From a virus (lineage: Duplodnaviria; Caudoviricetes): a DNA stretch of 64,000 bases. Made by a program: the position numbers and the translations under genes. A model generated the notes under the pieces. The model had not been told where the DNA came from, did no database searches, and saw only the letters and a list, made by a program, of their open reading frames with translations. Position 1 is the first letter of the stretch, and each line of letters begins with the position of its first letter. The DNA lies in the IMG/VR virus record IMGVR_UViG_2974597873_000001, positions 48,524-112,523 of that record. One strand, written 5' to 3'. Of the stretch, positions 1-64,000 are shown piece after piece.

Positions 1-716
1 TCTGCGGTCGGCATGAATTCAGCAACCCCAGGATCATCCCTGCGCTTATTCACACAAGCTGTCATAAGCCTTGCGTGCAATTCAGGAACGTTCTTGTATT
101 TGGTAACCAAATTCGTATAAGCATTTCGTTCTATGTAACGCGCGTCAAAGGAATGCCAAGGCCCGAATACATCCGAGTCAATCCATTCCATGATGGAGAA
201 TACTTCCTCCGCCTTCCCATTTTCAATAGGCTCTGCCGTCAAGCCGATCCGGTACAGTGTACGCACATCGTTCTTGATCGTCTTCGTCTGCTGTGGTCGG
301 AAGTTCTTGATGCATGTCACCTCGTCCACCAAGGCTAGCTCAGGCTTGAGTGCCTTGACAAACCACGTATCCGAAACGACTTGTCGGATACCCATGATGA
401 CGTAGGCTGGTCTGTTCTCCAGCGCTGCCTCATAGGCTACCTTACGCTTGGCTGGTGTCAAGGACCCGTCGATCACCACCACATGTTCCTGGTCTGTGAA
501 GTCCTTGATTCGATTTGCCCACTGGACTGTAAGCGAACTGCTCATGATGAGCAAGGCGCACGATACGTTGCCAATGTCCCTCAGATGCTCAATGGCATGG
601 AGGGATACTACAGTCTTTCCGGTCCCCAGATCCAAAGCCAAAAGCGCCCGCCCCCGATTAGTAATCAGGTCGGACGCTTCGAGCTGGTAGGGCCGAAGCT
701 CTCCCAAAAATGTCAT
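1..716 (-). CDS. SNF2/SF2-family helicase (N-terminal part; runs off left edge of window)
   Basis: Read manually (absent from ORF track): MTFLGELRPYQ (Q motif)...ALDLGTGKT (Walker A)...LVDEVT (Walker B)...GLTAEPIEN (motif III). Its ATG overlaps the primase TGA (ATGA). Confidence 0.85.
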   Translation of the reverse strand, partial: MTFLGELRPYQLEASDLITNRGRALLALDLGTGKTVVSLHAIEHLRDIGNVSCALLIMSSSLTVQWANRIKDFTDQEHVVVIDGSLTPAKRKVAYEAALENRPAYVIMGIRQVVSDTWFVKALKPELALVDEVTCIKNFRPQQTKTIKNDVRTLYRIGLTAEPIENGKAEEVFSIMEWIDSDVFGPWHSFDARYIERNAYTNLVTKYKNVPELHARLMTACVNKRRDDPGVAEFMPTA

Positions 717-1696
717 AGTCGTGTCAGTACCATCGGAGTTGCCGTTAGGATTGACTGACGGATTTGTACGTCAGTAACGTTCGGCTCACCAATGTCCTTC
801 CCTTCGATTCCGTCGTAGTTAATAAACTTGATGGTCTTACCAGAGCGGAGATACTTCTCCTTGATTTCTCGTGCGGCCAAACGTCCGGGCTCATCGTTAT
901 CCATCGCAATGATGATAACTTCTGCCACATCAAATAGCAAATCCATTTGAGCTTCGGAAACCTTGGCGCCGAATGAGGAGACACCTCCGTAAATCCCTGC
1001 GCTGTAAAGCCTTAGACAATCGAGAGGAGACTCCAGGAGAATTGCTGTACGACCTATGAAACAGTCAATACCGAAGAGGGTTTCGCTTTTGTGCACCCGC
1101 GCAGGGCGGTTAGCGAAGTGACCCTCTTCACTCTTCTCCTGGTATCCCCACAGTTCGAAAGTCTCAGGGTCCCGGATAGGGAGAATCCACTGCTCATTCT
1201 CCTCATCCCACAGGACACCGTAGTGACTTAGACTTCCCGCAGAAATTCGTCGTCGTTCTCGGGCATGATGGGGTGCGTCCCCGTAAAGAGCCAACCGGGA
1301 TTCGTTCCACTCACGACGTGGGACTGGCTGTTCACCGTGAGAGGCAGACTGAAGATATCGACGTACCCGCTCGACTCCACCACGATCACGGACCCACTCT
1401 TCTGCATCAGACCGTTCATAACCAAGTACCTCCTGGACTAGAGAAACGAATGAACCACTGAAACCACACGAGAAACAGCTATGCTGACCCGTGTCCACGT
1501 TGATAGACCATTTGTTGGGCTTGTTATTCTCCCTGCCCAACCTTTCGTAGTGGCCTGGACACAAAGCCCAAGCCTCTCCGAATCCCAATCGTACTACTCG
1601 AATTCCCAACTCGTCAAGAGACCCGAGTACATCACCCGGAATGGGAATACCAGTAGATCCCCAACCGCTCTTAGAAGTTCGTCCCGTACTCCTCAT
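713..1696 (-). CDS. DNA primase (Zn finger + TOPRIM)
   Basis: CPGH...CFSC zinc finger; ESPLD and MDNDEPG TOPRIM motifs; adjacent to DnaB. Confidence 0.9.
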   Translation of the reverse strand: MRSTGRTSKSGWGSTGIPIPGDVLGSLDELGIRVVRLGFGEAWALCPGHYERLGRENNKPNKWSINVDTGQHSCFSCGFSGSFVSLVQEVLGYERSDAEEWVRDRGGVERVRRYLQSASHGEQPVPRREWNESRLALYGDAPHHARERRRISAGSLSHYGVLWDEENEQWILPIRDPETFELWGYQEKSEEGHFANRPARVHKSETLFGIDCFIGRTAILLESPLDCLRLYSAGIYGGVSSFGAKVSEAQMDLLFDVAEVIIIAMDNDEPGRLAAREIKEKYLRSGKTIKFINYDGIEGKDIGEPNVTDVQIRQSILTATPMVLTRL

Positions 1697-2936
1697 TCAT
1701 TAGCTCCCTATCAAGGTCGTTGTCAAGATCCACGCCCTCGATCTCCTCAAAAGTACCGGTATCGAAATCCATCATAACCAGTGTCTCCGTAGGAGTTCCA
1801 CGGCGAGTCATGATGATCTTAAGCTTACGGATGTTCTTGTCTTCCGTTCGCTCGACACCGATAACCACGTTGGAGTACTGCGCGAACGCGCGGGAACCCA
1901 TGATGGAGTCGTTGTTAAGCGTCTCGCCCTTGGTACGAGCAGGAGTGGACTGCGTGACGTCGATGATGCAAATCTTACGGTTCATTGCCATGAACTTCAA
2001 GCCCGCAACGATGTTGGCAAGAGCCTGAGGAGATCCCTTATCGAATCCCTCTTCGTCCTCCATCATGTACACACCATCTACGATGACGATGTCCGGCTTG
2101 AGCATATCGATCTTAGCACCGATAGCCGTAACGGTCATGCAGTCCTCAGAGAAGGTGAGAGCCGGAAGGTTCTCCGTGATATGCACAGCCTTCTCAAGTC
2201 GTGCCCACTCCTCCGAGTTGATGTTACCGCTAAGAAGTTTCATGTCGTTGATGCCCGCACGATAAGCGTCAAGACGCTGCTCGCACTCTTCCGACGTCAT
2301 CTCAAAGGTGAGATAGAGTACTTTCTTGCCGTACTCCTGTGCGTGCTTGGCGAACAGCATAGCAAACACAGACTTGGAAGCCTTGGTAAGACCGGTAAGC
2401 GTGATGAGCTGACCAGGCTGGAAGCCCTGAGTGGCACAGTCGATAGTGTGGAACCCCGAAGGGATGCCCACCATCATACCGGGGTTGTTCTTCCTGTCAA
2501 GGTATCGAGCCAGACGCTCATCACCGTTCTGCGTAATATCCACATCACGGCTCTGCGGTACGTCGTTGTGGATCTTACCCACCAGGGAACCCGTAAGGTT
2601 CACCGCTGCGTTGATGTCACCATTGTCGAGTGCCTGAACGATGTTGTCAAGACTACCGTTGAACAGAGAATTCAGGTGCTTATCACGCATACGCTGAATA
2701 AGATCTGACCACGGCTCTTCAACCTCAATGAGCTTGACGTCGGGACAGTCATTGATCATCACACGCGTGGAGGGGACCTCTCCGTGATCCCTGTAATAAC
2801 TCTGGATGAACGAGTAAGCCTCGCGCATCGCAGAGTTGGTAAAGAACTTCGCCTGAATGTCACCGGCTTCGGTAAGCGAGCCCTCCTGAATAATCTTGGA
2901 GATCAGGAGCTTTTCAGGGTCAAGAGTGTAAGCCAT
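1671..2936 (-). CDS. DnaB-like replicative helicase
   Basis: GIPSGF..ID..T.GFQPGQL, variant Walker A GLTKASKS, FEMT, IVIVDGV. Confidence 0.9.
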   Translation of the reverse strand: MAYTLDPEKLLISKIIQEGSLTEAGDIQAKFFTNSAMREAYSFIQSYYRDHGEVPSTRVMINDCPDVKLIEVEEPWSDLIQRMRDKHLNSLFNGSLDNIVQALDNGDINAAVNLTGSLVGKIHNDVPQSRDVDITQNGDERLARYLDRKNNPGMMVGIPSGFHTIDCATQGFQPGQLITLTGLTKASKSVFAMLFAKHAQEYGKKVLYLTFEMTSEECEQRLDAYRAGINDMKLLSGNINSEEWARLEKAVHITENLPALTFSEDCMTVTAIGAKIDMLKPDIVIVDGVYMMEDEEGFDKGSPQALANIVAGLKFMAMNRKICIIDVTQSTPARTKGETLNNDSIMGSRAFAQYSNVVIGVERTEDKNIRKLKIIMTRRGTPTETLVMMDFDTGTFEEIEGVDLDNDLDRELMNEEYGTNF

Positions 2937-2951
2937 GCCCCTCCCTTTCGT

Positions 2952-3404
2952 TTAAGTAATGAGGCCCATCAGATTAAGATCCTCACTTGTGGTGTGACGA
3001 CCCTTGCTTCCCCAACGTAGCATACGTTCAGGAGCCGGATCAAGTACCGCCAGGATGGACCTGTCGTACGTCAGCTCGTACAGCAACTCTTGTTCGTCGT
3101 AACTTACCACATCTCCGAACAACAGGTTCCGCTGATCCAGTCGGTCACGAACCGCGTCGGCAAAGTCTGCACCCTGGAAGGTCAAGATGTCAATCCTGAA
3201 ATTGTAACGCCAATAAAGGTCACGCATTCCCTGACTAGTAGGGAGATTCAACGTGTATTGATTTACAGCCTTATCCCATTGCTTTCTTTTACGGTACAAC
3301 GCCTCAAGGGCCTTGCTCTTGGTATCCGGAAGGACACCCACAAGGCCCTCGAAGACTATGTAGACGCGCGGGAGGACTGCACTGGACAGTTCACCCTTCA
3401 TCAT
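2952..3404 (-). CDS. hypothetical protein
   Basis: 150-aa ORF in tightly packed minus-strand operon. Confidence 0.7.
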   Translation of the reverse strand: MMKGELSSAVLPRVYIVFEGLVGVLPDTKSKALEALYRKRKQWDKAVNQYTLNLPTSQGMRDLYWRYNFRIDILTFQGADFADAVRDRLDQRNLLFGDVVSYDEQELLYELTYDRSILAVLDPAPERMLRWGSKGRHTTSEDLNLMGLIT

Positions 3405-3609
3405 GTGGCGACACCCCTGAGGGGGTTCTGGAGAGGTAGTCAGCGAAGCGTGCTACCTCCTTCTCGATGACGTCAGGATCGTACATGCAGATCTCCCGCT
3501 CGTTACCATCCTCGTCAAAGAAATTCTTGGTCTCCTCAAAGACCTCGTCCACAGCCGCGAACAGCTTCTCGTTATTACGGTCAGGGTCCGGGCAAGGTGC
3601 AGTACTCAT
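3391..3609 (-). CDS. hypothetical protein
   Basis: GGAGAG RBS, acidic small ORF. Confidence 0.6.
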   Translation of the reverse strand: MSTAPCPDPDRNNEKLFAAVDEVFEETKNFFDEDGNEREICMYDPDVIEKEVARFADYLSRTPSGVSPHDEG

Positions 3610-3617
3610 ATCTCTCC

Positions 3618-4196
3618 TTAGTCAAGTTCTACGTAGTCACAGGAAATACACGCCATACCAGAGTGCCCCATGCCATCATCAGCCCATGAAAGCTGGTGAA
3701 CATGCGGACCCCAACCAGACTCTATCTTCTTAAGAGCCTTCTTTTGCATAGCCTTGTTCGCATTGCAACATCCGTCACATCCGTGAACCCAGATGGAATT
3801 GTTCCCGAGTTGCCTGGAGATAAAGGAAGCCGAGTCAGGATCAGGATGACCAACACCATGCTTACAGATACGCTCGATAAGCCAGAACTTATCCTCGCGC
3901 ATGAGTTGCTTGGCCTCACTCAGAGGATGGAAAGATGGATTGTGGATAGCACAACCGTCAATCTCACAATCAAGTCCTCGCTTGTGCACACGGTAGGTAC
4001 GACCAGTACAATCGGTCCACTCGTCGTGAGTCTTGGACTCTTCCTCAATGCGCTTGATTTCCTCAAGCTTATAGTCCTGATACTGCTGCATCAAGTCAAT
4101 AGTGGCTTCCTCGAATTCCCGATAAAATTCGGGGTCCTGAAGGTCCACCAGCAGATCATCCCAGAAAGCGGAGTGCTGATCATAAATACCCGTCAT
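3618..4196 (-). CDS. hypothetical Cys/His-rich protein
   Basis: C-x4-C-x2-H, ERICKHGVGHPDPD, HGCDGCC motifs. Confidence 0.65.
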   Translation of the reverse strand: MTGIYDQHSAFWDDLLVDLQDPEFYREFEEATIDLMQQYQDYKLEEIKRIEEESKTHDEWTDCTGRTYRVHKRGLDCEIDGCAIHNPSFHPLSEAKQLMREDKFWLIERICKHGVGHPDPDSASFISRQLGNNSIWVHGCDGCCNANKAMQKKALKKIESGWGPHVHQLSWADDGMGHSGMACISCDYVELD

Positions 4197-4351
4197 TGGG
4201 CTTCACTTCCTTTACAGTTCTATTCGTGAATTTGTCCACCCATTTGGGTTCAATGCCTTTGACAACTACGGGACAGATCCCAATTCGGTGACCCATCCCG
4301 TAGTTGTTGTAACAGTAAAGGCATCGCAGTTCTACGGGCCTCTGTGACATG

Positions 4352-4528
4352 TCACTCGCCCATGTCAAACAGATTGAGACCCACCGTGTAAGGCTTGTTG
4401 GTACCAGCCTCAACCCACCTACGGTCCTTGGGTGCCTTCAGACGCATAGAACAGTCCATCTTGTGACCCTGTCCCACCAGCCTGCGGCACTCCCGACAAG
4501 CAATCTTAACTACCTTGTCCTTGGCCAT
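4352..4528 (-). CDS. small Zn-finger-like protein (MAKDKVVKIACRECRR...)
   Basis: Read manually; AGGAGA RBS; 58 aa, below ORF-track cut-off. Confidence 0.55.
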   Translation of the reverse strand: MAKDKVVKIACRECRRLVGQGHKMDCSMRLKAPKDRRWVEAGTNKPYTVGLNLFDMGE

Positions 4529-4685
4529 ATCTCCTACCTCAGTCGGTACGATTCTCCCATGGTCTTCTTCAGATCCTCAAGTTCCCTCACGGCAACCTTA
4601 GGATCTGAAGATGCCCAGCGGTGGTTCACCCACTTGTGATTCTTGGCGTCCCACCGCTGGATCATCTTTCGTGCCACTCTACCCC

Positions 4686-5588
4686 CTAGAAGTCGCCGGG
4701 TGCAACCTGAAGAACGTTGACACCCAGCTTACGGATACGACGGACCACACGGTCCCGGTCGTCCAGCCACACGTGAACACGGTACTGGTTACGGACGTGC
4801 ATGTCAAACAGATCCTGCTTGACATCAGCGTCGTTACGTCCGTCGTTCCCGGCACGCATGTACAGATCCGTGTAGAAGATCCCAGCGTTCTCAAGCCACT
4901 GCTCCGTGGCCTCTCGGCACGTGTCCGGACGACCCGACAGAACGATAACCTCGTAGCCATCCTCCCAGTACAGATCAACCAGCTTACGGATGTGCTCGTG
5001 CACCGCGTCCGTGTGAACTCGGCTGTAGTCGTAGGGACTACGCGCAACGTGCTCAGCCAGCGTACCGTCGATGTCCACCACAATGGCTCTAGCAGTACCC
5101 GGACGGGGCTCGTAAGGAGCCGACAGAACGATGTCGTTCATGTACTCGTCCGTCAGGCGCCAGGGCTTCTGAAGCTGCCGTGCCATGTTCTTGATGACGT
5201 CTGCGCCAACCGGGTTGGTGCGCTTGCTGTCACGCGTGATGCACTCCGACACGGAGACATCCGTGAAGTCCATCACCTTGAAACGAACGTCCCCGTCGAA
5301 CAGCTTCTTGTAACGGTTCGGCATGTTCTTGTTCAGGTGGGTGTTGTCGATCACAACGTCGTGACCCGACTTGACTGCACGAACGATCAGCTCGTCCTGG
5401 AAGCGCTTAGCGGTCTCCTCCAGATCCTTGCGGAAACCCAGCAGGGTACCGTGTCCGAAGCCCATCATGGCTCGGATGTCGTCCAGGTTCACGCGAACCA
5501 GATCCCCGTTACTGGCGTCCACAAGGGACTTAGCCCAGGTGCTCTTCCCCGATGCGGGGAGCCCCGTGGTTACGTAGATCGTCTGCAT
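4686..5588 (-). CDS. pseT: polynucleotide 5'-kinase / 3'-phosphatase (T4 Pnk-like)
   Basis: P-loop GLPASGKST, VVIDNT; C-terminal HAD DIDGTL, LSGR, DDR; start trimmed to MQTIY after GGAGG RBS. Confidence 0.92.
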   Translation of the reverse strand: MQTIYVTTGLPASGKSTWAKSLVDASNGDLVRVNLDDIRAMMGFGHGTLLGFRKDLEETAKRFQDELIVRAVKSGHDVVIDNTHLNKNMPNRYKKLFDGDVRFKVMDFTDVSVSECITRDSKRTNPVGADVIKNMARQLQKPWRLTDEYMNDIVLSAPYEPRPGTARAIVVDIDGTLAEHVARSPYDYSRVHTDAVHEHIRKLVDLYWEDGYEVIVLSGRPDTCREATEQWLENAGIFYTDLYMRAGNDGRNDADVKQDLFDMHVRNQYRVHVWLDDRDRVVRRIRKLGVNVLQVAPGDF

Positions 5589-5732
5589 TGTTTCCTCCCT
5601 CAAAGATTGGGACCAGTCGATCCCACTGTTTTTGTTGCTCGAATGTGAGCGTACCGTACTGACGCTGAATCTTCAACAGGTACTTGTACTGCCTGCGCCA
5701 CTGTCTGAGTATGTCGCTTCCCAGATACGGCA

Positions 5733-6416
5733 TCAGTACTTCAACTTTCGCATGTTGCACAGCATGTTGTCAACAGCATCGGTAAGAGGCTCATGACGAA
5801 CATGCGGCTTCCGCGTGTTGAACAGCTCCTCGTACTCTGCCATAACCTTGGCCGCCAAGTCAAGGTTACCCTCACCCACGGCCTGTCCAAAACCTCGCAC
5901 CTGGAACACTTCGTCCTGCGTCAACCGTACATCAAGCTCACCAGTCCTGTACAGACCGAATCCCTGAATAAGGAGACGGTACAGGTGACGTGCGTGCTTC
6001 TCAGTACGGTGCTTCATGTCGGAGCCGAAGTCTCCCCGCCTCTGAAGGAGCTTGAATTGCTGCTCAGCGTATCCCAGGTACGCTGCCTTGACCAGCTTGG
6101 CAGAGGCAAACCAGTGACGGGATTCAATCAGCCACTTACCTGGAGGCGTGACCACATCATACTCAGGCAGCCACAGGAACTCAAGGATGGACGGATTGGA
6201 CTTCAATGCGAGTCGGCAGAACTTCGCCACCTCATGATAGGTGACATCCTCTTCCTCGCCAGTCTTGTGCACCGTGAGATCCCGCTCCTGAACGAGCCGA
6301 AGCCCCAGGAAATACTCCTGAGGCTCCATGTACACGCCCATGTAGTCAATGTCAGACTCAGGCGTGGCCAACCCGTAAGCGGTAGATCCCACGACTCCTC
6401 TAAGAATCGTGTTCAC
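5733..6416 (-). CDS. Pol-beta-superfamily nucleotidyltransferase (YcgL/Nuc-transf-like)
   Basis: GSTAYGLATPESDIDYMGV signature (GS...DxD); start trimmed to GTG (VNTIL). Confidence 0.85.
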   Translation of the reverse strand: MNTILRGVVGSTAYGLATPESDIDYMGVYMEPQEYFLGLRLVQERDLTVHKTGEEEDVTYHEVAKFCRLALKSNPSILEFLWLPEYDVVTPPGKWLIESRHWFASAKLVKAAYLGYAEQQFKLLQRRGDFGSDMKHRTEKHARHLYRLLIQGFGLYRTGELDVRLTQDEVFQVRGFGQAVGEGNLDLAAKVMAEYEELFNTRKPHVRHEPLTDAVDNMLCNMRKLKY

Positions 6417-6420
6417 TTGC

Positions 6421-6624
6421 TTATCCCTTCCGCATCTTTTCGATAGCTTCGATAATGTCGTCTCCGATATACGGAGTAAACAGCGTGGAAAAAGGATTGG
6501 GATCAGGGAATTCATCCCGGATCAACGCAATCACATCGTCCATGGCCTCGTAATATCCGGACGTGTGTCCAGCATTGAAACCCTCGTTGAAGCCCGCCTG
6601 GGCTCCATCGTGGTAGTCTCCCAC
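6421..6624 (-). CDS. hypothetical protein
   Basis: GAGG RBS, packed ORF. Confidence 0.55.
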   Translation of the reverse strand: MGDYHDGAQAGFNEGFNAGHTSGYYEAMDDVIALIRDEFPDPNPFSTLFTPYIGDDIIEAIEKMRKG

Positions 6625-6637
6625 TTTTTGTTTCCTC

Positions 6638-6856
6638 TCAGTACTCTACGCCATGAGCACGAATCAGTGCCCAGAAATCGCTGGAAAGAGACTCGAACTC
6701 GTCAAAGTACTCTACGATCTCCTCCCACTTCTCCGCAACATCCTCAGGGATGTCATAGTCATCCGTCGAAAGACCGTACTCCAGGGCGCCAACAAGGCCC
6801 CCCTCCCAGTCGATCTTACCGACGAAATCCTCAAGGTTGTACTTACCAGTAGTCAT
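6638..6856 (-). CDS. hypothetical acidic protein
   Basis: AAGGA RBS, packed ORF. Confidence 0.6.
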   Translation of the reverse strand: MTTGKYNLEDFVGKIDWEGGLVGALEYGLSTDDYDIPEDVAEKWEEIVEYFDEFESLSSDFWALIRAHGVEY

Positions 6857-6865
6857 GTGTATTCC

Positions 6866-7540
6866 TTAGTCTTCGTAACTCTTACGGCTGTCAGGACCGA
6901 TCATCATGATCGGCTCAAAGGCTTCCTTCCGGAAGCTGTCAAAGCTCTGTCCATACGTGCCAAGCATATCCTCTGGCTCAATGTTAGTCGTAACCACAGT
7001 GGGAAGACCAGCTTCCACACGCTTACGAATAAGCTCGTGAAGAAGACTCTCAGTGAAGCCGGAAGTCGTACGGTGCTCCTGACCAATATCATCAAGCACC
7101 ACAAGCGTAGACTTCTGTGCACGAAGAACAACTTCTCGCGCCGCAAGCTTACGCTCCGAGTCCTCCTTTTCAAAGGTAGTCGTCAGAGCATCCTTGAAGT
7201 CTGAGAAACGCGTCATATAGACGCGGTGGTTCAGCGAGAGCCACTGTACCTCAGTAGCAATGGCCGCTGCAAGCGTGGTCTTACGTGTACCGTTCTTACC
7301 CCACAGCATGAGACCACGACCGATGTTCCTACGGTCTTCAGGGTAGTCACCCTTGGAGCGTCGCTCAGGACTGACGTAGTAGTCACCGAAGTTCTCGATG
7401 AACTTACGTGCTTCCTTCAGTGCGATGCGTCCAGAATGGTGGCTGGGCTCGTACTTGTCAAGCCCCTGCCCACGGAATCGAACGGGAATGTGGCTACGCT
7501 CCCAGCGAGACTCGTAGTCGACACCAGCAATACCAGCCAT
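6866..7540 (-). CDS. DnaC/IstB-like AAA+ helicase loader
   Basis: IP.RF, GLMLWGKNGTRKT, LVVLDDIG.E, PTVVTTN. Confidence 0.88.
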   Translation of the reverse strand: MAGIAGVDYESRWERSHIPVRFRGQGLDKYEPSHHSGRIALKEARKFIENFGDYYVSPERRSKGDYPEDRRNIGRGLMLWGKNGTRKTTLAAAIATEVQWLSLNHRVYMTRFSDFKDALTTTFEKEDSERKLAAREVVLRAQKSTLVVLDDIGQEHRTTSGFTESLLHELIRKRVEAGLPTVVTTNIEPEDMLGTYGQSFDSFRKEAFEPIMMIGPDSRKSYED

Positions 7541-7749
7541 TACTTCTCCTTCTTTCGGTCCAGCACCTCAGCAGCGATGTTAACACCAAAGCGTACCCAG
7601 TGTCGATCACGAGTGGGGGGCAGCTCCGTCTTACGGATACCTTCAGCCCACTCGTGCGACAGCTCTATGAGCATAGCAGCTACTTCGGAATCATCGTAGT
7701 AGCTATTGCCCTTGAGCAATTGACTGATACGTTCCTCAGCCGGTCCCAT
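7540..7749 (-). CDS. hypothetical protein
   Basis: TAATG coupling on both sides. Confidence 0.6.
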   Translation of the reverse strand: MGPAEERISQLLKGNSYYDDSEVAAMLIELSHEWAEGIRKTELPPTRDRHWVRFGVNIAAEVLDRKKEK

Positions 7750-8210
7750 TATTCCTCCTTAAAGGCGTCATAGTACTTACGGGCTTTTGCCTCGTTGTCC
7801 GGGAAGGCTAGCATGAAAGCTTCCAGCGTGCCAATTTCATAAGCGTCTTCCAGAAGCTCTGTACGGCTCTTAGACGGCTCGGAAACCCTCTGGACACTAA
7901 TCCCCTGGGCACGGTACGCAAAGTCCTGCCAGCCCGGGTTCTTGCCGTGCAGGGAGGTGTCTGTCATGTAGGCATGGATCAACTCACGCACCTGTGAGGC
8001 TGTGATGCCCTGAGCCTTCCACTTCTTCATGACATTTGTGAGCGCCATCACATTAACATAGGCAAAACCTGTTGCCCAAGTCTGTTTGAACATCTCTGAT
8101 TCGAAATACTTCGCCATCTTCAGCGAATTCCAATTCTCGTCAACGACCGCAGGGGCCTCCTCAACTTCTGGAGACCCCCACAAATCGTTGAGCACGTCAT
8201 CGTAGCTCAA
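7749..8210 (-). CDS. hypothetical protein
   Basis: packed ORF upstream of the loader gene. Confidence 0.6.
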   Translation of the reverse strand: MSYDDVLNDLWGSPEVEEAPAVVDENWNSLKMAKYFESEMFKQTWATGFAYVNVMALTNVMKKWKAQGITASQVRELIHAYMTDTSLHGKNPGWQDFAYRAQGISVQRVSEPSKSRTELLEDAYEIGTLEAFMLAFPDNEAKARKYYDAFKEE

Positions 8211-8416
8211 CTAACAACCCTCTCGAAGAAATCCTGCATGTTGACCGGGTGGAAGTACTCCTCCAGCCCGTCACCGAACTTGACGTACACAGTACCGTCA
8301 GAGTCGATGTGTGTCACCTCCGCGTCACGCTCAACCGCATCCATCGGAAGATCCTCCCCCTCATCGTCAAAGGAGATGTCGGAGATCCAGTGAAGCTTGT
8401 CGCCAACCTCGTACAT
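8207..8416 (-). CDS. hypothetical SH3-like small protein
   Basis: YEVGD.. V.V.F.DG pattern. Confidence 0.55.
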   Translation of the reverse strand: MYEVGDKLHWISDISFDDEGEDLPMDAVERDAEVTHIDSDGTVYVKFGDGLEEYFHPVNMQDFFERVVS

Positions 8417-8748
8417 TACGGGTACTTCCTTTCGATAATCATCTCGATGTAATGGATTGCCTTGAGAAGATCTTCCTTCCCATTCTTCTTTTCGTATCTG
8501 AGCAGATACTTTAGAGCGTTTCCTTCGTAGAAGTCAAGATGGAAAGCGTCAATCACGTCAACAGGCTGCAAATCCCCACCCTGATAGTGATCCCCGCCCA
8601 CTTGCTTACGCTCTACATTCTCGTCAAGGTCTGACCAAACGTATCCATGAGATTCGTGAGGTCCCGGGTGGTTGTGATGTCGATTACACCCCAAGGATTC
8701 GGTACCGTGTGATGGCCTGTATTCACTTGAGCATGTAATTCCTAGCAT
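8416..8748 (-). CDS. DUF3310 (SaV / T7 gp1.7-like) protein
   Basis: QVGGDHY...QPVDVI...FYEGNALKYLLRY.KKNG.EDLLKA.HY signature. Confidence 0.85.
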   Translation of the reverse strand: MLGITCSSEYRPSHGTESLGCNRHHNHPGPHESHGYVWSDLDENVERKQVGGDHYQGGDLQPVDVIDAFHLDFYEGNALKYLLRYEKKNGKEDLLKAIHYIEMIIERKYP

Positions 8749-8984
8749 TTAGTCTCCTTATCGCAGGTAAAGTACCACGTGACAGCATCATCACTGCGAT
8801 AGTGACCCATCATACTGGTGACATCAGCACTGTCACAGTGTGCACAGTGGTAGTGGGGGTGACGCACAGGAAGCATACAGCCACGCTTCCTGCACGCACA
8901 CTCCTCACACATAAACTGATCAGAGGGCATGATGGCACCACAAGCACACTGTGCCACCATCATGTTCTCATCGTAATAACTCAC
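8742..8984 (-). CDS. Cys-rich hypothetical protein
   Basis: multiple CxxC. Confidence 0.5.
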   Translation of the reverse strand: MSYYDENMMVAQCACGAIMPSDQFMCEECACRKRGCMLPVRHPHYHCAHCDSADVTSMMGHYRSDDAVTWYFTCDKETKC

Positions 8985-10105
8985 GAACCCTCCACAATCT
9001 TGGTCAGCGCGTCGATCGTACGAGCGAACGCGTTGGACATGTCCTTGATGCCCTCGCCAAGCTCGACAAGGTGCTCCTTGGAGACTACCACCTTGTCCTG
9101 GGGAAGTCGAGCCATCGCAGCCTGCTGCACGTCAGACCACACGTCCGGAACCGGGGCAGGAGAAGGAAGAGTCTTGACAGGCTCCAGCTCCGACGGAAGC
9201 TCGGAGTGCTTAGTGAACGGAATGCCCGCAACGACAACAGTGTCACCGACCTTGTGCTCAGGCTCCTCCACATCCGGTTCACCCTGTCGCGCGAGAAGCT
9301 TCTCCGCCTCAAGCTCAGCCATCAGCTCATCAACAGACCTCACACCATCCTCAGGCGCAAGCTTCTCGTTCAGACCCTTGGAGACCCGAGAAACCCGCTT
9401 GGCGGCCGTGGTTACCTTCTCCTCATGAGAGGTCTCTACGGGCGCAGCAGCCTTCTTAGCGACCCGCTTACGCGGAGCAGTAGCCTTCTTCGCTGCTGGA
9501 GCCTCAGCAGCCTTAGCAGCGGCCTCCTGCTCCTTCTCCGCAGCAATACGGATCTTCTCCTTGGTCTCGAACTCCTCCCGCTCACGCTCCTCCTTGAGGA
9601 TTTCGTCAGTCGTCTTGAATCCGGGGAACGAATCCACCAGACCCTCAGAGAGATTCAGAACCGTGACGGAGTTGTAGTTCTTGAGGTCACCCACACGTGC
9701 GATGTCCTCAGGGTTGCTCTCATCGTACAGAACAACAGCCGCAACCTCGTGACCGTTCTTCTGAAGGTCCACAAGGTATGACATGGCATCACCGAGAGCG
9801 TCACCCTTGTCGACCTGGAAAACCTCCTTGGACGAAGCCACAGAACGGTGACCCATCTCCGGCTCGACAAAGGCGTAGATGTCCCAGTCAGGGTTCTGAC
9901 GATCCTGACCGACAGCCCACTGGTTCAGGACAACGTCCATACCCTTGCCACCCGTCCCGTCAAAGGGAACGAGAAGCTTAACCTCACGAGACTCCAGATC
10001 CGCACCGAAGACGTAGTCCTCAAGAAGATCGATGACGTTGGCAAGGGTAGTGTTACCCGAACCGGTGATGAGAAGAGCGAGATCCTTGTTGAAGTCCTGA
10101 CCCAT
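8981..10105 (-). CDS. hypothetical protein with histone-H1-like Lys/Ala/Pro linker
   Basis: GGAGG RBS; APAAKKATAPRKRVAKKAAA segment. Confidence 0.75.
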   Translation of the reverse strand: MGQDFNKDLALLITGSGNTTLANVIDLLEDYVFGADLESREVKLLVPFDGTGGKGMDVVLNQWAVGQDRQNPDWDIYAFVEPEMGHRSVASSKEVFQVDKGDALGDAMSYLVDLQKNGHEVAAVVLYDESNPEDIARVGDLKNYNSVTVLNLSEGLVDSFPGFKTTDEILKEEREREEFETKEKIRIAAEKEQEAAAKAAEAPAAKKATAPRKRVAKKAAAPVETSHEEKVTTAAKRVSRVSKGLNEKLAPEDGVRSVDELMAELEAEKLLARQGEPDVEEPEHKVGDTVVVAGIPFTKHSELPSELEPVKTLPSPAPVPDVWSDVQQAAMARLPQDKVVVSKEHLVELGEGIKDMSNAFARTIDALTKIVEGS

Positions 10106-10146
10106 GGTTTGTTTCCTCCTAGTTTTGTTTGGGTGAGTAAGTTGTA

Positions 10147-10470
10147 TCAGATGCCGCGAACGGCGTCAAGCGAGAGCCACATCAGCATGTCGTCATACTC
10201 CTTGTGGCGGAAATTGCGCAGCACCTGACCCGCATCGTCAAAGACCATGTCTCGATGGGGGTTCGGCTCGTACTCATCATCAGGATCAGACCAGTTGCGC
10301 ATGAAGTCAATAGCGGTCTTCTCCGTCATGGCAACACCGATAGGCCAAGAAGCACTGTCGTCCCCGTTCCACTCGTTGCGAGAGATCACGTAGAAGTTGC
10401 TGTCCAAGGAGAAAGCGTGCTTCACCTCGTTAAGCTGCTGCGACAGAATTTCACCAAAGCTGCGGTCCAT
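10147..10470 (-). CDS. hypothetical protein
   Basis: AAGGAG RBS. Confidence 0.6.
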   Translation of the reverse strand: MDRSFGEILSQQLNEVKHAFSLDSNFYVISRNEWNGDDSASWPIGVAMTEKTAIDFMRNWSDPDDEYEPNPHRDMVFDDAGQVLRNFRHKEYDDMLMWLSLDAVRGI

Positions 10471-10730
10471 CAGTTCTCCTTAGAATCGAAATTAACGATG
10501 CTGTCGTACTCAGCGTAGTAGCAGGAAACAACAGTACCACGCTCGCTGTCTCGCCACTCAGAAACCCAGTGGTCACCGTGAATGGACTTCTGCCACGAAA
10601 GAAGATCTTCGGGCTCCCACTCAGCGACAATAGCACAGGCACGCTCAAGTGAATCCGTGACGCCCAGGAAATCCTGAACAGTCGGCGCGTCTCCGTCAGA
10701 GTCTTCCTGCATGGTGTAGACGACGTACAT
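10470..10730 (-). CDS. hypothetical protein
   Basis: packed ORF, TGATG coupling. Confidence 0.6.
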   Translation of the reverse strand: MYVVYTMQEDSDGDAPTVQDFLGVTDSLERACAIVAEWEPEDLLSWQKSIHGDHWVSEWRDSERGTVVSCYYAEYDSIVNFDSKEN

Positions 10731-10965
10731 CAGAAACCCCCACCTTTCTTGATCTCGATGATTTCCTTGATTTCGCGGATAGGCCGCTTAAACTTACGAG
10801 CTACTTCCATGTACGGCTTGGGAAGGTAACCCTTGGCAACACCTCTACGGTACTCTCGGTTCCTTCGCAGGGACTTCCAGTATGCGTAGATTCTCTGCTC
10901 TTGTGCCACCTTATCTCCTAGTTACTCTTGCGTCTACTCTCTCGTATTCGAGAGGTTTGTGTCAA

Positions 10966-11238
10966 CTACGGAAGCGGAGGAAGCCCCGCTCTCCGTGGTC
11001 TGGTTACGTGCTGAACACTAGCACGTTCCACCTTCGTTCGCACAAGTCCGTGCACAATCCCCGCAACTGCTGCAACAGCAAGAGCGCTGAGGACTGCGAT
11101 GGGCAAGAAGCTAGCACCCACTGCAAGAGCTGTCAACAGTGGTAGTGTTGCCCACATCGGTACGCGCGGAAGCAAGTCGTAGGCGTACTCGTACACAGCA
11201 GACACGGCAAGGACAGACAGTCCCAGTTCAAGAATCAT
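10966..11238 (-). CDS. small membrane protein (holin-like)
   Basis: 2-3 hydrophobic helices and basic C-terminus; follows tail module; start trimmed to MILEL. Confidence 0.55.
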   Translation of the reverse strand: MILELGLSVLAVSAVYEYAYDLLPRVPMWATLPLLTALAVGASFLPIAVLSALAVAAVAGIVHGLVRTKVERASVQHVTRPRRAGLPPLP

Positions 11239-11278
11239 GTTGTTCCCTTCGTTGGTTGATGTCGCCACTGTACCAGAC

Positions 11279-11307
11279 TTGACGGCTCACGGGAAGCTGT
11301 GTATCCT
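11279..11307 (+). promoter_or_regulatory. sigma70/HrdB-type promoter TTGACG-N17-TATCCT facing the tail operon
   Basis: sequence match. Confidence 0.5.
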
Positions 11308-11321
11308 GTCTTTTAACAATT

Positions 11322-11369
11322 AATAAAAAACAAAATAGGGATATAGGTAATTAAACCTATATCCCTATT
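11322..11369 (-). terminator. intrinsic terminator ending the tail operon
   Basis: 14-bp perfect hairpin AATAGGGATATAGG/CCTATATCCCTATT followed by U-rich run on minus strand. Confidence 0.85.
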
Positions 11370-11374
11370 CCTAT

Positions 11375-13708
11375 TTAAGTAGGATCTGATGCATAAATGA
11401 TTTCGTATTTAGCACCAAGAGGAAGATTCTCTCTCACTACTGCATCAACTCTTTCTCTCTTGTGAGTAAGATCCTGATAGTAGTGACTACGCGACTGGTT
11501 GACAGTCCCTTCCCACAGGTAATCCCCGCTGGAGAAATTACCGTCAAAGAAATCTACCGGATCAAGGCTTTCCGTAACCATTACTGAATCCACCCAATAG
11601 CTATACGGAGCTGTGGCAGCCACATCGGCTACCGCCTGGTTAATCCAGATATGGAAATCTGGAAGGGCACCGCTAGGAATTACTAGCGATTGCTCAAGAC
11701 GCACCCACTCACCATCCACGTTATGTGGCTGACTTCCATTGGCAGTGAAGCTATACGTCAATCCGGTGCTCGTGTAACCGACACCGTTGGTGTCGTAGAA
11801 CTGCATTCGCATGTCCGGGCAGCCTGGTCCCTTTTTGATCCACGCGGAGAAGTTGTAACGAACTCCGATCTTAAGACCCTGAATCTGAGGCAATGCCCCG
11901 TTCCACACTCGGAAAGTACCTGGACCAAATCGTGCAGTTGGTGTCGCAGTAAACCCTCCACCAGGTTGCGTAACGTCCACGCGCAGAGATCCCAAACTCT
12001 TGTACCCAACGGTTGCATCCCAATTCGTTGTGTAAAGCTGGTTAAGATCTCCCGAAGTGCCAAATTGGAATCGTCCCCAACCATTAATGTTGGCGTTCAT
12101 TCCACCGTTAAAGATGTGGTTGACTCTGTCGGCTCGCACCTTGATATTTGCTTCACGTGGAGCCTCGAATGTAGAAGGAGAATTCGAAACATTTGGAGTA
12201 ATTCCCGTAATGAAATGATTATCCATCCAAATGAATTCGTTCTCCGCCACACCCGACCAAATGACCACTGGAATAATTGCGGCTCGGGTAGTACCCACAG
12301 CGACAGGAACTGTGTAAGTTCCTTGCTGCCATGTAGAATCCCCAGGATGCGTCAGCATGTGTGTAATGGTCGGGTTATTGTACGTAGCCGTAACAATTAC
12401 TCCCGCATCATTGAATTGCACAATGGCCGGGAACCACTGAAGTCCCGGTCTGTCCGCAGAAACATACACTGATCCACGAATTGTTTCTCCTTGCTTCACT
12501 GGAGCCTGAGCACCCTTAGAAGCATAGGGGAAATACACCTGAAGACCCGAGGTAATTGTTCTAGGAGATCCCGTAAGACCCGGGAAGAACATTCGACCTG
12601 AATTCTTACCCGAATAAGCACGTGTTACCGAACGAATCACTTGGCTACTGCCCCCAAGACCCGCAGAAGACTGCGGCTGGTACATACAGCGTTCCTGGTA
12701 AGATGCCCCGTCCAAGCCCAGACGGTTTCCGAAGTTATTGTTCTCTTCGAGTTGCACATTCATAAAGTACTGATATGTGGTGTCAGGAATGTTGGTCCAG
12801 TTTCCCGCCACAGCAGCGTAACGAGCAGGCTTCCAGTAAGACCCATCACGGTACACACCAGGAGCCGTAGCAGACAGCCACGGACGTCCTGTGGTGGTGT
12901 TGTTGACGTTGGTGTTCAACCCTCCCAGAACACGTGAGCGTGCAGGGTCAGGCTGTAGCCAGTCGGCAAAACCTAGGTCAGTAATTCCGCCACGAATGAT
13001 CTGAACAACAGGACCAGTTGTACCTACTGCTCCGGATTGCGCGAATCCGATAGCAGATAGAGTCTGAGGTTCTGTATTTCTGAGTTCCCCGGAACCATTG
13101 GACTGGCTGAATACCGTAGCGCTCATGGCAAACTGGGATGGGCGAAGGTTTACGTCCCCGAAGTAAACACGGTGAATACCTTCCTCACCGTCTTCAATGG
13201 ACCCGGCTACCACCAGTACGCTGACATTGTCGGACAGCCAAGGATATCCGATACGTCCTAGCTCTGTCCAGGTCTCCCCGTCAGTGGACGTCTCGAAGAA
13301 GAACGTAGTGCCTTCCTCGTCACGGATTCTCCAGAAGACATGAACATCAGGATCATAAGCCGGGAAAGGCGTATCCGGAATAAAGATTTCCTTATTCGCG
13401 GATAGGAAACCACGGAACTGACCAAGAGGTCCCACGTGCATTTGCACGTAGTCACTCGTGCTTGCCTGAATGATTACCGCAGTCTGCTGAAGACTTCCTT
13501 CAGCCGGAATGATTCTCAGACTGAAGGAAGAATTCGTAGCATCGTACAGTGAGGCACCCAGATAACTGGGAATAGTGGCAGCTTCTACAAATGTCAGATC
13601 TGTTTCCGGATCAAATCCATAAGTACCGCTCGCCATATTCCAAATGGTGTTACGAACATTTTCGCCTAGAAAGGCGTCCGTGATCGTATCCATTTTGATG
13701 TCACTCAT
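11375..13708 (-). CDS. minor tail / receptor-binding protein with carbohydrate-binding-like domains
   Basis: end of baseplate module; jelly-roll-type segments, FFDG...Y.W.GT.N.S.S motif. Confidence 0.7.
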   Translation of the reverse strand: MSDIKMDTITDAFLGENVRNTIWNMASGTYGFDPETDLTFVEAATIPSYLGASLYDATNSSFSLRIIPAEGSLQQTAVIIQASTSDYVQMHVGPLGQFRGFLSANKEIFIPDTPFPAYDPDVHVFWRIRDEEGTTFFFETSTDGETWTELGRIGYPWLSDNVSVLVVAGSIEDGEEGIHRVYFGDVNLRPSQFAMSATVFSQSNGSGELRNTEPQTLSAIGFAQSGAVGTTGPVVQIIRGGITDLGFADWLQPDPARSRVLGGLNTNVNNTTTGRPWLSATAPGVYRDGSYWKPARYAAVAGNWTNIPDTTYQYFMNVQLEENNNFGNRLGLDGASYQERCMYQPQSSAGLGGSSQVIRSVTRAYSGKNSGRMFFPGLTGSPRTITSGLQVYFPYASKGAQAPVKQGETIRGSVYVSADRPGLQWFPAIVQFNDAGVIVTATYNNPTITHMLTHPGDSTWQQGTYTVPVAVGTTRAAIIPVVIWSGVAENEFIWMDNHFITGITPNVSNSPSTFEAPREANIKVRADRVNHIFNGGMNANINGWGRFQFGTSGDLNQLYTTNWDATVGYKSLGSLRVDVTQPGGGFTATPTARFGPGTFRVWNGALPQIQGLKIGVRYNFSAWIKKGPGCPDMRMQFYDTNGVGYTSTGLTYSFTANGSQPHNVDGEWVRLEQSLVIPSGALPDFHIWINQAVADVAATAPYSYWVDSVMVTESLDPVDFFDGNFSSGDYLWEGTVNQSRSHYYQDLTHKRERVDAVVRENLPLGAKYEIIYASDPT

Positions 13709-16084
13709 TTATACTCCAAGTGCGTAGCGTTGAATAATTCCATAACCGGATACAGGTGAACCAAGTGTAGAGTCCGGTACGTCCGCCAGAAGCGAAACAT
13801 CCTCACCAGCGTTGTGGTTGGGACTACGGAAGTACTTCTCCACAGTTACTCGGTTGTTGAGAATGGTAATACGCACGCGATCCCAGTCAGAAATTCTAGG
13901 CCATGTGGCCTTAACTGTTTCTACGCCTCCGTTGTAAAGAACAAGACGAGTTCTGGTCATGAACCAGAAATTAGTTCCTGTTCTACGGAATAGCACTCCA
14001 TTCTCGTAGTTTGTTGTGTCCTCGTAATCCACACCGTACGTAAATGCAAGGACTGCATTATCACGAGTGTCAGCCAAGTGGATGTAGGTGTACTTTGGCT
14101 TTGACCCAAGGGCCTGGAAGGCTTCTGGATTGACTCGCGCCTGCCCATACACAGATTCCCACAGGGTGGTTGCCACAGGGACTCCTACCCACGCCTGACC
14201 AAGCTGATTGTCCGTGTTTCCATTCAAGTTCGCGTAGTCAGAATCGAAACGAACAAACTGTGTAGCTGCTGTAGGAAGACGAGACTGGTGCATCTCATTC
14301 CCGTCGTCGTCATACCAAATGATATTGCTATTGGCTTGGACGTTAGTAGCACTGGTCATACGACGAGAATAGTGAGAAGACGTAAATGCTTGCTCCGCCG
14401 GTCTGTCGTACTGCCACACCAGATTAGACGTGTAAGATCCGGAAGGTTGATAGTTTAGCGTATCTGCCAGGGCGATGTAAATCTTTCCGTTGTACTCAAC
14501 TTCCTCACCAGACTTGAATTCGAATACGGTGTTCCATTTCTTTACCAGAGGAAGAGGAATGGTGTCCTTGACAAACTGTGCTCTACCCGCAGGACCAAAA
14601 TCCAGGTAAGTTTCGAATACCCAGAAAGCATCATTTGTACCAGGATTAATAGGACCGTAAGGAGTGCCAGGACCCGAAGGCTTCACTGCTCTATAGTAAA
14701 TCAGACCTACTGTGACGTAGTTATTGGTCACGTAATTAGTAGCGTTGCTCCAAGGAGAGGCAGTAATTCTTCCTACTGATTGCAATCCCGTGATACCCGT
14801 AATAGGGGTACCGGTAACTGCTCGATACGCCAAACCATTCGTAGTAAAGTCTCCACCAACAAGAGGGTTGAGTACCCCGTGAATTTGGAAATACTCAGCC
14901 GTGTACGTACCCGCTGGACCAAAGAACCCTCCCACCCAAGTGGAAACACCACGAGTCATAGGATTGCCAAGGGTTACATCCTCCAGGACATTAAGCTGTA
15001 CTTGCCAGTTACCGTCAGATGTGCCACCACCCGGAGGAGCGGATGTTGTGGTAGAAGCAAGACACTTGTACTGGTATCCGTTGTAACGCACAAAGTCGTT
15101 CAAGAAGTAACGATTGCCGCTCTTCCAATCGGGATACTTAATGCTCTCAAACATCGCCTGATCCGCATTAAGCATCTTGTTGTAACCAATTTCAATGTCA
15201 GAAGTCCATCCGGTAACAGAAGCAATAGCGTTGTAAATGCTTTGCTCTGTCCCCTTTAGTCGGTAATTGGTAGAGATGTTTCTTACACGGGCACGGCGAA
15301 GACGTGGAGAAGAAATGTAATCCGTTTCAAGACCGAATTGTCTACCAAGCTTTTCCAGATTGGCAGCCGACACGTAATCCGGATCGTTAAGGAGAAGCAA
15401 GTTATCGTACTCAGTCTTGATGTCGTTAAGCGCAAATCCGAATAGGGACAAGTACTTGAACAACATCGGATTATCGATATCGATATTCGCGAACAGATCC
15501 GACGTGACAATCTTATAAGGCTGAGGCGTACGGTTGTAGAGTCTTTCCGTGTACTTCTGATCCTTAATCGCCAAGGCAGCCGTCGTACCAGCCGGATACC
15601 ACTGAGGCTTGTACGTCGTGCCTACCCAGAATCCTGAGCCCTGCACAGGCTCATGTCCCGCATTTCCCTCAGAGATACACAGCCAGTAAATACCGTCATT
15701 AAGAACGACAGCACCTTCAGGATACTCCGTGAAGCTTGACCAGTCGGGCGCCTCCTGGCTCATAAACACTGTGTAGTAGTAGATGTAACCCTGAGCCAAT
15801 CCAACGTCCTCAAAGGACGTACGGATGCTTTCCATGGTTGCTTCCAGTACAACGGTTCCGTCATCAGGAGTAGATGGGTAACCGTCAGTGTTACGAACCA
15901 GGCGTAGACGACGCCAGTCTTCGTCCTTGGGGGACTGCCAGGAAAGGGACAGTCTTCCATAATCAGTTTGCGAGATAAGAACAGGCTCGACACTATACGT
16001 ACGCTGCTGGGACGCGCCATACAGAATCGTTCCGTAAATGTCTACTCCATAGCCTGTGCTACCCGGAGCTGTAGGTGTACTCAT
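13709..16084 (-). CDS. baseplate wedge/tail protein with CBM5/12-like repeats
   Basis: YRLKGT...I..VTGW (gpI-like); four W-x5-Y/F-x4-V repeats resembling chitin-binding modules. Confidence 0.7.
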   Translation of the reverse strand: MSTPTAPGSTGYGVDIYGTILYGASQQRTYSVEPVLISQTDYGRLSLSWQSPKDEDWRRLRLVRNTDGYPSTPDDGTVVLEATMESIRTSFEDVGLAQGYIYYYTVFMSQEAPDWSSFTEYPEGAVVLNDGIYWLCISEGNAGHEPVQGSGFWVGTTYKPQWYPAGTTAALAIKDQKYTERLYNRTPQPYKIVTSDLFANIDIDNPMLFKYLSLFGFALNDIKTEYDNLLLLNDPDYVSAANLEKLGRQFGLETDYISSPRLRRARVRNISTNYRLKGTEQSIYNAIASVTGWTSDIEIGYNKMLNADQAMFESIKYPDWKSGNRYFLNDFVRYNGYQYKCLASTTTSAPPGGGTSDGNWQVQLNVLEDVTLGNPMTRGVSTWVGGFFGPAGTYTAEYFQIHGVLNPLVGGDFTTNGLAYRAVTGTPITGITGLQSVGRITASPWSNATNYVTNNYVTVGLIYYRAVKPSGPGTPYGPINPGTNDAFWVFETYLDFGPAGRAQFVKDTIPLPLVKKWNTVFEFKSGEEVEYNGKIYIALADTLNYQPSGSYTSNLVWQYDRPAEQAFTSSHYSRRMTSATNVQANSNIIWYDDDGNEMHQSRLPTAATQFVRFDSDYANLNGNTDNQLGQAWVGVPVATTLWESVYGQARVNPEAFQALGSKPKYTYIHLADTRDNAVLAFTYGVDYEDTTNYENGVLFRRTGTNFWFMTRTRLVLYNGGVETVKATWPRISDWDRVRITILNNRVTVEKYFRSPNHNAGEDVSLLADVPDSTLGSPVSGYGIIQRYALGV

Positions 16085-16102
16085 CCTCTTCCTTTCCTGA
16101 CA

Positions 16103-16783
16103 TTACAAATTGTTAGCCGTTGGTGGATCACGGTGGTAGACCGCCGTAAGCCACGCTGTTGCCCAGAAGGTTCCCTTCGTCTGTACCTTCTGAAGAATCT
16201 GGAGCTGCATTCCAGTTCCCTTTGTCCAGTACATAAAGGCACTACAGTTATCTCTGTTGAATTCCCTCCAACCATTCGGGTAATACGTACCCTGACCGCT
16301 GGAAAGCCCAATAGTGTTTGGAGGAGCGAAACCAACCTCCACCTTTCCAGAACGATCAAATGCTGGAATAGCACTGATTGTCAGGGCGTCGTCCTTGTGC
16401 CAGCGTGCGTACGCCGTAATGGTGTACCAACCAGTACGAGGACATGTGATGGTGTTACCACTCGTCCAAGCTCCGTGAGTATCAACTTGCTTACTCGTGA
16501 AGTTCGGACGTGTGATCTTTCCGAAAGGAACCTTGAAGTCCGTGGCAGTAACACGAACCATCGGGGTGGATACACCTCTGCGTACAGCAGTGATGCGATC
16601 CTTTACGGTAGGCCAGGACTTTGTCTGACCATCAATTGAATCTGTTTGAGGCATAGCGCCAAGAGTTCTTTGCAACGCAGTGACTTCGTCGTATGCCTGG
16701 TTAACATCCCCGGCATCAACAATCATCGTGTAATTCTGGCGCTGACTAAAACTCTTTACCGCTGTAGGGTAAACCGCAGCCAT
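16103..16783 (-). CDS. minor tail protein
   Basis: position between baseplate J and wedge; A.DVN...EV.A.Q..LG motif. Confidence 0.6.
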   Translation of the reverse strand: MAAVYPTAVKSFSQRQNYTMIVDAGDVNQAYDEVTALQRTLGAMPQTDSIDGQTKSWPTVKDRITAVRRGVSTPMVRVTATDFKVPFGKITRPNFTSKQVDTHGAWTSGNTITCPRTGWYTITAYARWHKDDALTISAIPAFDRSGKVEVGFAPPNTIGLSSGQGTYYPNGWREFNRDNCSAFMYWTKGTGMQLQILQKVQTKGTFWATAWLTAVYHRDPPTANNL

Positions 16784-16795
16784 TGTTTCTCCTTA

Positions 16796-18313
16796 TCAAG
16801 CCGTGGAAGTAGTCACTGTAATGGTACCGCTTTTCGGAATCTCCCAATCGCGGGCGAAGATATCCGAGACGCTGGTAGCAAAATCAGCACGTGTCATTGT
16901 GGTAACAGTCACGTAGGAAACTCCAGGAATAGCATTGATGGTGGAGTACACGAGGCTGACAGGAATACGCATTCCTAGTGTTGTGGCAGACGCCTCGAAC
17001 AATCCTTGAATAGCCTGCGTCACACGTAGCTTCATCGCGTCGGCATTGAAGCGAGCTTCACAACCCACGTTCACGGTGATGTTCACATTGAACGTAGAAG
17101 CGGCCTGAGCGGTCACTGTAGCGCCTACCATAGCGCGCTCCTGTAGATACCTCGTCGTCACGTCCAAAAGCCCCTGAGTGGGGATTGTGTTGCCTGTGGC
17201 AAGGCAATAGACCGTGACGTTGTTGTAGTTGTTCGCAATAGCCTTTGCTTGGCTAATGGACGCCACACCCAAAGCAAGGTCACCGAAATCCTGCAAGGTA
17301 ACCGCGCGGTTCTGTGTGCGGTAAGCACGAGGAGCATTGTTACGGATCTGATCGATAGTCTCCGCGTCTGCTCCACCTGTCATGGCTGTGGAGGACGCCA
17401 CGCTTACACCGGCAACAGCGGAAGCAATGTCCACTACTTGATTGGCAGCCAAGTTACCGAGAACTCCACCACCTACACGGTAACCGGCGTATACGTTAAG
17501 TCCTGCGGCTGGTACAGCACCGTTGATGTTGTCACCGAAATTGATAGTGACAACGCCATCCTCATCTGTAGAAGACGTCCATACCGTGTCGGTATCCACA
17601 GCGTCCATCAGGGTTGAAACTTCAAACCACTGAGTAACAGGGTCTGAGGTATTGGTCAGGGAATCCGGATTGTAACTAGGATTCTCTACCCATACCGTAA
17701 TAGATCCACCTACTACAGGATTGTTCTCCAAGGAGAATGACTGCAAGATCGTGCCGTCAGAAATTCCCAGAGGCTCCACAAGCAATGTGAATGTATTGCC
17801 CGTGAAGATTCCCATGTCGAAAGAAGTAGTTCCTTGGGTCTCACCTTGAATCACATTTACCGGAGCGGTACCACCAGCGGAAGGAACGGTGACGTCAGCC
17901 ACAGTCTCAAATACGATAGGAGCACCAAGGGACGTAACGAATACGGTAGTAACCTGTGTACCCGAAGGAACCACAATGGAATCAGTCTGTGTGTCGTCCG
18001 TCTGGAAAGTAACCGTTCCGGTAGACGCAATAGGCTGTCCCGGTACGTATCCCAACAATGTTGCCAAACGAATCACAGAGGACAACTGTGTGGCTGTGCT
18101 GATGTACGCCTCAGCCACCGTGCGGTCACCGTAGTAGGACAACACGTCCATCTCACGCGCGAAGGATTCCAGAAGCATCATTTCCAAACCACCAGGGTTC
18201 TGGTTTGACCATTCCGGGAATGCCAGAGTCGCGTATTCCAGCATAGAATCCATAAAGCCCTGGTAGTCCTTGGACGTGTAATCCACGCTCAAGCCAGGAT
18301 TAACACTAGCCAT
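16796..18313 (-). CDS. baseplate J-like wedge protein
   Basis: DYTSKDY, GGADAETIDQIR..AP, RAVT..D. Confidence 0.92.
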   Translation of the reverse strand: MASVNPGLSVDYTSKDYQGFMDSMLEYATLAFPEWSNQNPGGLEMMLLESFAREMDVLSYYGDRTVAEAYISTATQLSSVIRLATLLGYVPGQPIASTGTVTFQTDDTQTDSIVVPSGTQVTTVFVTSLGAPIVFETVADVTVPSAGGTAPVNVIQGETQGTTSFDMGIFTGNTFTLLVEPLGISDGTILQSFSLENNPVVGGSITVWVENPSYNPDSLTNTSDPVTQWFEVSTLMDAVDTDTVWTSSTDEDGVVTINFGDNINGAVPAAGLNVYAGYRVGGGVLGNLAANQVVDIASAVAGVSVASSTAMTGGADAETIDQIRNNAPRAYRTQNRAVTLQDFGDLALGVASISQAKAIANNYNNVTVYCLATGNTIPTQGLLDVTTRYLQERAMVGATVTAQAASTFNVNITVNVGCEARFNADAMKLRVTQAIQGLFEASATTLGMRIPVSLVYSTINAIPGVSYVTVTTMTRADFATSVSDIFARDWEIPKSGTITVTTSTA

Positions 18314-18719
18314 TTACTGATACCTCTTTCACAGTTCCTCCAACACGGATAACAGCCGCGTCAGAAACTACACGGGCTGGGGATGCTTGTAGCAGCGGAG
18401 CAAATTCAATATCCAAAGATGCCACACCATCATTAGCCTCGGAGGTAACAGGAACAATTGCCGTAACAACCGTACCGGGTTCGAATTTACCCATCTGGTC
18501 AGTAACCAATTGTCGAAGCTCTGTGTCCACCAGGCTGTCACCTACACCAAACAACATGCGCGACAACGGAATACCCATGTCAGCACGCATGGCTCTTTGA
18601 CCAGGCTCGGTACCGACAATGGCTCTTACTCGCTGAGAGGTTTGCTTGTCGATATCTGTTTCAGTTTGTACTGCCCCATTCTCCATAAGGGTAAATGGGA
18701 TTGTCATTTGTGTACCCAT
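18306..18719 (-). CDS. baseplate wedge / sheath initiator (gp25/GPW-like)
   Basis: T.PGQR.MR.D.G, FEP motif. Confidence 0.85.
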   Translation of the reverse strand: MGTQMTIPFTLMENGAVQTETDIDKQTSQRVRAIVGTEPGQRAMRADMGIPLSRMLFGVGDSLVDTELRQLVTDQMGKFEPGTVVTAIVPVTSEANDGVASLDIEFAPLLQASPARVVSDAAVIRVGGTVKEVSVNG

Positions 18720-18727
18720 AGGATCTC

Positions 18728-19360
18728 CTACTTGGTGAATCGGATGCCGTGAAAGCTGACAAAGGTGGTTTGGATAAAAGCACTTCCAAGGAGTACGACA
18801 TTTCCGTTGTTGTTAATATCTACCTTGATGCTATGGTTTGCGACCTGCGTAGTGGCATTTGCGTAAGTGTTCTGCGCAATAGGAGTCGTTCTACGCACGG
18901 AAGGACGATTACCCAGAGGAAGCTGAAACACAACACCACCGTTAGGGATAAGGAAGTTAGGAAAAGTTCCTGTGGATGCCACGGTTGCGGCTCCTCGGAA
19001 TTCGAGCCAAGTCTGTCCTTGCACAGTGTATTCAGCCCATTCCACGTTTCCGGAGGCATTACCGTTATGCGTAAAACCCGTTTGCAACGGTGCCAAATTC
19101 CACGTAACGGTAGGCTCCACAGGATTAGGTGTTTCAGTAGCGGGAAGGTACACAGGCTTATTGATGTAACCACCGTTAAACATCACCCAAAGAATCGTCC
19201 CCACCGTAGGCAAGGGAAGCACAGGATTAACTGGTTCTACCCAGTCAAGCTCTGCGCTTCCCGATACCTGCGGAACCTTTACCCTGATTCTTTTCTTGTT
19301 CTGCGGATCAGCGGTATTGGTAACGATCGCTCGGTAGATACCCGTTAGATCATCTTGCAT
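18728..19360 (-). CDS. baseplate spike (Gp5/GpV OB-fold)
   Basis: GIYRAIV...DP...RIRVKVP, LP.VG..WV.F.GG...PV. Confidence 0.85.
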   Translation of the reverse strand: MQDDLTGIYRAIVTNTADPQNKKRIRVKVPQVSGSAELDWVEPVNPVLPLPTVGTILWVMFNGGYINKPVYLPATETPNPVEPTVTWNLAPLQTGFTHNGNASGNVEWAEYTVQGQTWLEFRGAATVASTGTFPNFLIPNGGVVFQLPLGNRPSVRRTTPIAQNTYANATTQVANHSIKVDINNNGNVVLLGSAFIQTTFVSFHGIRFTK

Positions 19361-20585
19361 TTCTGATTGCTCCGATGTTCGTAGACTTCCACACACCGTT
19401 TACCAACTTTGGAGGGATAGTCTTAGCCGATGCTGCGGTGCGAGATGGTTGCTTAGCCTGCAAAATAAATGATTGGTTTCTCGTCAATTCCATGTCAATT
19501 CTGTACGTGGAACTTCTGATATTTCCAGAACGAGCGGGCTTCGTCAGATTATGTACCGCTTTCTTTACCAGCCATACGCCTGCGTCATCTTCCGGAATAC
19601 CGGTACCAACCAACTGAACCATGTTGTTAGGCTTTACCCGGCTGTCTCCGATAACAGTTGCCTTAGCTTCCACCCAGTACTGATTGATAACGGTGTACGC
19701 GTTCAATCTCTGCTGTGCTTCCGCGTAAGACTCCACGGGGAAACCCACGTACTGGTCAAGCACTGGGGCCGTAGTACCTTGCTCAAAAGCCTGGTACAAG
19801 TCATAACCTTGCTTAGCATTTACGTAGAATCCTGTGGAGGGGTTTAGCCCACCCATGGTACGGCTCGCAATGTAGTTGTGTTCCGTAGTAGTACCCACAG
19901 TAGGAATGAATTCCTCCAACGTATCCTTGATACCTGGATTGCTGTAACGCCAGAACTGTGGAACATCTCTAGAGCCCGGAGAAGAACCCATAACGATGTT
20001 GGGATTTACGAAATACAAATCTGTGTTATCCACATAGAACTTGTATCCGATCTCGTCCGCCAAAGCCTTGAGGAACTTGAAGTCGCTAAGGTTCTGTAGA
20101 CGATAATCGTACGCAGTTCTCACCGGGTGTACTACAGCTCTAAGTCCATTCTTGGCTGCCACAGCAGAAGCAATAGATGTAGGGCTGTAATTCTTCCACG
20201 CTTTGTTAACAGTTGACTGCATCTTCCACGTCGTACCCGTAATGGTGTAACGCACTGTATTAACAATGGTACCTGAATATACGGGATCTTTGGAAGTCTG
20301 CATTACCGCGTGGGACGTTACATAACCCAAAGCTGTGGTAGTGGCGCTTGGGTAGTTCCCGTACGTAATACGTACGGGAGTACCCTCACGCAGATAAGAC
20401 CAACTGGTACGTGCTTTCGCATTACCACGGGAAGCACCAGGACCGGTGTACTGAACGTCCATGGTCATGATTGTGTGCTTTCCGTATTCCTGGATAAGTT
20501 GTACAGCAGACACGAAGAAGTTGAAAGGCTTGTTGTTAACGTCCACCGCGTAGTAGGCAGTGGAGGGCATACGGTTAAGAAACAC
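19350..20585 (-). CDS. baseplate hub (gp27/GpD-like)
   Basis: Q..SD..FL..LA..IGY, G.W.V....H motifs. Confidence 0.8.
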   Translation of the reverse strand: MFLNRMPSTAYYAVDVNNKPFNFFVSAVQLIQEYGKHTIMTMDVQYTGPGASRGNAKARTSWSYLREGTPVRITYGNYPSATTTALGYVTSHAVMQTSKDPVYSGTIVNTVRYTITGTTWKMQSTVNKAWKNYSPTSIASAVAAKNGLRAVVHPVRTAYDYRLQNLSDFKFLKALADEIGYKFYVDNTDLYFVNPNIVMGSSPGSRDVPQFWRYSNPGIKDTLEEFIPTVGTTTEHNYIASRTMGGLNPSTGFYVNAKQGYDLYQAFEQGTTAPVLDQYVGFPVESYAEAQQRLNAYTVINQYWVEAKATVIGDSRVKPNNMVQLVGTGIPEDDAGVWLVKKAVHNLTKPARSGNIRSSTYRIDMELTRNQSFILQAKQPSRTAASAKTIPPKLVNGVWKSTNIGAIRNAR

Positions 20586-20856
20586 TTGGCACTCTCACTT
20601 TCGTTCCGCGCGGTAGATCATTCCAATAAAGGATTTCAGGATTAGCGTCAGCGATAATCCACCAAGCCGTCTCATCTCCATATGCGGACCACGACAGATA
20701 CTCAATCTGATCCTCGTCTTGCCACGTATACGTACTGAAACGGATTCGCAATTCGTCAGGTGGCTCGATGATGATTGTGGTTCTAGTGGTTCCTGTAATG
20801 TCCGTGATAGCTTTTACGTCGTTCTGTGCATAACGACTACTTGCGTCAATAGGCAT
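20575..20856 (-). CDS. LysM / tail-X-like baseplate protein
   Basis: YGD...WW.IADANP. Confidence 0.8.
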   Translation of the reverse strand: MPIDASSRYAQNDVKAITDITGTTRTTIIIEPPDELRIRFSTYTWQDEDQIEYLSWSAYGDETAWWIIADANPEILYWNDLPRGTKVRVPSVS

Positions 20857-20866
20857 AATCAGAATC

Positions 20867-21643
20867 CTAACTAGGGCTTGGGGTTGGACCAGGACTTGGG
20901 CTAGGTGTGGTCGTTGTTGTAGTGGTAGATGTGTCAGACGTAGCAGACCCGTAAGTCTCAGTCATCAGAATGAAGTTGACACCGATGGCGCAACGACTAG
21001 GAACCATCTGCTGACTGAAATGCGTATACGTAATAGACAAGCCACCCACATAACCGAAGTAGGACAACGAACCAGGGGAGCCGTATCCGAAGTATAGATT
21101 CATCGGATTAGCAAACATGGGACCCTGCACAATAAGGTTCTGCTCTCGTCCCCCGCGTACACCTGGTACTACCTGAGGACGGTTGATACCCGTGATGTTG
21201 TAAAACGCATTAGTATCCACTTGTACGCCGTAGGTACCCACGTCAGTTCCCTGATATTTGCTGTCCCACAATTCATAGGTACGATCGAACAGCAAGGAGA
21301 AGCTGATCGTGGTAGCCAGACCGGTCTGGTAATCCCCCGTGTCTCCCACATTTCTCTTGTCAGGCGGAAGCGTAGGGTTATTGATATCCAGCGATCTGGA
21401 TTCGCTAATGGTGGACGGGTTGTACAGGAAGTTAACTTTGTACTGAACTCCGTCCATAAGGTCCTTAGCGACCATAGCGCCTCGGTAAAGTGTTGAGTCC
21501 TTAGTCCCCCCGTATCCTTGCGTAACCTGCTTGAAAGGAATGTTAAGGATACGGGGATCGAACTTAGGATTCTCAACTGCGGTATATCCAGGCTGCCCCT
21601 TAAGTGGGGCATATTCTTGACCCGCAATTGGAATTTTTGGCAT
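20867..21643 (-). CDS. tail tube initiator-like protein
   Basis: F.YNP..I, F.L.FD, Y..F...MVP.R; follows tape measure. Confidence 0.7.
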   Translation of the reverse strand: MPKIPIAGQEYAPLKGQPGYTAVENPKFDPRILNIPFKQVTQGYGGTKDSTLYRGAMVAKDLMDGVQYKVNFLYNPSTISESRSLDINNPTLPPDKRNVGDTGDYQTGLATTISFSLLFDRTYELWDSKYQGTDVGTYGVQVDTNAFYNITGINRPQVVPGVRGGREQNLIVQGPMFANPMNLYFGYGSPGSLSYFGYVGGLSITYTHFSQQMVPSRCAIGVNFILMTETYGSATSDTSTTTTTTTPSPSPGPTPSPS

Positions 21644-24600
21644 TTACTTACCCCTCTGTAGTGCTTTGATTCTGTTGTCTTCCGTAATGGCGTCAACGAT
21701 CATCTTACCAGTCATAAGTGCTTCCTGCTGAGTCATCATTCCCATAGGGCTGACAACAATCGCACCGGACTCGAATACGATTCCGCCTGTTCCCGTTGTG
21801 CTTGTTCCAGTGGTAAGAGTGTTCGTGATCGCCTCTCTCACACTTTCCGCCTGACGTGCTGGAAGAATCATTTCTCCCTTGTGTACACGAGCCGTGGTGT
21901 CGTTCTCCAGGTTCCAAGCACCCTGGTCATACCAGTGAGGATTCTGGCTGTTCCAGAAGCTCCACGCCTTTTCAGGAGTCTTGTACTTGCCCGCAATGTA
22001 CTTCAGACCCCAACGGATCTGAGCCTCAGGACTGTTACGCCATTCAGACGTATTGGTCTCCGCGTGCAAGTTAGACATAGCCTGCGGAATTCCATAAGCA
22101 TCTGAATTCGGATTATCGGCGTGGTGATTCCAGTTGGACTCCTTTGTCCATAGCTGGTAAAGCGCATCCCACTGATTACCCGTCCATCCGTAAAGCTCTT
22201 GAGCCAACTTCTTACCTAGAGCAGCATTACCCGTTGGGTTAGAAGGTGCTGACCCAGCAGACGGACTACCAACCTTGTTGTCGTCAATCTTGGCGGAGCT
22301 TTTCTTCTGCGCGGACAAAGGCATACCACCCGCAGCTACACCACCACCAAGAGCACCCATGATTGCTGCAAGCTCAGAGGTTCCGCTGTACGCACCACCA
22401 GCGCCGATGTTTCCACCAACAGTGCTTGCCTGGTTATTCAAAGTCTCGGGATCTTCAGTCTTGTCATTCGACAGACTTCCCATATCTCCTACAGATCCCA
22501 GAACACGTCGAGCATTCGTAAGCTCACCATTGGTGTAAGAACGAATACGAACATTCAATCCTGTACGAGGAGCCTCAAGAAGCTTTCCACCGCCAAGAGC
22601 CACAGCAACGTGGTGGGCTGGACGTCCCCAGAATAGAAGGTCACCAGGCTGTACGTTCTCCAAAGGAACTTCCTGTCCTACGTTCTGCTGGTCCTGGCTA
22701 ACACGAGGAAGCTTTACTCCTGCCTGACCGAATGCCCATTGCATAAGACCGGAACAGTCCCAACCATCGGGTCCTACTCCACCCCATACATAAGGCTCAC
22801 CAAGCTGTTCCTGTGCGAAACCAATAACCTGTGCCGCTGTTGCTCCACCACCGGAACCTGGAGCCTGACCAGGATTACTCTTTACCTTCTTACCGCCAAC
22901 AACATCAAAGTCAGCACCTCCGCCGATACCGTCAACAGAAGTACTTCTTCTGAATTCAGTTTTCTTTTCAGCAGTAGTGGTTTTATAAATGTTGTATCCG
23001 GCACCAATGACTCCTCCGACTACAGCACCAATGGCTGTACCCACACCGGGAATGATGGAACCGATACCGGCACCGACAGCAGCTCCAGAACCTACGTCAC
23101 CAAGAACGTCTACAACGGCTTGTCCTGTACTTCCCGGAGACATCTTGCTCTCGATGTAATTGCTTCCGGCGTTAACAGCCACACCACCAAGAGCACCCGC
23201 ACCTACGGCACCAGCACCTCTAGCGAGCGTAGCCATTCTTCCGGCTCCGGCAGCAGCACCAGGCGCGGCACCGATGAACCCCAAACCGCCTCCAAGGCCG
23301 CCTCCGCCTCCCATCATACGGCTAGCCATCATCATGCCACCCATGGCTCCAAAGCCTCCTGAGAAGCCACCTAGGGCTCCTGAGATAGCACTACCCCAAC
23401 CAGCTCCGGTACCGATCAGCTTGTCCAGTCCGGTTTCTTTTAGGAAGGACGTAAGGGCTGCGGAGAAATCATTAACTACATCCGTAGCATTCTCAAATGC
23501 AGGGGCAAGGCTTTCCAGAATCATTTCCTGGCGCGACAAACGAGTAGAGTTCAAATCTCTCTGACGCTCAAACATGGAAGCACCCATACCAGTGGTTCTC
23601 TTTAGAGTAGCTAGAGCCTTTTCCTTATCAGCCCCAGATCCCGTAGCTGCTGTCTGGGTAAGACGATCGAATTCCTGTGAAGAGATACCAGCATTCAATG
23701 CAGTGTTACGACCACGAATGAAGTTCTCGTATGTCTGACGGGTAGATTCACTCAGACCCATTTGGTTACTGAAGTAACGAAGGTTTACAGCCAGAGACCC
23801 ACCCTGACGAAGAGCAGCATCAAGCTCTTTCTGGCTGACCTGAGTACGGCCACGGAAGGTACGAGCCACCATGCTGGTAGCCACAGCGCTCATGGAATTC
23901 TGCTGTCCTCCGCTGAGGATAGGAGAAGCTAGACCAAGAGCGTTAGCCATCATGACGGAACGAGGAGCGTAGGTCTCCTGCGCCGCTGTCATAGCTCCTG
24001 CGAATCCCGCAGTGGGACTGGCGTAAGCAAATCCAGCAGCCTGACGAGTACCTTGTGTGAATGCGCTATTAGCACGTCCGCCGAACTGAGCATTACCAAA
24101 GGTATACATGGCAGTGAAACCACCACGTGCCGCGTCTTCAGCACCCAAGGCGATGTTGTTATTAACGAAAGTCGTACGCATGGCTGCGTTGTTTGTGGCC
24201 TGGTAACCACCGGGACCTAGGCCACCAGCCATACCGGCGAAGTTACCGTAAAGGTCCATCTGCATATTGGTGGACATATTACGGTTACCGTAATTGATCA
24301 TTCCACGTGCAGCGCCTGCTACAGCCATTCCGCCTAGGGCAAAGGCACCCATGGTAGGTGACACAGGAACTCCAGGGCCTCCACCATTACCACGACGTCC
24401 ACCCATAGGCAATGGCGTGGAGAATCCTCCATTACCACCGTTGCCCGTACGTGTTTGAGAGCTTGTCTGGCTGAACTGCGCACCAAAAGCATTACGAATC
24501 ATCCCACCCATAGTGGTGGGGAAGTTACTGTTTAGATTCCAATTGGAATTGGAAGCACGCCCAGATGTTCTATTGGAAGAAGTTGCCAATGACTGAAACG

Positions 24601-24721
24601 CTCGTGCCGCAGATGCGACAGAGCGTGCCAAGTTACTAACTTGCGTCTCCAACGAATCAACCGCTCGCTGCGCACCATTGGTGCCCAACAAGCGGCTGCT
24701 TCCGATAATGTTCTCAGCCAC
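21644..24721 (-). CDS. tape measure protein with NlpC/P60 peptidase and lytic transglycosylase domains
   Basis: Gly/Ala-rich; PYVWGG..PDGWDCSGL...HHVA; KESNWN..A.NP.S.AYGIPQA. Confidence 0.9.
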   Translation of the reverse strand: MAENIIGSSRLLGTNGAQRAVDSLETQVSNLARSVASAARAFQSLATSSNRTSGRASNSNWNLNSNFPTTMGGMIRNAFGAQFSQTSSQTRTGNGGNGGFSTPLPMGGRRGNGGGPGVPVSPTMGAFALGGMAVAGAARGMINYGNRNMSTNMQMDLYGNFAGMAGGLGPGGYQATNNAAMRTTFVNNNIALGAEDAARGGFTAMYTFGNAQFGGRANSAFTQGTRQAAGFAYASPTAGFAGAMTAAQETYAPRSVMMANALGLASPILSGGQQNSMSAVATSMVARTFRGRTQVSQKELDAALRQGGSLAVNLRYFSNQMGLSESTRQTYENFIRGRNTALNAGISSQEFDRLTQTAATGSGADKEKALATLKRTTGMGASMFERQRDLNSTRLSRQEMILESLAPAFENATDVVNDFSAALTSFLKETGLDKLIGTGAGWGSAISGALGGFSGGFGAMGGMMMASRMMGGGGGLGGGLGFIGAAPGAAAGAGRMATLARGAGAVGAGALGGVAVNAGSNYIESKMSPGSTGQAVVDVLGDVGSGAAVGAGIGSIIPGVGTAIGAVVGGVIGAGYNIYKTTTAEKKTEFRRSTSVDGIGGGADFDVVGGKKVKSNPGQAPGSGGGATAAQVIGFAQEQLGEPYVWGGVGPDGWDCSGLMQWAFGQAGVKLPRVSQDQQNVGQEVPLENVQPGDLLFWGRPAHHVAVALGGGKLLEAPRTGLNVRIRSYTNGELTNARRVLGSVGDMGSLSNDKTEDPETLNNQASTVGGNIGAGGAYSGTSELAAIMGALGGGVAAGGMPLSAQKKSSAKIDDNKVGSPSAGSAPSNPTGNAALGKKLAQELYGWTGNQWDALYQLWTKESNWNHHADNPNSDAYGIPQAMSNLHAETNTSEWRNSPEAQIRWGLKYIAGKYKTPEKAWSFWNSQNPHWYDQGAWNLENDTTARVHKGEMILPARQAESVREAITNTLTTGTSTTGTGGIVFESGAIVVSPMGMMTQQEALMTGKMIVDAITEDNRIKALQRGK

Positions 24722-24758
24722 TGTGTTCTCCTAGTCTAATGTCTTATTCCATTTTACA

Positions 24759-24941
24759 TCAACGGAAGGTAACACCCTGACCAATAGAGCCCACGCGGAC
24801 CTGAGGGGAATTGTTTTGTCTATGTCGTCTCTGCAATTCTTGTTCAAGCTTATAGAGGTATCTGTCCAGCCAATGCTGACGCTCTCGGTAAGTCAATTTC
24901 TTGATTTCCGCTAGAGACCAACCAGGATATCCATCAACCAA
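24759..24941 (-). CDS. tail assembly chaperone C-terminal extension (gpT-like), probably reached by +1 frameshift
   Basis: YPGWSL.EI..L..RER..W motif; no convincing start or RBS. Confidence 0.65.
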   Translation of the reverse strand: MVDGYPGWSLAEIKKLTYRERQHWLDRYLYKLEQELQRRHRQNNSPQVRVGSIGQGVTFR

Positions 24942-24972
24942 TTGCTCGTATTCAGAATAGAGATTCTTGTAA

Positions 24973-25842
24973 TTAGAGTTCGCGAAACAGGATGCCCACG
25001 TTCAGTGGGACAGGAACCTCACCCTCGCACGCGTGACACGCGGCGGTTACCTGATCATAACGAGGACCAGGCTGGTTCTCATAGATGTAATCCTGAAGGG
25101 TTCTGCGATCTGCGATACCAAGACCCTTTACATCGCGCAATCCTCTGCTCGGTACGAAGGAACCATCAGCTTCCACGAATCCCAGAACACATTCTGCAAG
25201 AGTAATGCTGTTCATTTCCGGCACAGACATTTGCTTCTTGAAGATCTCGTTCTGAACTTCCCCGGTAGGGAATTGAATTCTAGCAAAGCGTCCCTTACGA
25301 AGAGGCACGTCAAATTCACGAACAGCAGGATCGTCCAATTCCTTTACAGGAATGTTCGACAGATCCAGCTTAAGGTCATTCGCCTCACCACAAGAAGGAC
25401 AAGGAATTTCGAATACCTCGAATTCCGAACCAAAGGTGGCTCTACGAATTCCTAGAAGAAGGGCGTCCAGGTCTCCTTGAATAAGGGAGGACAGCACCTT
25501 AGGTGTGATCTTGTCTTCACCGATACGAACAACACCAGAAGCCAATAGGGTGTTAACAAACTTGGCCGGGTTTCCATTAGCACGAGACTTGGCCAAAGCC
25601 TCTTCATGCTCACCTGTCAGCTCTTGTACCTCTGCCTCGCGGACGACCCCGCCCGGAGTCACCAGTCCAGCGGGAAGCTGAACAAAGGTGTCCGGGACGG
25701 GGCCGATCTCAGGAGCAGGAGCAAGAGAGCTGAGAACCTTTTGTGTGATGTCGTTAAGGGCCTGCGGATTATCAATCGCGCTGGATACCTTTCCGCCGTC
25801 ATCGTCAAAAGTCATTGTGTACTGTGGTAGTTCTACGTCCAC
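24973..25842 (-). CDS. tail assembly chaperone / baseplate hub assembly protein
   Basis: ELTG..EE, GD.D.LL..IR..TFG, two CxxC; between tube and tape measure genes. Confidence 0.75.
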   Translation of the reverse strand: MDVELPQYTMTFDDDGGKVSSAIDNPQALNDITQKVLSSLAPAPEIGPVPDTFVQLPAGLVTPGGVVREAEVQELTGEHEEALAKSRANGNPAKFVNTLLASGVVRIGEDKITPKVLSSLIQGDLDALLLGIRRATFGSEFEVFEIPCPSCGEANDLKLDLSNIPVKELDDPAVREFDVPLRKGRFARIQFPTGEVQNEIFKKQMSVPEMNSITLAECVLGFVEADGSFVPSRGLRDVKGLGIADRRTLQDYIYENQPGPRYDQVTAACHACEGEVPVPLNVGILFREL

Positions 25843-25890
25843 GATTAATTCTCCAGATCATTGCCGCTGATATGTATTGCCAGTATACCC

Positions 25891-26466
25891 TTAGAAGGAC
25901 ACTCCACTCATTCCGATTGTCGGAGCGAGCTTGTAATCGAATCCCTCGTGGGCAAGGGTGACCTGCTGCATAAGAACCGCGTTGGCCCCAGCGTCCAGGT
26001 CAGAGAATGCAATGGCTGTTGGCCATGCGTTGTACACGCGATAGATAGCCTTTACAGGCACACGTGAACTTGTCACAGGGTGATCCAACACCATGATGTC
26101 AACCGTTGCGCGGAAGTCCTTACCAGGAGTACCTGAACCCGTTCCCTGCATAACAGTGAAGAGTTGCTTCATCCACTGCCACAAAGGACCCTTACCCACA
26201 GCAACACCCTGAGATAGGGTGATAGGGGAAAAATCGGACTGTCCGGGCATCTTCTGCGTAGTGGTATTCATGCCACCCTCACGATAAGGAATAACCTCAG
26301 TCGTGATATTCAATCCGGAAACAGTCATGAATCCCAGAGTTGCGAACCCCGAAAGGTTCGGGTGCATGATGTTGACATTGAATTTGAAATTACGTAGAGG
26401 GTCCGTAGCCAAGTGCGCAATAGACGGAGTTGCTGTTGCGATTGGCGCTGCGTTAGTTGTAGCCAT
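25891..26466 (-). CDS. tail tube protein (T4 gp19-like)
   Basis: DPLRNFKF.V, YREGG, ITL..G, NAWP, L.HEG. Confidence 0.93.
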   Translation of the reverse strand: MATTNAAPIATATPSIAHLATDPLRNFKFNVNIMHPNLSGFATLGFMTVSGLNITTEVIPYREGGMNTTTQKMPGQSDFSPITLSQGVAVGKGPLWQWMKQLFTVMQGTGSGTPGKDFRATVDIMVLDHPVTSSRVPVKAIYRVYNAWPTAIAFSDLDAGANAVLMQQVTLAHEGFDYKLAPTIGMSGVSF

Positions 26467-26478
26467 ATCTTATCTTCC

Positions 26479-28422
26479 TTATACCGTAGTTGTTGCGCTG
26501 GAGCTAGACATCTGGTTAATGTCGATAACAACAAACTCAGCAGGGCTGTTAAGAGCTAGGCCGACCTTTACGTGAACCTCACCAGCCGCAATAGTTGTCG
26601 GCGTGTTGTTGGTCTCGTCACACTGCACGAAGAAAGCTTCCTCAGCAGTGGTACCGGACAGCATTCCATCCTGCCAAATACCCTGTAGGTACTGGCTGAC
26701 AACCGCACTTAGGCGAGACCATAGTGTTGGGTTGTTGTCCTCGAACACTGCGAAGATGGTGTTCTCCTTTAGTGCCTGACGAATGTTCATGAGCGTACGC
26801 TGAATAGGAACGTAGCGATTAGGCATGTTCTGTAGCAGAGTACGAGATCCCATGATGCAAATTCCGTAACCAGGAACGTTACGAATAACGTTGATCTGGT
26901 TGGTGTTCAACTGATCCAGGTTGGTGTTCTGGAACTGAAGCTCAGCCCCGACAACTCTCTGAAGAGGAATGTCCACACCAGCCGGAGCCTTCTGTACTCC
27001 AGAGTTGGCGTCAGTCTGGCTCATACGTCCGAGAATAGCGCCACCAGGCGGAAGCAAACGCGTCGCACCCTGAATAGAAGACAGAGGATCTGTGACTTGA
27101 AGCCACGGTGCGTAGATAGCTGCGGTAGCAGTTGCCTCTACGCGGTCGTTACCCACAACCATTGCAAGGTACTGAGATACCGTTGCAGGCTCAGAAGGAG
27201 TAGAACCGTCAGCACCGATAACCGCTGGGGGAGTATCGATAACCACGAACACGTTGTCACGGGTGTTAACCCAGGACAGAACGTTGTTAAGAACATCCGT
27301 GTCGTAAACGCCTGGAAGGTTCATGTCCAAGTTGGACTCGATGGTGTTTGTACGCTGCGCCGCCACAACAAGATCCGGCGTAGCCAGACCATCAGTTCCA
27401 CCGGTTAGCGCGGTTGGGTCCTGAGTCTGAGGAGTCTTGTTAATTGTCCACGTGGTGTAAACACCAAGGTTCTGGACCTTGATGAACTTAGACCCGAGCT
27501 GTGAAGAGTTAATCATGGAGATCGCATAGCGGTTATCCAATTGATCCATGGACATGTCCACGAAGCGCTCTACGATATTCGCGTCAGCAGTTCCGTCCTT
27601 GCGAACAGTCAAATTGAATCGACCTTCACCGGTTACGGAATCCGTGATGTCAACGTAAAGGTTGTTACCCCACACACCTACAGAGTTAGCGGTGATCTTC
27701 AGAATAGGGTTTGGAGTACCCGTGGTGTTGAATTCTGGAAGGTCACCAAGAGGGGTGTAGCTACCGTCATCGGTAAAGGTGGCTGTAGCCTGTCCTGCTA
27801 CCTCGGTAAGCATTAGGGAATCCTCAAGAATTCCACCGTAGGTTCCGCCACCGTAAGTACCCTCACCGTATCCGTCAGGAAGGTGACGACGGTAAATACG
27901 GTAACCCGTGGCACCTACAACAGGAGTCCATGTAAGAACGATAGCGTCAGTAGGAGTCAGAGTTGCCTCAGCTACTACGACGATCTCAGGGCTTCCCGTG
28001 GTCTCACCAAGTGCATTGACAGCAGTGATGATGTAACCGTACTCAGAGGTTGCCCCCGTCACGGGCCCTGAAGGGGCTCCTGCGAAGTTGGTAGGAGGCA
28101 GGATAGCTCCTGACCCAAGGTCACGGTCATTGAGCGTGTCAGTGGCAGCTACGGCGTCTGAGGCAGTCGCACGAACTACGTAACACTGGTTTCCACGGTT
28201 GGCGAAATACTGCCATACCGCGAAAGGAAGATAGTTACGGCTATTACCGAAACCACCATATAGCTTTGTGAATTCTGTCCAACTTGTTACTAGAGTTGGA
28301 TCAGTTGGTCCCTCAGTGTGCACACCAACAAACGCCGCTGTAGATTGACCAGGAGACGCAGCTCCAGGGGTCAACGGTGTTAGAGACGTATTGATGTAAA
28401 CACCCGGTCTCTGATAGGTCAT
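26479..28422 (-). CDS. tail sheath protein
   Basis: RPGVYI, PP.G...G, KAPAG, F.VFE.N, PAEFV. Confidence 0.95.
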   Translation of the reverse strand: MTYQRPGVYINTSLTPLTPGAASPGQSTAAFVGVHTEGPTDPTLVTSWTEFTKLYGGFGNSRNYLPFAVWQYFANRGNQCYVVRATASDAVAATDTLNDRDLGSGAILPPTNFAGAPSGPVTGATSEYGYIITAVNALGETTGSPEIVVVAEATLTPTDAIVLTWTPVVGATGYRIYRRHLPDGYGEGTYGGGTYGGILEDSLMLTEVAGQATATFTDDGSYTPLGDLPEFNTTGTPNPILKITANSVGVWGNNLYVDITDSVTGEGRFNLTVRKDGTADANIVERFVDMSMDQLDNRYAISMINSSQLGSKFIKVQNLGVYTTWTINKTPQTQDPTALTGGTDGLATPDLVVAAQRTNTIESNLDMNLPGVYDTDVLNNVLSWVNTRDNVFVVIDTPPAVIGADGSTPSEPATVSQYLAMVVGNDRVEATATAAIYAPWLQVTDPLSSIQGATRLLPPGGAILGRMSQTDANSGVQKAPAGVDIPLQRVVGAELQFQNTNLDQLNTNQINVIRNVPGYGICIMGSRTLLQNMPNRYVPIQRTLMNIRQALKENTIFAVFEDNNPTLWSRLSAVVSQYLQGIWQDGMLSGTTAEEAFFVQCDETNNTPTTIAAGEVHVKVGLALNSPAEFVVIDINQMSSSSATTTV

Positions 28423-28465
28423 TGATTATCTCCTAGCTGAATTTTATGTCGTGAGCTGCCTTGGG

Positions 28466-29104
28466 CTAATCGAATTCATAACCCGGATCAGGAATCTGGT
28501 CAACATCATAGAAGATGTCGTTGACTACAGTCTCCACCTTGTTGTAAGCCTCGATCTGCTGTGGCAGTAGCTCTGTGGATACTCGTACGGCGTAAGCCGC
28601 ATGGAACAGACGCTTACCGTCACCATCACGAGTATCCAGTTCCGTTGGACCAGCTTCAAGGTCAAGACGTCTAACTGTTCCGTCCTCAGGAATTTCCAGA
28701 TATCCAAAGCGGGCAGGAAGATAATCCGGTCCTGCCAGGATTGCACGTAGGTACGTAGCGTGTCTATTTGTGCGTGCCAAGACTTCGATCTGATAATCAA
28801 TATTATACGGGATTGGAGTCTGAGACCAGTAAGGGGATTCCGTTACGTCGGTGTAATTGTCCCAACGCTTAAAGCCTTCTGGCGCATAAGGCAATTGAAC
28901 CCATCCACGCGATTCTCTTTCCTCTGCTTTGTTAATGCCTTTACTAGTAATGACAATAGCAGGGAATGTCAAATCATTGAGTTCAATATCGTTGTTGAGC
29001 CACAACACAGATACAGGTCTACCCGTGTCCGGCGCATTCATGTCGTCCACCACCAAGTCCTGGAGCTTCTTCTCCATCGCCTGATCTTCATTGAATAGAA
29101 ACAT
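28466..29104 (-). CDS. tail completion / sheath terminator
   Basis: position; FPAI, P.PY.IDYQI motifs. Confidence 0.6.
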   Translation of the reverse strand: MFLFNEDQAMEKKLQDLVVDDMNAPDTGRPVSVLWLNNDIELNDLTFPAIVITSKGINKAEERESRGWVQLPYAPEGFKRWDNYTDVTESPYWSQTPIPYNIDYQIEVLARTNRHATYLRAILAGPDYLPARFGYLEIPEDGTVRRLDLEAGPTELDTRDGDGKRLFHAAYAVRVSTELLPQQIEAYNKVETVVNDIFYDVDQIPDPGYEFD

Positions 29105-29112
29105 CAGACTCC

Positions 29113-29847
29113 TTACAGTGGGATAGGTTCGACAATTAGTTGACCTAGTGTGACACCAGTAGTGCCATCAGTAGCACCCAATACAGAGAAGTAGTACTGA
29201 GGAGTAATGGTAACGACTGTGTTTGGTGTCATTCCGGAAAGAACGTAAACACGAGATCCGTACAAACGGTTATTGATAATGCTAATACCGTTAGGATCTC
29301 CACCAGCAAAAGTAATTCCACCGGATGCTCTCCACTGCACCCATCCTGTAGCGCCTGCTCCTTGGGTGTTGCGCATAGCAGCACCAATGGAAATTTTGGC
29401 TCTACCTGACGGAGGAACAGTGAAAGTAATAGGCGCCCACATTCCCGAAGGGAAATCCGTAACGACTCCTGCCACGAGACTTCCAATGGATGTGGAAGAG
29501 GTCTGAGTGGTGACCTGCGGCGTCAAGTAGTTAGGAGGCTGCCAGGACGTGCCGTTGTAACGGAACAGATTAGAACCGTTATCCCAATACTGACCCGGAG
29601 TAGGATCGGTAGGAGGAGAACCACTTACCGTAATAACTCCCGGTACGTTAGAAGCGGCGGACAAAGCACTGTTCGCTGTGCTCTGCGCGTTCGACGCTTG
29701 TACCTGTACGGCATTTACTTGGGCCTGTAGCGCGACAAAATCAGTCGTGTTGGCCTTTCCTTGGATAGCAGAGTCCAAGCCCAGGAGAGCGTTATTCAGA
29801 GGCTCGCCCCATAGGAGCTGACCAATTGCAGGAACAATAACAGCCAT
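29113..29847 (-). CDS. virion fibre-like protein
   Basis: N-terminal W..PLN.AL motif, coiled coil, P.PG..W...YNG..W. Confidence 0.6.
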   Translation of the reverse strand: MAVIVPAIGQLLWGEPLNNALLGLDSAIQGKANTTDFVALQAQVNAVQVQASNAQSTANSALSAASNVPGVITVSGSPPTDPTPGQYWDNGSNLFRYNGTSWQPPNYLTPQVTTQTSSTSIGSLVAGVVTDFPSGMWAPITFTVPPSGRAKISIGAAMRNTQGAGATGWVQWRASGGITFAGGDPNGISIINNRLYGSRVYVLSGMTPNTVVTITPQYYFSVLGATDGTTGVTLGQLIVEPIPL

Positions 29848-29857
29848 GCTCTTCTCC

Positions 29858-31012
29858 TTACGCTGGCTCTACGATCATCCACGCAACGGTGGATGTATCA
29901 GTACCGGATGATGATGTGATAGCGAATGATGTACCCGCTGTGCGAGCACTGACTCTCAAGAACCCTGCGGTTCCTCCAAGAGTCTGGTTGGTCAGGAAGA
30001 TACGGCTATTCGCAGTAACCGCTGTAGTGCTTACCGTAACAGTTCCCGCCACAAGAACAGCGGTACCCATCTTGGCATTGGAACCTTCCTTTACACGAAG
30101 ACCCTTACCCGCCACGTTGATGAGAAGATCATCGTCAGTAGCTAGCTGATCAGCAGCCGCACGGTAAAGGTTGGTGTCGGTAGCTCCTGTACCGGAACCC
30201 CATTCAGTCTTTCCGTCACCTTGTACGCGCTTACGGTCAAAGGTGTCACCACCTACGCGAGAAGCGAAAGTAGTAGAAGCGGCTCCCACTCCGTTAGCAG
30301 TAATGGAACCATTCTGTACAGTGTTACCAGTACGGGAAACATTTCCAGTCTGTGTAAGGTTTCCTGCACTGATGATCAGACCGCCATTTGTTACGGTCAG
30401 ATCTCCTGTGGAAATTGTCAAAGCTCCTGACAGAATTCCACCAATAAGGGCCAGGAAGGTGACGTCTGCGTAAGCTCTGTCTCCGTGAGGATCAGTAGCA
30501 GCTACGTGAGTAGGCACAGCGTCTCCAGCGGCCACTTGCGCATTGGATGTACCAACATCACGAGTAGCAGAATTCCCCAGCCCAAGATTTACTCGGGACG
30601 TTGTAGCGTTTGCCAGATCAGAAAGGTTGGCAGATTTTTGAGCCGCGCCAACAATTCTAGAATCATTACCCGCTGCCACAGTCCCACCAGTCGTCCCGAC
30701 GTTGAGAACTGCTGCGCCACCCAGACCCAAGTTCGTTCTAGCTGTAGTGGTGTTAGCCAAATCAGACAAGTTAGAAGCGATCTTCAAGTACAGGGTGGCA
30801 GCATTCGCGCGATCCCCGTGAGGATCAACGGCTACTGTGTGAGCAGCTACAGCAGAACTAGCGGCATTGATTACGTCGTAGTAAGTATCCGCTTGTGGTT
30901 TGGTGAGTGCAATGGCAGATACGGCATTGATCATGCTCTCCAATTCGAGCAAGGCTGTGTTCAGTGGCCCGTCCCAATTCACGGCACCGGTCACTGGTAG
31001 CACAATGGCCAT
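29858..31012 (-). CDS. virion fibre protein
   Basis: NLSDL....AR.NLGLG repeats, H....DPHGDR repeats. Confidence 0.75.
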   Translation of the reverse strand: MAIVLPVTGAVNWDGPLNTALLELESMINAVSAIALTKPQADTYYDVINAASSAVAAHTVAVDPHGDRANAATLYLKIASNLSDLANTTTARTNLGLGGAAVLNVGTTGGTVAAGNDSRIVGAAQKSANLSDLANATTSRVNLGLGNSATRDVGTSNAQVAAGDAVPTHVAATDPHGDRAYADVTFLALIGGILSGALTISTGDLTVTNGGLIISAGNLTQTGNVSRTGNTVQNGSITANGVGAASTTFASRVGGDTFDRKRVQGDGKTEWGSGTGATDTNLYRAAADQLATDDDLLINVAGKGLRVKEGSNAKMGTAVLVAGTVTVSTTAVTANSRIFLTNQTLGGTAGFLRVSARTAGTSFAITSSSGTDTSTVAWMIVEPA

Positions 31013-31055
31013 GTCTTACCTCATTCCTTAAAGGGTTGTCACTCCCAGTATATCT

Positions 31056-31676
31056 TTATTCAGGCTCAGGCCCATTAAGGCGCGGAATTACCTGACTCAA
31101 TTGCTTATTGCGTGCTTGCAAATTCACCTTAGACGGCTTGTAGTCCAGCGGATAAGCACTAGGGACATTGCCGTATTCAGCAAACTGTACGTCGTTAACC
31201 ATGTCCTCGGGCTTTAGCTGTACACCATCAAAGGTGACGATGATGTCACGGCGCTGGATCTGCCCAAGAATCTGGGCGTTATACACACGGAAAACCTTGT
31301 TGTCGTAAACAATACGATCCTTCAAGTATCCCTGAGTATTCAAATCCAACGCCGTGAGTCCAGTTCTTTTCAATTGGTCGAAAGAAGCTGTCACGTGGAT
31401 TCTGTCGTGGTAAGTGAAACCTTCAGGGGCTTCCTCCACAGCACCTTCTGTGTGAAGCACGTGAAGAGCTGGGATATTGATGGGTCCGAAGAACACACGG
31501 CCATTCGGACCCGTCGCCTCACCATAGACAGGATCTACATTGGACTGGTCATACGCGAAACGATAGTAGTAAGCGTAGTCTCCGACTTCTCTCTGCCAGC
31601 CACGAAGACCTCTGTAAATCTCGTTGGTCTCGTAATCGACATGAAAGCGACCGCCGTTCCAATCCAGTCTTGACAT
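31056..31676 (-). CDS. neck / head-closure protein
   Basis: position; DPVY.E, DRIVY....F.V. Confidence 0.6.
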   Translation of the reverse strand: MSRLDWNGGRFHVDYETNEIYRGLRGWQREVGDYAYYYRFAYDQSNVDPVYGEATGPNGRVFFGPINIPALHVLHTEGAVEEAPEGFTYHDRIHVTASFDQLKRTGLTALDLNTQGYLKDRIVYDNKVFRVYNAQILGQIQRRDIIVTFDGVQLKPEDMVNDVQFAEYGNVPSAYPLDYKPSKVNLQARNKQLSQVIPRLNGPEPE

Positions 31677-32501
31677 TTACAACCCCCAAGTTCCGCCGTA
31701 GACCGGAGAAGCAACGCCACTCTTGTCCTCGTTGTGTACATCCACCGGAGTAATCTCGCGGCGAGGTAGATCGTAATCGTCGTATTCGCGGGAAACGAAT
31801 ACAGGAACCAGACGGTTGGTTGTGCGAGAAACGCGACGAAGCTTTCCAACCTCAAGACGGTTAAGTCCTACGTTCATCTGAGCACATAGATCGTTATATC
31901 TGTCAGTCAATCCGTCGATCTGCTGACGGAGCTGACGGTATCGCTGGGAGCGGGGAACAGTGGTGCCGTCCGCTGTGGAGATATCAATGTCGGTAGCGGC
32001 ATCCGTAGCCAGAGCCCACAGCGCCTCAATGGACGCTCTCATGGCCACCAGGCTGCCTTCTACGGCTGGAAGGTTGTCCAGTGTTACAGGAGTCTCCAAG
32101 TAACGGATAAAGCCTTCTGTGGAACGATAACGCTCTACAGTCTCGCGGCCTTTCGTGTGCTGAAGAACTGAATCATTGATAAACATTTCAAGTTCTTCAT
32201 CAGAAAAAAGACCTCCGGCCTTTCCGGATACGACAAGCGTGTCTCCTTGAGGCAGAGGTCCAACAGGAGCGAGAAGAAAGATTCTTCCCTCCTGAGCGTC
32301 TAGGCTGTAGTCCGTCTCAGCCACGAGAGGAACAGGAACCAAATCCTTTACCCATGTGGCTGAGACATCCCATACATTGATCTCCGTCAAGTCGAACATA
32401 GCCACCGTACCGGTCCCGAGAAATGTGTCGGAGAAAGGCGCACCCGTATCACCGAGTTCGATTCTCACTCGCTTAAGCACATCTGACATTAGTACGGCCA
32501 T
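31677..32501 (-). CDS. head-tail adaptor
   Basis: VR.ELGD, FSDEEL..F. Confidence 0.65.
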   Translation of the reverse strand: MAVLMSDVLKRVRIELGDTGAPFSDTFLGTGTVAMFDLTEINVWDVSATWVKDLVPVPLVAETDYSLDAQEGRIFLLAPVGPLPQGDTLVVSGKAGGLFSDEELEMFINDSVLQHTKGRETVERYRSTEGFIRYLETPVTLDNLPAVEGSLVAMRASIEALWALATDAATDIDISTADGTTVPRSQRYRQLRQQIDGLTDRYNDLCAQMNVGLNRLEVGKLRRVSRTTNRLVPVFVSREYDDYDLPRREITPVDVHNEDKSGVASPVYGGTWGL

Positions 32502-32510
32502 GATTACCTC

Positions 32511-32990
32511 TTACTGGAGTGTCATAGTCAGAGCACCGGATGGGACAATGATGGACTCGTTCTGTCCTGCGGCTACAGGGTTATCCCATTGCCACGTCAT
32601 AAGAACTTGTCCAACAGTTCCGGAGCTGACATCTACAAGCGCACCATGGGTGGTAGCAGATCCCATACCTGAACTGTCCGTAAATGGTCCAAAGGTAATC
32701 TGAATGTTGTTCTGAATTTGTGACGGACTGTTTACCGCAGTAGAAGGGGCTCCCCAGAATACCTCTTGACGGGTATAACCAGTAGCAGCAACCTCAGCCA
32801 GATCAGCTAGTTGCGGGTCATTGGTAAATCCAGGTGTATCCCCACCAGGCGGAATAGGCAACTGACGTGGGTCAGCCGTAAGCAATGCCAGATAGACATT
32901 AGTAGGTGCAGTCCATCCGGGTGGAGCAGTGCTTCCAGTGAGCCAACTTAGGACGGCTCTGTCTGCTGTATCGGTAAAAGTTCCAGACAT
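32511..32990 (-). CDS. virion structural protein
   Basis: YLAL.TADP, GY.RQ, TH..L.D..SG motifs. Confidence 0.65.
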   Translation of the reverse strand: MSGTFTDTADRAVLSWLTGSTAPPGWTAPTNVYLALLTADPRQLPIPPGGDTPGFTNDPQLADLAEVAATGYTRQEVFWGAPSTAVNSPSQIQNNIQITFGPFTDSSGMGSATTHGALVDVSSGTVGQVLMTWQWDNPVAAGQNESIIVPSGALTMTLQ

Positions 32991-33004
32991 GCTGGTCCCT
33001 CCTA

Positions 33005-33451
33005 TTAGTTTCGTTGAAGTGTTGGCTTGATTGCTAGAACGCTACTGGCGCTGACAGAAGCGGAGAGAACGCGTAGACCAAGAATCTGGTTATTATAACC
33101 GCCTCCGGTGTACATGTGCCCTTCTCCGCGTACTGCTCTCAAAAGGTTTCTGGGACTTCCTTCTCCGCCACTTCCCCATCCTTGCTTAGTGACCAGAAGT
33201 TTCTGATCCCCGAAGAATGAGTAGAACTGGGAAACAGGAATAGTACATCCCACATATCCGAAATAAGGATTCCAGTGGGTGTTGAATCGTACTTTCCAAA
33301 CGTTGGATGAGTAAACGACGTCAGTAACATCAATGGGGTTACCCCAACGTGCTTGGGGCTTCCATGGTCCCGGCCATCCCCCAGGTGCTTGACAGTACCA
33401 AACAGATCCGATGGCAGGTGAATTAGCGGGCTTAGGGGGAATAGGAGGCAC
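33005..33451 (-). CDS. hypothetical protein
   Basis: AAGGAG RBS, GTG start. Confidence 0.55.
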   Translation of the reverse strand: MPPIPPKPANSPAIGSVWYCQAPGGWPGPWKPQARWGNPIDVTDVVYSSNVWKVRFNTHWNPYFGYVGCTIPVSQFYSFFGDQKLLVTKQGWGSGGEGSPRNLLRAVRGEGHMYTGGGYNNQILGLRVLSASVSASSVLAIKPTLQRN

Positions 33452-33461
33452 GGATTACTCC

Positions 33462-33836
33462 TTAACGATAACTACCTTCCCAGAGAAGACCCTTCTCGCG
33501 GAGGTGATCAGCCAACTCAGAAGGCACTGTGTACTTGCGGCCTTCCTCAAAGGTGTAGTGATTTCCTGCGCCAAAGGTCATGGACTCTAGCGTGGTATTG
33601 ACAGTAATGGTACGGGTGGGCTCACGAAGCTCTACTTCCTCAGCCACCTCAAGACCAACGTTCTTAGGGGATGGACCATTGGTGTAGTCGACGGGAGTTG
33701 CATTCTCCTCCGCCTCTACATCAGCCATAAGAGCAATCTCCTTAGCGCGCTCCTTCAATTCAGCAGCGTGCTCCTTCTGAAGCTTCTCGGTTGTGCGTCC
33801 GGTAAGGTCACCAGCGCGGGTACGTGCAGTTGCCAT
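33462..33836 (-). CDS. hypothetical virion-module protein
   Basis: AGGAG RBS; directly downstream of the capsid gene. Confidence 0.7.
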   Translation of the reverse strand: MATARTRAGDLTGRTTEKLQKEHAAELKERAKEIALMADVEAEENATPVDYTNGPSPKNVGLEVAEEVELREPTRTITVNTTLESMTFGAGNHYTFEEGRKYTVPSELADHLREKGLLWEGSYR

Positions 33837-33869
33837 TAGGTTCTCCTGGTTAGTGTCTCATTGGTGTGT

Positions 33870-33913
33870 AAACAAAGGGCCCTCCCCAGTGAGGGGAATC
33901 CACTAGGGAGGGC
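33870..33913 (-). terminator. intrinsic terminator after major capsid gene
   Basis: GCCCTCCCTAGTG/CACTGGGGAGGGC hairpin followed by UUUGUUU. Confidence 0.8.
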
Positions 33914-33932
33914 AGCGTCCAAAACGGACAAA

Positions 33933-34955
33933 TTAGTTGGTAGCAGCCGTTACTACAGAAATGTCAGTAATCAGGCCAAGTCCCCAAATAGCATACCATG
34001 CCAGGGCGTGCTCTCTTCCGAAGTCGAGAATACCACCATCACGCAATTCAACCGGAAGGGAAATAGCGTGACCGAATGCATTGTCACCGATAAAGATTGC
34101 GTCGTAACGATCCGCAGATCCGTTACCGACTCCATTGGTGTCTCCGGTGTAACCGGCACCTGCACCATTAGGTGTACGCTTTACCTGAGTTGTCTCGATA
34201 AACACTACATCGTTCAAACGTCCGATTTCTCCCATCATGAAGTTACCGGGAGCGGCGTACTTAGTCATCTCGATGAACTGAGGGTCATTGCGTAGCCAAC
34301 GGCTTTGGTGAGGGTGTACAAAACAGACATATGTCTCACCAAGACGCGGCACGTTCTTGGTTGCAAGAGTCTCTACCGCGTCGTAAACGGTCTGGGAGGT
34401 CAGGTAGAAGTCACCTGTCAGAGACGCACGAGAAGTACCCGCAGTACCAGGGTTGTAGTAAACCTGGTTGTTCAGGGTGCCAGTGTCCTTCTGGTATCCG
34501 TAGATCTGGCTGGAAGCCTGAAGAAGGGTGTCACGAGCGGACACGTCCAGGTAGGTAGCCATGTTACGTCCCAGAAGACGGGAAGCGGATGCCATTACAT
34601 CATCGAAGGAGGCGTTCAAAAGAAGCTCAGATACAGCAACAGCGTATCCCTGCTCAGCTACGGTGATGCTGAACTGAGAAGCGGTCAGAGGGTTCGTCTG
34701 GAGACGGATACCCTCAACAAGCTGAGTAGCCTGTCCCAGGTTGTTGTATCTCATGAAGTTAATGGTCAAACCGGGCGTAACGCCCAACTCTGTCTTTTTT
34801 ACGGCAAATTGCTCGAAGCGAAGGATCGGCATTGCCTGGAAAAGGATCTCTTTGCTCCACAATGTCTGAATTGCCGGAGATAGGGCAGTACTTCCACCTG
34901 CGTAGGCAGTAGGCGTACCGGAGATATTCGGTGTGCCCGTAATTGCTGAGGCCAT
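33933..34955 (-). CDS. major capsid protein (N4-gp56 family)
   Basis: L.F.QFA, G.TI.F..Y, L.EG, YV...HP, GEIG....V.F.ET, D.GR....AWY. Confidence 0.93.
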   Translation of the reverse strand: MASAITGTPNISGTPTAYAGGSTALSPAIQTLWSKEILFQAMPILRFEQFAVKKTELGVTPGLTINFMRYNNLGQATQLVEGIRLQTNPLTASQFSITVAEQGYAVAVSELLLNASFDDVMASASRLLGRNMATYLDVSARDTLLQASSQIYGYQKDTGTLNNQVYYNPGTAGTSRASLTGDFYLTSQTVYDAVETLATKNVPRLGETYVCFVHPHQSRWLRNDPQFIEMTKYAAPGNFMMGEIGRLNDVVFIETTQVKRTPNGAGAGYTGDTNGVGNGSADRYDAIFIGDNAFGHAISLPVELRDGGILDFGREHALAWYAIWGLGLITDISVVTAATN

Positions 34956-34992
34956 AGTTATTCCTTATTGTCTATGTGAACTGGGCTCGGGC

Positions 34993-35802
34993 TTAACCAA
35001 ATAGCCCACGGTTAGTACGGGCTTCGGCAGAACCAATGCCCGTCTTCTGACGTAGCTTTGCGAATTCCGTCATAGACATGTTCGCAATATCCACATCGGA
35101 TAGTGTCTGAGTCCCCGGATTCATATCCATAGGACCCGTAGTGGCGTAGCCAGTAGGAGACACACCACGCATCTGAGATAGCTGAGCCTGCTGTGCAGCC
35201 TGGAATTGCTGAGCAATAGACTCTGTGGCAGCCTTAGCACGGGCAATACCCGCGTCGATCTGCTCCTTGTTCTCACCCGAAATGAAGTCGTAGAACTGAG
35301 GGGCGATGTCATCCTTAGCCGCATCAATAGCTGCATTACGGTAGGCGACAAGTTCGTTGTACTCGCGCTCCTTGGCAAGTAGAGCCTTCTCAGTGTCACG
35401 CTCCTGCTGAAGCTGATTGAATCGAGCTTCCCAGGTGTCATTGTTCGCGCGCAGCTTCTCTTCCAAAAGATCCTTGGCGGACATCTCAGCCTCACGGGCT
35501 GCCTGTGCCTCAGCATCCTTGGTAGCTTGAGCCTGCTGAGCTGCGGCCAACTCTGCATCCTTGGCTGCCTGAATGGCTGCTAGGGCGTCGTTGGCCTTCT
35601 TCTGCTCCGCCTGTAGGCTCTGAATCTGCGCGTACAGCTTGTTCTTCTCTTCCTTACGAACAGCCTCTAGTTGTTCGGCCGTGAACATAGCGGCTGATTG
35701 TGCTGGAGGGGTGGCCGGTCCGTTATTGTTCTGGTCCCCAATTGCCGGATCAGACGGCGGACCGTTAGGGGTAGGATTCTGACTTGGTACTGGTGTTGAC
35801 AT
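34993..35802 (-). CDS. capsid scaffolding protein
   Basis: coiled coil between portal and capsid genes. Confidence 0.8.
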   Translation of the reverse strand: MSTPVPSQNPTPNGPPSDPAIGDQNNNGPATPPAQSAAMFTAEQLEAVRKEEKNKLYAQIQSLQAEQKKANDALAAIQAAKDAELAAAQQAQATKDAEAQAAREAEMSAKDLLEEKLRANNDTWEARFNQLQQERDTEKALLAKEREYNELVAYRNAAIDAAKDDIAPQFYDFISGENKEQIDAGIARAKAATESIAQQFQAAQQAQLSQMRGVSPTGYATTGPMDMNPGTQTLSDVDIANMSMTEFAKLRQKTGIGSAEARTNRGLFG

Positions 35803-35873
35803 TCTCTTGTCTCCTTGGGTTTAGCGCTTGGTTTTCCGAATTAATATCCCAGATAAGCAATCTGATATGCGTA

Positions 35874-37595
35874 CTAATTGTCGTCATCGGTAGGAATCTG
35901 ACGGGTGCCTAGCTTGGTTCCATAAGCTTGAGCCACAATGTCCTGCATTGCTTGCTGAGCACCGATACCGTCTAGCTGTCTAACATCCCCAGTAAGGGAA
36001 ACAGAGTTAGGTCCACCAGAGGTAGGTAGAGGGTTTCCTTCCGCATCAGTTCCTGGCGGTGGTGGGGGCACCATAGTTCCGTCAGGCTGAGGCAACAGTC
36101 CAGTCAATTCCTGGATAGCTGAATCAATTTGAGCCTGGATCATACGTAGAGCACCGTCGCGCTTTGCGTCTTCAGTAAGCTCATCGAAAATCTCACGAAG
36201 CTTCTCGTCAGGGAATTGTTCTCCCAGATCCTTCAAAGCTCCACGACGACTTTCCAGATTCATAGCCATCATGGCCTGGATCTCATTGAGCTTGATCAGC
36301 TTGTCCACAGGAAGTGGAGAAGGCCAATCAATATCAGTGACATAGGCCAGTGGGTCTGAGGGATTAACGAAGTCGACTTGACCTTGCATTTGAATACCCT
36401 CTGTAAGAGGATTATACAGGGTTGTTGCTGGCTCAAAGATGAACAAAGTTCTTAGAGCCAATTCGTTAATCTTCTTCAGTCCCTTACCATATTGTAGCTG
36501 CTTCAATTCAAACTTTTGCATTAGCGGCTGGAATTGAATGCTTAGCGCTACTCCCGATGTATTCGAGATAGGTTGCGACTGTCCCAGAGCGGACTCAGGA
36601 ACACCTGTCATTTCGTGCATTGCTGTCTTCATCATGTTCAGTACCTCAATGGAGTACTGAAGATCCACGTTGCTCTCAAGGTTCTCCACCTTGACTTCCT
36701 TGTTGCCGATGGACCAGACGCGGTTAGTACCCTTCTCTAGCTGAGAAGGCTTCGCTCCGATGACAACGGTGATAGGTGCGGCGTGGTAATTGACAATGTC
36801 CACAATATCTGTCGCAGTTTCATTGTACTGCCTATTCAACGAAATAATGTCCTGCACATCACTTAGTCCCCAAGGGGAACCAGAAGCTGGTGCATTAGGA
36901 ATGTGGACGATAGGGATCTCACCGAGAACGTTCGGGCGCTCGTCAATCAATTCATCATTGACGTACTCACGGATAATGTCAGAACGGATTAGCTCGGTGT
37001 AGGTATAAACACTACGAGTTCCTTCAGTGTTGGTTCCCCAAAAACGGTACTTAAGTTTGAACTCAAGCAAGCGGTCACGATCGTGAGGATGCCACGTAGG
37101 AAAACAGAATGCCGAATTGAGGGGAAGGATACGAACTCTTCCCTCATGTACTGTCCCAGCGTCATCCGTCCAGGTAGGCTCATAAGCCACCTTGATAAAT
37201 GCGTCGCCGGAAATTCCTCCTTGCTGACCCATCTCCCACAGAACAGTCTTCATGTTGTTGTCGTTCTGCCAGATACGCTTTAGAAGCGCTGGAGTGATGT
37301 GCTCGTATTCACGGGCCACATTGAAGGAGATACCTCTTGAGAAACAGAAGTTGTTGATGTAGTCACTGAATGCACGAATGTAATTGAAGGTAAGTTGAAC
37401 ATCACCGAACTCCTTACGGACGCCCCAGTGATGTCCAAGATACCAAGCCCAATACTCGGCATAGCGATTGAGTCTTGGACCGTGCATTTCGAATTCTTCG
37501 TCAGACAACTCAACTAGACCTAGCGGGCTGATTGCAATCGCTAGGTCTGAAGAAGAAGCTCTCATCGAAGGAGAGTAGAAGTTAATTGCTGACAC
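35874..37595 (-). CDS. portal protein
   Basis: N.LG.IP.VH.PN, G.SD..D.I.L, SG.AL. Confidence 0.92.
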   Translation of the reverse strand: MSAINFYSPSMRASSSDLAIAISPLGLVELSDEEFEMHGPRLNRYAEYWAWYLGHHWGVRKEFGDVQLTFNYIRAFSDYINNFCFSRGISFNVAREYEHITPALLKRIWQNDNNMKTVLWEMGQQGGISGDAFIKVAYEPTWTDDAGTVHEGRVRILPLNSAFCFPTWHPHDRDRLLEFKLKYRFWGTNTEGTRSVYTYTELIRSDIIREYVNDELIDERPNVLGEIPIVHIPNAPASGSPWGLSDVQDIISLNRQYNETATDIVDIVNYHAAPITVVIGAKPSQLEKGTNRVWSIGNKEVKVENLESNVDLQYSIEVLNMMKTAMHEMTGVPESALGQSQPISNTSGVALSIQFQPLMQKFELKQLQYGKGLKKINELALRTLFIFEPATTLYNPLTEGIQMQGQVDFVNPSDPLAYVTDIDWPSPLPVDKLIKLNEIQAMMAMNLESRRGALKDLGEQFPDEKLREIFDELTEDAKRDGALRMIQAQIDSAIQELTGLLPQPDGTMVPPPPPGTDAEGNPLPTSGGPNSVSLTGDVRQLDGIGAQQAMQDIVAQAYGTKLGTRQIPTDDDN

Positions 37596-37624
37596 GAATT
37601 CCCCTAATTAGTTGTACGAAAATA

Positions 37625-38197
37625 TTAGAATTCTGACCATGCGATGGACAGATTCCATAGAGTGTTGGCACTACCACTTTCAGTTCGAATAACTGTGCTC
37701 TCTCCTGGAAGGAGTGTAAGAGTACCCGCCGCTACAGTGGCCGGTACCTGATGAATGAATCCGAAAGTAGACGCACCGGTAGCTTGCAACGTAGGAGAGT
37801 TAAACCATGCGGCGCCTAGTGTAGCCGTCATTCCCTCCGTACGAATTTGTCCTGCTGGATTTGGCATTGTGGATCTAATCTTACCGATAGTATTTGTAGG
37901 TTGTAGAGTTCCGCCTGCAACATTTGTGGCCAACCATCCACGCAAGGCGTCCGTAACGGAGACGGCGCCGATAGTCACCTGACTGATAAAGACACCAGCG
38001 ATAAGGATGGTCTTTCCAGAACCTGTTGGATTAGTCAAGGACAAATGATTATGCGCTGTTACAGATCCCGGATGTTGTTCCATGCTGTAGACATATCCGC
38101 CTGTAAGCATCGGATTGGGAACAGCAAAAGAAGCCGTAGTTGCTTGAGAGTACTGATTAGTACCCAAAGCGTTATAAATAGTTCCTCTATTCGGCAT
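37625..38197 (-). CDS. putative virion protein (beta-rich)
   Basis: NP.GSG, L.PG, W.E terminal motif. Confidence 0.55.
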   Translation of the reverse strand: MPNRGTIYNALGTNQYSQATTASFAVPNPMLTGGYVYSMEQHPGSVTAHNHLSLTNPTGSGKTILIAGVFISQVTIGAVSVTDALRGWLATNVAGGTLQPTNTIGKIRSTMPNPAGQIRTEGMTATLGAAWFNSPTLQATGASTFGFIHQVPATVAAGTLTLLPGESTVIRTESGSANTLWNLSIAWSEF

Positions 38198-38496
38198 TAG
38201 CTACCTACACTTACGGTGTACTCACATGCTGCTGTAGAAATCATGCGAATATCACAATTAGAAGTAACACCTGCGATCACGTCAGGTCTGGGCTTTCCAT
38301 TGGTCAAATAAATGATCCCTTGTGGTGGCAAGTAATGACACTCGTCCCCCGCAACTGTCGGATTGATTCCGTCAGCCCTGATCCACAATGTGGTGGAACC
38401 TCTATTAACAATCTCAATGGAATTGTACCAGGTTGCGAAGGTTACTTGCTTCACAACACTAGCGGTGGTCACTCCGCTAGTTACTTTCTGCGCCAT
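38197..38496 (-). CDS. small beta-sandwich virion protein, paralogue 1
   Basis: I..VNR.....W.R.DG..P.VAGD shared with neighbour. Confidence 0.65.
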   Translation of the reverse strand: MAQKVTSGVTTASVVKQVTFATWYNSIEIVNRGSTTLWIRADGINPTVAGDECHYLPPQGIIYLTNGKPRPDVIAGVTSNCDIRMISTAACEYTVSVGS

Positions 38497-38522
38497 AGCT
38501 TCTCCCTGCTACTGTCTTTGCG

Positions 38523-38825
38523 CTACGTGGCGTATACGGTGTATTCACATACTCCCGCAGAAATCAATGTTACGAGTGTGCCCGAAGTCACACGAACAAC
38601 GGGTTCCTGTGAAAGAACTCCGTTGCCAAAAGTCAGCGATTGCTGAGAGAGGACCGGAAAAGCGTCATCCCCTGCAACAGCCGGGTCATAACCGTCAGTA
38701 CGCGCCCAAAGGACTTCCCCCGTACTACGATTAACTACAGTGATGTTTGCGAAATACTGAGGAAACTTGATAGTGACCGCAGTATTGGCGGTGGTGGTGC
38801 CGGATTTGGCACGTGAAGCGGCCAT
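38523..38825 (-). CDS. small beta-sandwich virion protein, paralogue 2
   Basis: same motif as 38197-38496; C-terminal IS...CEYTV. Confidence 0.65.
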   Translation of the reverse strand: MAASRAKSGTTTANTAVTIKFPQYFANITVVNRSTGEVLWARTDGYDPAVAGDDAFPVLSQQSLTFGNGVLSQEPVVRVTSGTLVTLISAGVCEYTVYAT

Positions 38826-38886
38826 AAGACTTCCTTACATAAGACAACGACGGAGAGGAATAGATCCCCTCCGCCGCTGTTAGTTG

Positions 38887-39261
38887 TTAGTTAACGATTG
38901 TGGCAATACCAGGGTCGTTAACAAGCTGCACGGAGTAGACCAATGCTGCTGCGGAAATCAGCTTTACCTCAGTAGCCAACTGAGTAGGCTCGGTGATTAC
39001 CGTGTAAGTGGAGTCAACCTTCTGTAGACCTTGCTTAGGTACAGGGTTCTTGACCACCAAAGTAGTACCGGAGGTTACTACGTAAGTGTCATCAGCACCC
39101 ACAACAGGAGCCACAGCGGCTCCAGTCTTACCTAGGGTCACGTTGGCCACACCAGCTACTGAAGAGCTGATGGAAATAGCTACATAAGGAGCCCAGTTGG
39201 TCAGAGTCTCAGTGGCTACCGTAGACGCTGTCAGGGTTCCATTACCTGTCTTAACTGCCAT
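38887..39261 (-). CDS. small beta-sandwich virion protein, paralogue 3
   Basis: P.VGADD, LIS.....YSV. Confidence 0.6.
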   Translation of the reverse strand: MAVKTGNGTLTASTVATETLTNWAPYVAISISSSVAGVANVTLGKTGAAVAPVVGADDTYVVTSGTTLVVKNPVPKQGLQKVDSTYTVITEPTQLATEVKLISAAALVYSVQLVNDPGIATIVN

Positions 39262-39293
39262 TATTTACTTCCGATTCAATTGAAGGGATTACT

Positions 39294-39506
39294 CTAAGAG
39301 TGTCTTGCGATGGCGGCGTTAGTCTGGAACACCACATCGTCTAGTAGCGCACCGATTGCCAAAGACTTCTCTCTGCTGTCAGGTGCTACTTCATTAATCC
39401 ACAGAGCGTATTCCAAAGCGCGCTTACGGTTCTCTTCGTAGAGTTCCGGCTGCCCCGGCTTAACCGGATGGAATGTGCCTCTGTTCTTAATGTCTTGGAT
39501 ATCCAT
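39294..39506 (-). CDS. Acb2/Tad1-like helical hairpin protein (candidate immune-signal sponge)
   Basis: FHP..Q..Y...R...PDSREKSLA....F..NAAIAR pattern. Confidence 0.55.
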   Translation of the reverse strand: MDIQDIKNRGTFHPVKPGQPELYEENRKRALEYALWINEVAPDSREKSLAIGALLDDVVFQTNAAIARHS

Positions 39507-39522
39507 TGCTCCCCTTCAGTGA

Positions 39523-39957
39523 TTAGTCAGTAACGACGGTTGGGTTCTGACGTCTGTGAATGCTACCCAGACCTGGACCACGATTCACTTGCTCAAAACG
39601 GCGAGCGGAATTCGCGTTGACGTCCACACCCTGAGAGAACTCAGAGATGTGTGTAGGAGCATCCACCCATGCAGCAGAGCCCACGTGAGCACGCTGACGA
39701 AGAGTCTCCTCCGGGTACTTGTGCCATACGTTGGCGTTGTGGTTAGGGCGTCCTGGAGCCGTCTGGTAGCCGCTCATAGCACCTGTGACGAAGTCACTAG
39801 GCACGTCAGTGTCAGTAGCGATTCCCTCCTCAAAGCGAAGAGGCCCACGGCGAGAAGGGTTGGATGCGCCCTTGTTCTCGTAGGTAGGCAGGAACTTCTC
39901 TGGAACCTGCGGAGCCGGAGCTAGATCTCTGTCCGGACCTGGAGTGTAAAATGCCAT
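39523..39957 (-). CDS. hypothetical protein
   Basis: AAAGGA RBS; RGPLRFEEG..TDTDVP. Confidence 0.7.
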   Translation of the reverse strand: MAFYTPGPDRDLAPAPQVPEKFLPTYENKGASNPSRRGPLRFEEGIATDTDVPSDFVTGAMSGYQTAPGRPNHNANVWHKYPEETLRQRAHVGSAAWVDAPTHISEFSQGVDVNANSARRFEQVNRGPGLGSIHRRQNPTVVTD

Positions 39958-40003
39958 AATGTTTTCCTTTTGATTAGACCGGTCTAGGATAATGATATCC
40001 GAA

Positions 40004-41578
40004 TTAGCGTCTACGATCGTAGAACGGATTCGATGAGTTCTCCATTGACTCGGTTACACTTTCCGAAATTACACTAAGCGCAATAGCCAAGGAGTCCGCA
40101 TAGTCATCGTGCGCGTTGGTTTCCTTTGGTGCTTCTGCGATCATGTAGGGTCCTTCGAACTTCACCTGTAGGTCAGACATCTGCTGAATGAACTTACGGT
40201 AAGTACGAAGCTGTCTGGACTTTGCGTGCGCAGGCCAACCGATCTTTCCACGGTCGAGCATTTCACGCAGATACTTCCAGCGATCCGACTGCGCCGGTCT
40301 TTGAGACGACACGTCGATGATTTCAATATGAGGCAACATGACACGAAGACGGGAAATGAAGATGTCTCCCATTCCCGCAGCGTCTACGCCAATAGCCCAC
40401 ACATTGTACTTGGACACGAATTCTACGATTCTATGATACTGCGTTTCCCAGTCCATACCTTGCAGGTCGAGCCAATTCAAGATTCGACAATTGTAATACC
40501 CAAATTCATCAGGTCTATTCCAATCCACGAATACAGCAGTGACAACGGTACTGTCCACCTTACGAGCGGGGTCGATACCAATGATGATCGGAGTCTCGTA
40601 GAAAGCCTTAACAGTTTCCATGGACTTGTCGCCCAACTCGTTAAGACGAGATTCCGTGGTGAACATTCCCTGTTCCAGCAACCACATAAGACGATAAGAA
40701 AGCTTGAACTCGTCAGACTCGAATCCCATCTTCAGCATGTCTCGCGCGACAGCCTTTTCGTAGTTCTTGTTCCATCTACCGACTTCCTTATAGTCAGCCT
40801 GGTAGTGGTTCGTACGAGCACCACGTCTTGTGGCCTGTCGCTTGTTCTGCTGGATGTCTCGATAGAACACACCCTTCTCGTAAGAAGGCGTTCCGGTCAT
40901 GACGAAAGTACCGTTAGTAGAAGCGAGCATAGGGGAGATCGACTTGTCGACTACCTTCTGGTCAGCTACCTGCGACTCGTCAAGGAGACAGATGTGGTAG
41001 GTCTTACCCTCAATGTTGGCGCGCGGGTGAGCAGTCTGACGACGAACCAGAGACCCACACTTACTCAGCTTGATCTCCGATCCACGGCCAATGATCTTCT
41101 CGTCAATGGCAGGGTCCAGAAGGATCTGCTGCGCACGCTCAGACGTCAACACAGAGACAATACGGGAGAACAGAGTCTTGGCCATGTCATCAACAGGGGC
41201 GAAAGCTCCTACCCATACCCCTTCCTTGTAATCGTCCAGCCATTCCTTGAATGGTTCGACCTTCGCCAAGCGGGGTAGCATAATCATCAACGTAGCCACA
41301 GTATTGGCTACTGTCTCCGTCTTTCCACTCTGACGGGAGAATAGCGCTGTTACTGTCGCTCCGTCCTTGATAATCATGGATTCCATAATACGTGCAGCAA
41401 AGGGACGCTGATATGGGTGAAGAGGGTGTCCAGACAATTCGTCTGCGAATTTCAATAGCCGCTCTACCAGAGCATCCACGAATTCCTGGGAATTGGGGTC
41501 CAGTTCTACCCTGGACATCTCAGAGGCTTTAAGCTCTTCCGGGCTTAGCTCCTCCTCATAGTCAAGCTCTGTAGTCAT
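40004..41578 (-). CDS. terL: terminase large subunit
   Basis: L.PYQ, SRQSGKTE, DESQ, GTP, GID.AR..D, HDDY.DS. Confidence 0.95.
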   Translation of the reverse strand: MTTELDYEEELSPEELKASEMSRVELDPNSQEFVDALVERLLKFADELSGHPLHPYQRPFAARIMESMIIKDGATVTALFSRQSGKTETVANTVATLMIMLPRLAKVEPFKEWLDDYKEGVWVGAFAPVDDMAKTLFSRIVSVLTSERAQQILLDPAIDEKIIGRGSEIKLSKCGSLVRRQTAHPRANIEGKTYHICLLDESQVADQKVVDKSISPMLASTNGTFVMTGTPSYEKGVFYRDIQQNKRQATRRGARTNHYQADYKEVGRWNKNYEKAVARDMLKMGFESDEFKLSYRLMWLLEQGMFTTESRLNELGDKSMETVKAFYETPIIIGIDPARKVDSTVVTAVFVDWNRPDEFGYYNCRILNWLDLQGMDWETQYHRIVEFVSKYNVWAIGVDAAGMGDIFISRLRVMLPHIEIIDVSSQRPAQSDRWKYLREMLDRGKIGWPAHAKSRQLRTYRKFIQQMSDLQVKFEGPYMIAEAPKETNAHDDYADSLAIALSVISESVTESMENSSNPFYDRRR

Positions 41579-41636
41579 GTAATTCTCCGGGTTAGTTACT
41601 CATATAGGAAAGTTCTCCTACCATTCTACCGGAGAG

Positions 41637-41665
41637 TTGACATTTAGCGTGTGACGGGGTACTGT
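41637..41665 (+). promoter_or_regulatory. promoter TTGACA-N17-TACTGT
   Basis: sequence match upstream of a plus-strand gene. Confidence 0.75.
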
Positions 41666-41687
41666 CTTGAACGAAAGGAGTTGCATC

Positions 41688-41945
41688 ATGTACGAAGACG
41701 ACATTAACGAAATGGCCAACAGCGTACAGAATCCGGATGCAATGCACGACTTCCTTTCCACAGGAGCCGCCGTACTGATCGGCGCATACATCGGACACAA
41801 GATTGACCAGAGCCGCTTCGGACGCAGGGTAAACGAAAGCCCCACTTTCCAAGCGATCTTCTGGATTTTCAAAATCCTGATGATCCTGTTGGGAGTGGGG
41901 CTTGCGTTGTTCTTCGTATTCTTCTGTCTGCTACCGCAGTTTTAG
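41688..41945 (+). CDS. small two-TM membrane protein
   Basis: own promoter, GAAAGGAG RBS, ATG at 41688. Confidence 0.75.
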   Translation: MYEDDINEMANSVQNPDAMHDFLSTGAAVLIGAYIGHKIDQSRFGRRVNESPTFQAIFWIFKILMILLGVGLALFFVFFCLLPQF

Positions 41946-42215
41946 AACATCCGTAGCCGCCAACAAGGCTTGGGCAGCATCACGAATATCATTGCAGTAC
42001 AGAGGAACCTCGTCTGAATTTCGGGCGAGGTTCTTTCTTGTTTCCTGCACAGAACGGCCAATTGCCGTGTGGAGGTTATCCATGTATCTCACAACCTCAT
42101 CAGACGTTACTGTCTCCAGACGTCTTCGGGCTTTGGTGTATACAGGGTCAGCATTACCGTATTCTCGTTTCTTGAAAATCATCGCATCAGATCCGCCATA
42201 GAGACGATCTTCCAC
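41931..42215 (-). CDS. hypothetical protein
   Basis: packed ORF upstream of terL. Confidence 0.55.
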   Translation of the reverse strand: MEDRLYGGSDAMIFKKREYGNADPVYTKARRRLETVTSDEVVRYMDNLHTAIGRSVQETRKNLARNSDEVPLYCNDIRDAAQALLAATDVLKLR

Positions 42216-42535
42216 TCCTCATCAAGATCCTTGGAGTTAGCCGCAATGGTCTCCCGTGCTCTCATCTTCTCCAGCTCCGTGGCATTCTTCATCTCTCGTC
42301 CCGAGAGCGAGGCAAGGATCGCTTGCTCTTCTGTATCATGCGTTGCGTGCCAGCGCCCGAACTGGAGCCCGAACGTCGTGAACGGGACACGGAAGATGTG
42401 GGAGTTCGCCCAACGGTACGGCGAGTCGATTTCGTGAATAGGGTGCGCATGATACAACTCCGTTCCTTTTCGGAGACGAATAGTAGCCCAGAACAGTCCC
42501 GCAAAGAGATCGTGGGTTTCCTGTGTGAATGCCAT
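42179..42535 (-). CDS. hypothetical protein
   Basis: AGGA RBS. Confidence 0.6.
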   Translation of the reverse strand: MAFTQETHDLFAGLFWATIRLRKGTELYHAHPIHEIDSPYRWANSHIFRVPFTTFGLQFGRWHATHDTEEQAILASLSGREMKNATELEKMRARETIAANSKDLDEEWKIVSMADLMR

Positions 42536-42544
42536 TTAGTATTC

Positions 42545-42970
42545 CTATCTTTCGATTTCTCTTACGTACGGATAGCGGTTCAACGTCGAATTGATAAAGC
42601 GACCGGGTGATTGTGCGCGCTGGAATCTCCACCACACAGAAGGAGGCACGTTGTGATAACCATACACATCACCATCACGGAACTTCACGTGGAGGGTCAT
42701 TGTAGCAGGATCGTATCCCGCTGCCAAGGTTCTTGGTCTACCCGGGTTGATCGTCGGTGTAGGACGATACGGCATGAGGTCACCATCGTCCCCTGCACGC
42801 GCTCTAAGAAGCTCGTCGGGATCTTGGAACTGTGCCCCCACGTTAGAGCGTCTACGAAGCTCCTGGACGTTGTCCTGAGCCACTGTGACAGGAGTGGGAG
42901 CTACTGTCTGATAGGAGCTACGACCCAGAAATACTTCGTCCCATCTATTGCCTGCTTTTCTTCTTGCCAT
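42545..42970 (-). CDS. KTSC-domain protein
   Basis: GYD....L.V.F..G.VY.Y..VP..VW..F..A.S.G.F.N. Confidence 0.85.
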   Translation of the reverse strand: MARRKAGNRWDEVFLGRSSYQTVAPTPVTVAQDNVQELRRRSNVGAQFQDPDELLRARAGDDGDLMPYRPTPTINPGRPRTLAAGYDPATMTLHVKFRDGDVYGYHNVPPSVWWRFQRAQSPGRFINSTLNRYPYVREIER

Positions 42971-43026
42971 TGTTTCTCCTAAACACAGAATCCCTATTGG
43001 TATCCATCATACCAATAGGGATTCCG

Positions 43027-43230
43027 TTACTTACTTTGGACCGTCCACCCGTCGGGGTATTCCTGCCCAGGCTCACCTGTTACTGTCTCATGAGGACATT
43101 CCTCACCGGGGTAATGAACCCCCTCATGAAACCAGCAGGTGTCCACTTGCATATGAGGATTGTAACCCACGGACTTGCTTCGTCCCGTGTTGGCTATCTC
43201 CTCATACCAAGGTTCATGATTCCGTTCCAT
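43027..43230 (-). CDS. hypothetical protein
   Basis: small ORF. Confidence 0.45.
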   Translation of the reverse strand: MERNHEPWYEEIANTGRSKSVGYNPHMQVDTCWFHEGVHYPGEECPHETVTGEPGQEYPDGWTVQSK

Positions 43231-43669
43231 AAAGAACCTTTCCGATGTCTGCTCGCTGGAAATTGTCCGGCTTCAAGACCTTGCCGAACTCGTTCTTGTG
43301 AACCTTTCCATCATCCCAGACCTTACGCATGTTCGCCTTGTGAATCTCGTTGAAGACCCTGTCCAGCGGAATACCTAGCTCCTCAGCCGTCCCGTACACA
43401 ACGTACAGAAGGTCAGCAAGCTCACTGGCCACCTCCACCATAGCTTCCTCTGGCGTGTAGCTGTTCAGACCCAGGTGGGCCTTCTCCAGAGTCAGCAGAG
43501 CGTCAGTAACTTCGGCGTACTCCTCGTACACAAGCTGCGTACGTCGGTCAATCTTCTGAAGAACCGAATCGTTCTTCTGCTCCGGAGAGAAGGTCTCATG
43601 GAATTCCTTGAGATTCTTCAGCGGGTTGTAGTTGGACATGTAAAACACACCAGCGCTTGCGAAAGCCAT
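43214..43669 (-). CDS. MazG-like NTP pyrophosphohydrolase
   Basis: EFH..F, EE..E, ELADLLYV.YG, EIH.ANM.K, GKVLKP. Confidence 0.88.
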   Translation of the reverse strand: MAFASAGVFYMSNYNPLKNLKEFHETFSPEQKNDSVLQKIDRRTQLVYEEYAEVTDALLTLEKAHLGLNSYTPEEAMVEVASELADLLYVVYGTAEELGIPLDRVFNEIHKANMRKVWDDGKVHKNEFGKVLKPDNFQRADIGKVLYGTES

Positions 43670-44875
43670 TTAGTACGTAACTCCTTCGTAGTGGAACGTC
43701 TTGTTCTGAGCGATGAGAAGGTTGGTGAAGTTCATCCCGTGCAGGCGATCAATGACCACCATACCGTGCGACCAGTCCGGAGACTTACCGCTGATGTAAC
43801 CACCGTTGCTCTCAACCGCCATGTCGAAGTCCATCATGCACCCCGCGTTCACATAAGTCAAGGTGTTGCCCTTGCCTTCGTAACCCTGGAAGGCCGTACG
43901 CATACCAGCCTGGTGACAGTGACCCGCGAGAAGGCTGACACCCATGTCCTTGATCACCTGAGCACCCTGGTTAAGGTGCGTCTTGGACGTGAAGGAGAAC
44001 TGGTGTCCGTGAGCGACCACGTAACCCGGAAGGAACTGATCGATCTTACGCCAGTACTCGATGCCGAGATTCGTAAGCTCGTAGATGTTCTCCGGAAGGA
44101 GACCACGAAGAGTGTGGTATCCCAGTGCCGCCTGTGCCGACTTCTGCTGAAAGCGGTTCATGTGGTTGGAGTGCGCCATGATGATACGCGTATTCGGAAG
44201 AGCCTGACGAAGAGCGGTCAGATATCCAACCGTCTGATCGATCTGATCCTGAAGGTTGGACTGAACCTCGTCAAGAGTTCCAGCAGCGTGACGACCGATA
44301 GAAGTGTTGTCACACTCATCACCAGTCAGCACCAGCTTATCAGGCTGAAGGTCACCGGCAAACTGAATTGCCTTGTCCAGAACCTCAGCATCATGGCGGT
44401 CAATCTGCCAGTCACCAAAGGCCAGAACAGTCTCAGAAGCCTTGTTACGCGTGCTCATCTTCTTCATGTTGTCCGGAGTAAGGAAACGACGCTCGTACTT
44501 AACAGGAGTGACAGGATCTGGAATGTTCCTCCAAGCCTGTCCACCAAGGTCGACGTCGGGGCGGAACTGAAGTTCTCCCGTAAGGTACTTGTTTCCGTGA
44601 CCAAGAACGGTCTTGGCCTCCGCGTACTCACGATTGTACTTCTCCGCCTCAGTCTCTTCGCGGTTACTCTCGGCAAGAGCCACATAGCCAGCCTCAGTGG
44701 CCTCCTGAAGCGTTCTCCAGGTGCGAATAAGCTTCTCGCTCACGGGAGTACCCTGAGTCGCTGTGAGGAGATCTGACGCCCTCTTACGGCCGATAGAGCG
44801 GTCATTCAGGATGTCGAACACATCCTGGTTAACCTGAGATACAACGCGAAGCTTCTCAATGCTGTCAATCTTCAT
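43670..44875 (-). CDS. calcineurin-like metallophosphoesterase
   Basis: GDWQ, GD..D, SNH, HGH, GH.H motifs. Confidence 0.85.
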   Translation of the reverse strand: MKIDSIEKLRVVSQVNQDVFDILNDRSIGRKRASDLLTATQGTPVSEKLIRTWRTLQEATEAGYVALAESNREETEAEKYNREYAEAKTVLGHGNKYLTGELQFRPDVDLGGQAWRNIPDPVTPVKYERRFLTPDNMKKMSTRNKASETVLAFGDWQIDRHDAEVLDKAIQFAGDLQPDKLVLTGDECDNTSIGRHAAGTLDEVQSNLQDQIDQTVGYLTALRQALPNTRIIMAHSNHMNRFQQKSAQAALGYHTLRGLLPENIYELTNLGIEYWRKIDQFLPGYVVAHGHQFSFTSKTHLNQGAQVIKDMGVSLLAGHCHQAGMRTAFQGYEGKGNTLTYVNAGCMMDFDMAVESNGGYISGKSPDWSHGMVVIDRLHGMNFTNLLIAQNKTFHYEGVTY

Positions 44876-44890
44876 GCCTACCCTTTCTGT

Positions 44891-44932
44891 AAACGAAAAC
44901 TCCGTAGTACAGGCATATCCTACACTACGGAG
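44891..44932 (-). terminator. intrinsic terminator
   Basis: CTCCGTAGT/ACTACGGAG hairpin followed by UUUUCGUUU. Confidence 0.7.
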
Positions 44933-44949
44933 CTGACGATGTCTACTGA

Positions 44950-45402
44950 CTACGTTTTAAGCGTCACGATGATCTGAGCGATCACCAGGACGATGGGAAT
45001 CATAACCGCAGCAATCAGCCAGCGATGCTTGTCCCTACGCTTGTTCTCTTCTTCTTCACGAGTATTCTTCTCTGTATCGAGAAGCAATACGACCTTATCC
45101 ACATCCGAATCATGATCCTTACGAAGGGAATCGATTCTGTCAATGAGTTCCTTCTTAAGGATCTCGATGTCTTTCTCGACCCCACTCAATCTTTCCAGAA
45201 GGGCGCGATGCTGCTGGTCTGCTGCTCTCTTATCAGCTCCATACTCGGTAGCGCTTACCACGCGGTCAATCCTTGTGGCTAGCTCTGCATAGCGTGCTTC
45301 ATTCGTTCTCTGGAGATTATCAATCTCCCTCTGAATTGCCCACGCCCAGGTCCCTGAAGGAGGACCCGTGTTATCCATTGGTAGTGTCATTTCGCGACTC
45401 AA
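44950..45402 (-). CDS. coiled-coil protein with C-terminal TM
   Basis: heptad pattern and hydrophobic tail. Confidence 0.65.
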   Translation of the reverse strand: MSREMTLPMDNTGPPSGTWAWAIQREIDNLQRTNEARYAELATRIDRVVSATEYGADKRAADQQHRALLERLSGVEKDIEILKKELIDRIDSLRKDHDSDVDKVVLLLDTEKNTREEEENKRRDKHRWLIAAVMIPIVLVIAQIIVTLKT

Positions 45403-45574
45403 TTCGGGCTAGGTTTACAGAATTCACAAATAGCCCAGATCCCAATTACGGGGTCTTCTTCAAATTGATATCACGAGTTCTACACGGTGAGTCTAGCGCT
45501 ATTCATGTAAACAGAATAACACTTTTACCAAGTATTTCTACCTAGTAATTGACTCACCGTGTAGGTAGTAACTC

Positions 45575-46654
45575 CTACTCGTCGCCTCGCGGCTTGAGCA
45601 TCTTCCAAATGGCCTCTTCCATGTCCCGACCGTTACGGTACCCGAACACAAGGTGAGGATACATGGACCACTTAGGATCCTTAGCGAATTCCGCAAAGTC
45701 CTTCTGGGACCAGTTATCCCGACCAAACTTCGTGTCCAGTGCGGTCACGATCCGCCAGTATTCCTTTTCGGAGGCGTCGCAGATGTTCCAGTGCTTCTCC
45801 AGCAGCACATCATACTGCTCACGAAGCCAGTCGTGCCACTCGTCCGGAACGATCTCCAGCATATCCTCAAGGGTCTTGCCCTCGGACAGGTTCTCCCACA
45901 CACGGCGCGGCGTAAGACCCGTTACGATCTTGTGGAGAAGAACGTAATCCTCCTGCTTGATCTTGACCATGACCTTACGGTCAGGAATGTGGACCACAAA
46001 GCCCTCCGCGTTACGGCGAGGAGAGGCTTCCAGGGCCTCCTGGAGCGTCTGGTAGCGGAAGGTGGTAGCCTTACGCCCCTTCCAGTCAAAGACGTCCTCA
46101 GGAAGCGCCACAAAGCCTTCGTCAATCAGACGAACACCCAGCAGAACCAGACCCGAGTAACCCTCGTAATCCAGGACGATACGGTTCGACGGATAGATGA
46201 TCTCGAACATCCACGTCTCCTCATCCTCGCGGAAGTGAGTCGTCATGTACTTACGGATCTCCTTCGTCGCCCACTCCGCCTGTTCCGAGTGGAACGAGCC
46301 CTTCGTAGCGATAGCCAGGAAGCCGTCAGGACGACGGTACAGAATACCCAGCGAACCGTCCATCTTGTCCGTCACCCGGACGTAGTCCGTCGGGTCAAGC
46401 TGAACAGTCTGAGAAGGCTCACCGTAGTTGAAGAACTTGTCGAACGGACGAGCAAGGATTTCCTTGGTCTCCCAGTTGACGATAAGACCACGGGTCTTCT
46501 TCGTGACATTGTTCCACACGCGCTCGTACACGCACTTCTCCGTGTACTCAAAGATACGAAGCTCCGGGAACTCGTTGTGCGTCTTGTAGCGTACGTAACC
46601 TTCCTCCAGCATGATCTGGAGCGCCCACGGGTCCATCAGCTCATGAATCTTCAC
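45575..46654 (-). CDS. rnlA: RNA ligase 1 (T4 RnlA-like)
   Basis: RGL, RPFDKFFN.GE, motif I KMDGSL, FEI, EGFV, KIK. Confidence 0.92.
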   Translation of the reverse strand: MKIHELMDPWALQIMLEEGYVRYKTHNEFPELRIFEYTEKCVYERVWNNVTKKTRGLIVNWETKEILARPFDKFFNYGEPSQTVQLDPTDYVRVTDKMDGSLGILYRRPDGFLAIATKGSFHSEQAEWATKEIRKYMTTHFREDEETWMFEIIYPSNRIVLDYEGYSGLVLLGVRLIDEGFVALPEDVFDWKGRKATTFRYQTLQEALEASPRRNAEGFVVHIPDRKVMVKIKQEDYVLLHKIVTGLTPRRVWENLSEGKTLEDMLEIVPDEWHDWLREQYDVLLEKHWNICDASEKEYWRIVTALDTKFGRDNWSQKDFAEFAKDPKWSMYPHLVFGYRNGRDMEEAIWKMLKPRGDE

Positions 46655-46844
46655 GGTTAGCTTCCTCCTTCAGCTCGTTGACCTTGTTTCGACTACAGTA
46701 GCACCCGCAGTATCCAGTGGGCAAGGGCTCCTTGTTCTTCTCTGCCCACCACACGTCTTCTGCGTCCCACCAAGGATGGGGGTTCTCGTCGTGCATGTCA
46801 AACTTACAGCCCCAACAGGTTGTAGGGCAAGTGATTGCGGCCAT
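46641..46844 (-). CDS. small Cys-rich protein
   Basis: AAAGGGAGG RBS, first gene after promoter; start trimmed to MAAIT. Confidence 0.6.
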   Translation of the reverse strand: MAAITCPTTCWGCKFDMHDENPHPWWDAEDVWWAEKNKEPLPTGYCGCYCSRNKVNELKEEANREDS

Positions 46845-46866
46845 GTCTGCCTCCCTTTCTGGGGAG

Positions 46867-46895
46867 AGCCTATAACGAAGAACGCCCTCTGTCAA
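46867..46895 (-). promoter_or_regulatory. promoter TTGACA-N17-TAGGCT (RNA ligase operon)
   Basis: matches actinobacterial principal-sigma consensus. Confidence 0.8.
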
Positions 46896-46953
46896 GTTCT
46901 TCAAACTGAAGAGACAGAGGGCGCTTCGATAGCATATCCCGTAGGACGTGCAG

Positions 46954-47035
46954 TGCGTGCGGAGGGACTTGAACCCCCAGAGCCGAAGCAACGGCTTTAC
47001 AGGCCGCACCGCTACCAATTACGGGTTACACACGC
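46954..47035 (-). tRNA. tRNA-Tyr(GTA)
   Basis: cloverleaf, loop CTGTAAA, long variable arm. Confidence 0.9.
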
Positions 47036-47041
47036 ATGTAT

Positions 47042-47164
47042 TCAATTGTCCTTAGGGAAGGGACGCTGGCATTCCTTACAGAATTTTGCCATCGGACGAT
47101 TACCAGTTCCACAGTACACACAGAACTTCTTGCTGAAATCCGGCTTTAACTTGAAACGCTTCAT
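47042..47164 (-). CDS. small zinc-ribbon protein
   Basis: AAGGAG RBS; FCVYCG..N...AKFCKECQ. Confidence 0.55.
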   Translation of the reverse strand: MKRFKLKPDFSKKFCVYCGTGNRPMAKFCKECQRPFPKDN

Positions 47165-47188
47165 AACCGTTCTCCTTCTTTTAGGGAG

Positions 47189-47261
47189 AGGGAAGGCCGG
47201 GATTCGAACCCGAAACCACCGCGACCACAACGCGGCGCTCTACCAATTGAGCTACCGACCC
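47189..47261 (-). tRNA. tRNA-His(GTG), atypical acceptor stem
   Basis: loop TTGTGGT; two acceptor mismatches, no G-1/C73. Confidence 0.75.
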
Positions 47262-47268
47262 ATTTAGA

Positions 47269-47583
47269 TCATACCAGAAGTTCTCGCTCTAGCAAGACCT
47301 TAGGCTTTGCCCCCACAATGGTCTTAGTGGGAACACCATTCTCAAAACGAATGAGAGTGGGTACTGACATGACACCATATTCTAGAGCAGACTCAGGGTT
47401 GGTGTCAAGGTCAATCTTGAGGATAGTTACATCCTTGTTCTCCTCTGCAAGAGACTCTAGCACAGGAGCGAGCTGACGACAAGGGCCACACCACGTTGCC
47501 CAGAAATCGACAATGACAGGCTTGGTACTATCAAGAACTTTAGCCTTGAAAGTCTTATCTGTTACTGTCTTCAGTGCTGCCAT
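47269..47583 (-). CDS. trxA: thioredoxin
   Basis: DFWATWCGPC, SVPTL. Confidence 0.95.
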   Translation of the reverse strand: MAALKTVTDKTFKAKVLDSTKPVIVDFWATWCGPCRQLAPVLESLAEENKDVTILKIDLDTNPESALEYGVMSVPTLIRFENGVPTKTIVGAKPKVLLERELLV

Positions 47584-47616
47584 CAGATCTCCTATAGATT
47601 AGTCATTCACAGAAAG

Positions 47617-47699
47617 TCGACGCGGTAGGATTTGAACCTACGTACGTTTCCGCACCGGTTTATCAGACCGGCTCCTTAACCAGACTTGGATACGCGCCG
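47617..47699 (-). tRNA. tRNA-Ile(GAT) with long variable arm
   Basis: CCGGT-CTGATAA-ACCGG; V-arm TGCG-GAAA-CGTA. Confidence 0.85.
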
Positions 47700-47754
47700 A
47701 GGGCGGTGTTTATTCGGTCTTTCACCGATAGGCGAACCGCAGAACCTAATTGCG

Positions 47755-47839
47755 CGGAAGCAAAGGGACTCGAACCCCCAAGGGCTTTCACACCCCAGTC
47801 GTTTTCAAGACGATTTCCTCATCCAGCCGGATTACTTCC
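47755..47839 (-). tRNA. tRNA-Ser(TGA)
   Basis: loop CTTGAAA, long V-arm, G73. Confidence 0.9.
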
Positions 47840-47910
47840 ATAAGCTCATTTATCTATCCCTACAGGAGAGCCATCCCTGTCAAATATGCCCGTGCACAGG
47901 CAAGGATACG

Positions 47911-47995
47911 CGGAAGGTACGGGAATCGAACCCGTTAGACCTTGAGAGTCGTACTTGATTTCCAATCAAGCTGCTAGCCAAATTGCTTACCTTCC
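47911..47995 (-). tRNA. tRNA-Ser(GGA)
   Basis: loop TTGGAAA, long V-arm, G73. Confidence 0.85.
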
Positions 47996-48000
47996 AATAA

Positions 48001-48082
48001 GTGATGAGGCGGCAATCGAATCCGCTATTCTCCGAAGATCACACGTCCTTACGTGCCCAGGTCCCTTCCTGGCTCACATCAC
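48001..48082 (-). ncRNA. tRNA-like cloverleaf RNA with 4-nt loop instead of an anticodon
   Basis: stems GTGATG/CATCAC, CCAGG/CCTGG, CACGT-AAGG-ACGTG, cUUCGg arm, GCGG-ATTCGATTG-CCGC. Confidence 0.65.
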
Positions 48083-48172
48083 TGGCGGAGATGACAGGAT
48101 TTGAACCTGCGGGGCTTTTACACCCACTCGATTAGCAGTCGAGCGCCTTAAACCGGACTCAGCCACATCTCC
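48083..48172 (-). tRNA. tRNA-Ser(GCT)
   Basis: loop CTGCTAA; CCA encoded. Confidence 0.95.
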
Positions 48173-48178
48173 ATACTA

Positions 48179-48412
48179 CTACAGCTCTGCTAGAACCTGC
48201 CTAGCCGCTGCTGTAACCACAGCCTGAGCATCATCGTCCATACCGACGAAGAACTGAGACTTGTAAACATTCTTTCCGCCCCGCGTAACGTTCAAAGTGT
48301 ACATGAAGCCACGAGGACCCCGCATGATGCCACCGTGCTGAACTCTATTCAAAGTCCATTCACATCCATCAGGCGCCTTACCCAGAAACGGCATTACTGT
48401 CTTTCTCGGCAT
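48179..48412 (-). CDS. hypothetical protein
   Basis: GAAGGGGA RBS. Confidence 0.55.
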   Translation of the reverse strand: MPRKTVMPFLGKAPDGCEWTLNRVQHGGIMRGPRGFMYTLNVTRGGKNVYKSQFFVGMDDDAQAVVTAAARQVLAEL

Positions 48413-48432
48413 TATTTCCCCTTCTTTTGGAA

Positions 48433-48506
48433 GAGCGATACTACGGAATCGAACCGTATGCCATTCGCTTTGCAGGCGAACTCCAAATGCCTCATGGATC
48501 TCGGCT
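48433..48506 (-). tRNA. tRNA-Cys(GCA), irregular acceptor stem
   Basis: TTCGC-CTGCAAA-GCGAA; good T arm; acceptor pairs only with bulge/mismatch. Confidence 0.6.
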
Positions 48507-48518
48507 AGTACCGCATAG

Positions 48519-48615
48519 AGGGCTTGAGGATTTGCACCTCAGAGTAATAACGCTACCAACGACGAACGCGTGTGGGTATGGAGAATATCCCAACTCCTCT
48601 TACACTACGAAGCCC
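48519..48615 (-). ncRNA. expanded tRNA-like RNA
   Basis: GGGCT/AGCCC, D stem GTGT/ACAC with inserted hairpin, 10-nt anticodon-position loop, TGAGG-TGCAAAT-CCTCA. Confidence 0.55.
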
Positions 48616-48619
48616 AAAG

Positions 48620-48697
48620 TGGATTTGGTGGGAATCGAACCCACGTCCAAGAGCGTTCCGCGTGCGGCTTTCACCCCTGTCAAAACCTGACAAACCC
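48620..48697 (-). ncRNA. minimal tmRNA (tRNA-like domain only, no tag reading frame)
   Basis: GGGTTTG/CAAATCC-A with G3.U70; unpaired D region TCAGGTTTTGAC; P2 AGGGGTG/CGCTCTT; GGAC-GTGGG-TTCGATT-CCCAC. Confidence 0.8.
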
Positions 48698-48705
48698 TTT
48701 AGGAA

Positions 48706-48770
48706 ATACAGAGGCGTGCACCATCTACACTAACCCGGGAACACGGAGTCGAACCGCTCTTCCTCTGTAT
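48706..48770 (-). ncRNA. circularly permuted tRNA-elbow mimic
   Basis: 9-bp terminal stem ATACAGAGG/CCTCTGTAT enclosing T arm (GCGG-TTCGACT-CCGT) followed by D arm (TA-GTGT-AGATGGT-GCAC). Confidence 0.7.
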
Positions 48771-48774
48771 GACG

Positions 48775-48846
48775 TACCGGCAGAGGGATTCGAACCCCCG
48801 ACCCTCACTTTGTAAGAGTGACGCTCTCCCACTGAGCTATACCGGC
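48775..48846 (-). tRNA. tRNA-Val(TAC)
   Basis: loop CTTACAA. Confidence 0.95.
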
Positions 48847-49250
48847 TAGACGCCCCTTTCGGGGCGGTGGAACTATGGTAGCAGACGATCGCACTTAGTG
48901 CAAAGCTTGTACTTCTTGTGCGTGCCATCGTAGATGTGCTCACGAGTAGTAGGCACGTGCTTACCACCCTTTGTACACTTTACAGCATCGTCAGCACGAG
49001 TAGGCATACCGGGGGCGTTAGTGTCTTGAGCCTGCGCCATTAGCGAACCTCTTCCTCGTAGAAGACCTTCTCGTCACCCTCGGACTTACCGTCCTCAAGC
49101 ACCGCGTAACGGTTCTGGTAGCCGCCGCGACCCTCGTCACGGAACTTCACCTCACCATCGGTGCCATTGACGGTACGAACACGATCACCCTGACCGAACT
49201 TGAATCCCACGTTGTTCCCCTTCTAGTGTTTGGATACTAGATTACTTGCG

Positions 49251-49323
49251 TACCCCCGGCAGGATTCGAACCTGCGACCGTCAGCTTAGAAGGCTGCTGC
49301 TCTTTCCACTGAGCTACGGAGGC
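49251..49323 (-). tRNA. tRNA-Arg(TCT)
   Basis: loop CTTCTAA. Confidence 0.95.
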
Positions 49324-49345
49324 ATAGCCCCGAAGGGCCTTGTGC

Positions 49346-49897
49346 TTACCAGTCCCACCAACCACGACTAGCATACTTGGAATCGTTGTGAACGTCAACC
49401 TCTTCCCAGTCTTCGTACCAGAGATCCTGGTCCTCAAGGAGAGGATAATCGATCCAACGACCGTTGTCACGAATCGCGTTGTGAAGCTGGTTACGAACCT
49501 TACTACGCTCGGCTCCATGAGTCAAACGCTTGAAGAACTTGCCACTGACGTAGTCACCATCCTGGTCAAGCCAGTAGTTACAATGCTTGGCGGTACGCTG
49601 GTGCTCGTTGTGTTCCGCATCAGTACGATTACGGGGACGAGTACGCCATACGGACGGAGGCTGTTCCATGCGATCAAGAGTGCAAGGAACCTCTTCCGGC
49701 CAGATGCGATAGATGGGCCGCATGTAGATAAGCTCATCTTCCCAGTGCCATCCGTCCTTGGCAAGAGCACGACGGTAAATCGGCTCCTCACCAGTCTTCT
49801 CACGACAGTACACCGTGTGCGTATGACTAGCATGACGCGGAGACTTGGGATCATTGGCACGAACCCAGTACGGACGATCCTTCTTAGTACGAGACAA
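49346..49897 (-). CDS. hypothetical protein
   Basis: GAGGAGG RBS, TTG start, MSRT.KDRP motif. Confidence 0.7.
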   Translation of the reverse strand: MSRTKKDRPYWVRANDPKSPRHASHTHTVYCREKTGEEPIYRRALAKDGWHWEDELIYMRPIYRIWPEEVPCTLDRMEQPPSVWRTRPRNRTDAEHNEHQRTAKHCNYWLDQDGDYVSGKFFKRLTHGAERSKVRNQLHNAIRDNGRWIDYPLLEDQDLWYEDWEEVDVHNDSKYASRGWWDW

Positions 49898-50007
49898 AGT
49901 TCCTCCTCATAGTGCTTGAAGGGTGCCGGAATGCTATCCCTATCCGGCAGTAGGGCGTTGTCCACAGTTTTTATGGGGGACACAAGTCAACGATTAGGAA
50001 ACCCCCG

Positions 50008-50079
50008 TACGCCCGGAGGGATTCGAACCCCCTCTAACAGTTCCGTAGACTGTTGTGCTGTCCATTACACCACGAGCGC
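50008..50079 (-). tRNA. tRNA-Arg(ACG)
   Basis: loop CTACGGA. Confidence 0.93.
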
Positions 50080-50164
50080 AAGCGGACCCTCGCCTAATAC
50101 CCGAAGGCATACCAGCTAGCCGGTCCTTCCCTAGAATTGACGAAGCTAGGGCTCCACGTTGAGA

Positions 50165-64000: not shown

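What the first reader, a model, noticed from the sequence alone, without database searches (positions are those of the whole stretch)
48620..48697. 78-nt mini-tmRNA: complete tRNA-like domain, no mRNA domain
Seen: 5' GGGUUUG-UCAGGUUUUGAC-AGGGGUG ... CGCUCUU-GGAC-GUGGG-UUCGAUU-CCCAC-CAAAUCC-A 3'. This has the tmRNA hallmarks: G3.U70 and A73 alanine identity, no D stem, GG...UUGAC before helix P2, and GGAC before the T arm. P2 is closed by only 16 nt (AAAGCCGCACGCGGAA) instead of the pseudoknots and tag ORF. Known: SmpB binds this domain; some mycobacteriophages encode full tmRNAs; tag-less tmRNAs are known from jakobid mitochondria. Inference: an alanylated SmpB decoy, or a factor that acts on stalled ribosomes without adding a degradation tag, useful when host nucleases cleave tRNA or mRNA.
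Basis: partly seen in the sequence, partly recalled or inferred. Interest (0 to 1): 0.85.

Follow-up and report, generated by a model that had tools for sequence, protein, structure and literature searches.

The report
Phage tag-less mini-tmRNA gene
This Streptomyces-type phage carries a real 78-base gene for only the alanine-accepting, tRNA-like end of the bacterial ribosome-rescue RNA (tmRNA). The type was already reported once, in mycobacteriophage DS6A, is common but unannotated in phages, and probably interferes with or bypasses the host's rescue-and-tagging system.

Summary
Window 48620-48697 (minus strand) matches the Rfam tmRNA model end to end (64.5 bits, gathering score 47), with the 304-position middle replaced by a 16-nt cap.

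It is not a recent deletion. The same element sits about 80-135 nt after tRNA-Val(tac) in Streptomyces phages of the Boydwoodruffvirinae, unannotated in GenBank.

A covariance model built here finds 78 full-length copies (61 distinct) in IMG/VR phage contigs:
- 97% of cells are paired, and 15 of 23 pairs show compensatory changes.
- G1-C72, G2-C71 and G3.U70 never vary.
- 46 of the 78 copies have no tRNA gene within 4 kb.

The model also hits the 'TLD only' tmRNA of mycobacteriophage DS6A (Hudson et al. 2014) at 59.7 bits with the same cap. This is therefore a new member of a known kind.

The 131-135 kb (BE-type) relatives carry both this mini and a separate 267-283-nt tmRNA with an ...AFALAA tag. 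The window's genome has only the mini, and no SmpB, Pth, ArfB, RtcB or CCA-adding enzyme.

The function is inferred, not shown. The RNA is probably charged with alanine and bound by host SmpB, and competes with host tmRNA. Productive tag-less rescue or alanine tailing remains open.

Earlier agents of this scan reached the same reading on other phage genomes.

The parts
48620..48697 (-). Mini-tmRNA (TLD-only tmRNA), G1 at 48697 to discriminator A73 at 48620
   Evidence: RF00023 at 64.5 bits over model 1-374. Own model R1 at 99.2 bits.
48691..48697 (-). Acceptor stem, 5' strand GGGUUUG (G3 at 48695)
   Evidence: Pairs with 48621-48627. G1-C72, G2-C71 and G3.U70 are invariant in 61 distinct family members; pairs 4-7 covary.
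48680..48690 (-). D-loop analogue UCAGGUUUUGA, with no D stem. It holds the conserved GG and the U(U/C)GA of the neck.
   Evidence: Aligned to the unpaired 'AucuGGaUUC' plus G-A of the Rfam consensus. GG is near-invariant in the family.
48672..48679 (-). P2 helix, 5' strand CAGGGGUG
   Evidence: All 8 pairs show compensatory changes across the family.
48656..48671 (-). 16-nt cap AAAGCCGCACGCGGAA: an A-rich internal loop plus a 3-bp CCG/CGG hairpin with loop CACG. It replaces the pseudoknots and tag ORF.
   Evidence: The same cap is present in DS6A. A cap-agnostic scan shows related A-rich-bulge-plus-GC-hairpin caps in most of 91 distinct minis.
48648..48655 (-). P2 helix, 3' strand CGCUCUUG
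48645..48647 (-). GAC of the conserved GGAC neck; its first G, at 48648, pairs with C19.
   Evidence: The Rfam model pairs G17-A52 and A18-G51 as the tmRNA tandem G.A.
48628..48644 (-). T arm GUGGG-UUCGAUU-CCCAC
48621..48627 (-). Acceptor stem, 3' strand CAAAUCC (U70 at 48623)
48774..48846 (-). tRNA-Val(tac), the conserved upstream neighbour (77 nt upstream). It marks the syntenic slot in relatives.

Best explanation
This is a functional phage gene for a TLD-only (CDS-less) tmRNA of the family typified by mycobacteriophage DS6A.

The inferred life cycle is as follows. The RNA is transcribed with the co-oriented tRNA array. Host tRNA-processing enzymes trim it, and the host enzyme adds CCA, because CCA is not encoded. 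Host AlaRS charges it with alanine, reading G1-C72, G2-C71, G3.U70 and A73. Host SmpB binds it through the UUGAC/GGAC neck and the GG/T-loop elbow.

As an Ala-RNA.SmpB.EF-Tu complex it competes with host tmRNA for SmpB and for ribosomes stalled with an empty A site. It has no resume codon or tag ORF, so no ssrA degron is added. The net effect is a dominant-negative block of host ssrA tagging during infection.

What is shown here: the identity as a tmRNA tRNA-like domain, family membership, purifying selection on the structure and on the alanine identity set, and the absence of phage-encoded partner proteins. What is inferred: expression, charging, SmpB binding and inhibition of tagging.
For: - Identity: RF00023 scores 64.5 bits, above the gathering score, end to end with the middle deleted.
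- Family: model R1 finds 78 full-length copies of 77-82 nt at 48-106 bits in IMG/VR loci, then a gap down to ordinary tRNAs at 35 bits or less.
- Selection: 97.3% of cells are paired, 15 of 23 pairs have compensatory changes, and slid controls give 42-51% paired.
- Alanine identity: G1-C72, G2-C71 and G3.U70 are invariant in 61 of 61 distinct sequences. In an independent cap-agnostic scan, 88 of 91 have GGG/UCC (G3.U70) and all have A73.
- Precedent: the DS6A 'TLD only' tmRNA is hit at 59.7 bits with the same cap.
- Literature: PMC4131195, citing Mao et al. 2009, reports that a similar mini-TLD strongly inhibits tmRNA in E. coli, 'perhaps acting by titrating SmpB'.
- Literature: a TLD fragment with SmpB works as a tRNA mimic on the ribosome in vitro (Shimizu and Ueda 2006, as cited in PMC3929946).
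- Dependence on the host: the phage genome encodes no SmpB.
Against: - Nothing here shows that the RNA is expressed, charged or bound by SmpB.
- According to PMC4131195, inhibition by the engineered mini-TLD did not need chargeability. Pure SmpB titration therefore does not explain why the alanine identity set never varies. That points to a role on the ribosome, which could be productive rather than inhibitory.
- The BE-type relatives keep the mini alongside their own full tmRNA, which carries a canonical ...AFALAA degron. This is awkward for a simple inhibitor of trans-translation.
- In those 15 records the mini lacks the UCGAC/GGAC neck yet stays under structural selection.
- The alignments were fitted to the model, and the loci were ascertained with sequence patterns.
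Confidence: 0.5

Rival explanations
1. Productive tag-less rescue or alanine tailing. The Ala-mini-tmRNA.SmpB complex enters stalled ribosomes and accepts the nascent chain. It adds one alanine, or several in repeated rounds. Host factors (ArfB, Pth after drop-off, recycling) then free the ribosome. This raises ribosome availability for the phage without templated ssrA tagging.
For: - The alanine identity set never varies, although charging was not needed for inhibition in the E. coli experiment cited in PMC4131195.
- TLD plus SmpB supports template-free polyalanine synthesis in vitro (PMC3929946).
- The mini coexists with a full phage tmRNA in BE-type phages, which fits complementary rather than antagonistic roles.
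- CDS-less tmRNAs persist in jakobid mitochondria and in some plastids (PMC11915505).
Against: - There is no stop codon, so release needs another factor, and the phage encodes no Pth or RF-1/ArfB domain.
- The only reported experiment with a mini-TLD in cells showed inhibition of tmRNA.
Confidence: 0.27
2. An SmpB-independent role for an alanine-accepting tRNA-like RNA. Possibilities are a sponge for AlaRS or EF-Tu, an alanyl donor for a non-ribosomal transferase, or a decoy for a host tRNA- or tmRNA-directed defence nuclease.
For: - In 15 records that also carry a full tmRNA, the mini has lost the UCGAC/GGAC neck. It still keeps G3.U70, the T arm and the cap, with 96.8% of cells paired and 10 of 23 pairs compensatory.
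- The A-rich-loop-plus-GC-hairpin cap is more conserved than simple loop closure would need.
Against: - In the window and most mini-only phages the tmRNA-specific neck is kept: 18-19 of 26 have UCGAC/GGAC.
- No conserved neighbouring protein gene points to a dedicated partner.
- The 15 records are essentially two lineages, so the contrast is weak.
Confidence: 0.13
3. An uncharged tRNA-like processing signal ('punctuation') that directs RNase P or RNase Z cleavage of the tRNA-array transcript.
For: - In this window it lies inside a co-oriented tRNA array, between tRNA-Val and another tRNA-like element.
- An earlier scan note read a shorter anticodon-less element in another phage this way (e1-5930242).
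Against: - 46 of 78 family loci have no tRNA within 4 kb. Some sit in replication modules, and DS6A's lies between protein genes.
- A processing signal does not need an invariant G3.U70/A73 or the tmRNA neck.
Confidence: 0.07
4. A decaying remnant of a full tmRNA (a recent internal deletion) or of a tRNA-Ala, with no function.
For: ARAGORN does not call it, and the fold z-score is unremarkable at -0.83.
Against: - 61 distinct sequences keep all four helices through compensatory changes.
- It holds the same slot across diverged phage genera.
- It is present beside an intact full tmRNA.
- None was found among the 80 retrieved pattern hits in bacterial genomes.
Confidence: 0.03

Closest known systems
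'TLD only' (CDS-less) tmRNA of mycobacteriophage DS6A (tmRNA Website tmID 11587 / Phage__Mycobacterium.9; Hudson, Lau and Williams 2014, PMC4131195; PMC11915505)
   Same: - Size is ~80 nt.
- The architecture is the same: acceptor with G3.U70/A73, UCGAC neck, 7-8 bp P2, and T arm.
- The cap is the same: GAAAACCGCACGCGGUAC in DS6A, GAAAGCCGCACGCGGAAC here.
- It is hit by the model built from this window's clade at 59.7 bits.
- It is phage-borne, and CCA is not encoded.
   Different: - DS6A is a 60-kb temperate Mycobacterium phage, and its element stands alone between protein genes.
- Here it lies in the ~30-gene tRNA array of a 112.5-kb Streptomyces-type phage with terminal repeats.
- The 5' neck is UUGAC rather than UCGAC; on the 3' side the window has GGAC where DS6A reads GCAC.
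- The DS6A element scores just under the Rfam gathering score (43.2 bits). This one scores above it.
Canonical bacterial and phage tmRNA (Rfam RF00023), including the 267-283-nt tmRNAs of BE-type Streptomyces phages
   Same: The tRNA-like domain is the same: alanine identity, no D stem, the GAC/GGAC neck with tandem G.A, and the T arm. It scores above the Rfam gathering score.
   Different: - It has no pseudoknots, resume codon or tag ORF. The BE-type phage tmRNAs encode (A/D)NSNVAFALAA or ANSKFAFALAA.
- It cannot template a tag or supply a stop codon.
CDS-less tmRNAs of jakobid mitochondria and Mallomonadaceae plastids (PMC11915505)
   Same: They are reduced to the tRNA-like domain and conserved despite having no tag reading frame.
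   Different: They are organellar, co-occur with a dedicated nucleus-encoded SmpB, and were reduced independently. No Rfam mitochondrial-tmRNA match outscored RF00023 here.
Engineered TLD fragments used in vitro and in crystals (Shimizu and Ueda 2006; Bessho et al. 2007; Neubauer et al. 2012, as cited in PMC3929946)
   Same: The 5' and 3' parts of the tRNA-like domain are joined by a short loop. These constructs bind SmpB and EF-Tu, enter the A site and accept peptide. This gives a mechanistic template for what the natural RNA could do.
   Different: They are artificial and capped with UUCG. The natural family has a conserved A-rich loop plus GC hairpin of unknown role.

Membership tests
tmRNA (Rfam RF00023), tRNA-like domain | Covariance-model score at or above the curated gathering score | tested here: met
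   64.5 bits against 47, E 7e-23, model positions 1-374.
tmRNA (Rfam RF00023), tRNA-like domain | 7-bp acceptor stem with G3.U70 and discriminator A73 (alanine identity) | tested here: met
   GGGUUUG/CAAAUCC followed by A. Invariant across 61 distinct homologues.
tmRNA (Rfam RF00023), tRNA-like domain | No D stem, a GG-containing D-loop analogue, and the UCGAC...GGAC neck with tandem G.A | tested here: met
   UCAGGUUUUGAC ... GGAC, aligned to the model's non-canonical G-A/A-G pairs. The window has UUGAC, one base off the consensus UCGAC.
tmRNA (Rfam RF00023), tRNA-like domain | T arm with 5 bp and a UUCGAnU loop | tested here: met
   GUGGG-UUCGAUU-CCCAC.
tmRNA (canonical, full function) | mRNA-like domain with resume codon, tag ORF, stop codon and pseudoknots | tested here: not met
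   304 model positions are replaced by a 16-nt cap. ARAGORN's 'tmRNA*' 48088-48713 is a spurious merge across two tRNA calls.
tmRNA (canonical, full function) | Alanylation by AlaRS, and binding by SmpB and EF-Tu | not testable with these tools
   Only the sequence determinants are present. The phage genome has no SmpB.
Phage TLD-only tmRNA (DS6A type) | Homology to the DS6A element | tested here: met
   Model R1, built from the window, pSt2308, GiJojo and LuckySocke, hits JN698994 28478-28558 at 59.7 bits (E 9e-14) with the same cap.
Phage TLD-only tmRNA (DS6A type) | P2 closed by a short cap, total length ~75-86 nt, phage-borne | tested here: met
   78 nt in a complete 112.5-kb virus record. 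78 IMG/VR copies were found, and none among the 80 retrieved pattern hits in bacterial genomes.
Phage TLD-only tmRNA (DS6A type) | Inhibits host tmRNA function | not testable with these tools
   Known only from the literature statement on a similar engineered molecule.
tRNA-Ala (RF00005) | Anticodon arm with a UGC/GGC anticodon, and a D arm | tested here: not met
   No anticodon loop is present. ARAGORN calls no tRNA here, and the tRNA model is outscored by tmRNA. The phage's true tRNA-Ala is at 52871-52944.
Mitochondrial tmRNA (jakobid type) | Best match to the mitochondrial tmRNA covariance model | tested here: inconclusive
   No such match is listed at E<=1. Any overlapping match from the same clan was suppressed as lower-scoring than RF00023.

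The most novel reading that the evidence does not exclude
The natural mini-tmRNA may not be a passive decoy but a template-free alanine tailer. With host SmpB it would re-enter the stalled ribosome repeatedly, as TLD.SmpB does in polyalanine synthesis in vitro. That would give non-stop products a C-terminal Ala or poly-Ala end instead of the ssrA tag, and so redirect their fate. In the BE-type phages, which also encode a full tmRNA, the mini with its altered neck may have moved to a different partner.
Probability: 0.1. Interest if true: 0.8.

Novelty: new member of a known kind. Interest (0 to 1): 0.38.

Why it matters
It shows that phages widely carry a minimal, alanine-accepting tmRNA head, so the host ribosome-rescue and tagging pathway is a recurrent target or resource during infection.

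The gene is invisible to ARAGORN and unannotated in GenBank. In one relative a 'hypothetical protein' is called over it. Annotation pipelines therefore miss it.

The family offers a natural 78-nt tool for studying or inhibiting trans-translation in actinobacteria. The contrast between mini-only phages and phages with both a mini and a full tmRNA gives a ready comparative test of what the mini does.

For this window, though, it is one more member of a type already reported in 2014 and already found repeatedly by this scan.

Tried and rejected
- RNA evidence: the look-up of sequencing runs listed no RNA holder for 47900-49400, so expression could not be examined.
- Folding energy: the z-score is -0.83, which is uninformative.
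- Partner genes: clustering ORFs within 3 kb of 78 copies gave no neighbour shared by more than 15 loci. One subgroup simply sits in a replication module with a DnaB-like helicase, endonuclease VII and a primase.
- Phage-encoded rescue, repair or maturation genes: searches of the window's own genome for SmpB, Pth, RF-1/ArfB, RtcB and CCA-adding enzyme all found nothing.
- Synteny with the BE-type full-tmRNA slot: window ORF 49346-49897 is not related to the RNase H gene next to the Tomas tmRNA. The idea was dropped.
- Bacterial genomes: the cap-based pattern hit only class II tRNAs (Ser, Sec), and model R1 gave 0 hits.
- The spacer 48698-48773 as a permuted or extra tRNA-like element: it is not conserved in relatives and has z -0.74.
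- Mao et al. 2009 could not be read because it is not held. Its result is cited only through PMC4131195.
- The first MAFFT alignment of trimmed sequences misplaced a gap at the 5' end. The model was therefore built from the four gap-free sequences.
- Complex prediction was not used because it does not take RNA.

Full report
**What is there.**

The Rfam tmRNA model (RF00023) matches 48617-48697(-) from its first to its last position at 64.5 bits (gathering score 47, E 7e-23). The 304 central model positions, which hold the pseudoknots and tag ORF, are replaced by 12 unaligned bases. The tRNA model scores lower on this stretch, and ARAGORN calls no tRNA here. ARAGORN's only call is a 626-nt 'tmRNA*' at 48088-48713 that runs across two other tRNA calls and is spurious.

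The minimum-free-energy fold gives the four helices: acceptor, P2, a 3-bp cap hairpin and the T arm. Its z-score is only -0.83, so thermodynamics alone says nothing.

**Where the window comes from.** The window is bases 48524-112523 of a complete 112,523-bp virus record with direct terminal repeats. It has about 52% GC and about 29 tRNA genes, all on the minus strand. Its nearest GenBank relatives are Streptomyces phages of the Stanwilliamsviridae/Boydwoodruffvirinae.

**Not a recent deletion.** BLASTN and Rfam find the same ~80-nt element in GiJojo, LuckySocke, Alone3, pSt2308, Naboo, Tomas, Riptide and Jay2Jay. In every case it lies about 80-135 nt downstream of tRNA-Val(tac), as in the window, where the gap is 77 nt. 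None of these records annotates it. GiJojo calls a 'hypothetical protein' that starts on it.

A whole-record search shows that the 131-135-kb BE-type phages also carry a separate 267-283-nt tmRNA about 10 kb away. It scores 91-107 bits, is annotated in Tomas, and encodes the tags DNSNVAFALAA, ANSNVAFALAA or ANSKFAFALAA. GiJojo, pSt2308 and the window's own genome have only the mini.

**A large, selected family.**
- A covariance model (R1: 79 positions, 23 pairs) was built from the window and three relatives.
- R1 finds 78 full-length copies of 77-82 nt at 48-106 bits. The next hits are ordinary tRNAs at 35 bits or less.
- On the 61 distinct sequences, 97.3% of cells form standard pairs, against 42-51% when partners are slid. 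Compensatory changes occur in 15 of 23 pairs, including all 8 pairs of P2.
- G1-C72, G2-C71 and G3.U70 never vary.

Two caveats apply. The alignment was fitted to the model, and the invariance of the cap and of the T-stem GGG/CCC is partly imposed by the search pattern.

A second scan, agnostic about the cap (TCGAC...GGAC plus the T arm), returned 91 distinct minis of 75-86 nt. Of these, 88 have GGG/UCC ends (G3.U70), all have A73, and 86 have C74. Their caps vary, but most are again an A-rich bulge followed by a short GC hairpin. About a quarter encode CCA. The window's copy does not: it continues ACUU.

The same cap pattern in 185,579 bacterial and archaeal genomes hit only class II tRNAs (tRNA-Ser, tRNA-Sec). 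R1 found nothing in the 80 retrieved loci. Within the limits of row-capped scans, the family is therefore viral.

**Context.**
- 31 of 78 copies lie in co-oriented tRNA arrays.
- 46 of 78 have no tRNA within 4 kb. These include complete 35-65-kb phages and proviruses.
- No neighbouring ORF is shared by more than 15 loci.
- One subgroup sits among a DnaB-like helicase, endonuclease VII and a primase.

This argues against a mere processing signal for tRNA transcripts, and against a dedicated adjacent protein partner.

The window's genome encodes no SmpB, peptidyl-tRNA hydrolase, RF-1/ArfB domain, RtcB or CCA-adding enzyme. Maturation, charging and any ribosomal action must therefore use host factors.

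**Comparison with what is known.** Hudson, Lau and Williams (2014) list 'Mycobacterium phage DS6A (TLD only)'. [quoted passage not shown] The 2025 tmRNA database paper repeats this and adds CDS-less plastid forms (PMC11915505).

I located the DS6A element at JN698994 28478-28560 (RF00023 at 43.2 bits). Model R1 hits it at 59.7 bits, and the cap is nearly identical: GAAAACCGCACGCGGUAC against GAAAGCCGCACGCGGAAC. The window's element is therefore a new member of that known kind.

A full-text search found no paper that describes the wider family. Notes from this scan show that earlier agents reached the same DS6A-family reading on several other phage genomes. Those notes are not independent evidence, and I re-derived each step here.

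**How it most likely works.**

Shown:
- It is a tmRNA tRNA-like domain.
- Its four helices and the full alanine identity set are under purifying selection.
- The tmRNA-specific neck is kept in the window (UUGAC/GGAC) and in 18-19 of 26 mini-only records examined.

Established from the literature:
- The tRNA-like domain binds AlaRS, EF-Tu and SmpB.
- A TLD fragment with SmpB mimics a whole tRNA in the A and P sites.
- TLD with SmpB supports polyalanine synthesis without mRNA (PMC3929946).

Inferred: the phage RNA is processed, given CCA, alanylated, bound by host SmpB and delivered to ribosomes with an empty A site. There it competes with host tmRNA and adds no degron.

I rate competition with, and inhibition of, host ssrA tagging as the most likely net effect (about 0.5).

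Two observations pull towards a role on the ribosome rather than pure SmpB titration:
1. The alanine identity set never varies, although charging was dispensable for inhibition in the cited experiment.
2. BE-type phages keep the mini next to their own degron-encoding tmRNA.

Productive tag-less rescue or alanine tailing is therefore a serious rival (about 0.27).

**An unexplained detail.** In all 15 records with a full tmRNA that I examined, the mini lacks the UCGAC/GGAC neck. It reads, for example, GUGAU/UGAA in Tomas and GUAAG/UGUA in Jay2Jay. It still keeps G3.U70, and 96.8% of cells are paired with 10 of 23 pairs compensatory. This could mean reduced competition for SmpB, or a shifted partner. 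However, the 15 records represent essentially two lineages, so the contrast is weak.

**Verdict.**
- Novelty: a new member of a known kind.
- Interest is moderate to low for this window. The family as a whole remains under-described and experimentally open.

Noticed in passing
window 48088-48713 (-): ARAGORN reports a 626-nt permuted 'tmRNA*' with tag AARQVLAEL that spans tRNA-Ser(gct) and another tRNA call. This is a spurious merge triggered by the mini. ARAGORN did not call the mini correctly in any of 78 loci.
   Followed up: yes
window 48433-48514 (-): The 82-nt 'tRNA-Arg(tcg)' is called only by ARAGORN. It has an acceptor stem and a T arm but gets no Rfam tRNA match even at E<=1, and its minimum-free-energy fold is not a cloverleaf. 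It may be an aberrant or degenerate tRNA-like element 105 nt downstream of the mini.
   Followed up: partly
window 48698-48773 (-): The spacer between tRNA-Val and the mini contains a T-arm-like GAGCGGUUCGACUCC closed by a CAGAGG/CCUCUG stem. It is not conserved in relatives, and its z-score is -0.74.
   Followed up: partly
L009:1367-1493 (LuckySocke) and L011:1353-1478 (Alone3): A 126-nt match to the tRNA model (37 bits) lies between tRNA-Val and the mini. It looks like a tRNA with a ~50-nt insertion (possibly an intron) and is unannotated in both GenBank records.
   Followed up: no
L007:1502-1744 (GiJojo gene 44): An annotated 'hypothetical protein' starts two bases before the mini-tmRNA and runs through it. 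It is probably a miscalled CDS.
   Followed up: partly
L135:348-620, L136:350-632, L137:363-629 (Tomas, Jay2Jay, Riptide): The BE-type phage tmRNAs are unusually short (267-283 nt). Their tags DNSNVAFALAA, ANSNVAFALAA and ANSKFAFALAA end in the classic ...ALAA degron.
   Followed up: partly
A5/A7 alignments; records with a full tmRNA (for example L006, L008, L010, L052, L021): In all 15 records that also encode a full tmRNA, the mini has a diverged neck (no UCGAC/GGAC). Among mini-only records, 18-19 of 26 keep it. The structure is still maintained by compensatory changes.
   Followed up: partly
window 47269-47583 (-): A thioredoxin gene (Pfam E 8e-30) is embedded in the tRNA array. It is conserved at the same place in GiJojo, LuckySocke, Alone3 and pSt2308.
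   Followed up: no
L021 (IMG/VR contig of 340,433 bp): A jumbo phage carries a 362-nt tmRNA (87.8 bits) and also a mini flanked by two tRNA-Ala genes. This is a second lineage with both forms.
   Followed up: no
L133:49300-50000 (DS6A gp76): DS6A, the published TLD-only carrier, encodes an RtcB-like RNA ligase. The window's genome has none.
   Followed up: partly
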